Counted from the first letter of the stretch, positions 1 through 64,000 are shown. The stretch: DNA of 64,000 nucleotides from Hyaloraphidium curvatum SAG 235-1 (GCA_025558095.1 JAIVFI010000032.1:310001-374000); one strand, 5' to 3'. A program made the numbers and translations. The notes: generated from the sequence alone by a model not told the origin.

Positions 1-540
1 GTTCCGCGCCGTAACGGAAGCGGCGTGCGGGAGCCAGCGGTCAGAGCGAGTCCCTCAGGCGTTCCGCAATGCCGCGCACACAGAGGTCCGAGAAGCTCGC
101 GAGGGGAGACGTTTCGGAGGCTGCGATGAGCAATCGTGAGCCTCGAATTTATCTCATGGCGGGAATCGGCGGCCCAGACCGTGTGCGGCTCCGAAGCCGC
201 TCCGGGCGGCTTCAAACTCGGACTGCCCCGCTTCCCCGCCATCCCTATGCCACACGCAAACCGCATTATGTGAGCCCGCAACTAGCCGGCGATGTCAGAA
301 ATGTTTCTTCGGTAGCTGCCGCCGGATTAAGAGAGCGAATTCATGCACTCCCAGCCCTAAAGGCGCCGGGAGACGGAATAGACTCTTTTTTTTGGGATCT
401 GGTTGGGATCGGCCGTCGGTGAGCCGTTAGTCATTGCCGCTTGCTGCGGGAGGCAAGGAGTCCCGACTACAAAGCTTCCCGTGTCCGCTCCGCCGCAGCG
501 CACTTTCACCCAGTCTCCCGCACCTCAACGACTCGCAGCA

Positions 541-1446
541 ATGAGCGAAAAGGTCGACATCGTCTCCGGTCCTGCCGCTGCCCAAGCTGCGCATCGCATG
601 ACCGCCAAGGTTCGTGCAGGGCGGACCAACAGTCTTGTGCCCCTACGTCATGGCCACTTCCGTCTCTGATACGTGCCGCTGGTGACCTCCAGGACTTCGG
701 CGAGGTCACCCTTCGCGTGGACAGCGCCGCCGCCATCGGCACCCCGACTCCCGTCGGCCTGTTCGCCTTCGGCCTGACCTTGATCCAGCTTTCCTTCTTC
801 TATGCCGGCTTTGTCGAGCCTGCCTTCGGTGGCATCGTTTTCGCGTTCGCATTCGCTCTCGGCGGCATCGTTCTCCTGATGGTCGGACAATGTGGGTCCT
901 CCGAACCGCATAGCATACGATACTGACGGATGCTTCTCCAGGGGAGATGTACAAGAAGAACACTTTTGCTGCCACCGCATTCACCGTCTTCGGCGGCTTC
1001 TGGCTCGGTCTCGCCGTGTGGTTCCACGCCGGCCTAGCATGGCCCGCGGCCAACCCCGCCCTCACCAAAGGCTTCACGGCCTTCCTCTCCATCTGGGGCA
1101 TCTTCTCCTTTGTCCTGTTCCTGCTCACCCTTGTCACCAACTTTGCTCTGTGCTTCACCTTCTTCACTCTCGTGCGTCCCCCTACGCCCCGCACAGCTGC
1201 CGTGCCCCGCTGACCAGTGCGCTCCACCAATCGACTCAGACCCTCACGTTCTTCCTACTCGTTGGCGGGCAGTACACTCCTGGCGCGCTGACCGCCGGCG
1301 GCTACGTTGGCATCATCTGCTCCCTGGCTGCGATGTATACCGGAGCCGCCGTCCTGGCTGCCGAGATGCTGGGGAGGGAGGTGCTCCCCGTGGGTCCCAT
1401 GGCCGGCCTGTGGTCGCGCAAGGTGGATGAGGAGAAGATGGTGTGA
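541..1446 (+). CDS. GPR1/FUN34/YaaH (Ady2/SatP-like) acetate/carboxylate transporter, 4 exons
   Basis: Introns 610-692, 892-941 and 1172-1239 (all GT..AG) give a continuous protein with IGTPTPVGLFAFG (NPAPLGL-type motif), GQWEMYKKNTFAATAFTVFGGFW and GGYVGIICSLAAMYTG; about 6 hydrophobic helices. Confidence 0.9.
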
Positions 1447-1696
1447 TTCTTCCGCCCTCGGCCATGGAAGTCCTCGGGGAAACGGGCATGTTCGACGTCA
1501 AGAGTGCAAGATGTAACCAGCTTTGGAGAGTAGTCATAGAGTAGCCCTGCAATCGGAATAGCCTGCAACAAACCGCCTCCATTGTGGTCAAGGAACTACC
1601 TCCGTCGAGCTTGAACAATCCTATTTGAAGGGCGCGTTGGCGCGCACGCCCGCAACAACATAAGTCAACAAAGAACGACACTCAACGGCGACCGCG

Positions 1697-2914
1697 ATGT
1701 TCGTTACTACGATCCTCCAGATCCTCGTGCAATTGATCAGGTGCGCGTTCCGCGGCGGAGAGGCCGCATCGCGCCAGCTCGCGTCCCAGTGCTCACTCCG
1801 CCTCCCTGCCCTGTGCGCGACGTCGTGGCCTGCTTTGCCGCTGGCCCATGTCGCCACGATCCACCCTTGGGAACCTTTTCGCGCGCCTGCACCCAGCGTG
1901 CCCTTCGAGCTCGTGATTCTCCTCCTCGATGTCCTCGGGCTCGGCGCGAAGCGGCTAAGGCCCAAGAAGCCCAAGAGCATATTGATTACCGGCGCGACGT
2001 CGGGGATCGGCGAGAACCTCGCGATCCACTACGCCGCCTCGGGCGTCACGCTGGCGCTGACGGGCCGCAACCCCGAGGCCCTGGCGCGCGTGACGGCCGC
2101 GTGCGAGGGCAAGGGTGCCCGTGTGCTTTTCAAGCAAATCGACGTCTCGGACAAGGAGGGCATGGCGCGCTGGATCGCAGAAGTGGACGGCAAATCGCCT
2201 CTGGATCTGGTGGTGGCCAACGCTGGTGGGTTGCGTTCCCTCCCGTTATTGCGAGATTTCGGCTGATCACTGGACCAGGTGTTACTGAGGACACCGTTGG
2301 GCTCCGGTCGGACCTCGAGGCCGCCTCCTACGTCGTCTTCGACACAAACGTTAATGGCGTGTTCAATACCCTTTTCCCCGCGCTCCCGGGGATGCAGAAG
2401 CGGGGATCGGGGCAGCTCGTGATCATGTCATCTCTCGCGGGCTTCGGCGCGCTCTCTGGTGCCGCCGCGTACTCCGGGTCCAAGGCGGCGGTTAGGGTAT
2501 GGGGAGAGTCTCTGAGGCTCCAGCTCCAGAGGGACGGGATCTGCGTCAATGTCATTTGGTGGGCGGCATTCCGTGTGGCTTCGGGCGATTGTGGAAGCTG
2601 ATGAAGCCACCTACAGCCCCGGCTACGTGGAGTCCCCCATGGTCAAGGCCGCCACCTTCAACCCCACCTCGATTCCGATGGCGCAGGCTATCAAAGAGAT
2701 CGTTGCCGGGCTCGAGCGGAACGAGGCCGTCATCGCGTTCCCCGCCGTCTTGGCCGTGCAGACCTGGTTCATGGGCCTCCTGCCGGCCCAAGTCAAGGAC
2801 TGGATCGCGGCAAACAGGCTCGTGGCCCAGATCGGTTACTGGAAGAAGCGCAAGACGGGGTCGAAGGAGGCTAAGCAGGCAAAGGAGGCCAAGGAGGACA
2901 AGAAGGCGACCTAG
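1697..2914 (+). CDS. Membrane-anchored short-chain dehydrogenase/reductase (SDR)
   Basis: ILITGATSGIG Rossmann motif, VANAG, catalytic YSGSK and VNVICPGYV after splicing (introns 1741-1896, 2226-2278, 2559-2616). N-terminal hydrophobic anchor; C-terminal KKAT fits a di-lysine ER retrieval signal. Confidence 0.92.
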
Positions 2915-3016
2915 GCGCGGAGCCGTCCCGACCAGAGGTCTTGAAAATCTTGAAACACGGTGAATGTCATGAGCTTTGTTCGTGTGCCAAGCCTCGCCCG
3001 TCCGTCAAGCCGCCCT

Positions 3017-5075
3017 CTACATCTCCCCATCCCTCTTTTCCTTCCTGGGCGACCAGCCCGCTGGGCTCGCTGGCGCCGAACCCGATCCCGCCCTTCCCTC
3101 GATCACCAGCCTGTCCGGTTTCGCCGGGGACCGCCTTGCCGCCGGCGCGATCGCTGCGGCGATGCTCGCCGTGGCACCCACGGGCTTGCGGTCTTCCGCT
3201 CGGGGCTGGTCCCATGATCCCGCGCGGCGAAGCGGGGATTCCTCCCTCCGTAGCTGCGGCCGCACCGGCGAGGGGCTCCCGGCCCGATCGCGGTCTCGCT
3301 CGCGCTCGCGGCCAAAGGAGCCAGCGCGGAGGATCCCCGCGCGGTCGCGAACGGGGGATGAGGGTTCGGGAGAAGCGGTCATGGGCCTGTCCAGGTTTCG
3401 CCGAAGGTCGCGATCGGGGCTCGGATGCGGCCGTTCCCGCGGGTCGTACGACGCGCGATCGGGGCTCGGTGGAGGCCGCTCACGCGCGTCGTAAGACACC
3501 CGATCGGGGCTGGCGGAGGATGCCAACGACGTGCGGTGATCAGCGTCGCGGTCCGGGCTCGCACGAACATCGTAGGCCGGGTTGTGGTCCTGCGAAGGCC
3601 GGCGCTCTTCACGCTCCCTCCGCTGGGATTCTCGCTCGGGCGATCGCGGGGCGGGCTCATCCCTGCGCAGTTCGCCGGACCGCTCGCCCGACCGTTCACG
3701 CAGATCGGTCGAACCGGCCCTCCCCAGCCGCGGTCCCGCTTCGCGTTCGCGTCCCCAGAGGACGCCATCCTCGTCGTGCCCACCACGAGGATCGAAATCG
3801 AACGACCCCGCCCGCCTGTGCTCCACCGGATGCTCCCTCTCCCGCAAATCGAACGACCCCGCCCTCCGCGCCTCGCGGTCTCCCGGCCGCCTAGGCCCGG
3901 CGTCGAACGACTCCGCCCTCCGCACCTCCTTCTCCACGCCGTACCGCTCCCCGAGCCACTTCTTCAGCTCCCCGGTGCCCTTGGCTGCCGACCGCGCGAT
4001 ATCCTCTGGAGGCTCGCGGAAGCCGCGCCAGGGGAGCACGACGGTCTGCATTTTGTCGGCGCGGGCAAAAGCCGCGGGCAGGGCGGTGAGGCGGGTGGCC
4101 CACAGGTCCAGAAACTCCAGGCTGGGAAGGGAGGCGAGCGCGGGGGGGACGGAGGTGAGGGGGTTGTGCGCGAGGTCCAGACGGCGCAACGAAGGCAGCG
4201 ACAGCGACGTCGGGAGCGATTCCAGGCCGCAGTGGCGGGCCGAGAGTTCGACGAGGGTCTGGGGCAGAGGTGGGAGTCGGGTAAGCGGGGTGTAGGAAAG
4301 GTCAAGACGGTGCAGGGAGGGCGGAAGGGAGGAGGGTGCCGCGGGCATGTCGCACAGGAGGACGGTACGGAGGGCAGGATGCGCGGGCAGTTCCGGCCGG
4401 AGCGGGTTCGAGGACAGCACGAGGTGCGCGAGGTGCGGGGACGCGCGGATCAGCGCCGTCGGCGGTGCCGATAGCAGGTTCTTGAAGGCGTCCAGGTGGG
4501 CGAGGCGGGTGGGCCCGGGTGCCGCGGGCAGTGTTTCGAGGGCGTTCGCGCGCACGTCGAGGTATTCGAGCAGCGGGAGGCGCGCAAACAAGTCGTCGGG
4601 CAGCATGCGAAGGCGATTGAAGGCGAGATTGAGGCGGCGCAGGCCGGCCAGCTGCAGCAGTTCGGGCGGCACCGCGGGCAGCTGGTTCGCCTCGAGGTGC
4701 ACTGTGCGCGCGCCGCCCGAGTCCACCAGCGTGCGGCCGAGGACGTGCGACTTTTTGCCGTCTGCGGGAGGGGCGAACGGTATTCGGGGGTGTTTTAATC
4801 GCAGGAAACAGTATCAGCGGGTTCGACGGGGAGGAGCCGGCCAACCCACAGCTCAGGTCCAGCACCGCGCCGGCGTCCGTCCGCGGCAGCGAGCCGAACG
4901 AGCTCAGCGACGCCGAGTCGCCGTCGTCGGGGCGGCGCGGCGTCGGCGGGCGGCGGCGCGGCGGCGACGCGGCGGGCAACGGCGGCAGCGACGCCAGCCG
5001 CCGCTCCAGCCGCCCCACGTCGAGCACGTCGTCCGCCGCGAGGAGGTCGTCGAACGTGTCGTCGTCGGCGTCCAT
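3017..5075 (-). CDS. Leucine-rich repeat protein with long R/S/D/E-rich disordered C-terminal tail
   Basis: About 9 LxxLxLxxNxLxxLP repeats in ORF 3017..4726. The first exon (MDADDDTFDD, ATG at 5075 in GCCGCCATGG context) joins through one GT..AG intron at roughly 4762-4850. Confidence 0.8.
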
Positions 5076-5356
5076 GGCGGCGCCGCCGGTGGGGGATCCC
5101 CGGGGGGATTCGGGGGTTGTTGTCGCACCCACACGGCAGCTCCGGCTGGGCCGGCCCCGAATCCTCGTCCGACATCAACCCCAACCGCGAAAGAAGCCAG
5201 TTATCGAATGCCTACTTACGTGGATGGAATTCGCCAGGGTCTAGAACCGGCAGTTTTCGGCCAGATTTGGAACATCAAACATGTAGCACTAGCGATACGC
5301 GACTCGCAGTGCCCCGTCTAGTGGAAAGAACATGCACAATCACCCGTTCCATGCAA

Positions 5357-7396
5357 TCACGCCGCATCCCGCACCCGAGCCCGTCTGCTCCTGGCTTCTG
5401 CAATCGTTCCCGACACCAACGCCCTCAACCCGAGGTCGGGCGCGATGGCCTGCAGCGGTGCCATAGGCTCCACGTTCTCCTTGCCCCTTCCCGGCACCCG
5501 CTCCCTCGAGTCCTCCTTGCCCGTTTGCGCCGGCACCTCGGGAGCTCGTGGCCTCGGTTCGGTCCTCCGCCTTGGCACCTCGCCGTGGAGTCCGAGCACG
5601 CCTCGCGTCTCGGCGACGTTGAGGTTGTACCGCAACTTCTCGGCCTGCTCCTTCCACCGCACGGCTTCGGAGGCCAGGGTACGGACAAGGTCTGCGCGGG
5701 TGCGGTCGGGGAGGGAGGCAAAGGCGGCGCAGAGACCGTTCACGTCGCGGCGCGAGACGAAGCGAGAGACGTCCGAGGGATCAAAGGTCGGCTCGTCCAT
5801 CCAGTCGTCGCCGGCATCCACAGGAATTGGCAGTTCAGCACGGGCTGGCGTTGGCTCGGTAGAGGAGTCTTCAGGAGACGCCAGCTCGAGCTCGGCGGCC
5901 ATTGCGGGTTCTTCGAAGGCCAGCTCCTGCACGTTGGCGTCGACCATTGCAGCGGCAGAATGTTCGGCAGAGGTCGAAGCAGACTCCAGGTCGGCCACCT
6001 GCAGATCGGTGCACAGTCCGCCCGAAGCCTCGTCGTTGTCCGCCTGCTGGGTTCCTGACGCAACGCCGGCGTCCTGACTGGCAGACGGTGTGGCGGCTGG
6101 GAGGAGGCTTCGCAACTCGGCCAGCTCCTTCTCGAGCTCCTCGGTCCGGCTCCTCCGCGTCTCGAGCTCCCTGTCGAGCTCCTCGATCCGGCTCCTCTGC
6201 GACTCCACCATTACCCGCAGATCCTCCTCATCGTCTACTGCGACCGGCAGCTCCGGCGCCATTTTCAGCTGCCTCGCCTTGGTCCCGAACGCCAGCGTGC
6301 GCTGCGTGTCCCTCTGGTCGCGCAGGAACGGGCTCACGCACGCGACGATGCGCAGCTGCCCGCGCGTGAGCCCGGCCTCCAACAGCCTGGTCAGGGCGTG
6401 CCGCCGGTAGAGCACGAACCCGCCCTTGCGCCGCTCCTCGACGCACATGCCCAGGGCGAGCAGAGAACTATTGATTCGCGTGGCTTCGGCGAAGGCTTCC
6501 TGGTCCGCCGCGAGCGCAGGGGCCTCAGACCCGGCGAGGTCGACGAGGGTGACCAGGGAAATGCCGATCCGCACGCGGAAGATGAGGTGCGACCGTGAGG
6601 AGAGCGGGGATCTCTGGGTCGGGCGGGAGACGCGGAGGGCCGAGACCCGCGCGTGCAGCGCGGCAAAGTCCGCGGCCGACGCGGCCGATTCTCGGGTGAG
6701 GTTGGCAAGGAGCTGGTCGGCGGCTTCGGTGCCCATCATCTTGTGCGCGGAGGGGTCGGCGGAGAGGAGGTCGGCGAGCTTCTCCCCGTAGAGCTCCAGG
6801 GCGGTCACCTCCGCCTCACCCGCCGCACCGTCCCCAAAGACGGCCGTCCATAGGCCGGCAACGAACGACTCGGAGCTCGTGGTTTTCCCAGAGTTGGTCT
6901 GGCCGTACTTGATGACCGTCATGTCCTGGCCACTCTTGACGGCGCGGGAGGTTTCCGCGAGCAGCCATGCGGTCACGCGGTCCTGGACGTCCGGCCCGGG
7001 GCTGCCCGCGGGACCAGGTTCCGAGACGAACACAGCGTCGAAGGGGTACACCGCCTCGCCGGCCGTCTGCACCGCCGGCGAGCCGTCCGGCAATGCCACG
7101 ACCGAGAGGGGGAGCAGTTCGCCCTCTTCGCTGGAGACATCCCGCGTTAGACGAGGTCCTACTTCGCGCCACTGCGGGGAGCATTCCCACTCATTCTGAG
7201 GCCTCTGCTTGACGCAGACCTTCACGCCCTCGGGATCAGCGGGTGCTTGCCGCCGCCCGGGGGTGGCCGCTGTCCCGCGCGGCGTCGCGGCGGCCCGCGG
7301 CGTCTGCGGGCCGTGCCCGTGCCGGAATCGGAACGTCGGCGACCGAAAGGGTGTCTGCACGTTGAAATGCACGGATTTCCCCCGCGGCGTTGCCAT
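5357..7396 (-). CDS. Divergent kinesin (N-terminal motor, coiled coil, tail)
   Basis: VKVCVKQRP, YPFDAVF, P-loop YGQTNSGKT, ELYGEKLADLL, SSRSH, LVDLAGSE, INSSLLALG, LTRLL; coiled coil follows the motor. First plausible ATG at 7396. Confidence 0.9.
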   Translation of the reverse strand: MATPRGKSVHFNVQTPFRSPTFRFRHGHGPQTPRAAATPRGTAATPGRRQAPADPEGVKVCVKQRPQNEWECSPQWREVGPRLTRDVSSEEGELLPLSVVALPDGSPAVQTAGEAVYPFDAVFVSEPGPAGSPGPDVQDRVTAWLLAETSRAVKSGQDMTVIKYGQTNSGKTTSSESFVAGLWTAVFGDGAAGEAEVTALELYGEKLADLLSADPSAHKMMGTEAADQLLANLTRESAASAADFAALHARVSALRVSRPTQRSPLSSRSHLIFRVRIGISLVTLVDLAGSEAPALAADQEAFAEATRINSSLLALGMCVEERRKGGFVLYRRHALTRLLEAGLTRGQLRIVACVSPFLRDQRDTQRTLAFGTKARQLKMAPELPVAVDDEEDLRVMVESQRSRIEELDRELETRRSRTEELEKELAELRSLLPAATPSASQDAGVASGTQQADNDEASGGLCTDLQVADLESASTSAEHSAAAMVDANVQELAFEEPAMAAELELASPEDSSTEPTPARAELPIPVDAGDDWMDEPTFDPSDVSRFVSRRDVNGLCAAFASLPDRTRADLVRTLASEAVRWKEQAEKLRYNLNVAETRGVLGLHGEVPRRRTEPRPRAPEVPAQTGKEDSRERVPGRGKENVEPMAPLQAIAPDLGLRALVSGTIAEARSRRARVRDAA

Positions 7397-7562
7397 CCTC
7401 GGGAGTTTGATTTGGGGGCTGGCCGGCGCGCCCCCGGGCGCGCGCGGCGCGATCGACGCTCCGCCAGAACAACGCAAACAAGACACCGCCCGCACCGGCG
7501 ATGTGGAGCGATAGTCACGCGTGTTTGAACTAGAAAGGACGGCCTTGTCCCGGCGGACCACG

Positions 7563-9947
7563 ATGGGAGACAGCGGCGTGCACGTCTACCTGGCCCTCAG
7601 GTTTCATGTCAACTTCTACCATTCCTACCGAGGAGATTCGCTGGACGACAAGGGCATCGGGAAGGACATCCGCATTATCAGGAAGATTCTGGACACGCTC
7701 GACAAGCTCGAAGCGGAGGGCTTCCCCGTCCGCTGCGCCTGGGACATTGAGAACTACTATTCTCTCGAACTCTACATGCCCAAGCATGCTCCGGACATCA
7801 TCGAACGCATCAGAGCTCGCGTGGCGGCGGGAAAGGACGAGGTGGAGCCCATGAGCTACAACAATGGGCTCGCGACAGCGCACGATCTTGAGGAATTGAA
7901 GGCGGCCATCGGCGCGGCCATCTCCAACCCGGCCAAGTCTGGACTGAAGGACGTCTTTGGTACCATGGCCCCCATCCTGCGCCCGCAAGAGTGCTGCTGG
8001 AACTCCTCGCAGATCGTGCCCCTGACGGAGCTCGGGATCGAGGCCGTTTCGCTCTACTACAGCGCCATCCCCTTCAACGGCTTCGGCTCCTTCGTCCCCC
8101 CCTTGCCCCTGGAACAGCGGTACAACCCCATCCGCGTCGTTGATCCAGATACGGGGAAGGCGATGCGCCTGCTTCCGTGCTATAACCCGGGGGACGTCGT
8201 GGAACACAACGCTTCCCTGCGCGGCTGGCTCAAGTCCGTCCGGAAGGAGCAGATGCGCTCCAAGGCCCCCAAGGACCTGCTGCTGCTGCTGGATATGGAC
8301 GCGGACGATGATTTCTGGGAGGGATATCACGAGAGCATGCTCCCCGCCTTCCTCAAGCCCCTTGGCATCCTGCCCGCCTCGCTGCGCGGGCTGGGGCCCC
8401 TGGTCCGCAGCCTCAAAGGCTTGCCGTGGCTGCGATTTGCGCTGCCGGGCGAGTACCTCAAGGCGCACCCGGACGAGGGTGAGCTGTCGCTGGGGCAGGA
8501 CATCGCCGACGGCTCGTTCGACGGGTACTCAAGCTGGTCAGAAAAGGAAGACAACGCGAGGCTGTGGACGGTGATCCACGCTGCGAGGAAGACGGCGAGG
8601 CTGGCCAGGAGGCTGGCGGAGGATTCGGGGGCCGGGGTGCAGCCGGAACTCGCGCACGTGCTGGACGAGGCTCTCCGTCTCAGGCTGCTGGCGATGTCGA
8701 CGACGCATTTCGGCATGGCGTCGCCGGTGATGAACGCCGAAAGGCTGGTGGACGCCTTCCGGAGCGCCGAGGCGGCTCTCAAGGCTTCGGAAAGGGCGCT
8801 GGAGATGGGCAGGACGCAGGTGGCGGGCGCGGAGCCGCCCGAGAGCGTCTGGTTCTTTGACGACCGCATCGATGGGCTTCGGCTGGGCTCCGGTGCCATC
8901 GGCAGGGATGCTGCCGGGAAGCTGCGGCTGCTGAACCCCCCGAGTTCCAAATGCTTTGTGGCAGAAGGTACGGCACTGGTGCCTGCGGAGCCTCCAGTTG
9001 CTCCGGCCCCTGGCTCGACCGCCATCTCCAACGGGAGGATCTCGCTGGTCTATAGGGAAGGCGCGGGCGTGACCGCAACCCTCGACGGCAAGGAGATCTT
9101 TGCCGCGCCGCTGTCGCGGCCGTGGATCACCCACACCGACCGGACCAGGGTCGGCCGCGTGCTCAAGGTGGAGGTCGAGGCGGCGCCCGGGTTCAGGGAG
9201 CTCGTCCTGTCGGGCGAGATCGTGCTCCCGCGTTCCGGCGCCGGAGGGAGCGACACCGCGGCCAAGTGGACGCACCGGTACTGCCTTGCCGACGGCGTCC
9301 CGACCATCCGTGTGGACGTCTCGGTGGACTACCCCAAAACGGAGCGGCTGGGGTACGACAAGAAGCGCGCCTCGCGGCTCGCGAGGGACTGGGACGCCCG
9401 TTGGAGCGAGGTCGTGCCGTTCGAAATGGAGCCCGCGATCGGCGCCACCCCCGACCGCCCCGCCCGTGTTTGGAAGGAGGACTTCACCGGCCGCGTGTCG
9501 TCATACGAGCTCAACTACCACACCTTTGGGCCCAACCGCGAGCCGGACTCGCTCAACAACCAGATCACGGACGGGTGGGTCGCCGTATCGGGGCCCGCGG
9601 GCGGACTGCTGGTGGCGCAGTCGGACGAGGCCGAGGTGCTGTTTGCGTTCTGCCCCATGCGGGTGCGGATGGGGCGTGGGGGCCAGCGCGTTTTGCTCAA
9701 CCCGTTCGGCTCGTACAATGGCAAGCAGTGGAGGTATCCGACGGCGACGACGGGGCTGGGGAGGCTGGCGGCGTTGGCCGGGGCCGACAATTTGGATCCG
9801 TACGCGCCGTCATGGGAGGGCGGGAAGCTGCGCGCGGCGCTGTACCTTGTACCGTACGCTGGCGATCGGCCGCCGGATGCGGTGCGGAGGGACGCGCTGG
9901 TGTTTGCGTACACGCCGGCCGCGGCGCGGGAAGAGAAGAAGGGCTAG
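7563..9947 (+). CDS. GH57-like glycoside hydrolase (prokaryote-type, intronless)
   Basis: Single open frame of about 794 aa. N-terminal barrel motifs RFHVNFYHSY, EVEPMSYNNG, ILRPQE, LLDMDADD and AMSTTHFG occur in the order of the GH57 conserved regions; beta-rich C-terminal half; no signal peptide. Confidence 0.65.
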   Translation: MGDSGVHVYLALRFHVNFYHSYRGDSLDDKGIGKDIRIIRKILDTLDKLEAEGFPVRCAWDIENYYSLELYMPKHAPDIIERIRARVAAGKDEVEPMSYNNGLATAHDLEELKAAIGAAISNPAKSGLKDVFGTMAPILRPQECCWNSSQIVPLTELGIEAVSLYYSAIPFNGFGSFVPPLPLEQRYNPIRVVDPDTGKAMRLLPCYNPGDVVEHNASLRGWLKSVRKEQMRSKAPKDLLLLLDMDADDDFWEGYHESMLPAFLKPLGILPASLRGLGPLVRSLKGLPWLRFALPGEYLKAHPDEGELSLGQDIADGSFDGYSSWSEKEDNARLWTVIHAARKTARLARRLAEDSGAGVQPELAHVLDEALRLRLLAMSTTHFGMASPVMNAERLVDAFRSAEAALKASERALEMGRTQVAGAEPPESVWFFDDRIDGLRLGSGAIGRDAAGKLRLLNPPSSKCFVAEGTALVPAEPPVAPAPGSTAISNGRISLVYREGAGVTATLDGKEIFAAPLSRPWITHTDRTRVGRVLKVEVEAAPGFRELVLSGEIVLPRSGAGGSDTAAKWTHRYCLADGVPTIRVDVSVDYPKTERLGYDKKRASRLARDWDARWSEVVPFEMEPAIGATPDRPARVWKEDFTGRVSSYELNYHTFGPNREPDSLNNQITDGWVAVSGPAGGLLVAQSDEAEVLFAFCPMRVRMGRGGQRVLLNPFGSYNGKQWRYPTATTGLGRLAALAGADNLDPYAPSWEGGKLRAALYLVPYAGDRPPDAVRRDALVFAYTPAAAREEKKG

Positions 9948-10043
9948 TTATGGCTATTCGAACGGCTATGCATCCGTGGCCACCTCGCGCTCTAGCCCGC
10001 GGGGGTCGACACCAGTGGTGAGCAAGTGAGCGGAGCGAAGGTA

Positions 10044-10790
10044 TCACGCGGCCGCGCTGGACCGCGGCCCAGGGCCGCCACCGACGCGCCCCAGCAGCAC
10101 GCAGCCCCAGTCGAGGCCGCGCTCGCGGTCCGGGAACGGGTCACCATCCGCGATGGGCAGCGCCGCGGCCCACGCCGCGGCGTTTGCCGGGTCGGGGTCG
10201 GGGCCGGGGCCGGGGTCGTGGCGGCCCGGGAAGCCGGCGCACCGCAGCTCCAGCGCGCCAAAGTCCGCTGCCGGCAGACGCCACGCCTCGCGCACGGCGC
10301 ACCGCAGGTCCCAGCCCGAGCGGCAGCGGCGAACGGGGACGGCCCGTGCCGAGCCGGCCAGTGCGACGACCACGGCCGGGCCAGGGCCGGGCGCGGTGGC
10401 CGGGGCGGCGGGGGCGTCGCCGCCGACACCGACGGCGACACCGACGGCGACCCCGACACGGCCGATGCCGCGCCCTGCCGGGCCGAGCACGGCCCACTCG
10501 GGCGTGCGGCCGACAAGAAACGATCCCGCGAGCGCTCGACCGTCCACATCGCGCGGCAGCCGCGCCGCCGCCGCCCACACCGAGTCGGCCGCCGCGTCGC
10601 CCGGCCGCAACGGCCCGCAGTTGCGCAGCTCCAGCTCGGCCGCGCCGCCGCGCATGCCAAAAGCCGCGGCCGCTGCCGCCGCAACCGCCGCCGCGCCGCG
10701 CACGCCCGCCAGCGGCACCGCCTCCCACCGCGCGCGCAGCTCGGGCACGCTGACAAACGCCGGGGCGGTCGCGTCGGCCGCCGCGTCCAT
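10044..10790 (-). CDS. Hypothetical protein with two internally similar (possibly ubiquitin-like) units
   Basis: Open frame from ATG 10790 with Ala/Gly/Val-rich, protein-like composition. Units AVPLAGVRG...AELELRNCG and AVPVRRCRSG...ALELRCAG are separated by a Pro/Ala linker. Confidence 0.5.
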   Translation of the reverse strand: MDAAADATAPAFVSVPELRARWEAVPLAGVRGAAAVAAAAAAAFGMRGGAAELELRNCGPLRPGDAAADSVWAAAARLPRDVDGRALAGSFLVGRTPEWAVLGPAGRGIGRVGVAVGVAVGVGGDAPAAPATAPGPGPAVVVALAGSARAVPVRRCRSGWDLRCAVREAWRLPAADFGALELRCAGFPGRHDPGPGPDPDPANAAAWAAALPIADGDPFPDRERGLDWGCVLLGRVGGGPGPRSSAAA

Positions 10791-10948
10791 CCTCTCTCGT
10801 ATTCTGAGGGCGGAGTGAGTAGTACGTGATCGAGCATTATTTACTCGGAAAAATGGAAAGAGGCCCACGCGCGTTAGATCTGTCATACATTGAGAGAGCG
10901 GCTTGGTTCCCAATAGAGACCACCGAAGAGATCACATCAGCCATCTTT

Positions 10949-11527
10949 CTACATCTCAATGTGCTCAGCATTGATGTGGACCGCTTGGGCAGCGATTGCT
11001 GCCTGAACGAGGCCCGTCAATGCGACCCCGATCGCCACCACGAACCCGAATGAAGTCGAGCCCGCAACCTCCTTCACCAGGTTCCCGCAAGCAATCCCCA
11101 CCCCCAGGTACGCGGTCCACAGCAGGAAGGGCTGGAGGCTCCGCGCCCACCTCTTCCGCCTCTCCCGGTCCCTCTGGTCTTCCCGCTGCAGCTCCTCCAC
11201 GCGGTCCACCCTTTCTCTGTTCAACACCGCCTCCCGGCACATGGCACGGGCCAGGGCATCACCAGTGGGGTCGTCCTGGAGCTGGGGAGGAGCACGGAGC
11301 TGATATGACTGGCCTGCCCGCAGCACGGCATCGTCCGCCAGGGGCTGCCCCGCCATCCCCAACCCAGCATTGCCCGCGGCACCGGGTGCTGCGAGCAGGT
11401 GCACTTCGGCACGAAGCGCGCGAATGCCGTAGATGCATCCCTGGCGGACCCTGAGCTCCTGCACTGACATGCACCGGACTCGTGCCGTGTCTCCCGACCA
11501 GGAGTTTGACAAGGAAGACTCGTCCAT
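10949..11527 (-). CDS. Hypothetical protein with charged coiled coil and two C-terminal TM segments
   Basis: ORF from ATG 11527: RERVDRVEELQREDQRDRERRKR, then FLLWTAYLGVGIACG and FGFVVAIGVALTGLVQAAIAA. Confidence 0.5.
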   Translation of the reverse strand: MDESSLSNSWSGDTARVRCMSVQELRVRQGCIYGIRALRAEVHLLAAPGAAGNAGLGMAGQPLADDAVLRAGQSYQLRAPPQLQDDPTGDALARAMCREAVLNRERVDRVEELQREDQRDRERRKRWARSLQPFLLWTAYLGVGIACGNLVKEVAGSTSFGFVVAIGVALTGLVQAAIAAQAVHINAEHIEM

Positions 11528-11768
11528 GGCGGACAAGTCGGATTCTGTCTGGTATGTGGGGTTGCTTTTGAGGTGGTGGTGACGGTGTGCGGGGTGACGG
11601 TGCGCGGAATGGGGGCTGTGCCATCGCCGTTTGCAACGATGTCGGGGAGCCATCAATTAGCCGCATTATTCTAGTAGCGACACACTTGAAGCCAATTGCG
11701 GATCCTAAAGGCATCCTGCTCCGGCCCCAGAAAACCTCCGGCAAGAGCATGATGTCCATTTCATACAT

Positions 11769-13985
11769 TCACGCACCGGCCTTGATGACCTTGATCCCGT
11801 TCTCCTCCTTGATCAGATCCGCCGCCTGCCAACATCCCCGTTACTTCTCACGCACCGCAAACACTCCATCCACTCACCCGCTCCGCGACCGCATACGTGG
11901 GCGCATTCGTGTTGCCCGCCGGAATCTCCGGGAACACGCTGGCGTCCACGACCCTCAGCTTCTTCACTCCGCGCACCCGCAGCCTCAGGTCGACGACGGC
12001 GTTGGGATCACCGTCCGGTCCCATGCGGCAGGTACTAGTTGGGTGGAAATTAGTAATAAGCTGGTGAAGAACGGCTCAAAATGTCAAGTCCGAGGTGCCC
12101 GGTCACCGCGCCGGCAACCCACCCGTCTCCGCACGTACTCTTCCAAGTACGCCTCCGACTCTGCCGGATGCGCAATCTCCTCATCCAGCACCTCGCTTTC
12201 CACCAACCCCTTCAACCCGCCCGCCCCCGCAACCGCCCGCCCCATCCTCAGCCCGGCCTTCATCACTTCCAAGTCTCGAGGGTGCCTCAGATACCCCACG
12301 TCCAATTCCGGGTGCTCGAACGGGTCCGCGGAGCGCAGGGTGACGGAGCCCGCGGACCGCGGCTTCAGGAGGATGGGGATGAAGGTGATGGCGTTGCGGA
12401 TCTTGTTGTGCGGGTCCAGGGTGGGGAGGTCCGCGGATTTGGCAAAGAAAAGGGGTGAGCCGTAGAATTGGACGTCGGGGATGGTTTGTTCGGCGTCGAC
12501 GCCCGAGTCGCCAAAGGCCATGACTTGGATCTGCGCCCCGGGAAAGGTAAGGGAGTCGCGGGTGCTGTTGGTGGATCGACCCACGGGGATCACGGAGAGG
12601 AAGCCGGTGCCAAACAGCGTCACCTCGAGACCCTTGGCGATGAACTGCGCGTTGAGACCAAAGTTGAAAGTCCCAGGCTTGGTTGCAAAGCAGTGCTGCA
12701 GGTACGGATGGTCCTGCACAAGGCGCAGCCCAATCAGCCACCACTGCCGGACCCGTCACACAATCCCGACCTTCAAGTTCTTCCCGACCGCAGGCAGATC
12801 GCTGATGCACGGTATTCCGAACCTCTTCAGAGTCGCCGCGGGCCCGATCCCGGAAAGCATGAGCAGCCACGGGCTGTTTATCGCACCCGCGGATAGCACG
12901 ACCTCCTTGCGCGCGCGCACTGTCTGCTCCGGCGCGTTGCGGGCGTCTCCGGCGGTGGCGCCCTGGCGGAGCCGCACGCCCGTGGCGACGTTGTCCGAAA
13001 CGTCGATGCCGGTGACGTACGAATACTGTTTGGGTGCGAGGTTACCTCGACCTTGGCCGGCGTCCCCGCGATCCACACTGGACCCACGGTGGCGATGGTC
13101 AGGTTGCTCCTCTTGTCCGCGCCGGTCCCCTTTATGAACGCCGTGTACGAATCCTGCCTCACCCCCCTGAACACGTTCCACTGCGGCACCACCACGCCGC
13201 GCTCCGTATCGCCGTTGTAGTCCTTGTTGAACCCGCCGAACAGCCCCGAGTCGACCATGGCGCTGAGGAAGTGGGCGTTCCAGGGGTGGAACTTGGACGC
13301 GTTCTCCTCCGGGGTGACGTATGTGACCGTCAGCGGACCCGAGGTGCCGTGCCGGGGCATGGAGAGCGGGGTGCCGTCCAGGGAGCGCAGGGTCTCGGAG
13401 CGCATGAAGTACGGCAGGAGGGTCTTGTACTGGTTGCACCGCGGGTGAGGCCGGGTCCGACGCGCCGGCAAAGAACCCACGTCCCAGCCCACGCAGCCAA
13501 ACTTGGACGCCCACTCGTCGTAGTCTTCCGGCGCGCAGCGCGTGTACATCGATCCATTGATCGAGCTCGTGCCCCCGAGCGCCCGCCCCCGCGGCCAGTG
13601 GTGCACGCGGCCGCGGGTCCCGCCGTCGGGCACCGACCTGAACGCCCAGTCGAACTGCGAGAACCACAGGTTGCCGAGGTTCCTGACGTTCTGCACGTCC
13701 GAGTGGGTGTTGGAGCCGCCGGCCTCGATGAGCAGCACGCTGACGCCCGGGTCCTCAGAGAGCCGCGACGCGAGCACGCAGCCGGCGGACCCGGCGCCCA
13801 CGATCACGACTGCGCGACGGCGGCCCCGCGGTCAGGTCCGTCGGGTGTCTCCCGCGTCTAGACCCACAATCATACTCCTTCCCGTCGACGGCCACCGGCG
13901 CCGGCTGGGACGTCCAGAGCCACCCGGCCGCAGCTGTCGTCGTCGCGCCGGCCGCGTACAGCTTCGTAGAGAGCCGCCGGAACAT
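11769..13985 (-). CDS. GMC (glucose-methanol-choline) oxidoreductase, multi-exon, probable mitochondrial presequence
   Basis: [23 protein letters not shown] after splicing, [68 protein letters not shown]-terminus [10 protein letters not shown] is Arg/Ser-rich and lacks acidic residues. Confidence 0.93.
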
Positions 13986-14249
13986 GGCGAAGGGGTGGAG
14001 CAGAGTGGCGGCGGCGGCAACTCGCCACTCTCAGAGAAACACAGCCTCGCGCCAGCGTCACCGCCAATCCACCTTCCGCGACGCTAGCGACATCAGGGCC
14101 TCCGTTTCGACGTATCATTTAGCTCAGAAGGATAACCATCGTCGTCGCCAGCATCGTCCGGGATGCTCTGTGTTTGGCCGCCGTGATCGACGCCCGATCG
14201 CGCGTCCCTGCATGTCTCCAACCCACCTGTGCGCGTTCCTCAGAGAGAT

Positions 14250-15786
14250 ATGGACGCGAGGGAGCCCGGCGCCGAGGACCGAAAGCCCCTGTTCACGGCG
14301 ACGGAATGGCGCGCCATATTCCCCGCCGAGCCGCGGCAGCCTTGGCGCCTCTCCGGCGCGCCCGCGATCCCCGCCTCCGCCGACGCTGACGGCTCCCCGC
14401 TCTCGCTCGCCGCGATGCTGCGCGCGCTGGCGCCGTACCCGGCCCTCTGCACATCCCTCCGCGTGCAGCGTGCATTCGGCACGTTTTCGCGCGCGTTTCA
14501 TCCCCTCGCGGCAACCGGTCTCGTGCTTGCGCTCGTCGTCGCGTCGCTCCCGTGGGTGTTCAACGACGGGCGCTACGGCGCCGCGCAATTCGGCACGTAC
14601 GCGGCGACGATGGTCGCGGCGTTCTGCGGCAACTTCGCGATAAGTGCCGTCACCTCCCGCCGGCAGGGCCCCGCCGCCGAGAACCCGCTGGACACGCACG
14701 GGTTGGCGCCCGTCGCCAGGTGGCGGATGCTTGTCGATGCCGGCGAGACTGGGCCTGGATCCGCGAATCCCGCGCGCAGTGCATTGGTGGCCCACGATCC
14801 AGACGACCGGGCGTGCCCGTGCGACGGCGGCGGGTGCTGCGGCGCCATCCCAGCCAGGGTCTTGTGGAGCTGGCTGCTCAAGAACCTGGCCACGGCGACT
14901 TTCGCTTTTGTCTGCACCGGCATCTTTATGCTGTGGTCGTCCATCGTCACGTTCGGAGCCCGCACATGGACCACTCCGTGGTCCACTGCCGTGGCTGGCG
15001 CCACGCGTAAGTGGGAACCGCTCAGGCGTGTTCCTGCTAATGCTTTGCCTGCGAGTGATTCTCTTTGCGGTGGGGCAGTACGTGGCCTTCAACTTCAGCA
15101 TGTTCCCCGAAACCATCCCGGGCTTCGAGCTCGTCTCCCGCATCACGGACAGGGCCATCAAGTTGCAGCTCACGGACCTTCTACAGCGGTACCGCGCCGA
15201 GCTTGCTGCCGCGGACGACGCGGACCTCCCGGAGAACCTCTCGCGGCACGAACCGTACACCCGACTCCACCCCTGGGTCGTAGCCGCCGCCTCGGAGCGC
15301 GTGGCCGGCCTGTTCCACTCGCAGGTCTGGCACTCAGTCAGCATCGCGAGCTACGTCGTCTACAATTCCGTCTACATCGCCACCGGCTCCTGCATCACCC
15401 TCGGCTTCCTCCTCGCCTTCCTGTACTCGCTCCTCTCCCTGGTGCACGACCTCGTCGTGGTCGCGGCCGGCAACGCGCACCTCGACTCGGCCGCGGCGCT
15501 GTACCTCGCCGCTCGCACCGAGGCCCTGGAGCTCTCGGCGTCGGCGGCGGCGCGCCCCGGCCCGCGTGCGGGAGTGCTTGCGGCGGCGCTGGCGCGGCAC
15601 GCCGATGTGCTCGGGGCGTATGCGCGCATCGCGGACGTGGGGACGCGGTTCCTCGGGTTCAGGGTGTCGTACGGGGCCGTGAGGACGCTGTGCGTGACGG
15701 GGTTGACGGTCGCGTTCGGCGTCTGGAGCGTGCTCAGGGGGGCGGGTGTGTTTGTGACGGTCGAGTCGGTTTGCCCAAGCGGGTAG
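14250..15786 (+). CDS. 7-TM membrane protein, candidate 7TMIC (Gr-like/DUF3537-like) family, paralog 1
   Basis: Two exons (intron 15007-15055, GTAAGT..GCTAAT..AG). Collinear similarity to 25043-26566, including HD..CPC...C.G, TWTTPWS, LTDLL.RY, EPYT and RFLGF.V.YGAVRT. The CDS is well supported; the family call is inference. Confidence 0.8.
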
Positions 15787-15850
15787 CTCCTCGACGGAGG
15801 CCGGATTGGTACAGAAAGCTGGGAGGCGTTACAGTTCGTCGGAGAGACCG

Positions 15851-16282
15851 TCATGCCGGAACGATCTGCTTCGTGACCCTCACGAGCGCCGCTGCCTCTC
15901 CGCCCTGCCGAGCCTCCACCTCCACGAACGCCAGCGCCCTCCCGGCCCTCCTCACCGTGGCCACCAGCTCCACGTCCTGCCCCGCCCTCATCGGCCTCAA
16001 AAACTGCGCGTGCAGGTCCGCGGTCACCGCGAACGCGTCCCGCGGTATCGTCGGCAAAAGCGCGATCATGGCCGCCGGTTCCGCGAGGAGGGAGACAAGG
16101 CCGCCGTGCACAGTGGTGCCGCTCGGGCCCAGCGCCGGGGGTGTAGCGGGGAACCTGAGGGTCGCGCGACCGGGGGAGACGTGCACGGCTTCGAGGGCGA
16201 AGAGGCGGTGCGCGGGGAGACCGAGCACGTTGGCGATGGTTGATTCGAGTTCGGCGCCGGTGCGCGGTTCGGGGGGCGGCAT
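15851..16282 (-). CDS. PaaI-type hotdog-fold thioesterase
   Basis: GTTVHGGLVSLLAE motif, VTADLHAQFLRP, VRRAGRALAFVEVE; about 143 aa. Confidence 0.88.
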   Translation of the reverse strand: MPPPEPRTGAELESTIANVLGLPAHRLFALEAVHVSPGRATLRFPATPPALGPSGTTVHGGLVSLLAEPAAMIALLPTIPRDAFAVTADLHAQFLRPMRAGQDVELVATVRRAGRALAFVEVEARQGGEAAALVRVTKQIVPA

Positions 16283-16467
16283 CGCGGTCCGGCGCGTTCC
16301 GAGCCGGTCTCGGATAGGTAGAAGCCGCTTTAGGCGTGCTTTCCTCTCGGACAAGGAGCGCGCAGCTTCCGCTTGCGGCTGTTCGAAAGAATGGAGCAAA
16401 GCGCGTCGCGGCGGCAAACGCGCGGCGACACCGTCCACGCGAACCCGCAATCCCCGCCAACACCGCG

Positions 16468-19062
16468 ATGCTCGGCGCGGCGCCCGCCGGCCCCTCGTCG
16501 GGCTCCTCGTCCGGCGCGTCGTCGCCGCCGCCGGCGCGCGATCCCCCCGCGGGGCTCATCTCGTCGGCCGCGACGCTCACCGAGGTCGGCGCCGAATTCC
16601 CGCCGGCCCCCGCCGCCCCTCACCGCGCCCCCCGCAGGGCGTCTCCGTGCGGCTGCCGCCCGGCTTGGCCGCCGCCGCGGGCTCAAAGCGCAAGCGGGGG
16701 CGGGCGTCGTCGCCGCCGCGGCACGCCGGGACGGCCGTCCCCGTCGACTCGCCGGGGTTCCCGCCGCGGGCGGAGCGCAGGTTCAAAGAGCCCGCGGCGC
16801 TGGCGAGGATGAGGGAGGAGAGGTACCGCGCGGCATGGGGCCGCGCTGAGGCCAGGATCAAGGTGAACGAGCCCAACTTCCTTGCCGGCCCACACCTGCT
16901 CACCCCGTGCCACCCGCGTCGCCCCTCTCACACGCGGGAACAGTCCGCACAACACAGCGTGCACGCCGCCGCGCTGGCCCGCATCGCCGCATTCGCGCTC
17001 GACCCGCCCGCCCCCACGCCGACGCCCACGCTGCCCACGCTGCTCGTCGCCACGCGCTCGCCCGCCCCGTCGACCTACGTCCCGCCCGTGCTCGACGAGC
17101 TCAAGGGCCGCGCGCTGTGCGCCGTGCTGTACCCCAAGGACTGCAAGGACACCAAGGCCGCCTTCTCGGCGCTGTCGCGCGGCCTGCGCGAGGCGGCTGC
17201 TGGGTTCCTCGGCGCAGTGCAGGACGGGGGGGAGGACAGCGACGGCGAGGACGACCTGGGCTACTCCCTCGCCGCCGCTCGGCCGGCCCGCGGCAAAGCC
17301 CGCATCCCCGAATGGGACCCCGCGTGGGCCCTGGCCTGGTGGAAGCTCGTCTCTTCCTCCTTCGCGCGCAAGGACCAAATCCCCCCGCCAGTGCTGGTCA
17401 TCCTCCCCTCCCTTCCCAACTTCCCGCAACTCCCCGCGCTGCTCCACGCCCTGCACTCCCTCTCTTCCACCCTCCCCCTCCGGCTGCTCGCGTTCCCGCA
17501 CGGCGCCGACCCCGCGGAGCTCCTCCCGCACCGCTCCCTGGCGCTGCTGGACGTACAGCGCGCGCGTATGCAGGGGGGGACCGAGGCGGTGTGGGGGGGA
17601 TGGCTGGGGGTGCCGCTGGTGGGGCCCAACGGGACCGACGTGCCGATGGACGTGGGATCGTTGGAGGTGGGGGTGGGGAGGAGGGTCATGGCGTTTCTGC
17701 AGCACAGGGCGGCGGATTGGGAGGGCGGGGACGGGCTGCCCATGGGCCTCAAGGTACCTCGCTCGGGACGGATTGGTGCCGCCGATCGGTAGGCTGATTG
17801 CCCCGGTTCGCAGTTCGCGACGATGCAGCACTACTACGAGAACCCGCTCTCGGTGCTCTGCCTACCGCCCGGGTGCGACGCCGACGCCGAGATCGACGCG
17901 ATCGTGTCCGAGATCGAGCGCGCCGGCGCGGTGGACGAGTACGCCGGCCTGCTGGCCGAGCTCGGCAGCGGCTCCCTGTCGCGCTTCCTCGCCGCGGCCG
18001 AGTCCCGCCCCCCCTCGAAGGACTCGGACCTCGCCTGCCTCCTCCGCCTCGCCGCCTCGCTCCCCACGTACCCCCCGCCCCGCGGCCGCAAGACCGACCT
18101 CCGTCCCCTCTTCTCCCCCCTCGTGCTGCACCTCTCGTCCCTCCTCGCGCGCCTGCGCCGCTCCTGGCGCGCCCTCGCGCTGCTCGCGTCGCGGTGCGGC
18201 ATGCGACTGACCGCCGAGGGCTGGCTGATGCTCCTGGAAGGCACGCTGGCGGGGTCGACGTGGTGGAACCGCGCGTGGGGGGAGGTGGGCAAGTGGGACC
18301 GCAAGAACTGGGACGGGATGCTTGCGGATCTGGAGGGGGTGGAGGGGTTCGCCTCCAAGGCCGGGGAGCTCCGCGGGGAGCTGGCCTCGTTCGACGAAGA
18401 AGAGGACCTGCGCCCCCGCGCGGCGGGGTGGGTCGGCACCGCCTCCTCGCGCACCACCTCGCGCTCCCTCCGCGCCCGCGAGGACGAGGAAGCGCGGAAG
18501 GCGGCGCAGGGCGGGATCGAGGGGTGGCGCTGGGGCGCGGGGAGGTGGCTCGAAGGGGAGCTGAGGGAGGGCTTGGCGAGCCCGATGGGGTGGCCTTTCG
18601 GGGAGGTGGTGCTGGTGGATTCGGTGGGCGTCGTGGAGAAGGTTGGTTGCCTTTGCCGCGGAGTGCGTGCATTATCGCGGCTGACGGTGCGTACAGCACT
18701 TTGCGCCCCCGATCAGGGCGTGCCTCCACACGGCCCTCGGCAAGCCCTCGCCGACCTACCTCGCGTGCGCGTGCTGCCCCGACGACCAGCTGCGCGCGAC
18801 CATGGGCGACCCGCAGATCGCCTACCGCCTGCACCTCGAGCACGGGCGCATGGTCAACCTGGCCGACTGGGCGGTGCAGTTCCGCGACGTCGTCAACGGG
18901 TCCGTCGAGCGGAAAGAGGAGGAGGATGGGGGCGAGGAGGCCGAGTGGAGGGCCAAGGAGGTGCACGCGCGGTTCGTGCGGAGCGCGAGCGAGCTGCAGT
19001 TCGTGGGGCTGGTAAAGAGGACCAACAGGCGCAAGGACCACGTGGTCAAGGCGCAGATGTAG
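16468..19062 (+). CDS. ORC3: Origin recognition complex subunit 3
   Basis: After splicing (introns 16585-16637, 16863-16943, 17754-17813, about 18642-18697): R..RY..AW, MQHYYENPLSVL, YLACACC, and a C-terminal winged helix IAYRLHLEHGRMVNLADW...ARFVRSASELQFVGLVKRTNRRKDHV typical of ORC3. Confidence 0.9.
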
Positions 19063-19331
19063 AAGAGGGGGATAGATGCTTGATTCTGGATGCGAGTAAT
19101 GCAAGTTGGCGACCGCAAGGCGAGGATTAACCGACGACACCTGTCCCCGTCGAGTCGGGCGGGATCCTTAGCATCTATCTTTAGATGTCGTACGCAAGTG
19201 ACAAAGCTCTGCCCGGTCAGCGAGTTAGGGGTATGTGGCATGATGGTGCGGTCCTATTCGAAAGTGCAAGCCCAGGAGGAACCAATTGGCGGCGAGTTCG
19301 GAGAAGAAGATATTGGTTCTATAGATTTCCA

Positions 19332-21299
19332 TCACGAAGCCGTTAGAAACAGTATCGCGACGGTAATGACCGGCAGCGCAAATGGAGGGACCGATCCCGC
19401 ACTCCGAGCACCAGAAAGACTTCCCTCGCCCTGGGTATCCGCCGTCGTCCTCGTCGGGCTGGCCACGGTAGCGCCGCTCGAAGTCGGACACTGGGGAACC
19501 GCAGACTGCTCCCCACTGAGCACCCCGAAAGCCCTCGCGCACCAGCCGTCCGCTCGTTCCGGGCAGACCATCCCGCCGCCTTCCGCCGATGGCTTGGGTT
19601 CCCCTGGCGCGAGCATGGCGCACGCCTGATCCGAGTACCACGAGCACCGCTGGGTATCGGGGCCGCGACACTGCGCCACAGGGCCGGCTGCGCGAACCGC
19701 GACGAAGTTGCCCTTATCCGCGCAGGAGCGGATGCAGATCCAGCTCGACGTCGTCGGTGTCGGCGTGACGGGCGCTTGCGTAGTGGAGGTGCCTTGCCCC
19801 TGCACGATCGTCGCTGCGGCTGCCTGCGACCTAGCTTTGGTCGACATCTCGGTGGTGGTTGACTGGTCGTTGGCATAGTCCCAGTCTGGATGCTCGGAAA
19901 AGCTCCGCAGCAACCTCGCGCACCAGGCCTCCGTACATGGGCAGACGCAGGCGGTACCACCGGCCAGCTCCGTTGGGCTGCACACCGCACCGCCCGAGCC
20001 GTCCTCTCGAGCGGGGGCCGCCCGCCCGCATCCGCGCGCATCCGCCCTCCGGCAAACGAACGGCCATGCCACCTGAATGGTACAGTTCCCGTCCTTATAC
20101 GACCAGCAATTTCCAGCATCAGGCCCGCGGCATTGCAGCGTGTTGCGGCCGTCGGCATCCACGAGCCGCCCCTTAACGTACCCGTCACAGATCACATTGT
20201 GCAGGCAGTGCCAGTCCGAGCGCGGTGACACGGTGCGCACCGGGCCGGGGGTCGTGGTGGTAGCCGTGCGCGTTGGCGTCATTGGGCTCGCGATCCCGGG
20301 GCATTCGTAGTTCGGCGCGATCCCGCGGAGGACGGCGTCCGCGGCGAGCTTGCACCACCCTAATTCCGTCTGCTTGCAGGTGAAACCCGCGGCGCGGTCG
20401 CCGTAGGTGTTTGGCTCAGGCTCGCCAGGGGCGAGGGTGGACAGACTCATCTCCGTGTACCAGGAGCACCGCGAGCCCTCCCAATCCGGCCCGTGGCACA
20501 TCACCCCGAATCCGGCGCGCCTGACCCGGAGGTAGTTGCCCTTGTCCTCACACGAGCGGATCGCGATCCAGGGCCCGAAGAATGTATCGTTGCTCGATGT
20601 CTCCGTCACATCCGGGCACGCGTCCGGTTTCTTGGGGTAGAGCAGGTCAGAAACAACTGAACTACTTGCCTCCCCACAGAAGCTGTAATCTTCTTTCCAC
20701 TCGTAGCCGTAGTGTGCTTCATTGACGTTGACACTCTTGCCGTTGCAAAGGGCACCGCCGCCAGCGACCGGATCCCCGTTCTGAGCCTGGGTGCAGAAGG
20801 GATCCGAGAACAAGCTACATTCCCCATCAGACGGGCCGGTGCACCGCACGTGAAGCGGGTATTCTCCGCCGCTGCTGTATTTCGAGGCATCACTCCTGAA
20901 CCCTGCCCGGATCCACAGGCAACCCAGCGATGGAGCCCGGACACACGAGCCGTCGCCGTTGTACTTGCCGCACGCAAAACCCCACTGCGAGCGGGCGGCC
21001 AGGCGGCGCCGGCCGTAGTTGGCGAACGGGCCGCCGTCGCACCACCCGACGCACTGCGAGGCCAAACCGGGGCTCTCTGTCCGGCAGACCAGGAATCCCG
21101 TGGCGGGGTCCACGACCTCCTTTGTCAGAACATAGCCGGAGCTGGTGGCGCCTGCCTGCGCCGGGAGGTCGAGCATCGCGGCGAGCAGGGTGCCCGCGGT
21201 GACCACGGCGCCCGCTGCGCGGCACAGGGCGGTGGCCCGGGACCGGTGCCGCTGGGATCGCTTCGGAGAGGTGTCCTTCGGGTTTCTCTTGCAGTCCAT
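19332..21299 (-). CDS. Secreted, probably GPI-anchored Cys-rich repeat protein
   Basis: Hydrophobic leader ending PAQAG; four copies of a module with C.GP[DS]...C..[YF]; Thr-rich linkers; hydrophobic C-terminus PFALPVITVAILFLTAS. Confidence 0.82.
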   Translation of the reverse strand: MDCKRNPKDTSPKRSQRHRSRATALCRAAGAVVTAGTLLAAMLDLPAQAGATSSGYVLTKEVVDPATGFLVCRTESPGLASQCVGWCDGGPFANYGRRRLAARSQWGFACGKYNGDGSCVRAPSLGCLWIRAGFRSDASKYSSGGEYPLHVRCTGPSDGECSLFSDPFCTQAQNGDPVAGGGALCNGKSVNVNEAHYGYEWKEDYSFCGEASSSVVSDLLYPKKPDACPDVTETSSNDTFFGPWIAIRSCEDKGNYLRVRRAGFGVMCHGPDWEGSRCSWYTEMSLSTLAPGEPEPNTYGDRAAGFTCKQTELGWCKLAADAVLRGIAPNYECPGIASPMTPTRTATTTTPGPVRTVSPRSDWHCLHNVICDGYVKGRLVDADGRNTLQCRGPDAGNCWSYKDGNCTIQVAWPFVCRRADARGCGRAAPAREDGSGGAVCSPTELAGGTACVCPCTEAWCARLLRSFSEHPDWDYANDQSTTTEMSTKARSQAAAATIVQGQGTSTTQAPVTPTPTTSSWICIRSCADKGNFVAVRAAGPVAQCRGPDTQRCSWYSDQACAMLAPGEPKPSAEGGGMVCPERADGWCARAFGVLSGEQSAVPQCPTSSGATVASPTRTTADTQGEGSLSGARSAGSVPPFALPVITVAILFLTAS

Positions 21300-21724
21300 T
21301 GTTCGTTCGTGAAAATGTGTTTGCGGAATGTCTTTGGTCCGTAGTCATCCGTGTGGAGTCAGATCTCTTAGGGTGCGCTGTTCCAGCGTACGCGGACGAG
21401 CGGCGACTGCACGATCTCTATCACAGGCGCTGAGCGCCCCCCAACCCCGATACATCACGCCATACACATTGAATTCGGGGAAGAGGGGAGGGGTTAGATG
21501 GTGTGGAGTCATCCTTCCGTCGGTGGCGGAGCCTCCTTGCCATCCCAAGCATCCCAATAGCATGTGAAAGGGACAGCGGCCCCTTTCACGCTCCGGCCTG
21601 CTGCCCAGGAGCCCCGGAGAGGAGGATGAAGGCACGATCGCGCGCAGGGGCGCGATCGGAGGGGAGGAGGAGGATAGTTAGATTGTCACATGTATTGTCG
21701 CCAGTCATCGCCGCGCCCAGCAAG

Positions 21725-22324
21725 ATGCGACTGCCTTCGCTTCTCGTTCTGCTCCTCGCCGCGGCCCTCGTCGCGCTCGCCGCGCGCCCGGGTGCGGCCG
21801 CCCCTATCCCGACATCCTGCACCGCCAGCTACTATCGGAACTGCACGACCGGGTGCTGTTTCCAGGGAGCGTGCGCGCCGCACTCGGTCTGCTTCGGAAA
21901 CATAGCGCAACTACAATGCACTGCCAGCTCGTACACCCAGTGCGACTCGGGTTGCTGCTTCAACGGCCGGTGCTCGAAGAAGCGCAGCTGCTTCCCCGAC
22001 CCCGTCGACACTCCACTAGGCTCGTGCAACGCTTCGTTCGATCTTGGCCAGTGTCGCACCGCTTGCTGCGTCGACGGGCGCTGCCGCTCGCTCGGCCGCT
22101 GCCTCGGCCCCGGGCGCGCACCCAAGGCGTCACCATCCAAGCTCCGCTCCCGGCAGGAGACATCCTGCCCTCCGGATTATGCGTTGCTCTGCGGAGAGTG
22201 CGCGGCGCTGGCGGGCAACCCCGCGCTCTGCGGCAGCCTGGACGCGCTGACGGCCGCGATGCGCAACGAGCTCGCCGACGAAGGGGACATGCCGCAAGGG
22301 AAGACCGCCGTCTTGCCCGAGTAG
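21725..22324 (+). CDS. Small secreted protein with three C-C-CC-C-C (knottin-like) repeats
   Basis: Signal peptide MRLPSLLVLLLAAALVALAARPGAAA followed by three repeats of C-x7/8-C-x3-CC-x4-C-x5-C. Confidence 0.85.
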   Translation: MRLPSLLVLLLAAALVALAARPGAAAPIPTSCTASYYRNCTTGCCFQGACAPHSVCFGNIAQLQCTASSYTQCDSGCCFNGRCSKKRSCFPDPVDTPLGSCNASFDLGQCRTACCVDGRCRSLGRCLGPGRAPKASPSKLRSRQETSCPPDYALLCGECAALAGNPALCGSLDALTAAMRNELADEGDMPQGKTAVLPE

Positions 22325-22593
22325 CCCCGCGGCTGGAGTTGCCCGAGTTCGGATCAAAGGACGTCTCGAATGGGAGGGGCCGCGTCAACTGTTGTGACTC
22401 AAAACGTTGTGATTTATGCCGCAGTTATCTTTACAATCTTTAGATGTCGTGCGCCGGCGAGTTAGGGTAGGTGATTCCGATAGCGCGATGGTGGCCGCGC
22501 GGCCGGAGCGGGAGCCGTGGACTTCCGTGGCGCCGTCCCGTCCAATGCATAAACACCGCCGCCGAATCGGCGGTTCGCCACAGAGTCCCGGCG

Positions 22594-23547
22594 ATGGCAT
22601 CCCCAGAAGTGCAGGCCACCAAAGACCCGAGCGTGTGGGCCATCGACTGGCTTTCAACGCCTGCCGGCGCCATCCGCCTCGGCCGCGCCCGCACGGCGTT
22701 CCGCGGCCCCTCAACCCCGACCGTGCTCATAATCCCCGGCCGCGGCGACTCCCTCGAGCTGCGCGCCTGGGTTGCCGCCCGGCTAGCGCGAATGGGCGCC
22801 GACGTGGTCATGGCCGAGCACCTCGGCCAGGGCGGATCCCGGGCGCTTGGCAGGCACCCCGGCGCCGTGCACGTCGGCTCCTTTTCGCAGCACCTTGATG
22901 CCGTGGAGGCCGTGCTTGAAGGGATTAACGGTCCGGCGTACCTGCTCGCGCATTCGATGGGAGGGCTTCTTGCCGCGCACCTTCTCGCGAGGCACCCCGA
23001 CAGGTTCGCCGGTGCCGTGCTCACGTCGCCAATGTGGCGGTTTGCCGGAGTGCCGACGTGGCTGGCCGCTGCGTTGGCGAAGGTGGCCTTGTTGTTCGGC
23101 TGGGGAGATGAGTTCGCGCTCGGGGAAGGCCCTTTCTCGCTGCAGGCCTGCACGCAGATGCGCACCTCGGGCAAGACTGACAGGGACCAGCTCGTCGCCC
23201 TCGCCGCTTTCGCTACCGCCTATCCGGAGCTCGTGAGGGGCGGATCGACCTGGGGATGGACCGCCGCTGCCGCGGAGTACATGACCGCTCTCGGATCCCT
23301 GGACCTGGGAGCGGTCCGCTGCCCCGTGCTGGTCTTCAAGTGCGCCGAAGATGCCACGGTGGACCTCGGCATCATGGATGCGGTCGCGGCCAAGTTCGCG
23401 AGGGGCACCTGCCTGGCGCTCCCGGGCGGACACGACCCTTTCTTTGGCAACCGCTCAGTGAGGGAGGAGCTTTGGGCTGCGATCGAAAAGACCTTCTCTC
23501 TGCCAGTCAAGAACTACGACGCCTCGATGCCGATTCTTCGCCTGTAA
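22594..23547 (+). CDS. Alpha/beta hydrolase, lysophospholipase L2 (PldB)/monoglyceride lipase-like, intronless
   Basis: VLIIPGRGD, EHLGQGGS, nucleophile elbow AHSMGG, Asp in AEDATV, His in GGHD. Confidence 0.88.
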   Translation: MASPEVQATKDPSVWAIDWLSTPAGAIRLGRARTAFRGPSTPTVLIIPGRGDSLELRAWVAARLARMGADVVMAEHLGQGGSRALGRHPGAVHVGSFSQHLDAVEAVLEGINGPAYLLAHSMGGLLAAHLLARHPDRFAGAVLTSPMWRFAGVPTWLAAALAKVALLFGWGDEFALGEGPFSLQACTQMRTSGKTDRDQLVALAAFATAYPELVRGGSTWGWTAAAAEYMTALGSLDLGAVRCPVLVFKCAEDATVDLGIMDAVAAKFARGTCLALPGGHDPFFGNRSVREELWAAIEKTFSLPVKNYDASMPILRL

Positions 23548-23930
23548 TAGTGCTGCGGATGCAGACATACGCGTTCGGACTTCGGCTTGCCAACCCTGGC
23601 CAGTTTGGACGAGGCCAACGGCGGCTAGGACGACGGTGCAGATCAGCCAATCTTTGGCATTTAAATTGCTTCCGTAGTCTTATGTAAGAGCTTGGGCGGA
23701 ATTCAAGTGAGGTGACGTCTCCAGAAGCCCAGCGCAACGGCACCTCTCCAAACCGCTCTCGTAAGGCGAATCCCGGCAGGAGATTTTGCGGAGCTCTGGA
23801 TCAAGAAAAGGGCCCGCGACTGTTCCCTCTTGTGATCGTTGCGGGGGTTCGGGGGCCACCGATCCGCGTGCGCACGGATTCCGTGTTGTGTCGACCCGCG
23901 TCGATTTCACCGCTCCCCCGCAAACACACG

Positions 23931-24563
23931 ATGAGGCTCGCGATTTTCGGCGGCACCGGCAAGACCGGCCGCCTCGTTGTCGAGCGCGCGCTCGCCGCCG
24001 GCCACGAGGTCCGCATGCTGGCGCGGTCGCCGGACAAGGTCGCGCTGAAGGACCCCAGGCTCACTGTCGTCGCGGGCCAACTGTCGGACTGGGAGCGCGT
24101 TGCCGAGACCGTCCGCGGGACCGACGTCGTGATTTCCGCGCTGGGGCCCACGCACAACAAGCCGACGTTCGACGTGTCGGCCGGGATGGCCAACATTGTA
24201 GCGGCTATGAAGCAGGAAGGCGTCAAGCGGATCGTGGCCACTGCGGGGGCCGGCGTGCCGGATCCCGGCGACAAGCCGGGCTGGATGGACGCGGTGGTCG
24301 TGTTCATGCTCAAGCGGCTGCAGGGCAACCTTCTGGCGGACGTCACCAAGGCCGTCGAGATCCTGCGCGGCTCGGGGCTGGACTACACCGTCCTGCGGGC
24401 GCCCATGCTGACGGACGACGCCCCTACGGGCTCGGTGCGCCTCGGCGCGGTCGGAAAGGACATTGGCGTCAAGCTAACGAGGGGCGATTTTGCGGCCGAG
24501 CTCTTCAAGCAGGCCGTAGAGAAGTCGAGCTGGATCGGGAAGGCACCCGGCATTTCGAATTAG
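23931..24563 (+). CDS. NAD(P)H-binding atypical SDR, flavin reductase/biliverdin reductase B-like, intronless
   Basis: MRLAIFGGTGKTG, DVVISALG, GVKRIV, SGLDYTVLRAPML, LTRGDFA; 210 aa. Confidence 0.92.
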   Translation: MRLAIFGGTGKTGRLVVERALAAGHEVRMLARSPDKVALKDPRLTVVAGQLSDWERVAETVRGTDVVISALGPTHNKPTFDVSAGMANIVAAMKQEGVKRIVATAGAGVPDPGDKPGWMDAVVVFMLKRLQGNLLADVTKAVEILRGSGLDYTVLRAPMLTDDAPTGSVRLGAVGKDIGVKLTRGDFAAELFKQAVEKSSWIGKAPGISN

Positions 24564-25042
24564 TGGATCAGCAGAAGGAGATATCGAGGCCGTGCCTATA
24601 GAACCGTTGTATGGGCACATTTCGAGGAACATGGAAGAGACGATAGCGCAGACATCAATCTGGCAACTTCAGTCGACGAGAGTTCGCTAGGTTCAGTCGC
24701 GCTAGGATGAAGGTCGTAGGATCCGCCTCCTGATGGGACATGCGGATGCGGTCTATTGGCCGTAACACCGAGGGTCCTGCCCCGCGGGAGAAACGTCGTG
24801 AACCCCGAGGAGCTCATTCGCGTAAACGCCTCAGCGTCAACCATCTGGGTCACGTGTAGGGCGGCAAAGGCAATAACAACCGCAGGAGATGTCGGATCCA
24901 AATGATTGCTCGGCGATTACTTGGACGAGCGGCGACTGCAGGATTCCACGTGGGCCGTCCCAGGCGGCGCGCTCGATCGCGACCACGCACTCCATGCGTT
25001 CGAACCGTCGCACTGTCGGGGCCCGCTGGACGCGTTCTTCCG

Positions 25043-26566
25043 ATGGACGAGGGGCACAAGGAGGAGCCCGGCGGGCCTCCCGCGGGCCCCACCGCGGCCG
25101 ACTGGATGGCGGTCCTCCCTCTGCCGCCGGCGCCCCCGCAGAAGCGCTTCGCGCGGCCGTCCCCCGCGGACCCGGCGGCGGCCCTGCGCGCCGAGCGGCC
25201 CCTCACGCTCGAGACGCTCCTCGCGGATCTGCGCCGCTTCAGCTCCTCGCTGGCGCTGGCCGTCCGGATACAGCTTCTCATAGGCCCCTGGGCACGTCGC
25301 GTAGTCCTACGCGCGATGGTGGGCACGGTGCTTGCCGGTGCCCTGTCTGCGGTTCCGTTCGTGTTTGGCGGAGGCGCGGTGTTCGCCCTGCCTCAAATGG
25401 TGGTCGGCACTGTCGCGCTGAACCTTTTCGCCCTCGCAATGTGGGGGATAACGGCCCTGGCAGTGTACCGCGCCGCCTTCGCGGCGGCATCGGGCGCCCC
25501 TGCCGCATCTGCTCCCAGGGACTTCTCCGCCCTCGGTGTAGCCGGGCTTGCTCGCTGGATTGAGGCACTTGGCCCCTCCAATCAGCCTTCGGTGCTGCTC
25601 GAGCATGACGCGAAGGACCCGCCAGGCATGTGTCCCTGCGCAGAGCCATCCTGCTCCGGAAAGCTCCCAGCCCGCGCGGCCGCGCTGCGCTGGCTCGAGA
25701 TTGTCTCCAAAACCGCCCTACTTCTGGTGTTTCAGACTTTCGTCCTCTGGACGCCGCTAGCATCGCCCGTCTACGCTGCAACAACCTGGACCACACCGTG
25801 GAGCATTGTTCTTGGCTGCCTCGCCGTGCTAGGGGCGCTCAGCTTCTCCATCCCGATCTCCCTCGGACGGTTCACGACGAACCTTGCGCTCCTACAGCTT
25901 GCACACCGCGTGGACCGCCGCGCCGTCCAGCTCGCATTGACCGACCTGCTTGACCGCTACCACGCCGCCGCAACCGGCACGGCACCGTGGCATCCGCGCG
26001 CGCCCGAGCCCTATACCACCACGCACGCGCTGCTTCTTTCGGCGTGGAACCGGCGCCTTTCGACCTTCAATTCCTCCGTCTCTTTCATCTTTGGCCTCGC
26101 CGCGGCTGCCATCGCGGCCGCGGCCAACGCCATCGCCGGCGGGTGCATCCCCGCCGTCTACATCGCCTACTGGGCCTACGCCGGCGTGATCAACCTCTTT
26201 GACCTCGTCAACGTCGCCGCCGCCAACGCCCAAGTCTCGGACATTGGCGAGCTCTACGCCGACGCCGCGCGGGAGCTCGCAGAGACGCACCGCGACGCCG
26301 CCGCGGCAGGGGCAGCTGCGGACACCTCCCCGGCGCGGACCGCGGCCGACCCCGCGCTGCTGGTCGCCATGCGCGCCGATGCCGCCGTTCTGGCGACGTA
26401 CGAGGATGTGGACAGGTTCAGGACGAGGTTCCTGGGCTTCGTGGTGACCTACGGCGCGGTTAGGACGATCGTGGTGACCGCCGTGACCCTGGCGGTGGCG
26501 CTCTACTCCGTAGTCCGCGGTCTGGGCGTTTTCGTCACATTGGAGACCATGTGTCCGACGAGGTAG
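25043..26566 (+). CDS. 7-TM membrane protein, candidate 7TMIC (Gr-like/DUF3537-like) family, paralog 2 (intronless)
   Basis: Seven hydrophobic segments; end-to-end similarity with 14250-15786. The CDS is well supported; the family call is inference. Confidence 0.82.
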   Translation: MDEGHKEEPGGPPAGPTAADWMAVLPLPPAPPQKRFARPSPADPAAALRAERPLTLETLLADLRRFSSSLALAVRIQLLIGPWARRVVLRAMVGTVLAGALSAVPFVFGGGAVFALPQMVVGTVALNLFALAMWGITALAVYRAAFAAASGAPAASAPRDFSALGVAGLARWIEALGPSNQPSVLLEHDAKDPPGMCPCAEPSCSGKLPARAAALRWLEIVSKTALLLVFQTFVLWTPLASPVYAATTWTTPWSIVLGCLAVLGALSFSIPISLGRFTTNLALLQLAHRVDRRAVQLALTDLLDRYHAAATGTAPWHPRAPEPYTTTHALLLSAWNRRLSTFNSSVSFIFGLAAAAIAAAANAIAGGCIPAVYIAYWAYAGVINLFDLVNVAAANAQVSDIGELYADAARELAETHRDAAAAGAAADTSPARTAADPALLVAMRADAAVLATYEDVDRFRTRFLGFVVTYGAVRTIVVTAVTLAVALYSVVRGLGVFVTLETMCPTR

Positions 26567-26822
26567 AGTGTGGAATTTGCCTGCGTAAGGTATCCCGACG
26601 GCCCAGAAAAAGTCTAGTAAATATGCCTCCAAGTATCGGGAGATCGGCGTCCTGTCCGAATCCCCGATCGTCTTTGGGCGGCGCGCCCGATCGTAGTTGA
26701 GCCGACAAGCAGCCGCTCGTCCCCGGTCACTCGACGCCCGCTCTCCCCTCGGAGAAACCTCCTGCACCGGCCGCCCACCTTCCTCCCCCCCGGCCCGACC
26801 GTCCCGCCCCCGCCCCGCCGCG

Positions 26823-27689
26823 ATGGCCCGCGTCTACTCCCACGAGGAGCTCTACAAGGTTTCGGGGTCCCTACCGGCGAACGGCCGCCCCCCGCTGACC
26901 GTGCCCCGCCGCAGCTCGTCAAGACGTGGATAAAGGAGGAAGAAGGTTGGTCGCTGCAGAACCAGAGGGATGGGCTTGTCATGCACAGGTGGGGGCCGGC
27001 CCCCTTGGGGGGTTACTCCGTTGAAGGGTCTGACGGGCGCTCCACCCCGCGCCGGGTCAAAGCAAGCCGATGAACGGGCTGGCCATCGCGTGCTACAGGA
27101 TCGCCGATACCGGGTTGGAGAAGGGGAAGGATGCCAAGAAGATGGTGGACCACATGGTGGGCGGCCGCCGGTTCCTGGCCGGATCGAAGGGGCCGCTGAC
27201 CGTTCCGGCCAGGTCGGGATGAGGGAGAAGGAGTGGAAGGAGCTCGACGCGTCCACCAAGGTCTGGAAGCTCCTCGATTCCAACGCCGAGCGCGACGTCA
27301 TCTACCAGTGCAACTCGCTGCCCTGGCCGCTCTCGAGCCGCGAGTTCCTGGTGGAGCGGAGGCGGTTCAGCGACGACGAGGGAGAGTTCCTCGTCGTGCT
27401 GGATGCCGAGGGCGTCAGCGGGGCGCCGTCGGAGAAGGGGGCGGTCAAGGCGCGGAGCGTGATCAACGTCAACGCGGTGGGCGGTGCTGCGGCGCTCTCC
27501 TGGGGAAGGGGAGGACTGAAATTGCGCCGCCGTGGGTTCGGTTTCCAGTTCCTCAAGGTCGACGGCGGCACCAAGATCTTCCGGTTCGTCCAGATCGACC
27601 CGGCGGGCTCGATCCCGTCCTTCGTCGTCAACGCCAAGGCCTCCGACTTCATGGACGACGTCCTCAAGTTCAAGAAGTTTCCGGGGTAG
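26823..27689 (+). CDS. START-domain (lipid-binding) protein, about 5 exons
   Basis: Spliced product MARVYSHEELYK-LVKTWIKEEEGWSLQ...VIYQCNSLPWPLSSREFL...EKGAVKA...VQIDPAGSIPSFVVN contains the START hallmarks PWPxSxR and DPxGxIP. Confidence 0.85.
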
Positions 27690-27949
27690 CGTCGGTGTTC
27701 TTGGGGCGTGGGCGGAAAGTGGGAGCCGCGGGGTGGAGGTGGGCGGAAAGTGCGACGGTCGATACTCGAAAGTGCGAGCGGGGTGCCCGATGCTTCGATG
27801 TACGTCCTCGCTAATCTATCGAATGTCAAGTTCCTACTGTCGACGAAGGACGGCTCTCGTCCCGACAGCGGTAGTGCCCCTTGTTGGGGCCTCGATTGGT
27901 GGTTGCGAAGGCGACCCACCGCACTTTTGACCGCCGAGGAGGCGGCCCG

Positions 27950-30790
27950 ATGGCCAAGCCTCCTGCGCCGGACCCGCGGCATTCGCACGGGTCCGACGCG
28001 TCGGAAGCTGTGCCGAACGGCGGCGCGTCCGGCGGCGCGGCGGCGGACGACGGTGCGCGGCGGCGTCGCAATGCCGACCCCTCGCGGGGCCCGTCTTCCC
28101 GCGTCGATTTCCGGTTCTCGGCGGACTCGGCGGACCTGGGCGACGCGGATCTGCCGGCGGCCGACGAGCCGCTGCCGCGCTACGAGTCGGGGTTCCTCCC
28201 GGCGATGGCGCTCGGCGTCGACGCGGACGCCGCGCGCGCCGCGCTGCTCGCCTCGCCGCCGCCGGCCGCCGTCGTGTCGCCCGAGCTGTACGCCGAGCAG
28301 CCGCGCGGGCTGGCGCCGAACCGCTACCCGACGATCGACTGGGTGCGCGACGGCATGCTCGACCGCAGGAGGCGCCGCGCAGAGTTCGTCGCCGCGCGCA
28401 CGTCGGTGGCGCCGACGCTCTCCGCGTGGGCAATCGGCGCTGCGGACGCCGCCCGCCCGTGGGCAGCAGCGACCCTGGCCGGCCTGATGACCGGCCTGCT
28501 CGCCGCCTCGGTCGCCGTCTTCACGGCGTTCCTGGTCGACGTCAAGACCGGCGTGTGCCGCGCGCTCATCTCGGACGGCCGCAAGGGCTGGTACCTCCCC
28601 AAGCGCGCGTGCTGCCTCGGCGCCGTCGACGCCGACGCAGGCGACTGCCCCGAATGGCAGCCGTGGTCGGAGCTCCTCGGCGTGCCGGGCTCGTACCTCG
28701 CGGACTACGGCGCCTTCACCGCCTTTTCGGTCCTCTTTGCCATGGTCTCCTGCCTGTGCGTCGTCACCTTGGCGCCGTGGGCCGGGGGCGAGGGCATCCC
28801 GGAACTCAAGACGGTGCTCGGCGGCAACCGCATCCCCGGCCTGCTCTCTCCGACCACGCTGCTCGTCAAGGCCGCCGGCCTGCCGCTGGCCATCGGGTCG
28901 GGGCTTTCGGTCGGCAAGGAGGGCGCGCTGATCCACGTCGCAGCCTGCCTCGGCGGCCTCGCGCTGCGCCTGGTGGGCGGCGCGAGCTCCGAGAGCCGCA
29001 ACCGCGAGATGCTCTCGAGCGCGGCCGCGGCGGGGATCGCCGTGGCTTTCGGCGCCCCCATCGGCGGCGTCCTTTTCTCCCTCGAGGAGGTATCGACGTT
29101 CTTCCCGCTCAAGACCGTCTGGCGGAGCATGCTCTGCGCCATGGTCGCCGCCGTGACGATGCAGATCATGGACCCGTACCGCGGGAAGCGCGTCGTTTTC
29201 GAGGTGCTCGGCCAGGGCGAGGCGGACTGGAAAATGTTTGAGCTCCCCGCCTTTATCGTGCTCGGCGCCATCGGCGCCGCCTACGGCGGCTTCTTCATCA
29301 GCGTCAACATGAAGGTGCAAGCCTGGCGCGAATGGCTCTACGCCCCCGCCCCCGCACCGCCGCAGCGCGATCCCCGCGCCCCCGCCCCCCCACCGCGCTC
29401 CCCCTTCCTCACCCCCCTCCTCGACGCCTTTGCCCTCGCCCTCCTCACCGCCGTGCTCTTCTACCCCTCACCCCTCACCCGCCTCGACGACCTCCGCGTG
29501 CTCGAGCTGCTCTTCCGGGACTGCCCCGAGCCCGGCTCCACCCTCGCCCCCGCGGACCCGCTCTGCCCCGCCGGCCCCGTCGCCCGCACCAAGCTCTTTG
29601 TCGTGCTCGCGCTCACCGCCTCCCTCAAGACCTTCCTGACCGCCGCCACCTACTCCCTCCCCGTGCCCTCGTCGGTGTTCATCCCCGGGATGGCCGTCGG
29701 CGCGCTGCTCGGCCGCGCGGTGGGGATGCTGGTGCAGGGGTCGGCGGCGGGCGGGGGCGCGTGGTTCGGCGAGTGCCGGCTCAAGCCGGACGAGGAGTGC
29801 GTGGGTCTGGGACGGTACGCCCTGCTGGGCGCGGTGGGGGCGCTGGGCGGGATCACCAGGTTGACGGGTGGGTACCGCGCGCGCCGCGGACGTCCCGCCC
29901 TTCCCTGACCTGACCGCGTGCATGCCGCAGTCTCGCTCGTGGTCATCATGTTCGAGCTCACGGGCCAGCTCTCCCTCGTCGTGCCCTCCATGGTCTGCCT
30001 CGTCTCGGCGCGCATCGCCTCGGACCTCATGGGCATCCGCCGCGGCTTCGCGGACGAGTGCATCCGCGCAAAGGGGTACCCGTACCTGGACCCCAACGAC
30101 GACAGGGCGCCGCAGGGGGAGGTGCGGGACTGCATGACGCCGCTGGAGGAGCTGGTGACGCTGCCGGCGCGGGGGGAGCCGGCGGAGAGGGTCGGGGAGA
30201 AGATGGGGAGGGGGTACCACGGGTTCCCCGTGGCGGACGGGGAGCTGATGGCCGGGTGGGTGCAGGCGGCGGACGTCAGGAGGGTGCTGGACGGGCTGCA
30301 GCTCGCCCCCGGGGCGTGGGTGAGGTTCGACGGGCGGGGCAGGACGAACGGGAGGAGGGTGTGGGTCGGCGGGGCGCCGGTCTACGTGGAGGAGGAGGCG
30401 GGGGACGGGGAGGCGATCGAGATGGTGGGGGATGCGGGGGTGGGGAGGGTGCGGGCCGCGGACCTGGCGAGCATCGTCGATCCCGCGCCCATCACGCTGA
30501 ATCCGCACCTGCCCGCGGCGGTGGCGGTGGACCTGTTCCGCAAGGTCGGTCCGCGGTGCGTGGTGGTCACGCGCAGGGGGAGGCTGAGGGGAGTGCTGAC
30601 CAAGAAGGACCTGCTGGTGGTCCTGGACTCGATGGATGCGGAACCGGAAGCCGAGGAGGGGATGGACGAGGAGGAGAGGGAGATTGCGGGGACGGTCGGA
30701 GGCGAGGAGCGGTCGTGGTGGGAGAGGCTGACGGGGCAAGGTGTGGGAGCGGACGAGATACCGCTTGTACGAGGCGGGCGCGGGGAGTGA
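27950..30790 (+). CDS. CLC family anion channel/antiporter (ClC-3/Gef1-like) with CBS domains
   Basis: YPTIDW, GEGIPELK, GKEGA, FGAPIGGVLFSLEE, VFIP, RLTVSLVVIMFELTG (joined across intron 29868-29930), GYPYLD, C-terminal CBS pair ending GVLTKKDLL. Confidence 0.93.
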
Positions 30791-30849
30791 TACATCTTGA
30801 TACCGAGGCGAGGAGTGTTGAAGAGCAAGCGTCCGTCTATCGGCGGTGG

Positions 30850-32511
30850 TCAGGTCGCCCACGTGCCCTCCCAAAGATCGGCCATGATCTCGATCCACTC
30901 TTTCGACACCATGTCCGAGAACGGAACCTCCTCCATCTTCCACGCCTTGCCCTCGGCGTGCTCGATGGAAAAGCAGAGGTTGAATGTGGCCTGCTCCTTG
31001 GTGCACGGGGCCGAGAATGGTGGCTTCAAGCCCGGATCGCCCAAAGAGACGTTGATGGCAGGCGCCGGGTATGCAAACTGCGGGCGCGCCATGAGCGGGC
31101 TCGAGGGATGCAGGCGTCCCGGGGGCCATTGGCCCGTGGCGTTTCTAGCCACCTCGTACCCTCGCTTTCGAACGAGGCGCCGCACGAACGCCCATGGAAG
31201 CAGGTGCTTGAAGCGGGGCGCTTCTCCGTCGCCCCACGAGCAGTTGGCACCGAACCCCGGCGTCGGGGAGTACTTGACAAAGTTTGCATGCAGGAAGAGC
31301 GCCTTGCCGTCCGTCGGCGAGAACTGCACGAGCGAGTGGCCGCAGAAGCCCGGCTTCCCGGCCATCACCCGGAGGTGCTCTGTAAACGGGAGCTCCAGGT
31401 CGAGGATCGACCCTCGCAGGCCAGCTTCGGCGGGCATGTCGCGAACGAGGTAGTACGGTACGCCCAGGGCGAGAAAAGCGAAGCGGAAGGTATCCTTGTC
31501 GCCGAGGAAGATGTCGTACCAGGGCCTGTTCTTTCGCGGCGTAGAGGAGCGGGCAAAGAGGTTGATGCCAAAGACCGGTTCGTCGCTGTAGCCGCGTTCG
31601 TTCATCCACCACGCCAGCCACAGCGCGCGGCGGACGTCCCGGTTTCCCTTGTCGACCAGCATGGCGCCGCTCTCAAACTCCCACTCGTTTCGGCACGGGA
31701 CCTCGAAGATCTCCCACACGCGGCTCTTGGACGTCACGCGCCAGAAGTCGGGCCAGAACAAGGCCCCGACCGCAGCTTCCTGCGAGCCGAAAACCGGTCC
31801 CGGATTCGAAAGAGGCAGAACGTCCGAATCGAGCCATAGCGGCCGCTGGAACTTGGAGAGCAACAAAGCGGCCGGCTTGACCAGGAAGTTCTTCTTCCCG
31901 ACCCGCGGCGTGGGATTCACGACGTCGCTTTCGTTGTGCCCAAAGCTCCGGAAAAAGACCGGTTGAAGGCTGTAGTTGCCCGGATGCCGGGCCTGCAGCC
32001 TGTCCAACTCCGTGTTCAGCGCGTTCCCGGCCACCTCGTGATCAAAATCCGTCGCCACTCCGTACATGTGGAGGAACCAGACCTCCACCGGGAGCGTGCA
32101 TCCCAGGGCGCGGAGGAGGACCACGATGGTGGCCACCCGCGACATCGCCCCCTCCGTGTTCTCCGCCGACATGACGATGCCGTCCGTTCCCGGGTCGAAG
32201 GGCGCGTCGTCCCGCAGTCCGGTCGCGACGTGGCGCTTCCATTTGGTCCTCAGGCGATCCACCTCCAGGTCCGTCAGCCTCTCCGGCACATGGAGGTTCG
32301 AGTTCACGCTCTCCAGGACGTACGGATCGAAGTCCTCCCCGACACAGGACGCATCTCGAGGCCCAGAGGCAAGCGAGACGGCGGCCGGCTCCGATTTGGA
32401 GTGAGGGAGAAGCGAACCGGCCCCGAAACGAAAGAGCAGCGCGGCCGCGGCGAGGGCCGCCAATCGCAGCGGGAGCGCCAGTTTCGGGAACGTTCGAAGC
32501 CGCAGAAACAT
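30850..32511 (-). CDS. GT71 alpha-mannosyltransferase (Mnn2/Mnn5-like), type II membrane protein
   Basis: N-terminal TM, GCTLPVEVW, LWLDSD (DxD), GALFWPDFW, EFESG, GDKDTFRFAF. Confidence 0.9.
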   Translation of the reverse strand: MFLRLRTFPKLALPLRLAALAAAALLFRFGAGSLLPHSKSEPAAVSLASGPRDASCVGEDFDPYVLESVNSNLHVPERLTDLEVDRLRTKWKRHVATGLRDDAPFDPGTDGIVMSAENTEGAMSRVATIVVLLRALGCTLPVEVWFLHMYGVATDFDHEVAGNALNTELDRLQARHPGNYSLQPVFFRSFGHNESDVVNPTPRVGKKNFLVKPAALLLSKFQRPLWLDSDVLPLSNPGPVFGSQEAAVGALFWPDFWRVTSKSRVWEIFEVPCRNEWEFESGAMLVDKGNRDVRRALWLAWWMNERGYSDEPVFGINLFARSSTPRKNRPWYDIFLGDKDTFRFAFLALGVPYYLVRDMPAEAGLRGSILDLELPFTEHLRVMAGKPGFCGHSLVQFSPTDGKALFLHANFVKYSPTPGFGANCSWGDGEAPRFKHLLPWAFVRRLVRKRGYEVARNATGQWPPGRLHPSSPLMARPQFAYPAPAINVSLGDPGLKPPFSAPCTKEQATFNLCFSIEHAEGKAWKMEEVPFSDMVSKEWIEIMADLWEGTWAT

Positions 32512-32650
32512 AGAAGGGTGGTGGCACCGGGCCTACAGCGGCGCGTTTCGTGCCATATGGTTCGAGAACCATGAAGCGAAAAAGCGGAGGGACGGGCGAA
32601 GCATATCACGCGCAGGCGGCAAGTCGAAATGGCATCTCGGACATGAGAAA

Positions 32651-33922
32651 TCACTTCGAATCCGTAGCTACATCAACGCCATCTCCAGCCACTGACTTTT
32701 CCAGATCGCCGTCGACGGCAACCCCGGGCCAGGTGTTGCGATGGAGCCTGACCGCGTCCCCGTTCGCCCGATACCGCCGCCATCCTGCGTCCGTGCCGAG
32801 CCACCAGTCCCAGGAGAGCAAGGGGATGCCAAAGAAGGCACCGAAGTTACCGGCGTTCTGAGAGTGGTGATCTGGGGAGGGGAAACAAGGGGTTAGGCTC
32901 AGATGGTAGATCGCATCGCGCAATCTACTCACAATCGTGGAAATACTGGGGGCAGAACCAATTGTACGGGATCCAAGGCACCGTGTAGCCGCAGTGGATG
33001 TGCAGATCGTTGCTGATGGTGTAGGCCAGCACGGCAACCTGGGTGAACAGGTCCTGCCCGACGGTGTGAGCCAGGATGAGGTCTGCGATGACGCCCATCA
33101 GGCCGAGGCAGAGTTTCTCCTCCGGCGAGTCCTGGTTGCGAGCAATGAGCGCCGACACGAACGCATTCAGACATGTACCAACCACTAGGTGGCCGTAAAC
33201 GTTGACCGTCTTCATGTCGTGATGCTTTTTGTGTTTAGGCCAAGAGGTGTAGGCTTTGGGCGTGTGCATCCAGCGGTGGAACCAGTAGTCTACCCCAAGG
33301 ACCAGTCAGGCGAGAAGACCAGGGACATTCGGATGTCCTACACATCGTGTCAAAGGCGAAGATGTTGAAGCAGAAACGCGCGACGAAAGCAGGAACAGAG
33401 GGCACCGTCGACGTCGCGATCTCGCCGCGGCTGTAGAATAGGAGCCAGAACGAGAGCTGGTCCCACGGAATAAGCTTGTCGAGTCCCGGCCGGATCTGCG
33501 GCCAAAACTCGTCCTCCAGCCCCGTGTCCTCGTTCTTGCGGTGGGGCAATGTCTTCCATCGGTCAAAGTAGCCGTAGTGGTCCGCGCTGCGGGGGAGGAG
33601 TCGGCCCTCAAGTTTCCCGGACTGTCTCCCGACACACGAACCCGCGGTACAGAAGGAAAGACGGCCAGAACCCGACGTTGTACGCGATCTTGAGCGCGTA
33701 GGACTGCACGACGCCTGTAGCGATCCAGTTCCGCCATTGCTCGGAGAGAAAGCGGGGCAGAATCGAGGCTAGCGAGGCGACGGATCGCCCGACGACTCCG
33801 GTCCACGCGTCTCGTAGCCAAAAAGGAAACACAGGCCAGCCCGGGCCGGGAAAGAGCGCAAAACGCGCAAATCGATATGGAGACGAGCTCGTGGACCCCG
33901 CGAGGGGCTCGAGCCACCCCAT
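32651..33922 (-). CDS. Fatty acid hydroxylase/sterol desaturase superfamily protein, multi-exon
   Basis: His boxes YWFHRWMH, HKKHH, LHIHCG and FHD/xHH across exons, plus GNFG...WDWWLGT. Exon boundaries are approximate. Confidence 0.85.
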
Positions 33923-34139
33923 GTCGATGTGGGTGGGCAGCAGGCGGAGGATTCGGACGGGGCTGATCGTTCCGCTCCGAGTCCTCTGCGTTCTGCTCCT
34001 GGCGGAAGAAGCACATCTGTATCCCACCTGTTTGCCACAACGCAGAGTCAATGAATTTCCGTCGATCTACTCGGGTACATGTTTTCCGTTGCTTCCTCCC
34101 TCCAACGGCACGGGAACCCGGTCGTCATCAGGCTAGCTT

Positions 34140-35423
34140 TCAGATTTCGTCGAGATCGGAATCCGAGTCCGACACGGCCATGACCTCATCCCTCACATCG
34201 TTGTCCCAGCGTCCAATCTCTGCGTTCTCCAACGACTCCCAGAAGAGGATTTCGCGCTTCATCGCCCTCATCCGGGCGACCGTCAAGTCCTCCAAGTTCT
34301 CGTCTTCCGAGGGGCAAAAAAGTGTGAAGACGAGCCGAACGTGGCCCGACTTCAGCGCGGTTGCGATGCCATCAAGAACGGCGGCCGGACGTCCGGTGAC
34401 GTGGACGACAAAGGCTTGAAGTTCCTCAAGATTCGGAGGGAGGCCAGAGAGAAACAGATCGGGGTCGAAATTGTCAAATGAAAGTGTGCGCACGGAACGC
34501 AAGCCCGTGATCAATTCCCAGCATGGTTCCGATGGAGATTCGGAATCACTTTCCCCGTCCCATACGATCGCCGTTGGACTGAATCCTTCCATATCCAGGG
34601 CAAGCCGAAGATCGCCGACGTTAAGATATGTCCACGTTCTGATCTTTTGTCGGAACTGCGCGGGCAGCCACTCTTTAAGGGTCTCATTGCTCAAGTGCCG
34701 CAGGCCCCAGAGCTCGCAATCGACGGACTCCAAACACGGGCAGCGGTCCACCAGTCCGTGGAAGAGAGTTCGGTTGGGTCTACCAGCGTAGGAGAAAACA
34801 CTGAGCCGCGGCATGTGGTCGAACCAGCCCGGTTCGTCCGCTTCTCCTTTCACGCAAAGCCGCAACTCCCTAAGATTATCTTTGCGAAGCTCGCTGAACA
34901 CCATTCGCACGTCCCGCCAGGATGCAAAAGTGAATGAGCCATTTTGGAGACCCGTGCAGGCGTAAAGGAGCCGGCGGAACCGTTCGACCATGCCGCTTTC
35001 CCAACACGTGAGATCGAGTACCAGGGTCCGCACGGACTCGAACTTGTCTGTCGTCGGGTAGTAGCGTTCAGGAACAAAGTTCTTGACGGCACGCTCCGGG
35101 TAGAACATTTGCCGGATGTCGAGCTCCGACAGGAAGCGCGGCCTCACAAGGTCGCGGAACTCCCGGCACGCCAGCATCATCCGAAGCAAGACGGGAGAGC
35201 GCGGAGGAAAGTACGCGGCGATACTGAGCACCAGCTCGGGCGGCAGCGTCGGCACAGGGGCAACGGGGCTCGGTTCCGTGTCACGAGACGCGTCCGCGCC
35301 GCAACCCGCTTGCGCAAGCCGCTCGTGGAGCGCTACGACTTCGGCGCGCAGGGCAGCAACTTCGGAGTGGAGTCCAGCATTTTCCGCCCGGAGCAGCGCG
35401 TTTTCTGCAGCGAGAGTCGCCAT
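34140..35423 (-). CDS. F-box-like protein with N-terminal coiled coil and LRR-like body (tandem copy A)
   Basis: Heptad LRAENAGLHSEVAALRAEV; F-box-like PTLPPELVLSIAAY...LACREFRDLV; collinear with 35505-36797. Confidence 0.8.
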   Translation of the reverse strand: MATLAAENALLRAENAGLHSEVAALRAEVVALHERLAQAGCGADASRDTEPSPVAPVPTLPPELVLSIAAYFPPRSPVLLRMMLACREFRDLVRPRFLSELDIRQMFYPERAVKNFVPERYYPTTDKFESVRTLVLDLTCWESGMVERFRRLLYACTGLQNGSFTFASWRDVRMVFSELRKDNLRELRLCVKGEADEPGWFDHMPRLSVFSYAGRPNRTLFHGLVDRCPCLESVDCELWGLRHLSNETLKEWLPAQFRQKIRTWTYLNVGDLRLALDMEGFSPTAIVWDGESDSESPSEPCWELITGLRSVRTLSFDNFDPDLFLSGLPPNLEELQAFVVHVTGRPAAVLDGIATALKSGHVRLVFTLFCPSEDENLEDLTVARMRAMKREILFWESLENAEIGRWDNDVRDEVMAVSDSDSDLDEI

Positions 35424-35504
35424 TGACGCGCGATTTCGGTGTACCGTCGCTCGTCATGCATCGCATCATCGATCTCCACCGCGCACTACATTTGAAGAAC
35501 CTCG

Positions 35505-36797
35505 CTATTCATCGAGCTCGTCGCCATCCGAATCGTCCGCATCCGACACGGCCATGATGGCCGATCTCCCATCGTTGCTCCAGTATTCGATCCCCGCGTT
35601 CTCCAGCGACTCCCAGAAGAGCACTTCCCGCTTCATCGCCTTCATTTCGCCGACCGTCAGGCGCTCCGCTGCACTCTCGCCCGAACGTGGGCAGTAGAGG
35701 TCCACGAAGAGGCGGAGATTCGTCCCGGCGAGCTTCGCAGCTATGGCTCCGAGCACGGCGGGCGGCAGTCCGCTGACGTCGACGGTCCCGGTTCGGAGCT
35801 CCTCGAGATTCGGAGGTAGGCCGAGGAGAAGGAGCTCCGGATCGAAAGTTTCAAGCCAAAGCGTGCGCAAGCGAGACAGGCCCGTGATCGATCTCCAGCA
35901 TGCTTCCGAAGGGAAAGAGATGTCTTCGATGTCTTCGCCAGGCATGATCGATGTTGGGTCGAAGCCATTCAGAGAGAGGGCGACCGAAAGAGCGGCGGGA
36001 TGAAGGCACGTCCAAGTCCTGATTTTCCGAACGAACTTCGCCGGCAGAAGGTGGTTCAAGGTCTCATGATCCAGTGCCCACGGGAGCCACAGCTCGCAGT
36101 CCACGGACTCCAAAGATGGACATTGCTCCACCACTCCGCGGAAGAACGCTCGGCTGGGTGCACCGGCGTAGGAGAAGACCTTGAGAGACCGCGTGCGCTC
36201 GTACCAACCCGCACCATCAGGTTCTCCTTCCATTCGAAGCCTCAGCTCCGTCAGGTTCTCTGCGCGGATATGATGGAGCGCTGCTCGCGCGTCCTCCCAG
36301 GATGAGAAGGAGAACGAGGCATTTTGCAGCTTCGTGCACGCTTCAATGAGTGTCTGGAATCGACCGAACATGTCGGTTTCCCATCGCCCGAGATCGAGAT
36401 CCAGGGTCCGCACAGCTTCGAACCCGATCCTGCTTGGATCACGGCGGTGTGCGAGCACGAAGTTCATCAAGGCACTCTCCGGGTAGAACATCCCGCGGAG
36501 GTCGAGCTCCGACAGGAAGCGAGGTGCGACGAGGTCGTGGAAAGCCCTGCAGGCCAACATCATCCGGAGCAGGGTGGGCGACCGGGGCGGGAAGTACGAG
36601 GCAACCTTCAGAACCAGCTCTGGTGGCAGCGTAGGAACTTCGACCGCCTCGGGGTCCGGCCGGAGTTCGGGCGACGGGTGCGCCTCAAGCCCCGCCCGGG
36701 CGAGCAGCTCGCGAAGCTGCGCGACTTCCGCCTTCAGAGAAACATTCTCGGCACGGAGCTCCGCGATGAGCTCGTTTTCGTCGGCGAGGGCGGCCAT
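35505..36797 (-). CDS. F-box-like protein with N-terminal coiled coil and LRR-like body (tandem copy B)
   Basis: MAALADENELIAELRAENVSLKAEV; PTLPPELVLKVASY...LACRAFHDLV; aligns with copy A to the acidic C-terminus. Confidence 0.8.
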   Translation of the reverse strand: MAALADENELIAELRAENVSLKAEVAQLRELLARAGLEAHPSPELRPDPEAVEVPTLPPELVLKVASYFPPRSPTLLRMMLACRAFHDLVAPRFLSELDLRGMFYPESALMNFVLAHRRDPSRIGFEAVRTLDLDLGRWETDMFGRFQTLIEACTKLQNASFSFSSWEDARAALHHIRAENLTELRLRMEGEPDGAGWYERTRSLKVFSYAGAPSRAFFRGVVEQCPSLESVDCELWLPWALDHETLNHLLPAKFVRKIRTWTCLHPAALSVALSLNGFDPTSIMPGEDIEDISFPSEACWRSITGLSRLRTLWLETFDPELLLLGLPPNLEELRTGTVDVSGLPPAVLGAIAAKLAGTNLRLFVDLYCPRSGESAAERLTVGEMKAMKREVLFWESLENAGIEYWSNDGRSAIMAVSDADDSDGDELDE

Positions 36798-36857
36798 TGC
36801 GAAGCGGTGTTCGAGTCGATGGGCCGCGTGATTGAACGACACGTCAACCTCCCTACG

Positions 36858-39212
36858 ATGTCCTTCCCCGGCGGCGCGTTCGCGCTGCCGACGCCGCTGC
36901 TCACCGAAGCAACGCGGCGGTTGGCGTCTCCGACCGGCCTCCGCGGGCTGCGCGGCGCGGCGGTGTTTGTCGACGCGTCCGCGGCGGCCGCGCTGCGGTG
37001 GTCCCCGCCGGGCGGGTTGGCCGGGCTGCTGCTCGAAAGGGGCGGGGCGGCGTCGGTGCAGGACATTTCCAGCATCAGACTGGAGGACGACGACGCGTCG
37101 GAGGTCGCAGCGGAGGGCGCCGAGGACTTTGAACCCCTGAGGCCCGCCCAATCCCGCCGCGCCGCGTTCGTGGTCGCCGCACCGCTGCCGTACCATTTGA
37201 GGCGGATCCGCCGCGCGCTGCTCTCTCACGGCTACGAGAAATGCACCGTGTTCTCGGCACTGGACGAGGCGGCGCACGCGCAGCTGGCCGAAGCGCCCTA
37301 TCCCGCCCAGGGCCGCGAGCGGGGCGACGAGGACACGGGGAACGAGCCCGAATATGCCCGCCAGCTGTGGATCGAGTGCCGCAAGGGCGGCGGCAGCTGG
37401 GAGCGCGACGCGGACGACGCGTACTTTGCCGCCGCCGAGATGCGGCTGCGACACTGGCTGCTCGAGGGCCGGGAGAGGCACCCGCCGCCCGAGGGCGCGG
37501 AGCCTTTCGGCGAGCCCGAGGTCTCCGTCCTGCACTTCCCACTGGCGCTGTACGCGCCCATTTCGGACCGCTTCTTGCTGCTGCCGGCAAGCGACATGTT
37601 CCCGCTGCTGGATCCGGACCGCCACATCGCCGACCAGGAGCCCAGGCTCGGCAACCTCTCCCCCGTGGTGCAGCGCCGCTTCCTCCTCGCCGCCGGCGCC
37701 CTTTCCTCCCTCCTGGATGCCCTAGACGTGCAGGACCACGTCTACAGCGCCGGCCGCTCCGCCGGTCTCCTCGCCCGCGTCCTCACCACGCAGTTTGCCA
37801 CCACCCCGCGCCGACGTTCCTCTCGCACCGCATCCCTCGTCATCCTCGACCGCACCCTCGACATAATTCCACCGGCCTCGGCGCCGGACAACCTCTTGGA
37901 CCAGGCACTCGCCGTTTTGCCCCGCGACACCCCTTACGACGCCTCCGTCCCCTCGGACTTCCTCCTCCCCCTCTTCACCCCGCGCCTCCCCCTCTCCCAC
38001 GGCATGGACCCCTCCAAGCTCCCCCTCCTCGGCACCATCCTTTCCCACCCCGCGCGGGAATCCCTCGCCCGGGTGCGCAAGAAGCTCGCCGACGCCGTGA
38101 ACCGCGACGGGCCCGAGGAGTTCCGCACCCCCGGCAAGCTCCCCGGCCGCGTGACCGCGGCGCAGCTCAACAGGCTGCTGTCGGCCTTCAGGGGGGATGA
38201 GGAGAACCTGCTGCGGCATGCGGGGGCGGTGGAGGCGGCGGCGATCGCGGCGGGGGTGCTGCAGCGGCAGGCAGGGCTGGAGGAGAGGCTGGGGACGGAG
38301 AAAGTGCTGCTGCTGGGGCTGGCGCAGGGGGACGAGGAGGCGGTCGAGGGGGCGGTGGAGCAGTGGAGGTCGCTTCTGCCCGAGGAAACGTCGAGCGAGG
38401 AGGGGAGGCAGAAGTTTGCTGCGGCGGTGGGGCTGCTGGTCAACGTTTGGATGCGGCTGCCGCGGCCCGACAGGGGGCTGGCGGGGAGGGTGAGGGAGGC
38501 GCTGCTAAAGTGCCTGCTCGCTGAGCCGCCGGCATCGGACGACGAAGCCGGGGAGCCCGAGGCGGACGAGGAGTTTGACGCCGATTGGGGCTGGGGCCAG
38601 GAAGGCGGGTCCTCCCCTCCCCGCGCGGAAAAGGCGCCCAAGCCCGACGCCGAGGACCGCTACCGCGCGTGGAAGGAGCGCAAGCGCACGCTCGAGTTCG
38701 AGGCCGACGTGTTCATGGAGCGCCTCGAGGCGCTGCGGCGGCAGCAATCCCGCATCTTTTCCGAACCGGGCGCCGACTACGCGCCGCTGGTGCGCAGGGT
38801 GGCGGCGGAGCTCACTTCCCCGCGCTCGCAACTCGCCTCGCGCGCGGGCGCGCTGACATCTGCCGCCTCCGCCCTGGGCTCGTGGCTTCAGAAGCCCGGA
38901 GAAGCCGCGGGCGGAGAAGAGCTGAAGCACCACTCGTACGGGCTCATCAGCTACGCCGCCTCCTCCGTCGCCGGCGGCCTCGCGGGGGTGCTCAAGACGG
39001 TGCAGACGGCGGCGATGAAGACGATCGAGCCCGGCGGGAACAAGGTGCTCATCCTGTTCGTGCTCGGGGGGATCACGGGCGGCGAGGTGCAGGCGGCGGT
39101 GGAAGCGTGGGAGGCGAGCAGGGGAGGGGTGGAGGAGCTGATTGTGGGGTCGGGGAGCATGGCGGGGGATGTTTTCGAGAGGCTGGGAGGGGAGCTGTTG
39201 TCGACGCCTTGA
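36858..39212 (+). CDS. SCFD2: Sec1 family domain-containing protein 2 (SCFD2/MIP3-like), intronless
   Basis: AVFVDASAAAALRW, AAFVV, CTVFSALDEAAH, ASLVILDRTLD, PGRVTAAQL and LILFVLGGITGGEV follow the SCFD2 motif order; DRxxD and FxxGGxT are SM-protein hallmarks. Confidence 0.78.
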   Translation: MSFPGGAFALPTPLLTEATRRLASPTGLRGLRGAAVFVDASAAAALRWSPPGGLAGLLLERGGAASVQDISSIRLEDDDASEVAAEGAEDFEPLRPAQSRRAAFVVAAPLPYHLRRIRRALLSHGYEKCTVFSALDEAAHAQLAEAPYPAQGRERGDEDTGNEPEYARQLWIECRKGGGSWERDADDAYFAAAEMRLRHWLLEGRERHPPPEGAEPFGEPEVSVLHFPLALYAPISDRFLLLPASDMFPLLDPDRHIADQEPRLGNLSPVVQRRFLLAAGALSSLLDALDVQDHVYSAGRSAGLLARVLTTQFATTPRRRSSRTASLVILDRTLDIIPPASAPDNLLDQALAVLPRDTPYDASVPSDFLLPLFTPRLPLSHGMDPSKLPLLGTILSHPARESLARVRKKLADAVNRDGPEEFRTPGKLPGRVTAAQLNRLLSAFRGDEENLLRHAGAVEAAAIAAGVLQRQAGLEERLGTEKVLLLGLAQGDEEAVEGAVEQWRSLLPEETSSEEGRQKFAAAVGLLVNVWMRLPRPDRGLAGRVREALLKCLLAEPPASDDEAGEPEADEEFDADWGWGQEGGSSPPRAEKAPKPDAEDRYRAWKERKRTLEFEADVFMERLEALRRQQSRIFSEPGADYAPLVRRVAAELTSPRSQLASRAGALTSAASALGSWLQKPGEAAGGEELKHHSYGLISYAASSVAGGLAGVLKTVQTAAMKTIEPGGNKVLILFVLGGITGGEVQAAVEAWEASRGGVEELIVGSGSMAGDVFERLGGELLSTP

Positions 39213-39386
39213 ATGAACGCGATGGTCTTCCCGAAGATTGCGAAGAGAAAGGAATGGAAGCGGACGACAACCAAGCAGCGCGCGCGGGGATTCGAGTGTG
39301 TTGATATGCTTTCTGTGGTGCAGCGCTCGAGAGCAACCGACACTTGAGTCATCGGTCGTGAACTCGTCCAGTCACCCCTCAACGCG

Positions 39387-40034
39387 ATGGAAGCTCCCAC
39401 AGTTCCCGAACTCCCTACAGAGATCCTGCTCATTATAATGGAGCTGCTCGCCTCCCGTCGTTGCCGGCGCACTCTCTTGTCCTTGGGTCTCGCGAGCCGG
39501 GCCGCCTGGGAGTTTGTGCGGCCCGTGCTCCACCGGAAGCTGGAGGTCACGGACGGCAACTACGCGGCCGTGATGACCCTGTTCGCATACGAGGGGGAGC
39601 AGGGACCCCGCTTTAGGGAACTGGTCTTGGAAGTGGATTGCGCGGACGCCTGGTCGCTGCTCATTCGGCGATCCCCGGTCCTCGCCGAGGTGCACTCCCT
39701 TACGTTGATGCTGCGAGGCGATCTAGCCTACATTCACACGATTTGTGAAGAGCTGTCTCGATTTCCCCGGGTTGTTGCTGTCGCATTGGACAATTGGGAC
39801 CCGTTGAGGCTCGTGGTCTACAGCTCTCCGCCGGAGCTCGTCTTAGTTTCTCCAAAACCGACGAGGCTGCTGTTCGAAGGAGATCAAAGGGAGCACGCAG
39901 TGCGTTATGTGAAGGAGCAGAGGCGTCCGCACACCCGAGTCACGGTCAGGGGACTGCAGCCATCGTATGGGACCAGCGTCGAGGAGCAGGCGGCCTTTTG
40001 GCGGTCGCTGCCCAACACGACCGTCGAGCCGTGA
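39387..40034 (+). CDS. Short F-box-like protein
   Basis: VPELPTEILLIIMELL...LGLASRAAWEFVRP; C-terminal FWRSLPN resembles FWESLEN of the tandem pair. Confidence 0.7.
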   Translation: MEAPTVPELPTEILLIIMELLASRRCRRTLLSLGLASRAAWEFVRPVLHRKLEVTDGNYAAVMTLFAYEGEQGPRFRELVLEVDCADAWSLLIRRSPVLAEVHSLTLMLRGDLAYIHTICEELSRFPRVVAVALDNWDPLRLVVYSSPPELVLVSPKPTRLLFEGDQREHAVRYVKEQRRPHTRVTVRGLQPSYGTSVEEQAAFWRSLPNTTVEP

Positions 40035-40172
40035 CGTTAGTGTACAACTGAGGTTTTACGGTGTATCGCTTCTAGAGTTTAACGGAAAGCTCATCTTCAA
40101 CGCCTCGGAAAGCGACCAGTCGGCGCCGTAGTGACGAGTGTCCCAACTCCACTTCCCTCTCCACCAACCACG

Positions 40173-41241
40173 ATGACCCTGAACACCTCGCCGCCGCCGC
40201 TCCACCCGCGTGCCGAGGCCGCCGACGAGAGCACCGCCGGCTGCCCCGCGTGCCCGGGCTGCGCGGCGCCGCTGCTTCCCTCCGCCGAGCCGTCGACCGC
40301 CTGCGAGTGCCGCACCGTCCGCTGCCGTGCCTGCGCCGAAGCCCTCTTCGCCGACCCCGCCGCGTGCCCCGACTGCGGAAAGGCGCCCGCCGGCCCGCGC
40401 GGGGTCGTCGGCATCGAGGCGTTCCCGGAGATCCACCGCGCGCTGCTCGCCGCCAAGTTCGACTGCGTCTGCGGCACCCCGCTCGCCATGGCCGCCGCCG
40501 AGGAGCACTACAAGACGTGCGAGGCCCTGTGCTGCCAGCACTGCGGCTTCGCCCAGGCCAACCCGGAGGAGCTCGCGGTGAGTCAGCGATCGCACCTGCT
40601 CCGATCGCGGGCCCTGACGGTGGCCTATCCTCACCGCGTAGAACCACGTTGAGGTCCATTGCACCAAGAGGATCATCATCTGCGAGAACGGCTGCGGCGC
40701 GGAGGTGCCCGCCGGCAAGCTCGAGGCGCACTTCCTCGCGTGCACCAAGCGCCTCGTACCCTGCGGATTCGCTGCGTGCGACTACATGGTGGGCATCGTC
40801 TGCTTGCGATCATTCTCAACAAAATGCCAACCTCTGCATTGTCTTCCAACAGGGTTCGTTCGATGCCATGCCCCAGCACGAGCAGACATGCGCCTTCAGG
40901 ACCTCGGGCACCGCCGACCCCAACTTCCTACTGCACGACGCCACCAAGGCCCACTCGAAGTCCTTCTCGACCTCCTCCAGCATGCCTCAACAGGTCGGTG
41001 TGGGTGGTTTCCCGTTCCTAGGCACCGATCTGACCGATCTTGGTTTGCTGTCCCAGGAACCCAACCAGCGCAAGCATCCGGCCAGGAACGTCAGCTTCTT
41101 CGGCGTCAGCGTGAGCCAGCACTGCACCGCTCCCACGTTTTGGTTGGTGACCCTGTCCTCCTCCCTCAGTCCCCCAGGCGCGTGCAGGAGCCCGCCAAGG
41201 ACGGACCGGGTGTCGCCTTCCAAGAGGCCACCACCCTCTGA
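40173..41241 (+). CDS. RING-like plus TRAF-type zinc-finger protein, 5 exons
   Basis: CPGC..CEC...CRAC..CPDC RING-like cluster. After splicing (40578-40641, about 40789-40851, 40994-41056, 41111-41169): HVEVHCTKRIIICENGC, HFLACTKRLVPCGFAAC, HEQTC. Stop at 41239-41241. Confidence 0.78.
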
Positions 41242-41528
41242 GCTGGCCCCCGGCGTAGATCAGAAGCACACGAGCATGGGCGACAATGGAGAGTGAGGTT
41301 AGACAGAGATCGGATATCGCTGTATTTGTAGATCATCAATCCGTCCGTCTGCATCGCGCGGACTGTTCGTGTGGACCCTGAACTTCTGATGGCTGGGGTC
41401 CAAGTCAACTTCTTTCCTGACGCCCGAAGACAGTCTGGCCCCGAAATCTTTCGTTGTCCCATTTCCGATTTTGTTCCCACGGACGGGATTCCGCGGAGCT
41501 TCTTGCCGCATGCGCCCTTGCCGACGCG

Positions 41529-43065
41529 ATGGCGCGGCCGCACAGTTTCCACCTCCATTCCGACGTGGTGGATTTCGACACGGACCCCCAAACCTACCGA
41601 AAAGTCATCCTGGGCGACGGAGGGTTTGCCGTCGTGTACCGGGGCAGGTATTGCCGGGACACGCCCGTGGCCATCAAGGTGCTCAAGAGCCAAGACCAGC
41701 AGGGCCAGTATGAACGGCTCCGCGTGAAGCTGGTCCATGAGGTCGAGAAGTGGCAGGGTCTGACGCACGGGAATAGTGCGTGTTTCGACTCCGCGTTCCG
41801 ACCGAATTTAACAGGACGCGTCTCGCGCAGTTCTCCAGTTCCATGGCTACATCACGGAACCGCTGGCCATGGTTGCCGAAATCGCCGATGGAGGAGACCT
41901 GCGTCAGCTGCTGAACCGGGCGATTCAACAGCCGGGACTGCTGGACAGGGACGGACCCCGCATCTTGCTGCAGATTGCGAAGGGCATGTCCTACCTCCAC
42001 TCGCGGGACGTCCTGCACTGCGATCTGAAGCCAGAGAATGTCGTGATCTCCGGGGACGTGTGCAGAGTTTCTGATTTTGGGCTGGCGGCTGTGCGCGATG
42101 CCATGGGGACCGAAGGGGGCATCCCGCTTGGGGGGACACTCGGATACATTGCCCCGGAAGTGTTCGCCAACCCGCCGATTCGGAATAAGCTGAGCGATGT
42201 CTGGAGCTACGGTGTTATCGCATTCGAGGTATTCTCCGAGACCCACTCCGCCGCGAACTGGGACAGGGACAGGCGCCCGCGCCCCTACAGAGTCGACGAT
42301 CGTTCATGGAACTTGATCAGCAGCTGTACCAACCCCCTGTACCACGAGCGGAACCACTTCTGGAAGATCGTGGACATCCTCACTCTCAACAACGAATGGA
42401 GAGTGGATGGCAGGCCGCTCCAGTGCACGGCCATCGACGGCAGCGCAAGAGCGCCAGCAGGGAGCACTGATTTCGAGGCCACTTTGTCGCGCAGCTTTGT
42501 AGATCTTCCCAGCTCCCTGGACTTAAACTCTTCACCGAGCGAACCTAGGCCGGATGGGGCCGGACGGCACCTCGATAGCGCGGTTACCCCGGACGTGGAC
42601 GATTTGCTCCGTCGCGGCCTCGCGCTTGAGAACGGCGATGGGGTCCCCAGGAACCTCGAAGCAGCAGTCAGCCTCTTTCGCCAAGCCGCTGATCTTAGCG
42701 ACCCGCGGGGCCAGTTTGCCGTCGGGTGGGCGTGCGAGAGCGGCAGAGGCGCAGAAAAGGATCTCGCCGAGGCTTTTTCGTGGTACCGCAAGGCCGCGGA
42801 GAAGGGCCACATAGACGCGTGTGTCCACCTGGGTTGGTGCTACGAGTTTGCAAAGGGCACTGCTGCGGACGTGGACGAGGCTGTGAGGTGGTACCGGATC
42901 GCGGCTGAGCGTGGCGAGCCGAGGGCGCAGTACGCTCTTGGTTGGGCTCACAAGACGGGTCGTGGCGCTGCAAAAGACGACAGTTTGGCATTTGCATGGT
43001 TCAAGAAAGCGGCGGACCAGGGTCATGAGGATGCCTCGAACATGCTCGCTGCGGCAACGACGTGA
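41529..43065 (+). CDS. Tyrosine kinase-like (TKL) protein kinase with C-terminal Sel1-like repeats
   Basis: LGDGGFAVVYRG, VAIK, HGNILQFHG (across intron 41776-41830), HCDLKPEN, DFG, GTLGYIAPE, SDVWSYG; four Sel1 repeats (LGWCYEFAKG, WYRKAAEKG, WFKKAADQG). Confidence 0.92.
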
Positions 43066-43111
43066 TGTTGCTACTTGCTCTCTCCAACATGTTCGAACTC
43101 GAACGGTCAGA

Positions 43112-44576
43112 TCATCCCACCAGTGCCCTCCACGTCCCCGCGATGCCGCCCAGCGCCGCCAGCAAGCCGCAAGTTCCAACCAGAACCTTCTCCACCATCC
43201 CAATCCGGCCGCCAAACAGCGTCAGGTAGCATGTGCAAGAAAGACGACTGCGGTGGCGGAGCCGAAGGCCGATCCGAGGAGCACCGAGGCGCGCTGGAAG
43301 CCCGGGAAAAGCAAGGCGACGGTGATCACGAGGAGCATGAGGGATGTGCGGAGGAAGATGCGGGTGTCCGGGATTGGGAGGGGCGGAGCGGGGCGGGGAT
43401 CGGGAGAGGCTTCTGGCCGATCGCCGTCGGAAGCAGGCTGGGCTGCCTCTTCTTCGTCTTCGACGTCCGTCAGGAGAGGCACGTAGCTGTCCGTGTCCGT
43501 TCCACCTCTCGGCGCCGCCGGCCGCCCGCTCGGGCTGCCCTCAGCTGGGAGGCGGGGCGACGCCTCGAACACCCGCACCACCCTTCCTTCCAGCGCCCTC
43601 GCCACCGGCTCCGCCACGATCCCAATCTTGCTTAGCGGATTCGCCACGAACAACCCCACGCAGAGCTTCACGATCCACTTTGGGTATCGCGGCAGCGCGG
43701 CCAGGTTCGCCGTGATCTCGGGCATCGCCCACCTGCCGAACATCAGGTACCCCGCGCCCGAGAACGAGAGGTAGAACAAGAGCACGGAGAGGTAGGCGGC
43801 GCTGACGGCGTTGGGGAGGAGGGAAGGACGACGCATGTCCCGCGCGAGAGAGGGAAATACGATGTGCGAAGCGGCCGACATGACGAAAATGCCGAAGGAT
43901 GATGGGAGGTGCGTAATCCACTTGTCTGCAAAGAGTTGCGTGGGCGACGGGTGGAGAATGGAGCCGGTCGGGCCGTCTGGAGATGGTGGGGCGTCCAGGG
44001 GGAGGAAACCACATCCGAAGAGCGCCCCAACGAGAATTGCGATGGACACGATTCCTTCAAGACATTAGTCGTAAGCTAGGAAATGGCCAGCTTTCGACTT
44101 TTCTCACCGGTGATGCTCACAAAGCTCAGCCATCGCAGCTTGCCGAAGCAACCTAGAGGAACCGCCACCGCTGCAACCGCCAAATGAGCCCTGCCTCCCT
44201 CCCAAATGGGCGACAGCTCCCTCAGCGAGTCGACGCAGAGAATCACGTAGGTGACGGCCACGAGGAAGAGGTTAGAGAGCACCACGCCCCCGACGATCCT
44301 CTGGCCGGCCTCGCCAAAGGCAGCCCTTCCGATCCCGGCGTACGACTCAGGCTTCTTCCCCTCAACATCCTCGTGTTCCAGGCACCGAGCCAGCAGGCAG
44401 GCGGTCCAATATGCCGCACCGCACGCCGAGCAGACGAGGACCGCTCCTGGGACCCAGCCGACGAGGGAAAGCGCCCGGGGAAGCGCGAGTAGGCCCATCC
44501 CGATGAGCATGTTGATTGCATTGAGGAAGGTATGGAGGGAGGTCGAGGAGTGGGGCTGAGGGGGTTCGGCGGGCAT
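43112..44576 (-). CDS. AVT1-like amino acid transporter (Aa_trans/AAAP) with a 1-nt frameshift near the 3' end
   Basis: TFLNAINMLIGMGLLALP, SYAGIGRAAFG, LRWLSFVS, HIVFPSLARDMRRP, GYLMFG, VANPLSK, LLGSAF. The last helix CYLTLFGG...GIAGTWRALVG lies in another frame after about 43240. One intron at about 44057-44108. Confidence 0.85.
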
Positions 44577-44720
44577 CTTTGTACGGAAAGGGCGATGACG
44601 TGGACGCACAGCTGACTGTGGACGGTCGATCGTCTGATCTCTGAACCGGTCTGGCAAAATCACGATAGACAAGTAGTGCTCGAGAGGCCCAAATCAAACA
44701 TAGTCCTAACTCTGGGTCCA

Positions 44721-45621
44721 TTAAACTGTTAGGTTCCCTTCACTGGCCTCTACGCTCTCCCGGTACTTGATGAAGGAGCGGTTAGCCTCGATCTCGTTCA
44801 GCTCCCCTCCCAGGGCTTTTGGCAGGTGCTTTGCGTCCGGATACAGCGAAGCAACTTCGCCCTTGGCCACGAACGAGACCCGTGACGCGAAATCTTCGGA
44901 CATCATTGGTCTAATCAGCTTCCATACCGCGCCTGATGATCGATAACCGAGATTAGCTTGGCCAGATCGAAGACTGCTGAAAATAATGCCTACCAAACCA
45001 CGACGGCGCATTGTACATGATGAACTGGCGCACCCGGGTTGGATACTTGCCTTGGATGATGGCGAAGAACTGCAGGTTGGTCAGCTTTTGCGCCAATCTC
45101 TCCCCCGAGCGGCCTACCTGAGAGGCATAGGCGACACCAAAGTTCGACCAGCCCCAATCCGTCAGGTCCGCGGTGAAGCTGATGCCGTCGGTGGCGGCCG
45201 CCTCCTCCTCATTGATCGCCTTTAGGAGGTAGACGAGTGACCTCAGGAGCTCGTCCAGAGAGTCCTTGCCGGGGCGGAACCGCGCAGGGCGCATGTACAG
45301 ATTCCTCAGGCCCGATGCGGTGCGGCCGCCCGTGTAGATAAGAGTGTCGGTTTCGAGCTGCCTCTTGACGCTCGCCAGCGACAGCTTTCCGAGGTCGAGC
45401 TTCGTGGTGAGCTGGGCAAGGCCTTCCGCTGCCTTGCTGGCGGCGGGAACGTCGCCGTTGGCCGCGCGGAGGAGGGCGAGGAGCGAGGCATCGTCCGGCG
45501 GCCCGCTGATCTTCGACCGGAGCTCGTCGAGCACCGCCGCATTCTCCCTGATCTGCTCCGCGAGAGGGCGCTGCGGAGGAGGTCCCACGGTCCAGTCGAT
45601 AATGTCGAGCAGCGCGGGCAT
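44721..45621 (-). CDS. CRAL-TRIO (Sec14-like) lipid-binding protein, 3 exons
   Basis: DDASLLALLRAANGDV, YMRPARF, DLTDWGWSNF, QGKYPTRVRQFIMYNAPSWF, VWKLIRPMMS, LPKALGG. Confidence 0.9.
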
Positions 45622-46083
45622 TATGAGCGGGCCTGAGCACGACGACGCAACTCGAATCGGGAGCAAAGGTTGGTGTGCGGTGGGATCGGCGCGCGAAGTC
45701 AGCTGGGGATGTTGCGCCATTTTGCCGCCCGCTTGTTACGCCATTTCCCCCTGCGGGTGCCCTTGCGCTTAAAGAAGTGAGATAAGACGGCGACAGTCAA
45801 AATCAGGGCAATGGTTCCGAAAGTGAGCTCGCAAGGAACGGCGGTCAGGAAACACAGGAGGTAAGTGACGCACCTACCTCCCTGTTGACATTGATCTTCC
45901 CAACGCCGTGCATTGAAAGCCGGGGAGGCAGGTTCTGTGTATGCTGTGCGGTAGGGAGAGAATCAGTATAGCAGCTAGGTCGAAGCGGGAAGAGGGGGCG
46001 AATGATGGCGGGGCAAGGCTTGGCCACCGGGTGGGCCATCCCAGGCACTTCCTTGTCGAACGCTGCACGACCGAGAAACAGAC

Positions 46084-48655
46084 ATGGACGTCGGCCTGAC
46101 GTCCGAGGCTCTTCCTCCGACGTCGGAGCTGCCGACGGTTCACGAGCTTGTCGACCGTGTTGCTCTAGCCAATCCGAGCTACCCCGCTCTGGCGACGGTC
46201 CGCAACACGGTGTCTCTGGAAGCGTCGTACCTCGAGACGACGACATGGGGCGACCTGGTTGCCATTTCAAAGCGGGCTGCCTACTATCTGACAGCGCCGG
46301 AGTACGGGATCGGGCTCAAGCGGGGGTAAGAGGAGTCCCTCCGCAGCTGGGAGACATCTCACGGAATCCTCTTTTCGCACGCCATCTCCGCCGATGGACG
46401 CGACGAACCTCGCCCAATCGTCTTTGCCGATGCCACTCGTGTCTCGGGACGCGTCGAACCTTGCCGGATGTCGTTCTCGCGTTCCACCAACGGCCATAAA
46501 GCTCGACGGTCGCGCTCTGGGCCTCGAATCGCGCCGATACCTGGATGGCTTCCTTCCTCGCGTGTTCCCGGATCGGCGCCCTCGTCGTCAACTTGAACCC
46601 GCGGTTCCGTGAGGCCGAAATGGAGCACTTCCTCCGGACCGCCGATCCCGACCTGATCATCCTGGAGGACGGCCTCCTCGGCGTGGACTACCTCCGGATG
46701 GCGATCGAATGCGCGCCCACGGGCGGCAAGATGGCCGTCCTTAACCTCGGGAGCTCGAAAGGGGCTGTTCCCGAGGTTCGGGGGAGGGTGAAGAAGGTGG
46801 CCTCCCTGCCCCCCGGCTTCTCTTTCGACTGCCCCGATCCGGTGCCCGAGCTGCCTCCGGAATGTCGGGGTCAGGTCGATTCGCCGCTGGTCTGCTTCTC
46901 GACTTCGGGCACCACCGGTCCCAGCAAGCTCGCCATGCACACGCACCGGTCGGTGGTGCGGATGGCGGTCGACATCAGCTTCAACTGGGACATGCGGCCG
47001 GCAAAGGGGACCATGATGGAAGGGAAGCAGCGGTATGGGAAGGTCCTGGATTGGGGTGGCAGGAAGGAAGTGATGGAGCTGGACACGGGAGAGCCCACAT
47101 TTGAGAACCGGATCCGCGACGTCTCCCTTGTCTGCGTTCCTTACTGCGGAGGTGAGCCAGATGACGATCTGCAAGGAAGAAGGCTCATTTTGTTTCCAAA
47201 GCTTTTGGCTTCCACTCCGTCTTTTCCATGCTGATCGGCGCCGGCGGCACGGTCCTCATCCTAGATGGCGTGAGTTTTTGGAGCTGCAAGTTCTCATCCC
47301 CTGACGTGTTTTCCGCAAGTACAACCCCGACATCGCCGCCTACTACCTCCACAACTACTGCCCCCTCCCCATCCCCGACCCCCCCGCGCACCTCCGCGGC
47401 GCGACCCACGTCGGCCTGCCCGACGCCGTACACGCGGACCTGCTCGCCCGCGCGCACCTGTATGGTCGCGTGCCCTCGTCCCCGGGTGAGGTCGTCCCGT
47501 ATCCGGAGCGGCCGTACAAGAGGTGGCGCTACGCGCTCTCGAGCAACTTTGCGAACATCTGCAGGGAGGTGATCAGGAAGGCGCAGGCCGTGGTGCCGCA
47601 CATGTTCATGACCCAGTCGTACGGTGGGTCGGATCGCCGTGGGTTCGGGTTGCCGTGCTGATGTCCGGGGCAGGGATGAGCGAGTCCATGGCCAGCCTCG
47701 GCACATGGCCCCGCAGGCCGTACATGGAGCGGGTCGGCGGGGTGTGGACCCAGACGAGGGTGCCCGACGCGGAGGAGACGGGCCGGGCGGGCGGGTTCCT
47801 CAACAACGTGCTGGAGATGGACATCCGGGTCGTGGATCCGGATTCGGGCAAAGGTAGCTGCCAGCGAATCATGGCCCGTTTCAGCGCGGCTGATGGAAGC
47901 CCAATGGCAGCCCAACCCCCCGGACGGGACACTCCCGGGGAGATCCACCTACGCGGACCGCAGGTGCACGCGGGCTACCTCAACAACCCCGAGGCGACGG
48001 CCAAGAGCATCGTGCCAGCGGAGCAGGGCGATCCAGACCGGCGGCCGTGGTTCAAGACGGGGGACTTTGGCTACATTGCGGGGGGCGGCAAGGCCGACGG
48101 GTTCGCGTTCCTGAACAGGCTCGGGGACAGCTTGAGGCTCAGGGGTTTCTTGACGAATCCGGGTACGTCTGCGCTCGGAACGATGATCGGTTTCCCTGAC
48201 TGATCTCTTTGGCCCAGGTGAAATCGAAGACCTAATCAAGACCCACCCCGCGATCGTCGAGGCCCAGGTCGTCGGCTGCCAGCCGACCGTGACCGTCGGC
48301 GGCATCGTCCAGGACGCCGCGGGCACAGGCGACGTCCCCGTCGCCTTCGTGATCTTGCGTGAGGAGCTGAGGAAGGCGGCGGAGGAGGAGCGGGTCAAGA
48401 AGGAGGTCATCGCGCTCTGCAGGGAGAAGCTGGCGAACTACAAGGTTCCTGGTGAGTCGCTCCCCTTATCGGCTGCGAGTCCCTCTCTGAACCTGTGCAG
48501 CCGAAGTGTTCTATGTCACCGAGTACCCGGTCACCGTAGCAGCTAACGGTGTCAAGATTCAAAAGCACCGCCTGCGCGAGATGGCCCGGGAGCGTGGCGT
48601 GACGTTGACTCGCGGCCAAGGCCCGAGCGGTGCCAAGGTCGAAGCCAGGCTGTGA
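46084..48655 (+). CDS. AMP-binding acyl-CoA synthetase, multi-exon, C-terminal PTS1 (-ARL)
   Basis: FSTSGTTGPSK, QSYGMSE, GEIHLRGPQVHAGYLNNPEAT, WFKTGDFG, RLGDSLRLRGFLTNPGEIE, LANYKVP, ANGVKIQK; ends GAKVEARL-stop. Confidence 0.9.
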
Positions 48656-48889
48656 AACACTGTACGACATGGAGGTGGAGCTCAATTCATCGTTTGCTAT
48701 GTTACGAAAGACAGCATGCCCATCGTCGTCCTCTCTGCTCCGTCTGAAGAGCTGTTTTCGCCTCGAGATTCGGAGGCTCTTGGTTGGGTCAAAAGCCGCC
48801 CGCGCGCGACCTGTCGCCCATTGTTTGCCCACGAATCCCGGAGCGCTTGTGCCCTCCCGCGCCGTGCTCCCGCCGTTCCCGCACCGCCA

Positions 48890-50784
48890 ATGGTTGCGAC
48901 GGCCCCGGACATGGCAGCGACGCCGGTCGTGTCGCCGCCCGACGCGGCCAAGGACGGGAAGGACGGCTTCGACTACGAGGAGATTCTCAAGAGCCCGCTG
49001 ACGCCCGCGGCCGCCGAGGCCAACAAGGCGAAGACGGGATTCTGGACAAAACGGCGAGCAATCGTCGCCGGTGTTGTCGGTGGGGACCGCGGGGCGCGGG
49101 GCGCGAACCGTCCTCAGTTGCGTCCACCGCAGGCGCGCTTGTGCTGGCCGGCGTCGGTGCCGCGCTCGGAATCCTCCTCGCGCCCAAGCAGGCCGCTTCC
49201 CCGGCGCAGCCGGATATCGTCGGCTCCCCCGCGTCCGGCTCGGCCTCCCCCGCCGCGGGCTCCGGCTCGACCCCGCCGGCCGCGACACCCGCACAGCCGC
49301 CGGCGCCGCCCGCCCCCGCCTACCGCACGGGCCGCGCGGCACCGAAGAACTGCTCGCTCTCGCCGCTCACGGACCGGGTCACGCCGCCCGGCACTAACCG
49401 CCTGGAGCCGCCGTCCGCCTCGGCGCCGTACATCGGCTTCTCGCTCGAATGGGGCTGGGACCGGCCCGTGCGGCTGATCAGGAGGCTGGACGGCGCCCCG
49501 GCCATCATCGGCGCCTTCCTGCAGTCATACAGCCCGACGACCTGGGACCAGGACGCGTTCGACCTCTACGTCGGGGCCGCGATCAACATGACGAAGGAGG
49601 GCGACGCCGGACTGGTGAACCCCATCCTCAACCTGGCCCTCATGCCCGCGTATGAGCTGGACAAGCTCTCCGCCGAGACCATGACGGGCTGGGCAAAGCA
49701 GTTTGCGAGGGTTAACTGTTGGTGGATCGTCATGCGCGGCGGCCTTCCTCATTCTGATGGCTTGGTCCGCAGACCAGCTCGGCGTGCCGATCATGCTTCG
49801 CTTTGCGCACGAATTTAACGGCAACTGGTCAGTGGCCTTTTTTCGGTCTCGGCGCTCGTCATTGACGGGTCGCCTACTACGCTGCACAGGAACGAGTATG
49901 CTCAGAAGCCGGAGCAGTTCATCCGCAAGTGGCGCGAGTTCACGGGCATCGTGCGCGCTCACACCAACTTGACCGCCATGGTCTGGGCCCCTGTGAGCGT
50001 CACTCCATGCGTCTTTTCGGACTGCTCTCACCGCCTTGCAGAACGTCGCCGTCGGCTACCCCTACGGCTCGTCCCAGTTCTCGGCCAACCCCGGCACCCC
50101 CGACTTTGTCGCCCTGGACACCAACCAGGACGGCAAGGTGGACCAGCTCGACGACCCCTACTCCCCGTACTGGCCCGGCGCCGAGTTCGTCGACTGGGTG
50201 GCCGCCTCGATCTACTGGTTCGGCGGGCGCTGGCCCGAGGTGTTCAACAGCCCGCCCCCGGCGGGGTATCTCTCCACCACCATCCACGGCAACTCGACCG
50301 AGAGCGAAAACTACGGCCAGCCGGCGTGGGACTTCCACGAGATGTTCGCCCGTCGCTACAACAAGCCCATGATGATCCCCGAGTCGGGCGTGTCGTTCTA
50401 CTCCAGCAACAAGAGCGGGCCCGTGCCGGCAAACGAGGGCGAGCTGGCCATCAAGCAGGCCTGGTGGAGGCAGACATACAACGCGACCTTCTTCAAGGAG
50501 TTCCCGCTGCTCAAGGGGGTCACGCATTTTGAGGAGGCCAAATTGGAGGAGCGCGGCAACGTGGGCATCCCGGGTGCCTCCTTCGGAAGATCACGCTGAC
50601 CCGCTCCGTACCGCAGGTCACTTACCTGATCACCATGGAGCCGCAGATCCGCGATGCCTTCCTCAAGGACCTGCAGACCAACCCCGTGACGTGGGCCAGC
50701 GACGTGCTGCAGTGGGAATGCGACGGGAGGGTCTCCAAGGCTCCGCCCAAGGTCCAGAAGAGGGTGCTCAGGAGCGAGCTGTGA
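48890..50784 (+). CDS. GH26-like glycoside hydrolase, type II membrane protein, multi-exon
   Basis: Single N-terminal TM, Pro/Ser linker, MLRFAHEFNGNW (acid/base Glu), AMVWAPN, PYWPGAEFVDWV, KPMMIPESG (nucleophile Glu). Confidence 0.88.
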
Positions 50785-50795
50785 AGGGTGAGGGG

Positions 50796-50861
50796 CGAGG
50801 AGGGGCACATTCCATATTGAGCGGCCTTCGAGGAGGGGCACATTCCATATTGAGCGGCCTT
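50796..50861. repeat. Perfect 33-bp tandem duplication (2 copies)
   Basis: CGAGGAGGGGCACATTCCATATTGAGCGGCCTT at 50796-50828 and 50829-50861, with no spacer. Confidence 0.95.
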
Positions 50862-51028
50862 ATCAGGTATTGCCGCAATACATACGATGATGAAGACTTG
50901 ATTGCGGCTGGTCTCGCCTCGACGAAAGTGACGCCTTCGCTACCGCCTGCACTGTGGCGCGCCGATCGGCGGACCCACTGCCGATCCGCAATCTGTTTCC
51001 CGCCGCTGCACGCGTCGCATCGTCCGCA

Positions 51029-52597
51029 ATGGCGCCTCCACCCCCCTCCGACATCGATCTCGCAACCCTCACGCTCGCCGATGTGCGGGCCGGGCTGCTG
51101 TCGCGCCGGTTCACGGCCGAATCGCTGTGCGAAGCGCACCTCCAGCGGATCAAGAAGTTCGACAAGGCGTACAACGCGTTCACGCTGCTGAACCCGTCGG
51201 CGCTGGACGATGCGCGCAAGATCGACGCGCGCATCGCGAAGGGCGAGGATCCGGGGCCGCTCGCGGGGGTGCCCGTTGCCGTCAAGCACGCGATGGACGT
51301 CGCCGGTTTCCCGACGACGGGCGGCTATCCGGCCTATGCCAAGCCCGCAAACGGCCCTCCACTGGTTCCCGAGCGTGATGCGCCCGTCGTGGCGCGCGTC
51401 CGCGCCGCGGGAGGCATCGTCATCGGGCACACCAACATCCCGGCGTTCAGCTACGACGGTGCCCGCACCACCGGCTCGTGGGCCGGGACGACGTACAATG
51501 CCGTCGACCGGCGGATCGTTCCCGGTGCCAGTTCGGCCGGGACTGCGACCGCCGTAGCCGGGGGCTTCGCGGTCGTCGGCCTCGCGGAAGAGACTGGGGG
51601 CTCCATCCAGAACCCGGCCGCCGCACAGTCTCTGGTCGGAATCAAGCCCACTTTCGGCCTCGTGCCGAACGCTGGCGTGGTTCCGATTGCAGGATCAACG
51701 CGCGACGTGGTCGGACCGCACGCGCGGACCGTCAGGGACGCCGCCATTCTCCTTGACGTCCTCGCCGGTTTCACGTCCGAAGACCCCAAGACGGTCGCGA
51801 GCATCGGCAACATCCCCACCGGCGGATACACGAGCAAGCTGTCGCCCGATGCCCTCAAGGGAGCGAAGCTGGGAACCTACGGACCCGGCTGGCGCGCCGA
51901 GCCCCTGTCCGGCGAGACGACCAAGCTGTACCAGACAGCGCTGGACGAGCTCGCCAAGCTGGGGGCTTTGCTCGTCAAGGATCCGCTCGCGGGCACCGAT
52001 TTCGCTTCGCTGACCAAGAAGATCAACGGGTTCGACCGCCGCGGCTTCGAATCCATCGTCTACGACTTTGAAGCATACCTGCGCCGCTTGGGCTCCTCGT
52101 GCCCCGTCAAGAACCTTGCCGAGCTGGCAGCCTACACCGGCGTGGATCCGTTCGCCGAGGGCCAGATCTTCTCGAACCTTGCACCGGACGCCGAGATCGG
52201 CGGTGTCGTCAAGGCCTCCCTCGCCGACCGCGCCACCCCGCCCGACCTCTCCGGCTTCCTCGCCGCGCGCAACGCCTTCCTCCGCACCCTGTACGCGGCC
52301 ATGGACGCGCACGACCTCGACGCCTTCGTCTTCCCGCAGACCTCCTCCCGCCTCCCCTTCGTCGAAGGCGACGCCCGCTTCCCATCCACCACGGTCTCGG
52401 AGATCAACATCGCCGGCGTGCCGCTGGTCGTCGTCCCCGCGGGCCGGTACCCCAACGGGTCGCCGTTCGCGCTCGTGTTCGTGGGGAGGATGTGGGACGA
52501 GGCAAAGCTGCTGGCGCTGGCGTACGCGTATGAGGCGGCGGGCTCGAGGCGGATCGTGCCGGTGCTGGAGGAGCCCGGGCCCAAGGCAAAGATCTGA
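51029..52597 (+). CDS. Amidase signature family enzyme, intronless, PTS1-like -AKI tail
   Basis: GPLAGVPVAVK (catalytic Lys), PGASSAGTA, EETGGSIQNP (nucleophile Ser), GIKPTFGLVP, GPHARTVRDAA, LLALAYAYE. Confidence 0.93.
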   Translation: MAPPPPSDIDLATLTLADVRAGLLSRRFTAESLCEAHLQRIKKFDKAYNAFTLLNPSALDDARKIDARIAKGEDPGPLAGVPVAVKHAMDVAGFPTTGGYPAYAKPANGPPLVPERDAPVVARVRAAGGIVIGHTNIPAFSYDGARTTGSWAGTTYNAVDRRIVPGASSAGTATAVAGGFAVVGLAEETGGSIQNPAAAQSLVGIKPTFGLVPNAGVVPIAGSTRDVVGPHARTVRDAAILLDVLAGFTSEDPKTVASIGNIPTGGYTSKLSPDALKGAKLGTYGPGWRAEPLSGETTKLYQTALDELAKLGALLVKDPLAGTDFASLTKKINGFDRRGFESIVYDFEAYLRRLGSSCPVKNLAELAAYTGVDPFAEGQIFSNLAPDAEIGGVVKASLADRATPPDLSGFLAARNAFLRTLYAAMDAHDLDAFVFPQTSSRLPFVEGDARFPSTTVSEINIAGVPLVVVPAGRYPNGSPFALVFVGRMWDEAKLLALAYAYEAAGSRRIVPVLEEPGPKAKI

Positions 52598-52819
52598 TTC
52601 CGGAATGGAAGTAATCAGGAGCGAGAGAATGACTCTGAAGAGTGTAGATCAACGGGGCACAGCTGAGTAGGAAACGTGCGAACAGAATAATTGCGCGTAC
52701 TTTGAAGCTTGTTGGACTCGTGTCGAGGTGAATGGAAGTGTCAGACGCCTTGCGAGGAGACCAAGAGATCGGAGGGCGAAGGCGGAGAAACCCTCCAAAC
52801 ACCGCTCGAATTCAACGCC

Positions 52820-54073
52820 ATGCTGGGCCACGAAATCGAGTCAACGGGGGTGCCTTTGCTCTCACATGATCCTCAGAGCTCCGCCGACGGACCCAGCGGC
52901 TCGGCCGCGGCGGGATCCGGACCCGCCACGGAGGGAGCTCACGGACCCTGCCGCGCCGCCCCGTCGCTGGACACGCTGCCTGCCGAACTGCTGGCCATGA
53001 TCCTCGCGCGAAAGGAACTCTCTCTTCACGACACGTACGGCCTGCGGTTCCTTTGCAGGAGCGTCGGGGGCGCAGCGACGGCCGAGTTCTACCGCCGTGC
53101 CTCCGCGACCGTTGCGGAGCGGAACTTGGCGATCCTTAAGGAGTTCATCCGAGAAAATCGTGCCACAACCTCAGTCGTCGTTGGCCCCAACATTCTCCCC
53201 GACGCGGCGATCGATGGCGGCGACCGGGTGGGACCATTCACGCTAGGTCTGATCCTGGCGAAATGTGGCATGCCTGCCGAGTCGGTTATGGTCTACCACC
53301 TTGCGAAGGAGTTTACCGCAAAGGAGGATTACATAGTTGCGAACGCCGCTGACTTGTTGCGGGGCATGGGAGCAGATGGCGTCGCTTTCGCTGCTCATTG
53401 GGACCCTCTTTTGACCCAAACCGTGCTTGGTCGACATTCACGTCAAGAGCTGCTCACCTTGCTTCTGCCACTGAGTTGGTTCCTCAAATGCTTGGGCTTC
53501 GAGGGCGAGGCATTGACCGGAATGGCCCTGGAAGCTCCGCTAGAGATTCGCTGGGCGTTGCTTTCCGAGGTCATGGGTTGGCGCTTGCACCGAGGGCCAA
53601 TGCCAATGATATTGCTCGTTACATTCACTCAAAAGATCTTCCCAACCCTCGTGAAACGGCTCTACAGCGAGTTGGACTCGCCTCCTGGAGCTCCCATATG
53701 GACGAAAGAGTTTGTCGACTGTGTGGCAGATGCCCTTTCTTTCCTCGATTGGCCATGTATTGCCGCTGTGCTTGCGCGCTGCGAGCAGCTAACACCTGGC
53801 GTGGCTGCCTACGTTGCCGTGAAACAGCTCCGGTTCCCGCCCGAATACCTGCTTTCTTGCTTTCTCGCCCACAAGCTTCCGGGGAACTTCCTGGCGGTCG
53901 TGATAAGCTTCCCCTCAGCGCTCGTTGCAGTTCTTTTCGGGTCTCTCCAGGGATCCCAACACTTTCGGTCTTTTGATCGCGACCATGATCCGGAAGGAGA
54001 TGTGGCCTGTGCACACGTGCCCGAATCACCCAAAGATGCTGTATCAGACGGTGTGAAGGACTGGGCCGGCTAG
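52820..54073 (+). CDS. F-box-like protein with helical C-terminal region (3' end uncertain)
   Basis: SLDTLPAELLAMILARKELSLHDTYGLRFLCRS within an open frame of about 417 aa. Confidence 0.62.
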   Translation: MLGHEIESTGVPLLSHDPQSSADGPSGSAAAGSGPATEGAHGPCRAAPSLDTLPAELLAMILARKELSLHDTYGLRFLCRSVGGAATAEFYRRASATVAERNLAILKEFIRENRATTSVVVGPNILPDAAIDGGDRVGPFTLGLILAKCGMPAESVMVYHLAKEFTAKEDYIVANAADLLRGMGADGVAFAAHWDPLLTQTVLGRHSRQELLTLLLPLSWFLKCLGFEGEALTGMALEAPLEIRWALLSEVMGWRLHRGPMPMILLVTFTQKIFPTLVKRLYSELDSPPGAPIWTKEFVDCVADALSFLDWPCIAAVLARCEQLTPGVAAYVAVKQLRFPPEYLLSCFLAHKLPGNFLAVVISFPSALVAVLFGSLQGSQHFRSFDRDHDPEGDVACAHVPESPKDAVSDGVKDWAG

Positions 54074-54376
54074 AGGGCTGGACTAGGGCCCGGCCGCACA
54101 GGGTGATGGTTCTCCGAGCTTCTGTCGTGGGCCCTGGGGTGATTAGAGATGAACTCGACCTTTGAATGACGCTGAATCCGGGGGTAGCGAAGGGTTGTTT
54201 ACGCTTATCTCAGAGGGACGCGAAGCTTCGGGAGCTTGTCCGAAGCTCACCGGCCCAGCTCAGGAAGTGCTAGAGGAGACTGGCTAGGTCTCGGGCCGCA
54301 GCCTAGGATTTCCGGCTAGCTGCGTGGCCCGGACCTCCACAACGGGCTGGATCACAGCTGGCATGTCACCACGCTC

Positions 54377-54748
54377 ATGATTGTTCTGGTATTGAGAACG
54401 CCCGATTTTGATCACGGCGAGCTGGGAAGATTCGCGGTAGCGAATCATGCGGATCTCCACGAACGGGCAACCGAGGCACACGAGTTGGCGATCACTGAAC
54501 TGAAGAAGAGAGGCATGTACGACGCGGCAACATTGGAAAGGTTGCAGAAGGTTGCAACCGCACTGCAGCGCGTGCCATCGGCGGAGGAGTTGGAGGAGCT
54601 GCACCGCTGCAAGAGGTGGTGCGCTTTGGCGGGTCGTGAACCCTCCGAGAAGGAGGACGCAACTGAATCCACGTCGGACCATGGGAATGATGAGAACGGA
54701 GCCGAGCAAGAGCCGGACACTTGGAGCGTTGATGAAGCTGATCCTTAG
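54377..54748 (+). CDS. Hypothetical short ORF or detached 3' fragment of the upstream gene
   Basis: 123-aa helical ORF with an acidic tail; no recognisable domain. Confidence 0.3.
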   Translation: MIVLVLRTPDFDHGELGRFAVANHADLHERATEAHELAITELKKRGMYDAATLERLQKVATALQRVPSAEELEELHRCKRWCALAGREPSEKEDATESTSDHGNDENGAEQEPDTWSVDEADP

Positions 54749-54815
54749 CCGAACGACGGTCCGCGGATGCTTCAGATATAGTGTTTTCGCATAAAGGTAC
54801 GAAACAGAGTCCGAA

Positions 54816-56102
54816 TCATGGCCTTGGAACCACCAGGAACGCCCACACCGGCCTCTCCGGCGGCTTCCCCAACCCGCTCAGTGCCTGCTGCGCCGCCAAA
54901 GCGGCCTCGGCCTGGGCTTCGAACCGCCCCGTGAGCATCGCCGCCCCGACCGCGTGCGCCGTCCTCGCGTGCGCCATCGCGCCCGGCCCCGGCCCGGGGA
55001 CCCGCGGCCGGATCTCCTTCTCGGCCTTGCCGCGCGCCGGTTCGACGCAGAGTCCGATCGAGCCCCGGAGGATCGCGAGCGCCTCCTTCTCGTGCGCCGT
55101 CAGCCGCGCCGTGGGCCCGAATGCCGAGGCCAGCCGCTCGGCTGTGTGCCCGTTCTGCAGGAACATTGGCTTGAGGAAGGACGGGTCCCGCCGCCCGGCA
55201 GCCACGGCGGCGACGTACACGGTCGTCCCGGCGTGCAGCTGGTCGCGGAAGCGCCGCTCGCCGGGGCCGGCGAGCTCGGCGAGGTAGGGCAGTGAGACCC
55301 GCTGCGAGTGCAGCCATGCGTGCACGGCGAGACATCGGCCGAGGAGCTTGTCGAGGTCCGGTCCGCGGGCGGGATCGTCGCCGGCGGCGTCTTCCAGCAC
55401 GGGATGCCAGGGGTTGGCGCGCCACGCGAGGGGGGCCTTGAAATCGTCGTCGTCGGAATCGATCTCGACGACCAGGCACGACGGGAGCTTGGCGTTGGGC
55501 GCCCGCCAGGCCCAGGCGAGCGAGATGAGCGCTCCGGCTCCCATCTGCACGATCGCCGTCGCAGCCGTGGAAAAGGCCTTGATCTGGGCATCGACCTTCA
55601 TCTTCCCCATCGCGGTGCCCGACTCCTCCCTGGCCTTTGAAGCCGCTTTGCATTGGGCCTTGTGGGCGTCCCAGTCGGCTTTCTGGCATTCGGGTCCGCA
55701 GTAGAATGCGCCATGACACCGCGAGCAAGCTTTGAGCTTCTGCGACGCCTCGGGCGCCTCGGCACCCAACCAAGCCTGTCCTGCAGCACCCGCGGCGCGT
55801 AGATGCAGGTTGTCGTGGCGCGTGGCCTGGGTCGGGCACGACGGGTTGCGGCACATGGCAACAGCCGCCGAGGCGGCAAGGAGGTTGTCCGTGCGCGACT
55901 GCTCCGCGGCGTTTCTCGGGGGGAGGGCGATGACCGTCGTCCGCGGCCCGCCGGTGTCGGCCGTGCTCGGCGCAATCAGCTCCAGGGCCGCGAGCGGCTC
56001 CAGCGCGTCGCGCTGGCCCAGTGACAGGGCCGCCAAGTCGCGGGGAACGCGGCCCGATGCTCGCCTTATGGCCCCCTCCTCCGCGGGCGACACGTGCGCC
56101 AT
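54816..56102 (-). CDS. MYND zinc-finger protein
   Basis: CRNPSC...(insert)...KLKACSRCHGAFYCGPECQKADWDAHKAQC. Confidence 0.85.
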   Translation of the reverse strand: MAHVSPAEEGAIRRASGRVPRDLAALSLGQRDALEPLAALELIAPSTADTGGPRTTVIALPPRNAAEQSRTDNLLAASAAVAMCRNPSCPTQATRHDNLHLRAAGAAGQAWLGAEAPEASQKLKACSRCHGAFYCGPECQKADWDAHKAQCKAASKAREESGTAMGKMKVDAQIKAFSTAATAIVQMGAGALISLAWAWRAPNAKLPSCLVVEIDSDDDDFKAPLAWRANPWHPVLEDAAGDDPARGPDLDKLLGRCLAVHAWLHSQRVSLPYLAELAGPGERRFRDQLHAGTTVYVAAVAAGRRDPSFLKPMFLQNGHTAERLASAFGPTARLTAHEKEALAILRGSIGLCVEPARGKAEKEIRPRVPGPGPGAMAHARTAHAVGAAMLTGRFEAQAEAALAAQQALSGLGKPPERPVWAFLVVPRP

Positions 56103-56371
56103 GGTGCCAAGGATTCCCGACCAGCGTCGCGACAACGGCCGTCTGATCGTCCGGGGGTTCGCGGGGGTTCGCGAGGGTCGGTCGAGTCAGGTCGCACTTC
56201 CGGGTGCCCAGGCGATTCCGCTGCGCTCCAATCGAGCGAGATCGGAATCCAAGGAGCTCTGGGCACCCTCCTAAGGCGAGATTAAGCCGGTCCGACCGGG
56301 GCCGACGCCGTTCAGGGACGTACGCGGTTTGGTGTCTCAGCCAGCCGCGGCGGGGCAGCGAGCGGGACGCC

Positions 56372-58427
56372 ATGAGGGCCGGGCGGGCGCTGCGGCTCGG
56401 CGCGCTCTTCCTGCTCATTGCCGGGGCGACGTACGCGTGGTTTGCCGGCCTCGTGCCCGATTTCTGGCTCCGGCCGGCGGGGCACCCCGGACCGCCAACG
56501 CCCACCGTCGCGTTGGAAGCGCGAGGGAACCCCGAGGAACGGCCACTAGGACCGTCCCGGGCAGCGCCATTTCCGACGGCCTTCGTTGCCGGCGTGCCCC
56601 ATCCCGGGATACTGCGGACAAAGGCGCCTGCCGCGTCTCCAACGCCGGCCTTTGCGCCTCTCCTCCCCGAGCCGGTTGCTCCGCCCCCGGTGCCTCAGCC
56701 GAACCCGAATCAGCCCTGTGTATACCACAACTTTGTTCTGGCCGTGAAGACCGGCGCGGAGACCATGAACTCGCGCCTCCAGATGATGCAGGACGTCTGG
56801 CTCTGGCCAGGGCCCTGGTGCAACGTCGTCGCGCTCACGGAACGCTTCCCGGCCAACGATTCCTTGCTCGGGATTGCGCCGGGGGAGGACGAAAAGTACG
56901 TCAGAACGCTGGGCTGGATGACGGTCATCGACGTCGTCACCAAGCGGACAACGGCTGGAGAGACCGCCGGGGACGCCGGTGGCAAATCTACCGCCGCGGG
57001 AGGCGCCGGGCCCGCGGATGGGGACGCAGTGAAAGGGGTGAACACCATCCCTCGTCGGAGACCCCGAATCCGAAGGCGCGGAATGGACGACTCCGCAAAA
57101 GGGGGCGTTGCCGTGGACGGTGCCTCAAAGGGGCACGACGGCGACACAGCAGTCGCCGATCCTCCTGCTGACGCCGCGGACGACGCAGCTCCTGTGCTCC
57201 GCAAGGCAGGGGGCACGGAGCAAGGCTGGGCCGACGACCAGGACAAGTTCCTGCCCGGATTCGCGGAGCTCTGGAGACGCTTCCCCGGCGTCCACTGGTG
57301 TAAGTGGTCCGGCGCTGCCTGAGGATGTCGCTGCTCACACTCCTTCGCCAGTTTTGATGATCGATGACGACACGTACCTCCACATGCCGACCCTGGTCCA
57401 CCTCCTCCCCATGTCGTCGTTCGCCGACCCGGACAAGCCCACCTACCTCGGCTCGCAGCACTGGTACAGCGGCTGCCCCGACTCGAAGCGCCCGAAACGC
57501 GAGGGAGAGGAGAACGACAGCGGTGGCTTCAGCGTCGGCGGCGGCGGCATCCTCCTCTCGCGCGCCGCCCTGCGCAAAATGCTCGTGATCGTCAGGGGCT
57601 GCATCGAGGACCTCGCCGGGTGCTGGGCCGGCGACGTGCGCACGAGCATCTGCCTGCGCCGCGCGGGGGTCGACCTCTCGGCGATGGACAACGCTGGGGA
57701 GGGCGGGTTCTGGGCGGACTGGAGCGAGAACGTGGCACGGTGGCCGCAGGGCTCGCCCTGCGACCCGCTCATCACGATCCACCACGTCGTCGACAGATCG
57801 CAGCTGGAGCGGCTCGGCGACCTGGGGAGGGCGGTGCCGCTGGATAGGATGTTCACCATGGCCGCCGCTTATCCGGCGGTGCAGAGGGACTCGGACAGGG
57901 AGGCCATGGCGGTGGAGGAGGGCACGGTGCGGCGCCATGCGATGCGGAGGGGCTTCGCGATCTCCAGCGGGCCGCCATCCGCAGCATCCAAGAACCTCGG
58001 CGCTGGCAAGCTCAGGGTGCTGCTGAGCAACGGCACCCTGCCCCTCGGGGCCGAGGATTTGGCCGGGCTCGCGGCCCGCGGGATCGACGCCTCCTCCGCG
58101 CTGGCGTGCCACGCCGCGTGCGTTGCGAACACCCGATGTTCCACATGGAACCTCTCGCCCGACCAGACCTGCGTGCTGATGGCCGCCCTCGGGCGGCCGG
58201 TGGGCGCCAACGGGATCCCGGATCCGAACGCGGATCCGCCCTCCGATCCGGGTACCGAGGCGTCGAAGGAAGAGTGGGAGGGCGGGTGGACCGGCATGGT
58301 GGACGGGGCGGTCGCGAGGTGGCTCGAAGGGGGGAGGAGGTGCCCTGCCGCGCCGGATTGGCCGCAGTGGAGGGCGGAGGGGGGACGGTGGGGAGGCCAG
58401 CACGATGTCTTCAGCCCGGCTGATTAG
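56372..58427 (+). CDS. GT31 (Fringe/core-1 galactosyltransferase-like) glycosyltransferase with C-terminal PAN/apple-like Cys module
   Basis: N-terminal TM, LAVKTG..T...RL, GWADDQDKFLPG, HWFLMIDDDTYL (across intron 57300-57351), GGGGILLSRAAL, CWAGDVRTSICL, ITIHHV; CHAACVANTRCSTWN near the C-terminus. Confidence 0.88.
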
Positions 58428-58764
58428 CATGGAAGCTATGGAAGGAAGATAAAACAAGATCCGTGAAGATTGAAACGAACCGTGATCCACGTCAAATCTC
58501 GTATTGGAGCTTATCCAAAGCCGGTGTCAGCCATCATCACGCCTGGGAGCTTCGGAATAGATACATGAACGAAGAACGCGTCTTAGTTCTCCATAGAATC
58601 ATGTCGTTTTCATGAACGGACGTGCCAAAGCTTTCGGTGCGGGGCTCCAGAATCCGTTTTCCCTCTGTGTCTGGTCCCTTTGGACCCAGCTGCCCTCCGC
58701 CCAACACCGCCCGCGGCTTTGCTGGCGCCACTCGGTCCTCACCCTGCTCTTCCCCATCCTGACC

Positions 58765-59039
58765 ATGGCCCGCCTCTCTTTGCTCTTTGTGGCCATTGCC
58801 GCTCTCCTCGGCTGCCTCGCCGCGCCCGTCGCGGGGCAGGCCTTTGTCACCATCATCGGCTACGGTACTCCCAACTGCACCGGTGGGGCGGGCATTTGGG
58901 CCGCTTTTCCGAGATCTAACTTCTGACGACACCGTGGCCGGTCTCCTACGCTCGCTGCTACCCAGGAACTGTCATTGGTGCGTCCACCATTGCCTGGGAC
59001 GTTGGGCCCCCACCGGGGGGACGCTAATCACTACTGCTA

Positions 59040-59076
<37 letters not shown>

Positions 59077-59814
59077 CAGGATTCGGCACGGGATTGTTCC
59101 CCAACGCCACCAACTGCTCCGACCCCAATGTTCTTCCGTTCATTACCGGGGGACGGTGCCAAACTGGGTCCCTTCCGGGAACGAGCAATACTACGACGTG
59201 CTCGAACACTGCTCCCTCCAACATGTGCGTTTGCTGGGCCCTACTTTTCTGCTCTGCCTCATTCCGTCCTGCCGTTGCTCTATAGCACCGTTCCTTCGGG
59301 AGCGTCGGGAGACTACGTTCTGGGGACACTCTGTAAGCGGACTTGGACAACTAGGCATAACAGCCTCTGAAACATGTGATCTGCCACAGACGAAGGCTCC
59401 AGCTGCAACAGAAGCGCCTGGGGCAGCCAGCAGGCAGTTCGTTCGGGCCTCTGCACTCCCACCGACCTGGCACCCGGAGCGTTCACCCTCTCGAACTGCA
59501 ACGGCACTGACGGCCTCATCACCGTGTTTTCGGACAGCAACTGTTCCACCCCGCTTCCTGTAGTCCCGCCGATCAGTGTCGGATCCGGGTGCACGAACGT
59601 CTTGGGACTGTTCTCAATCACCGGAGGTGGGATCGAATCCCTGGCGGCACAGCGAATCAGCTGACTCCTTCCGCTGCGATCGCAAGGATGCCTGAAAATC
59701 AACAGCACCGTCATCACGACCACCACGACGAGGCCCGCATCCGCCGGCCGCGTGGGAGTGGGGGCCATGGGGGCCCTGGCGGCAGCTGTCGTCGGAATGA
59801 TCACCCTGTTCTAA
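58765..59814 (+). CDS. Small secreted, probably GPI-anchored Cys-containing protein, multi-exon
   Basis: Signal peptide MARLSLLFVAIAALLGCLAAPVAG; repeated aromatic-x(3-5)-NC-S/T motifs (YGTPNCT, FPNATNCS, FSDSNCS); Thr run and hydrophobic tail GVGAMGALAAAVVGMITLF. Internal exon boundaries uncertain. Confidence 0.7.
59044..59073. repeat. (TC)15 microsatellite in an intron polypyrimidine tract
   Basis: Read directly; just upstream of a CAG acceptor at about 59079. Confidence 0.92.
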
Positions 59815-59966
59815 GTCATGACGGACAGAAGTGAAAGGAGGAGCAGTTGGATCAAACTCAAGTTGCGGGAGACGATATATATGGGAATAGCGACACAGTC
59901 AGACGTTCAGATCCGCTTCCTCGGTCCACCTTGCACCAGATCCTCCTACCCCACCCGCCACACCCC

Positions 59967-62900
59967 TCAATGGGTCGCCGCGTTCCACATCCTGAAGTAG
60001 TCCCCGTGATGCTCCAACAGCTCCGCGTGCGTCCCCTCCTCGACGACGGCGCCCTGGCGCACCACAAAGATGCGGTTGCAGCCGACGACCGAGGGCAGGT
60101 CGTCCGTTGTGCGGAGCACGGTGCGCCGGTCCGCCGCCGCCAGGAGTAGCCGCGCGAGCGCGGGATCGGAGGACGGCTCGGCGGGATCGTCGACGAGGAG
60201 AAGCTCCGGGTCGCGGATGAGGGCGCGAGCTGAGCAATCGGGTTGTCAATGGCGGATGCGGACGGCAGCGGCACCAAACACCCACCCAGAGCCATCCGCT
60301 CCGCCGACTCGCCATCCAACTCCTTCCCGCCCGGTCCGAGCACGGTCTCGTATCCACCGACCGCCTGTATCGCGTCGTGCACCCCCGCGGCCCCGGCCGC
60401 GGCCATGATGCTCTCGGGCGTCGCATCCGGCATCCCGTACGCCACGTTGTCCGCAGCCGTGCCCGAAAACACGGGCGCATCCCGGTCCCAGAGCGCCGTC
60501 ACGCGCGCACGCATGAACCGCCCATCCCAGTCGCGCACGTCGACGCCGTCCAGCACGATGCGGCCGTACGAGGGCTCGTACAGGCCAAGCACGAGGGCGT
60601 GCAGCGCGCGGCGCTCGGCGTGGGTGGCGCCAACGACGGCCACGTGCTCGCCCGGGTGCAGCGAGAGCGCGAAGCCGCGGAGGACGTCGGCGCCCGTGTC
60701 GGGGTCCGTGTACGCGAGGTCCGCGATCTCGAGGCTGCCGGAGGGAGCGGCAGCCTCGCCCATGTACCGCCGGCCCTCGGGTTGCGGCGGGCTGGGGGCC
60801 ATGATGAGCGCGACGGTGGCCAGCGCGCGCCGCGAGGCCTCGAGCACGTCGCCGACGGCAGGCAGCTGCCCCGACGCAGTGCCACAAAAGGCCGCGAGCG
60901 CCCAGATGATGGCGATGTTGAGGAGGGAGTACTCGAAGGGCCGGAGCAGCGAGGCCGCGTACCACCAGAAGAGCGCCTGGAAGAAGTAGAGCACGCCCTG
61001 GGCGAGCCCGTGGGCCGCGGCGGCGATCCCCCGGCCGAGCTCGGTCGACTCGGAGACGTCCTTGAGCGAGGCCTTGTACCTCGCGAGCACCTTGTCCTCG
61101 AGCCCGTACGCCGCCACCGTCCTCCACGCATCTACGGCCTCGGCGACCAGCCCGTCCGCCGCCGCCACGCCCGAGGAGAGCACCTTGCCCGCGCCGCCGG
61201 AGAAGTACCGCTCCACCGCGCCGAGGATGGCCACGGCGGGCACCAGCGCCCACGCCACCAGCGCGAGCTTCCAGCCGCACAGCATGGCCCACACAAAACC
61301 CCCGATCGCGGTCGAAAGGAACCCGACGAGGTTCCCCCACGCTCCCGTCGCCGCGCCCCGGATCTTGGGCGCCTCGGCCGACAGCGCGCGCATCACCTGG
61401 GCGGGTGAGTGCTCCTGCATCGAGAACCACGCGAGCTCGTGGGCCAGCGCGGCGTCGAACGCGCGCTTGCGCACCCGCATCGTCAGACGCTCCCCGGCCA
61501 GCTCGAAGCAGAGCACCTTGGCGTAGAAAGCAACCCCCTCGAGTGCGGCGACGTTGAACACGATCAGGGACCAGAAGTTGGCCCCCGCGGTCACGTCCTC
61601 CGGATCGGGGTCCGTGTAGACGAACAGGAGCTGTCCGAGCACGACGGCAAAGAGCACCACCACCATGCCGCCGAACAGCGACGCCGCGGTGCCGCCGGCG
61701 AGCACCCCCGCCTCGGGCCGGGAGAGCTTGAACACGTCCAGGAGGGAGAAGCTCGGCGCCGGGCCGCCGGCGACCTCCTCGTCCGCGCGCACCTGCACCT
61801 GCGCGGGGGCGGCGCCGGCGCCGGGCGCGAGCAGCATCTGCTCCTCGCCCTTGCCCGCCTCGGAGCCCTGCGGCGTGGCAGACTCGCCGTCCTGGGGGGT
61901 CGATTCCTCGTCGTCCCAGTCCGAAGTCGGAGTGGGCGGCTTATCCCCGCCGAGGCGGCCGGTGCGGCGGAGCTGCGGCGTCTCCGGGGGCCGCGAGGCG
62001 AGCAGCGAGAGGTGCGACGAGGGATCGGCGAGAAGAGCGTCGTACGAGCCGCGTTCGGCCACGCGGCCGCCGGCAAACACGGCGACGGCGTCGCACAGCC
62101 GGAGCGCATCCGTGCGGTGGCTGCGGAGGAGCACCGTTGGGCGGCGGCCAGGCCGCCGGACGACGTAGCGCAGCAGCTCGAGCTCCTCCTCGGCTGTGAG
62201 GTGCGGTACGGGGTCGTCGAGGATCAGGATCTCGGGGTCCTTGTAGAGCGCGCGGGCCACCGCGATTCTGAGGGTCACCACAGCACGTTTCCAGTCAGAA
62301 GACGTTCACCTGACTGCGCGCCGCGCTCGAACCCACCTCTCCCTCTCACCCTCCCCGAGCACCCACACGCTCGTCCCCGCCCCCCTCGGCAGGCTCCCCA
62401 CCACCTCCCCCATCCCCACCGCCGCCAAACACTCCTGCACCCTCGCCTGGTCCGGCGCCTCGGTCCCCCCTCCCAATCCGTCGGCCACCGCCTCGGCCAC
62501 GCTCCCCGTCAGCAGCGGCATCCCGCCAGCCGCCAGCGACACGGTCCTCCGGCGGAGATGGGGCACGTCGTACGACGCCAGCTCGACGCGGTCGACCCAC
62601 GCCCTTCCCGCCTCGGGATCCGCCAGCCTCACCAAGATATCCGACAGGGCGCGCATCTCCTCGCCCCCGACGATCCCCAAAACCTCCCCCCGCGCCACCA
62701 ACAGATCGCACGCGTCGAGCCCCGGCCGCAGCGCGATCCCCTCGAACGCAACCTCCCTCCCACCCCCGCCGGGCACCGGCTCGGGCACGAACCCGCCCAT
62801 ATCGCTCCCCGTCGCCCCCACTATGCGCTCCTCGGCGAGCGCCACCAGCCCCGCCGCCGCCCTCCTCCCGGTCTTGATCTCCGCCAGCCGCCCGCGGAAC

Positions 62901-63964
62901 CCTTGCGCGGCCGAAAGCCCGGCCGCGGCGCAGGCAAACACGCACAGCGCGGTGCCGGCGGACAGCTGTGCCGAGGAGGCGAGGGTGCCGGCGTACCATG
63001 CGGCGAGGGCGAACGAGCCGATGAGGAGGAAGCCGAAGACGGCGCGGGAGAGGGCGTGCCTGTGCGCCGCGCGTTCGGAAAGCAGGCTCGCGCCGCGGAC
63101 AAGGGTGTCGAAACGCGCCGAGGCGGCGGGCTGCGCGTCGGCGGAGAACACGGGGAGCAGCGAGGTGAAGGTCCTCAGCGCGTGCGAGGCGGCGGCGCGC
63201 AGGGCGGCGACGGAGGTGCGCGCTGCGCCAGCGGCGGAGCGGGCGAGGAGGAAGGTGACGGCGAATTGGAGGGGGACCAGGGCAAAGATGACGAGGGCGA
63301 GGCGCCACGAGCGGAGGAGGGCGACGGCGAGGGTGGCGATGCAGGTGGACGCGAGGGCGATGATGGAGGGGTACTGCAGGAGCGCCTTGCGGTAGAGCGG
63401 TGGGTCCCTGCGATGCGGAATCGAAGTGAGCGGAAATTGGGGACCGGCGGCGGTTGAAGCCCACCTCGAGAGAACGGTCCGCCACGCACGCTCACTCCCG
63501 TCGCGCCATCCCCCCAGCGACCCGATGGCGAGCAGGTGCGCCACCACGCGCCTCCGCAGCTCGCGCTCCTTGTCCATCGCCCACTGCTCCCACATCCATT
63601 TCCCCACGCCCGCCGCTATGGCCGCGCCGGCGCCGATCGCCGCCAAAGCCCACGCGATGTAGTTGATCTGCTGGTTGAAGGGCAGCACGGGCAGCCTGCC
63701 CAGGGAGTACTTTGCGAGCAGGTCGAAGGCCAGCCCCGCGTAGAGCGCCAGGATCGCCGGGAGAGCGCCCAGGGCCACGGAGAGGATGGTCGGGATCACG
63801 GGCGGCAGCGGCATCTTTGACCAGGGCAGCGGGTCCGGCAGGCCCAGCTTGGCGGCGGCGGGGCCGGCGGGGATCAGCTCCTTGATGCCCTTCAAATTGA
63901 GGGCGGGCATGGAGGGCAGCGAGGGCAGCGACGGCAGGGCGGGGAGCAGCGGCAGCTCGATCAT
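59967..63964 (-). CDS. Full-length ABCB/MDR-like transporter (TMD-NBD-TMD-NBD) with degenerate NBDs
   Basis: SWRLALV and GWKLALV, ELAGERLTMRVRKRAF, ELAWF, RTVAAYG, RIAVARALYKDPEILILDD, ARALIRDPELLLVDD, VVEEGTHAELL; at least three introns; stop at 59967-59969. Confidence 0.88.
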
Positions 63965-64000
63965 GGGACGGGTGGCCTGGCTGCGAGCCGTGGGCGGGGT

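Follow-up and report, generated by a model that had tools for sequence, protein, structure and literature searches.

Two distant paralogues at one locus

The window analysed here, 64,000 nucleotides of the Hyaloraphidium curvatum SAG 235-1 genome (GCA_025558095.1, JAIVFI010000032.1:310001-374000), encodes two hydrophobic proteins, and it raises the question of whether a fungus can carry a gene family built like the odorant receptors of insects. The host, a member of the Monoblepharidomycetes, is a chytrid-grade fungus that lives as a non-flagellate, non-motile unicell. A sequence-only reading, made without knowledge of the source, had taken both genes for members of a lineage-expanded fungal family of 7TM ion channels (7TMICs), a superfamily that comprises insect odorant and gustatory receptors (ORs and GRs), animal GRLs, plant DUF3537 proteins and PHTF; it was right about the fungus.

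Gene A occupies 14250-15786, with one predicted intron, about 495 aa and a TAG stop at 15784-15786 (Table 1). Removal of the intron brings back both the frame and the family register, and the spliced spacing between TWTTPWS and RA[IV]xLxLTDLL is 38 residues, identical to that of gene B. Gene A was compared exon by exon with the exons unjoined, and folding was performed for gene B and one other paralogue. By BLASTP, exon 1 matched gene B residues 40-257 (E = 1e-14, 30% identity) and exon 2 residues 262-506 (E = 3e-31, 33% identity); the two genes are collinear over their full length at about 30-35% identity, which confirms the end-to-end alignment claimed for them, and each of the shared motifs listed with that claim was found. 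All family-invariant residues are also present in gene A. A and B are nevertheless not each other's closest relatives, since gene B has nearer paralogues on other contigs (45-49% identity), nor are they a tandem pair, as about six unrelated genes lie in between and flanking repeats are absent.

Table 1. Features of genes A and B, with positions counted from the first nucleotide of the window
Feature	Position	Strand	Basis
Gene A exon 1 (N-terminal region, TM1-TM3, start of TM4)	14250..15006	+	ATG at 14250
Gene A predicted intron, 49 nt, phase 1	15007..15055	+	GTAAGT ... CTAAT ... AG, donor at 15007
Gene A exon 2 (remaining TM4 to TM7b, C-tail, stop)	15056..15786	+	homology to gene B
Gene A intracellular-loop-1 motif H-x3-D-x2-C-P-C-x4-C (HDPDDRACPCDGGGC)	14793..14837	+	family-invariant columns
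Gene B (P0001), single-exon CDS, 507 aa	25043..26566	+	one ORF; AlphaFold2 model m7c38aaf20a71
Gene B intracellular-loop-1 motif, H188-C204	25604..25654	+	H, D, C, C, C invariant
Gene B TM7a (437-459), hinge G465, TM7b (470-493), extracellular C-tail C504	26351..26563	+	model DSSP

A family of roughly 400 divergent genes

To how large a family do these genes belong? A paralogue count by an exhaustive HMM search, a check proposed with the sequence-only reading, returned 472, 425 and 303 cluster representatives at E ≤ 1e-3, E ≤ 1e-10 and E ≤ 1e-30, respectively; 29 of 30 sampled representatives originated from H. curvatum, and the sampled relatives were all annotated "hypothetical protein". Two six-frame searches of the H. 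curvatum genome yielded at least 90 matches in one case and, with gene A exon 2 as query, at least 124 in the other (first-look candidates 760 and 545). A family-specific DNA motif occurred 257 times versus 4 in the control, the counting motif being present in 57-69% of family members; the one motif present in at least 70% of members requires more than 35 pattern places, and shorter ones are too rare or unspecific. The majority of the family genes lack introns. A and B thus belong to a set of some 400 membrane-protein genes in H. curvatum, for which the earlier term "lineage-expanded" was an understatement; as receptors of the OR/GR type, they would far outnumber every repertoire of that kind known outside animals. 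With an environmental homologue as query, metagenome relatives were not found, and gene B and a 49-member alignment, each used as query in a word-index protein search, brought back gene B alone, alanine-rich words having probably swamped the candidates.

The very high copy number and the presence of copies on nearly all contigs are also what mobile-element cargo or a recently amplified selfish family would produce. However, median pairwise identity within the family is only 27% and the nearest-neighbour median 38%, frames are mostly intact, terminal or flanking repeats are absent around A and B, and the genes adjoining them code for ordinary enzymes of the GMC oxidoreductase, thioesterase, alpha/beta-hydrolase, NmrA-like and START types, which renders such an origin hardly credible.

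Membrane topology and conserved residues

Seven hydrophobic segments and no signal peptide had been read from the two sequences; the seven segments, and a hydrophilic N-terminus ahead of them, are borne out by hydropathy and model DSSP: the family-mean profile contains seven hydrophobic segments that coincide with the helices of both models. Over 49 members, K+R residues numbered about 32 on the N-terminus and intracellular loops (IL1-3) versus about 1.4 on the extracellular loops (EL1-3) and C-tail (by region, 7.3, 6.9, 9.8 and 8.3 per sequence for the inner parts and 0.5, 0.3, 0 and 0.6 for the outer ones), from which the N-terminus is predicted to lie inside and the C-terminus outside. Neither an extracellular N-terminus nor a TM count other than seven was predicted. 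Median loop lengths were 73, 73 and 67 residues inside and 6, 13 and 4 residues outside, with IL1 ranging from 58 to 96 residues among the 49 members. In the gene B model, DSSP places TM4 at 252-274, continuing as a helix at 281-311, a helix at 323-341 that runs into TM5 (344-366), and TM6 as a single 55-residue helix (371-425); cytoplasmic extensions of TM4-TM6 are common to this model and the second one, and they agree with the long helical TM4-TM5 loop, the very short TM5-TM6 loop and the long TM6 extension described beforehand. TM7 is split into two helices, TM7a in the cytoplasm and TM7b in the membrane, by a non-helical hinge that contains the invariant G465.

The family conservation profile likewise upheld the claim that conservation peaks in a two-part last helix, entropy being lowest in the TM7 region and the most conserved parts being TM7b (the top segment), the hinge and the TM5-TM6 loop. 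TM1-TM6 are highly variable across the family (median pairwise identity 27-30%), and within TM2, TM4 and TM5 the outer half varies less than the inner one. TM7b follows the consensus RTxxVTxxTxxVGLWSxLRG, with a conserved stripe of small and hydroxyl residues (T475, T479, T482, G486, S489 and G493) that has R474 and R492 at its two ends. The TYhhhhhQF motif of Gr/GRL proteins is absent from it, "TY" occurring in some members only (Y470 in 16 of 49) and QF in none.

Outside TM7, an invariant H-x3-D-x2-CxC-x4-C is located in intracellular loop 1, just upstream of TM3 (H188, D192, C197, C199 and C204 in gene B). The positive-inside count places this loop in the cytoplasm, and the His/Asp/Cys3 motif is most likely a knuckle for Zn or another metal. 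A second invariant feature is a pair of extracellular cysteines that probably form a disulfide: C368 lies among the 4 residues joining TM5 to TM6, and C504 belongs to the C-tail.

Structural and embedding evidence for the 7TMIC fold

AlphaFold2 modelled gene B with a pLDDT of 92.5 and a pTM of 0.91, and the second paralogue (about 30% identity) with a pLDDT of 89.6. The best Foldseek matches of both models were ORs and GRs (probability up to 0.93 and 1.00), and cryo-EM structures of insect OR, Orco and GR were the sole full-length PDB matches of either, the outcome that the sequence-only reading had anticipated. Of the structural features by which Benton & Himmel 2023 and Himmel et al. 2023 define 7TMICs, the following were present: seven TM segments, a predicted inner N-terminus, longer inner loops, long TM4-6 helices reaching into the cytoplasm and a split TM7. 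Language-model neighbours comprised DUF3537 (7 of 30 hits, all at least 0.9), DUF267/SRR, 7tm_7, Trehalose_recp and GUR-5 clusters, with DUF3537 as the nearest named family (0.91, 183 of 256 features shared), and ESM-Atlas gave fold matches to unnamed animal clusters (TM 0.55/0.68 over 351 residues). GPCR and transporter identities were rejected, since neither they nor rhodopsin or PAQR turned up as a structural match over the full length and the N-terminus is predicted to be inside; Tmp39, which gave a single language-model hit and whose fold was likewise missing there, was rejected too.

Profile searches gave no link at the sequence level. Searching A, B and the 49 members against Pfam with hmmscan returned nothing, including 7tm_7, 7tm_6, DUF3537 and PHTF. 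Whole-genome six-frame searches with 7tm_7 (PF08395), 7tm_6 (PF02949) and DUF3537 (PF12056) gave 0 matches at E ≤ 10, in runs that had no positive control, as the three profiles found nothing in control genomes either. The family profile did not retrieve ORs or GRs from PDB sequences, its sole match being a chance hit to VMA21 (E = 0.45). Because TYxxxxxQF and any Pfam sequence match are both lacking, 7TMIC membership is argued from fold and topology only, and the caution with which the sequence-only reading had called its assignment unproven still holds.

That no 7TMIC family resembles these proteins in sequence or profile, and that TM-scores against PDB chains stay below 0.5, would be expected if the likeness to insect receptors were convergence or modelling bias in an unrelated new seven-helix family; the inclusion of Orco in the PDB training data of AlphaFold2 also counts against the 7TMIC reading. 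On the other hand, OR/Orco/GR representatives all outranked every other fold for two models of proteins only about 30% identical, with more than 300 residues aligned in each case and neither a GPCR nor a transporter matching over the full length; sequence embeddings, searched independently, led to the same superfamily, and the split TM7 and the conservation pattern agree with 7TMICs. We therefore regard convergence or bias as improbable and conclude that the family very probably adopts the 7TMIC fold, in keeping with the layout proposed from the sequence.

Proposed function and its alternatives

By analogy with insect receptors, four subunits would assemble through an "anchor" of TM4-6 and TM7a, a central pore would be lined by TM7b with its small/hydroxyl stripe, and the variable TM1-6 bundle would bind ligands, from which we infer that the repertoire may sense chemicals in the environment as an array of ligand-gated channels. 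Both functions, as channels and as chemoreceptors, are putative, and this account of a 7TMIC-fold family is, in our judgement, the best explanation of the whole, held with somewhat more confidence than doubt. The fuller proposal, that H. curvatum possesses about 400 functional ligand-gated 7TMIC-fold channels as a chemical-sensing array and, in addition, a new cytoplasmic metal-binding (His/Cys3) regulatory loop absent from insect receptors, is tentative and falls short of an even chance.

The non-flagellate unicellular habit of H. curvatum counts against a 400-gene chemoreceptor set and, with its lack of motility, would fit proteins of the same fold that act as internal channels or scaffolds and were expanded by another diversifying pressure. 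Such proteins could serve ion homeostasis at organelle or plasma membranes, use the Cys/His loop to sense metals or redox state, or mediate recognition of self or between cells. Consistent with such a role, most 7TMICs outside insects have not been demonstrated to act in chemosensation (PMC9998090), the invariant residues are densest in the cytoplasmic loop rather than in an outer pocket, and TM2, TM4 and TM5 vary less in their outer than in their inner halves. However, hundreds of members with a median identity of about 27%, local clusters and a few pseudogenes are typical of receptor repertoires, and a housekeeping role would have no need of about 400 divergent copies; we consider a non-chemosensory family rather unlikely and retain chemical-sensing channels as the preferred reading.

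In the literature searched, fungal 7TMICs amount to one gene each in two species of Spizellomyces, with further hits in chytrids and blastoclads that are not specified, and non-animal repertoires are small, at about 1-12 genes. If the chemical-sensing reading is true, a repertoire of about 400 channels would be ant-sized and far beyond that of any known non-animal species, and large repertoires of the odorant-receptor type would have arisen independently in fungi and animals. Confirmation would mean that massive expansion of the 7TMIC fold is not an animal invention, would add two structural modules to the superfamily (the IL1 Cys/His loop and a disulfide-tethered C-tail), and would provide a microbial test system for ligand gating of non-animal 7TMICs, in a culturable organism whose genes for them are mostly intronless. 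Structure and embedding searches can also assign what we estimate to be about 2-3% of this fungal proteome, now "hypothetical protein".

Comparison with known systems

The H. curvatum IL1 is longer than the outer loops, and that of PHTF is far longer still. Compared by description with class-B/PHTF-like 7TMICs (10.1101/2023.08.30.555482), the H. curvatum proteins appear to differ in their IL1 of only about 73 residues and its own Cys/His motif; a conservation pattern of the TM7b/hinge type has been reported for 7TMICs (Himmel et al. 2023, same preprint). SpunGRL1 and SpalGRL1 are candidate 7TMICs of chytrid-grade fungi, single-copy and found by GRL similarity (Benton et al. 2020, PMC7746228); compared by description, they resemble the present family in their chytrid-grade hosts, in the topology by which both are recognised and in the poor conservation of the TM7 motif, whereas the H. 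curvatum genes number about 400 and are invisible to 7tm_7 and DUF3537 profiles. Plant DUF3537 (PF12056) families have 4-12 members (PMC7746228); in a comparison made via HMM and embedding, their HMM has no match to the H. curvatum family, although they are its nearest named family by language-model features.

Compared with insect OR/Orco/GR structures (6C70, 7LIC, 8V00, 8V3D, 8VC1, 8JM9 and 8JME; Pfam 7tm_6 and 7tm_7), the fungal proteins differ in an identity of 6-12% in structural alignments with no HMM match, the missing TYxxxxxQF, about 55 extra N-terminal residues peculiar to the family, an IL1 of 73 residues with the His/Asp/Cys3 motif, a short EL2 (13 residues), the invariant Cys pair between EL3 and the C-tail, and, unlike the insect cation pores, a conserved Arg at both ends of TM7b, which counts against a channel of that kind. 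They are nevertheless alike in having seven TM segments, an inner N-terminus, loops that are short outside and long inside, TM4-6 helices that reach into the cytoplasm, an N-terminal helix pair ahead of TM1 where the insect re-entrant TM0 sits, a split TM7 with TM7b conserved most, a length of about 400-500 aa and a repertoire that is both large and divergent.

Genes A and B belong to a large and diversified family

Gene B is uninterrupted, and removal of the intron predicted in gene A restored its reading frame and gave a TWTTPWS to RA[IV]xLxLTDLL spacing of 38 residues, exactly as in gene B. Compared separately, exon 1 of gene A aligned with gene B residues 40-257 (E = 1e-14, 30% identity) and exon 2 with residues 262-506 (E = 3e-31, 33% identity), and in a family alignment both exons were in register, with all invariant residues present; the sequence-only reading had proposed an end-to-end alignment with shared motifs, all of which were found.

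Genes A and B do not form a tandem pair: unrelated genes lie between and around them, encoding a GMC oxidoreductase, a 4HBT thioesterase, an alpha/beta-hydrolase, an NmrA-like NAD(P)-binding protein, a START-domain protein and two cysteine-rich proteins without a Pfam match, whose sequences suggest secretion. A search for flanking repeats at the two genes found none, and the closest paralogues of gene B in a six-frame genome search (45-49% identity) lie on other contigs. A 655-aa and a 273-aa open reading frame (ORF) in the window each carry repeats; the former may be secreted or exposed at the surface, with repeats of a new type. The long overlapping ORFs in two GC-rich stretches were taken as composition artefacts of a GC-rich genome, not genes.

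The proposal of a lineage-expanded family was borne out at about 400 genes by two independent estimates. The H. curvatum assembly comprises 31.9 Mb in 55 contigs, with the window at positions 310001-374000 of contig 32. The back-translated motif D-x2-C-P-C-x4-C occurred 257 times in the genome versus 4 times for a reversed control, and since its exact spacing is carried by 34/49 aligned paralogues and 70/122 full-length representatives, this corresponds to ~370-450 genes; when 1.84 billion cluster representatives were searched exhaustively with a profile, the matches numbered 472 at E ≤ 1e-3, 425 at E ≤ 1e-10 and 303 at E ≤ 1e-30. Six-frame searches gave at least 90 scored matches from 760 first-look candidates with gene B, mostly full-length and stop-free (a stop in 6 of 90), and at least 124 matches with gene A exon 2 (150 scored, 545 candidates). 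Almost every contig carries copies, many of them in local groups. Among 115 full-length representatives, median pairwise identity was 27% and the nearest-neighbour median 38%, which indicates a family that is old and diversified rather than recently amplified. Two copies on contig C10, on opposite strands, suggest a recent inverted duplication. The closest relatives of gene A match exon 2 only from residue ~105, within short ~140-aa open frames, which suggests a subfamily with a putative extra intron near that residue.

Nearly all sampled cluster representatives (29/30) were H. curvatum NCBI entries named 'hypothetical protein DFJ74DRAFT_...'. The other was environmental, from metagenome contigs of 2.9-3.8 kb with 54% GC, and shared 54% identity with the nearest H. 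curvatum member; these contigs had no DNA match to the H. curvatum genome, so at least one other, uncultured organism carries the family. This homologue adjoins an SNF2-related gene.

Coordinates of genes, family copies and hydrophobic segments
Feature	Location	Strand	Details
Gene A	window 14250 (ATG) to 15784-15786 (TAG)	+	reading frame changes near 15000
Predicted intron of gene A	window 15007-15055	+	49 nt, phase 1; GTAAGT donor, CTAAT branch site, AG acceptor
Gene B CDS	window 25043-26566	+	single open frame, 507 aa
Cysteine-rich ORF	window 19332-21299	-	655 aa; hydrophobic C-terminal tail; at least two internal repeats, IRSC-DKGN...C-GPD...CSWY...LAPGEP-P; no Pfam match
ORF with signal-like segment	window 21503-22324	+	273 aa; hydrophobic segment; C-x-AS-x-Y-x2-C-x2-GCC-x-G-x-C in three repeats; no Pfam match
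GC-rich stretches	window 16001-18000; 28001-30000	both	GC up to 73.5%; very long overlapping ORFs in several frames
Family copy	contig 32, 375526-376152	-	~1.5 kb past the window's right end
More copies outside the window	contig 32, 23.5, 38.3, 42.7 and 536 kb		
Local groups of copies	contig 5, 784-817 kb; contig 12, 711-715 kb		
Copy pair	C10:808992-809024; C10:813173-813205	+; -	4 kb apart; identical 33-nt motif
Closest relatives of gene A	C42:24460-24900; C1:1383127-1383555; C12:713185-713610; ~15 other loci		59-63% identity
Environmental homologue	L053 237-1208; L054 263-1126		JGI 3300043314 and 3300050339; ENA ERZ28593542
TM1; TM2; TM3; TM4	gene B residues 87-108; 116-140; 213-234; 250-274		
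TM5; TM6; TM7b	gene B residues 344-366; 371-393; 470-493		

Topology and predicted fold resemble seven-transmembrane ion channels

Family-mean hydropathy over the 49-member alignment revealed the seven segments counted earlier. Lysine plus arginine counts per sequence were high on the inner side (N-terminus 7.3; intracellular loops IL1 6.9, IL2 9.8, IL3 8.3) and low on the outer side (extracellular loops EL1 0.5, EL2 0.3, EL3 0.0; C-tail 0.6), which by the positive-inside rule clearly predicts an N-in/C-out topology, the opposite of that of GPCRs. Median inner loop lengths were 73 (IL1), 73 (IL2) and 67 (IL3) residues, against 6 (EL1), 13 (EL2) and 4 (EL3) for the outer loops, and the TM5-TM6 loop, already noted as very short, has 4 residues in all members.

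An AlphaFold2 model of gene B built with this alignment (pLDDT 92.5, pTM 0.91) contained a 31-residue cytoplasmic helix extending TM4, a 19-residue helix preceding TM5, a single 55-residue TM6 helix and a last helix split into 437-459 and 470-493, with the invariant G465 in the hinge. The same features, which include the long TM4-TM5 helical loop, TM6 extension and two-part last helix described in the sequence-only reading, recurred in the model of a ~30% identical paralogue (pLDDT 89.6). Foldseek against the PDB ranked insect odorant (OR) and gustatory receptors (GR) on top for both models, as had been anticipated, with probabilities of up to 0.93 and 1.00 and weak E-values (0.03-1). Every remaining match was confined to 80-190 residues within the helical bundle in the cytoplasm (syntaxin, MukF, designed helical proteins), and no full-length match to a GPCR, rhodopsin, PAQR or transporter appeared. 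An ESM-Atlas shape search returned unnamed cnidarian, arthropod and echinoderm clusters (TM 0.55/0.68, 351 residues).

At the sequence level, Pfam gave no match for gene A, gene B or the 49 members, the family profile had no meaningful match among PDB sequences, and the HMMs 7tm_7, 7tm_6 and DUF3537 had none in the genome at E ≤ 10; the canonical Gr TM7 motif is indeed absent from the family alignment. The nearest clusters in a sequence-only language-model search were DUF3537 (7 at ≥0.9), DUF267/SRR, 7tm_7, Trehalose_recp and GUR-5, with one Tmp39 cluster as the sole outlier. Collectively, the fold and topology are very likely those of the seven-transmembrane ion channel (7TMIC) superfamily, and homology to it is probable, though unproven at the sequence level. 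Benton et al. (2020, PMC7746228) described two Spizellomyces species with one GRL each, and the fungi named by Himmel et al. (2023, 10.1101/2023.08.30.555482) are Chytridiomycota and Blastocladiomycota only; our literature search found no paper linking Hyaloraphidium to gustatory-receptor or 7TMIC proteins.

Conservation and possible function

The conservation peak noted in the last helix was evident: conservation was highest in TM7b (mean majority fraction 0.61 versus 0.32-0.43 in TM1-6), followed by the hinge and then the TM5-TM6 loop of 4 residues, a TM7b-peaked pattern described for 7TMICs (10.1101/2023.08.30.555482). One side of TM7b bears a small/hydroxyl stripe (T475, T479, T482, G486, S489, G493) flanked by R474 (48/49) and R492 (44 R, 5 K). 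Channel and chemosensory functions are plausible: tetramers might assemble through a TM4-6/TM7a anchor, TM7b would line the pore, and ligands would bind in the variable TM1-6 bundle, in a putative sensory role. A simple chemoreceptor reading, however, sits uneasily with outer halves of TM2, TM4 and TM5 that vary less than the inner halves, with a densest set of invariant residues that is cytoplasmic, and with H. curvatum itself, which is not known to be motile.

Family-specific features

Residues conserved in at least 93% of the 115 representatives are P26, H188, D192, C197, C199, C204, R293, C368, N395, G465, R474, T482 and C504. The motif H-x3-D-x2(4)-C-x-C-x4-C lies in cytoplasmic IL1 directly before TM3, where it is modelled confidently (pLDDT 93-97) as a segment lacking helix or strand. 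Its one His and three Cys, located in a reducing compartment, may form a Zn or other metal knuckle. Both C368 (EL3) and C504 (C-tail) lie on the outer side, where short strands (368-370 and 497-499) pair in both models, so a disulfide between them is likely. We know of no counterpart of either the IL1 motif or the cysteine pair in insect receptors. The scale of the family, its lack of sequence relatives and these added modules make it a good experimental target. IL1 of the H. curvatum family is long relative to the outer loops. Himmel et al. (2023, 10.1101/2023.08.30.555482) give a long IL1 as the mark of Class-B (PHTF-like) 7TMICs.
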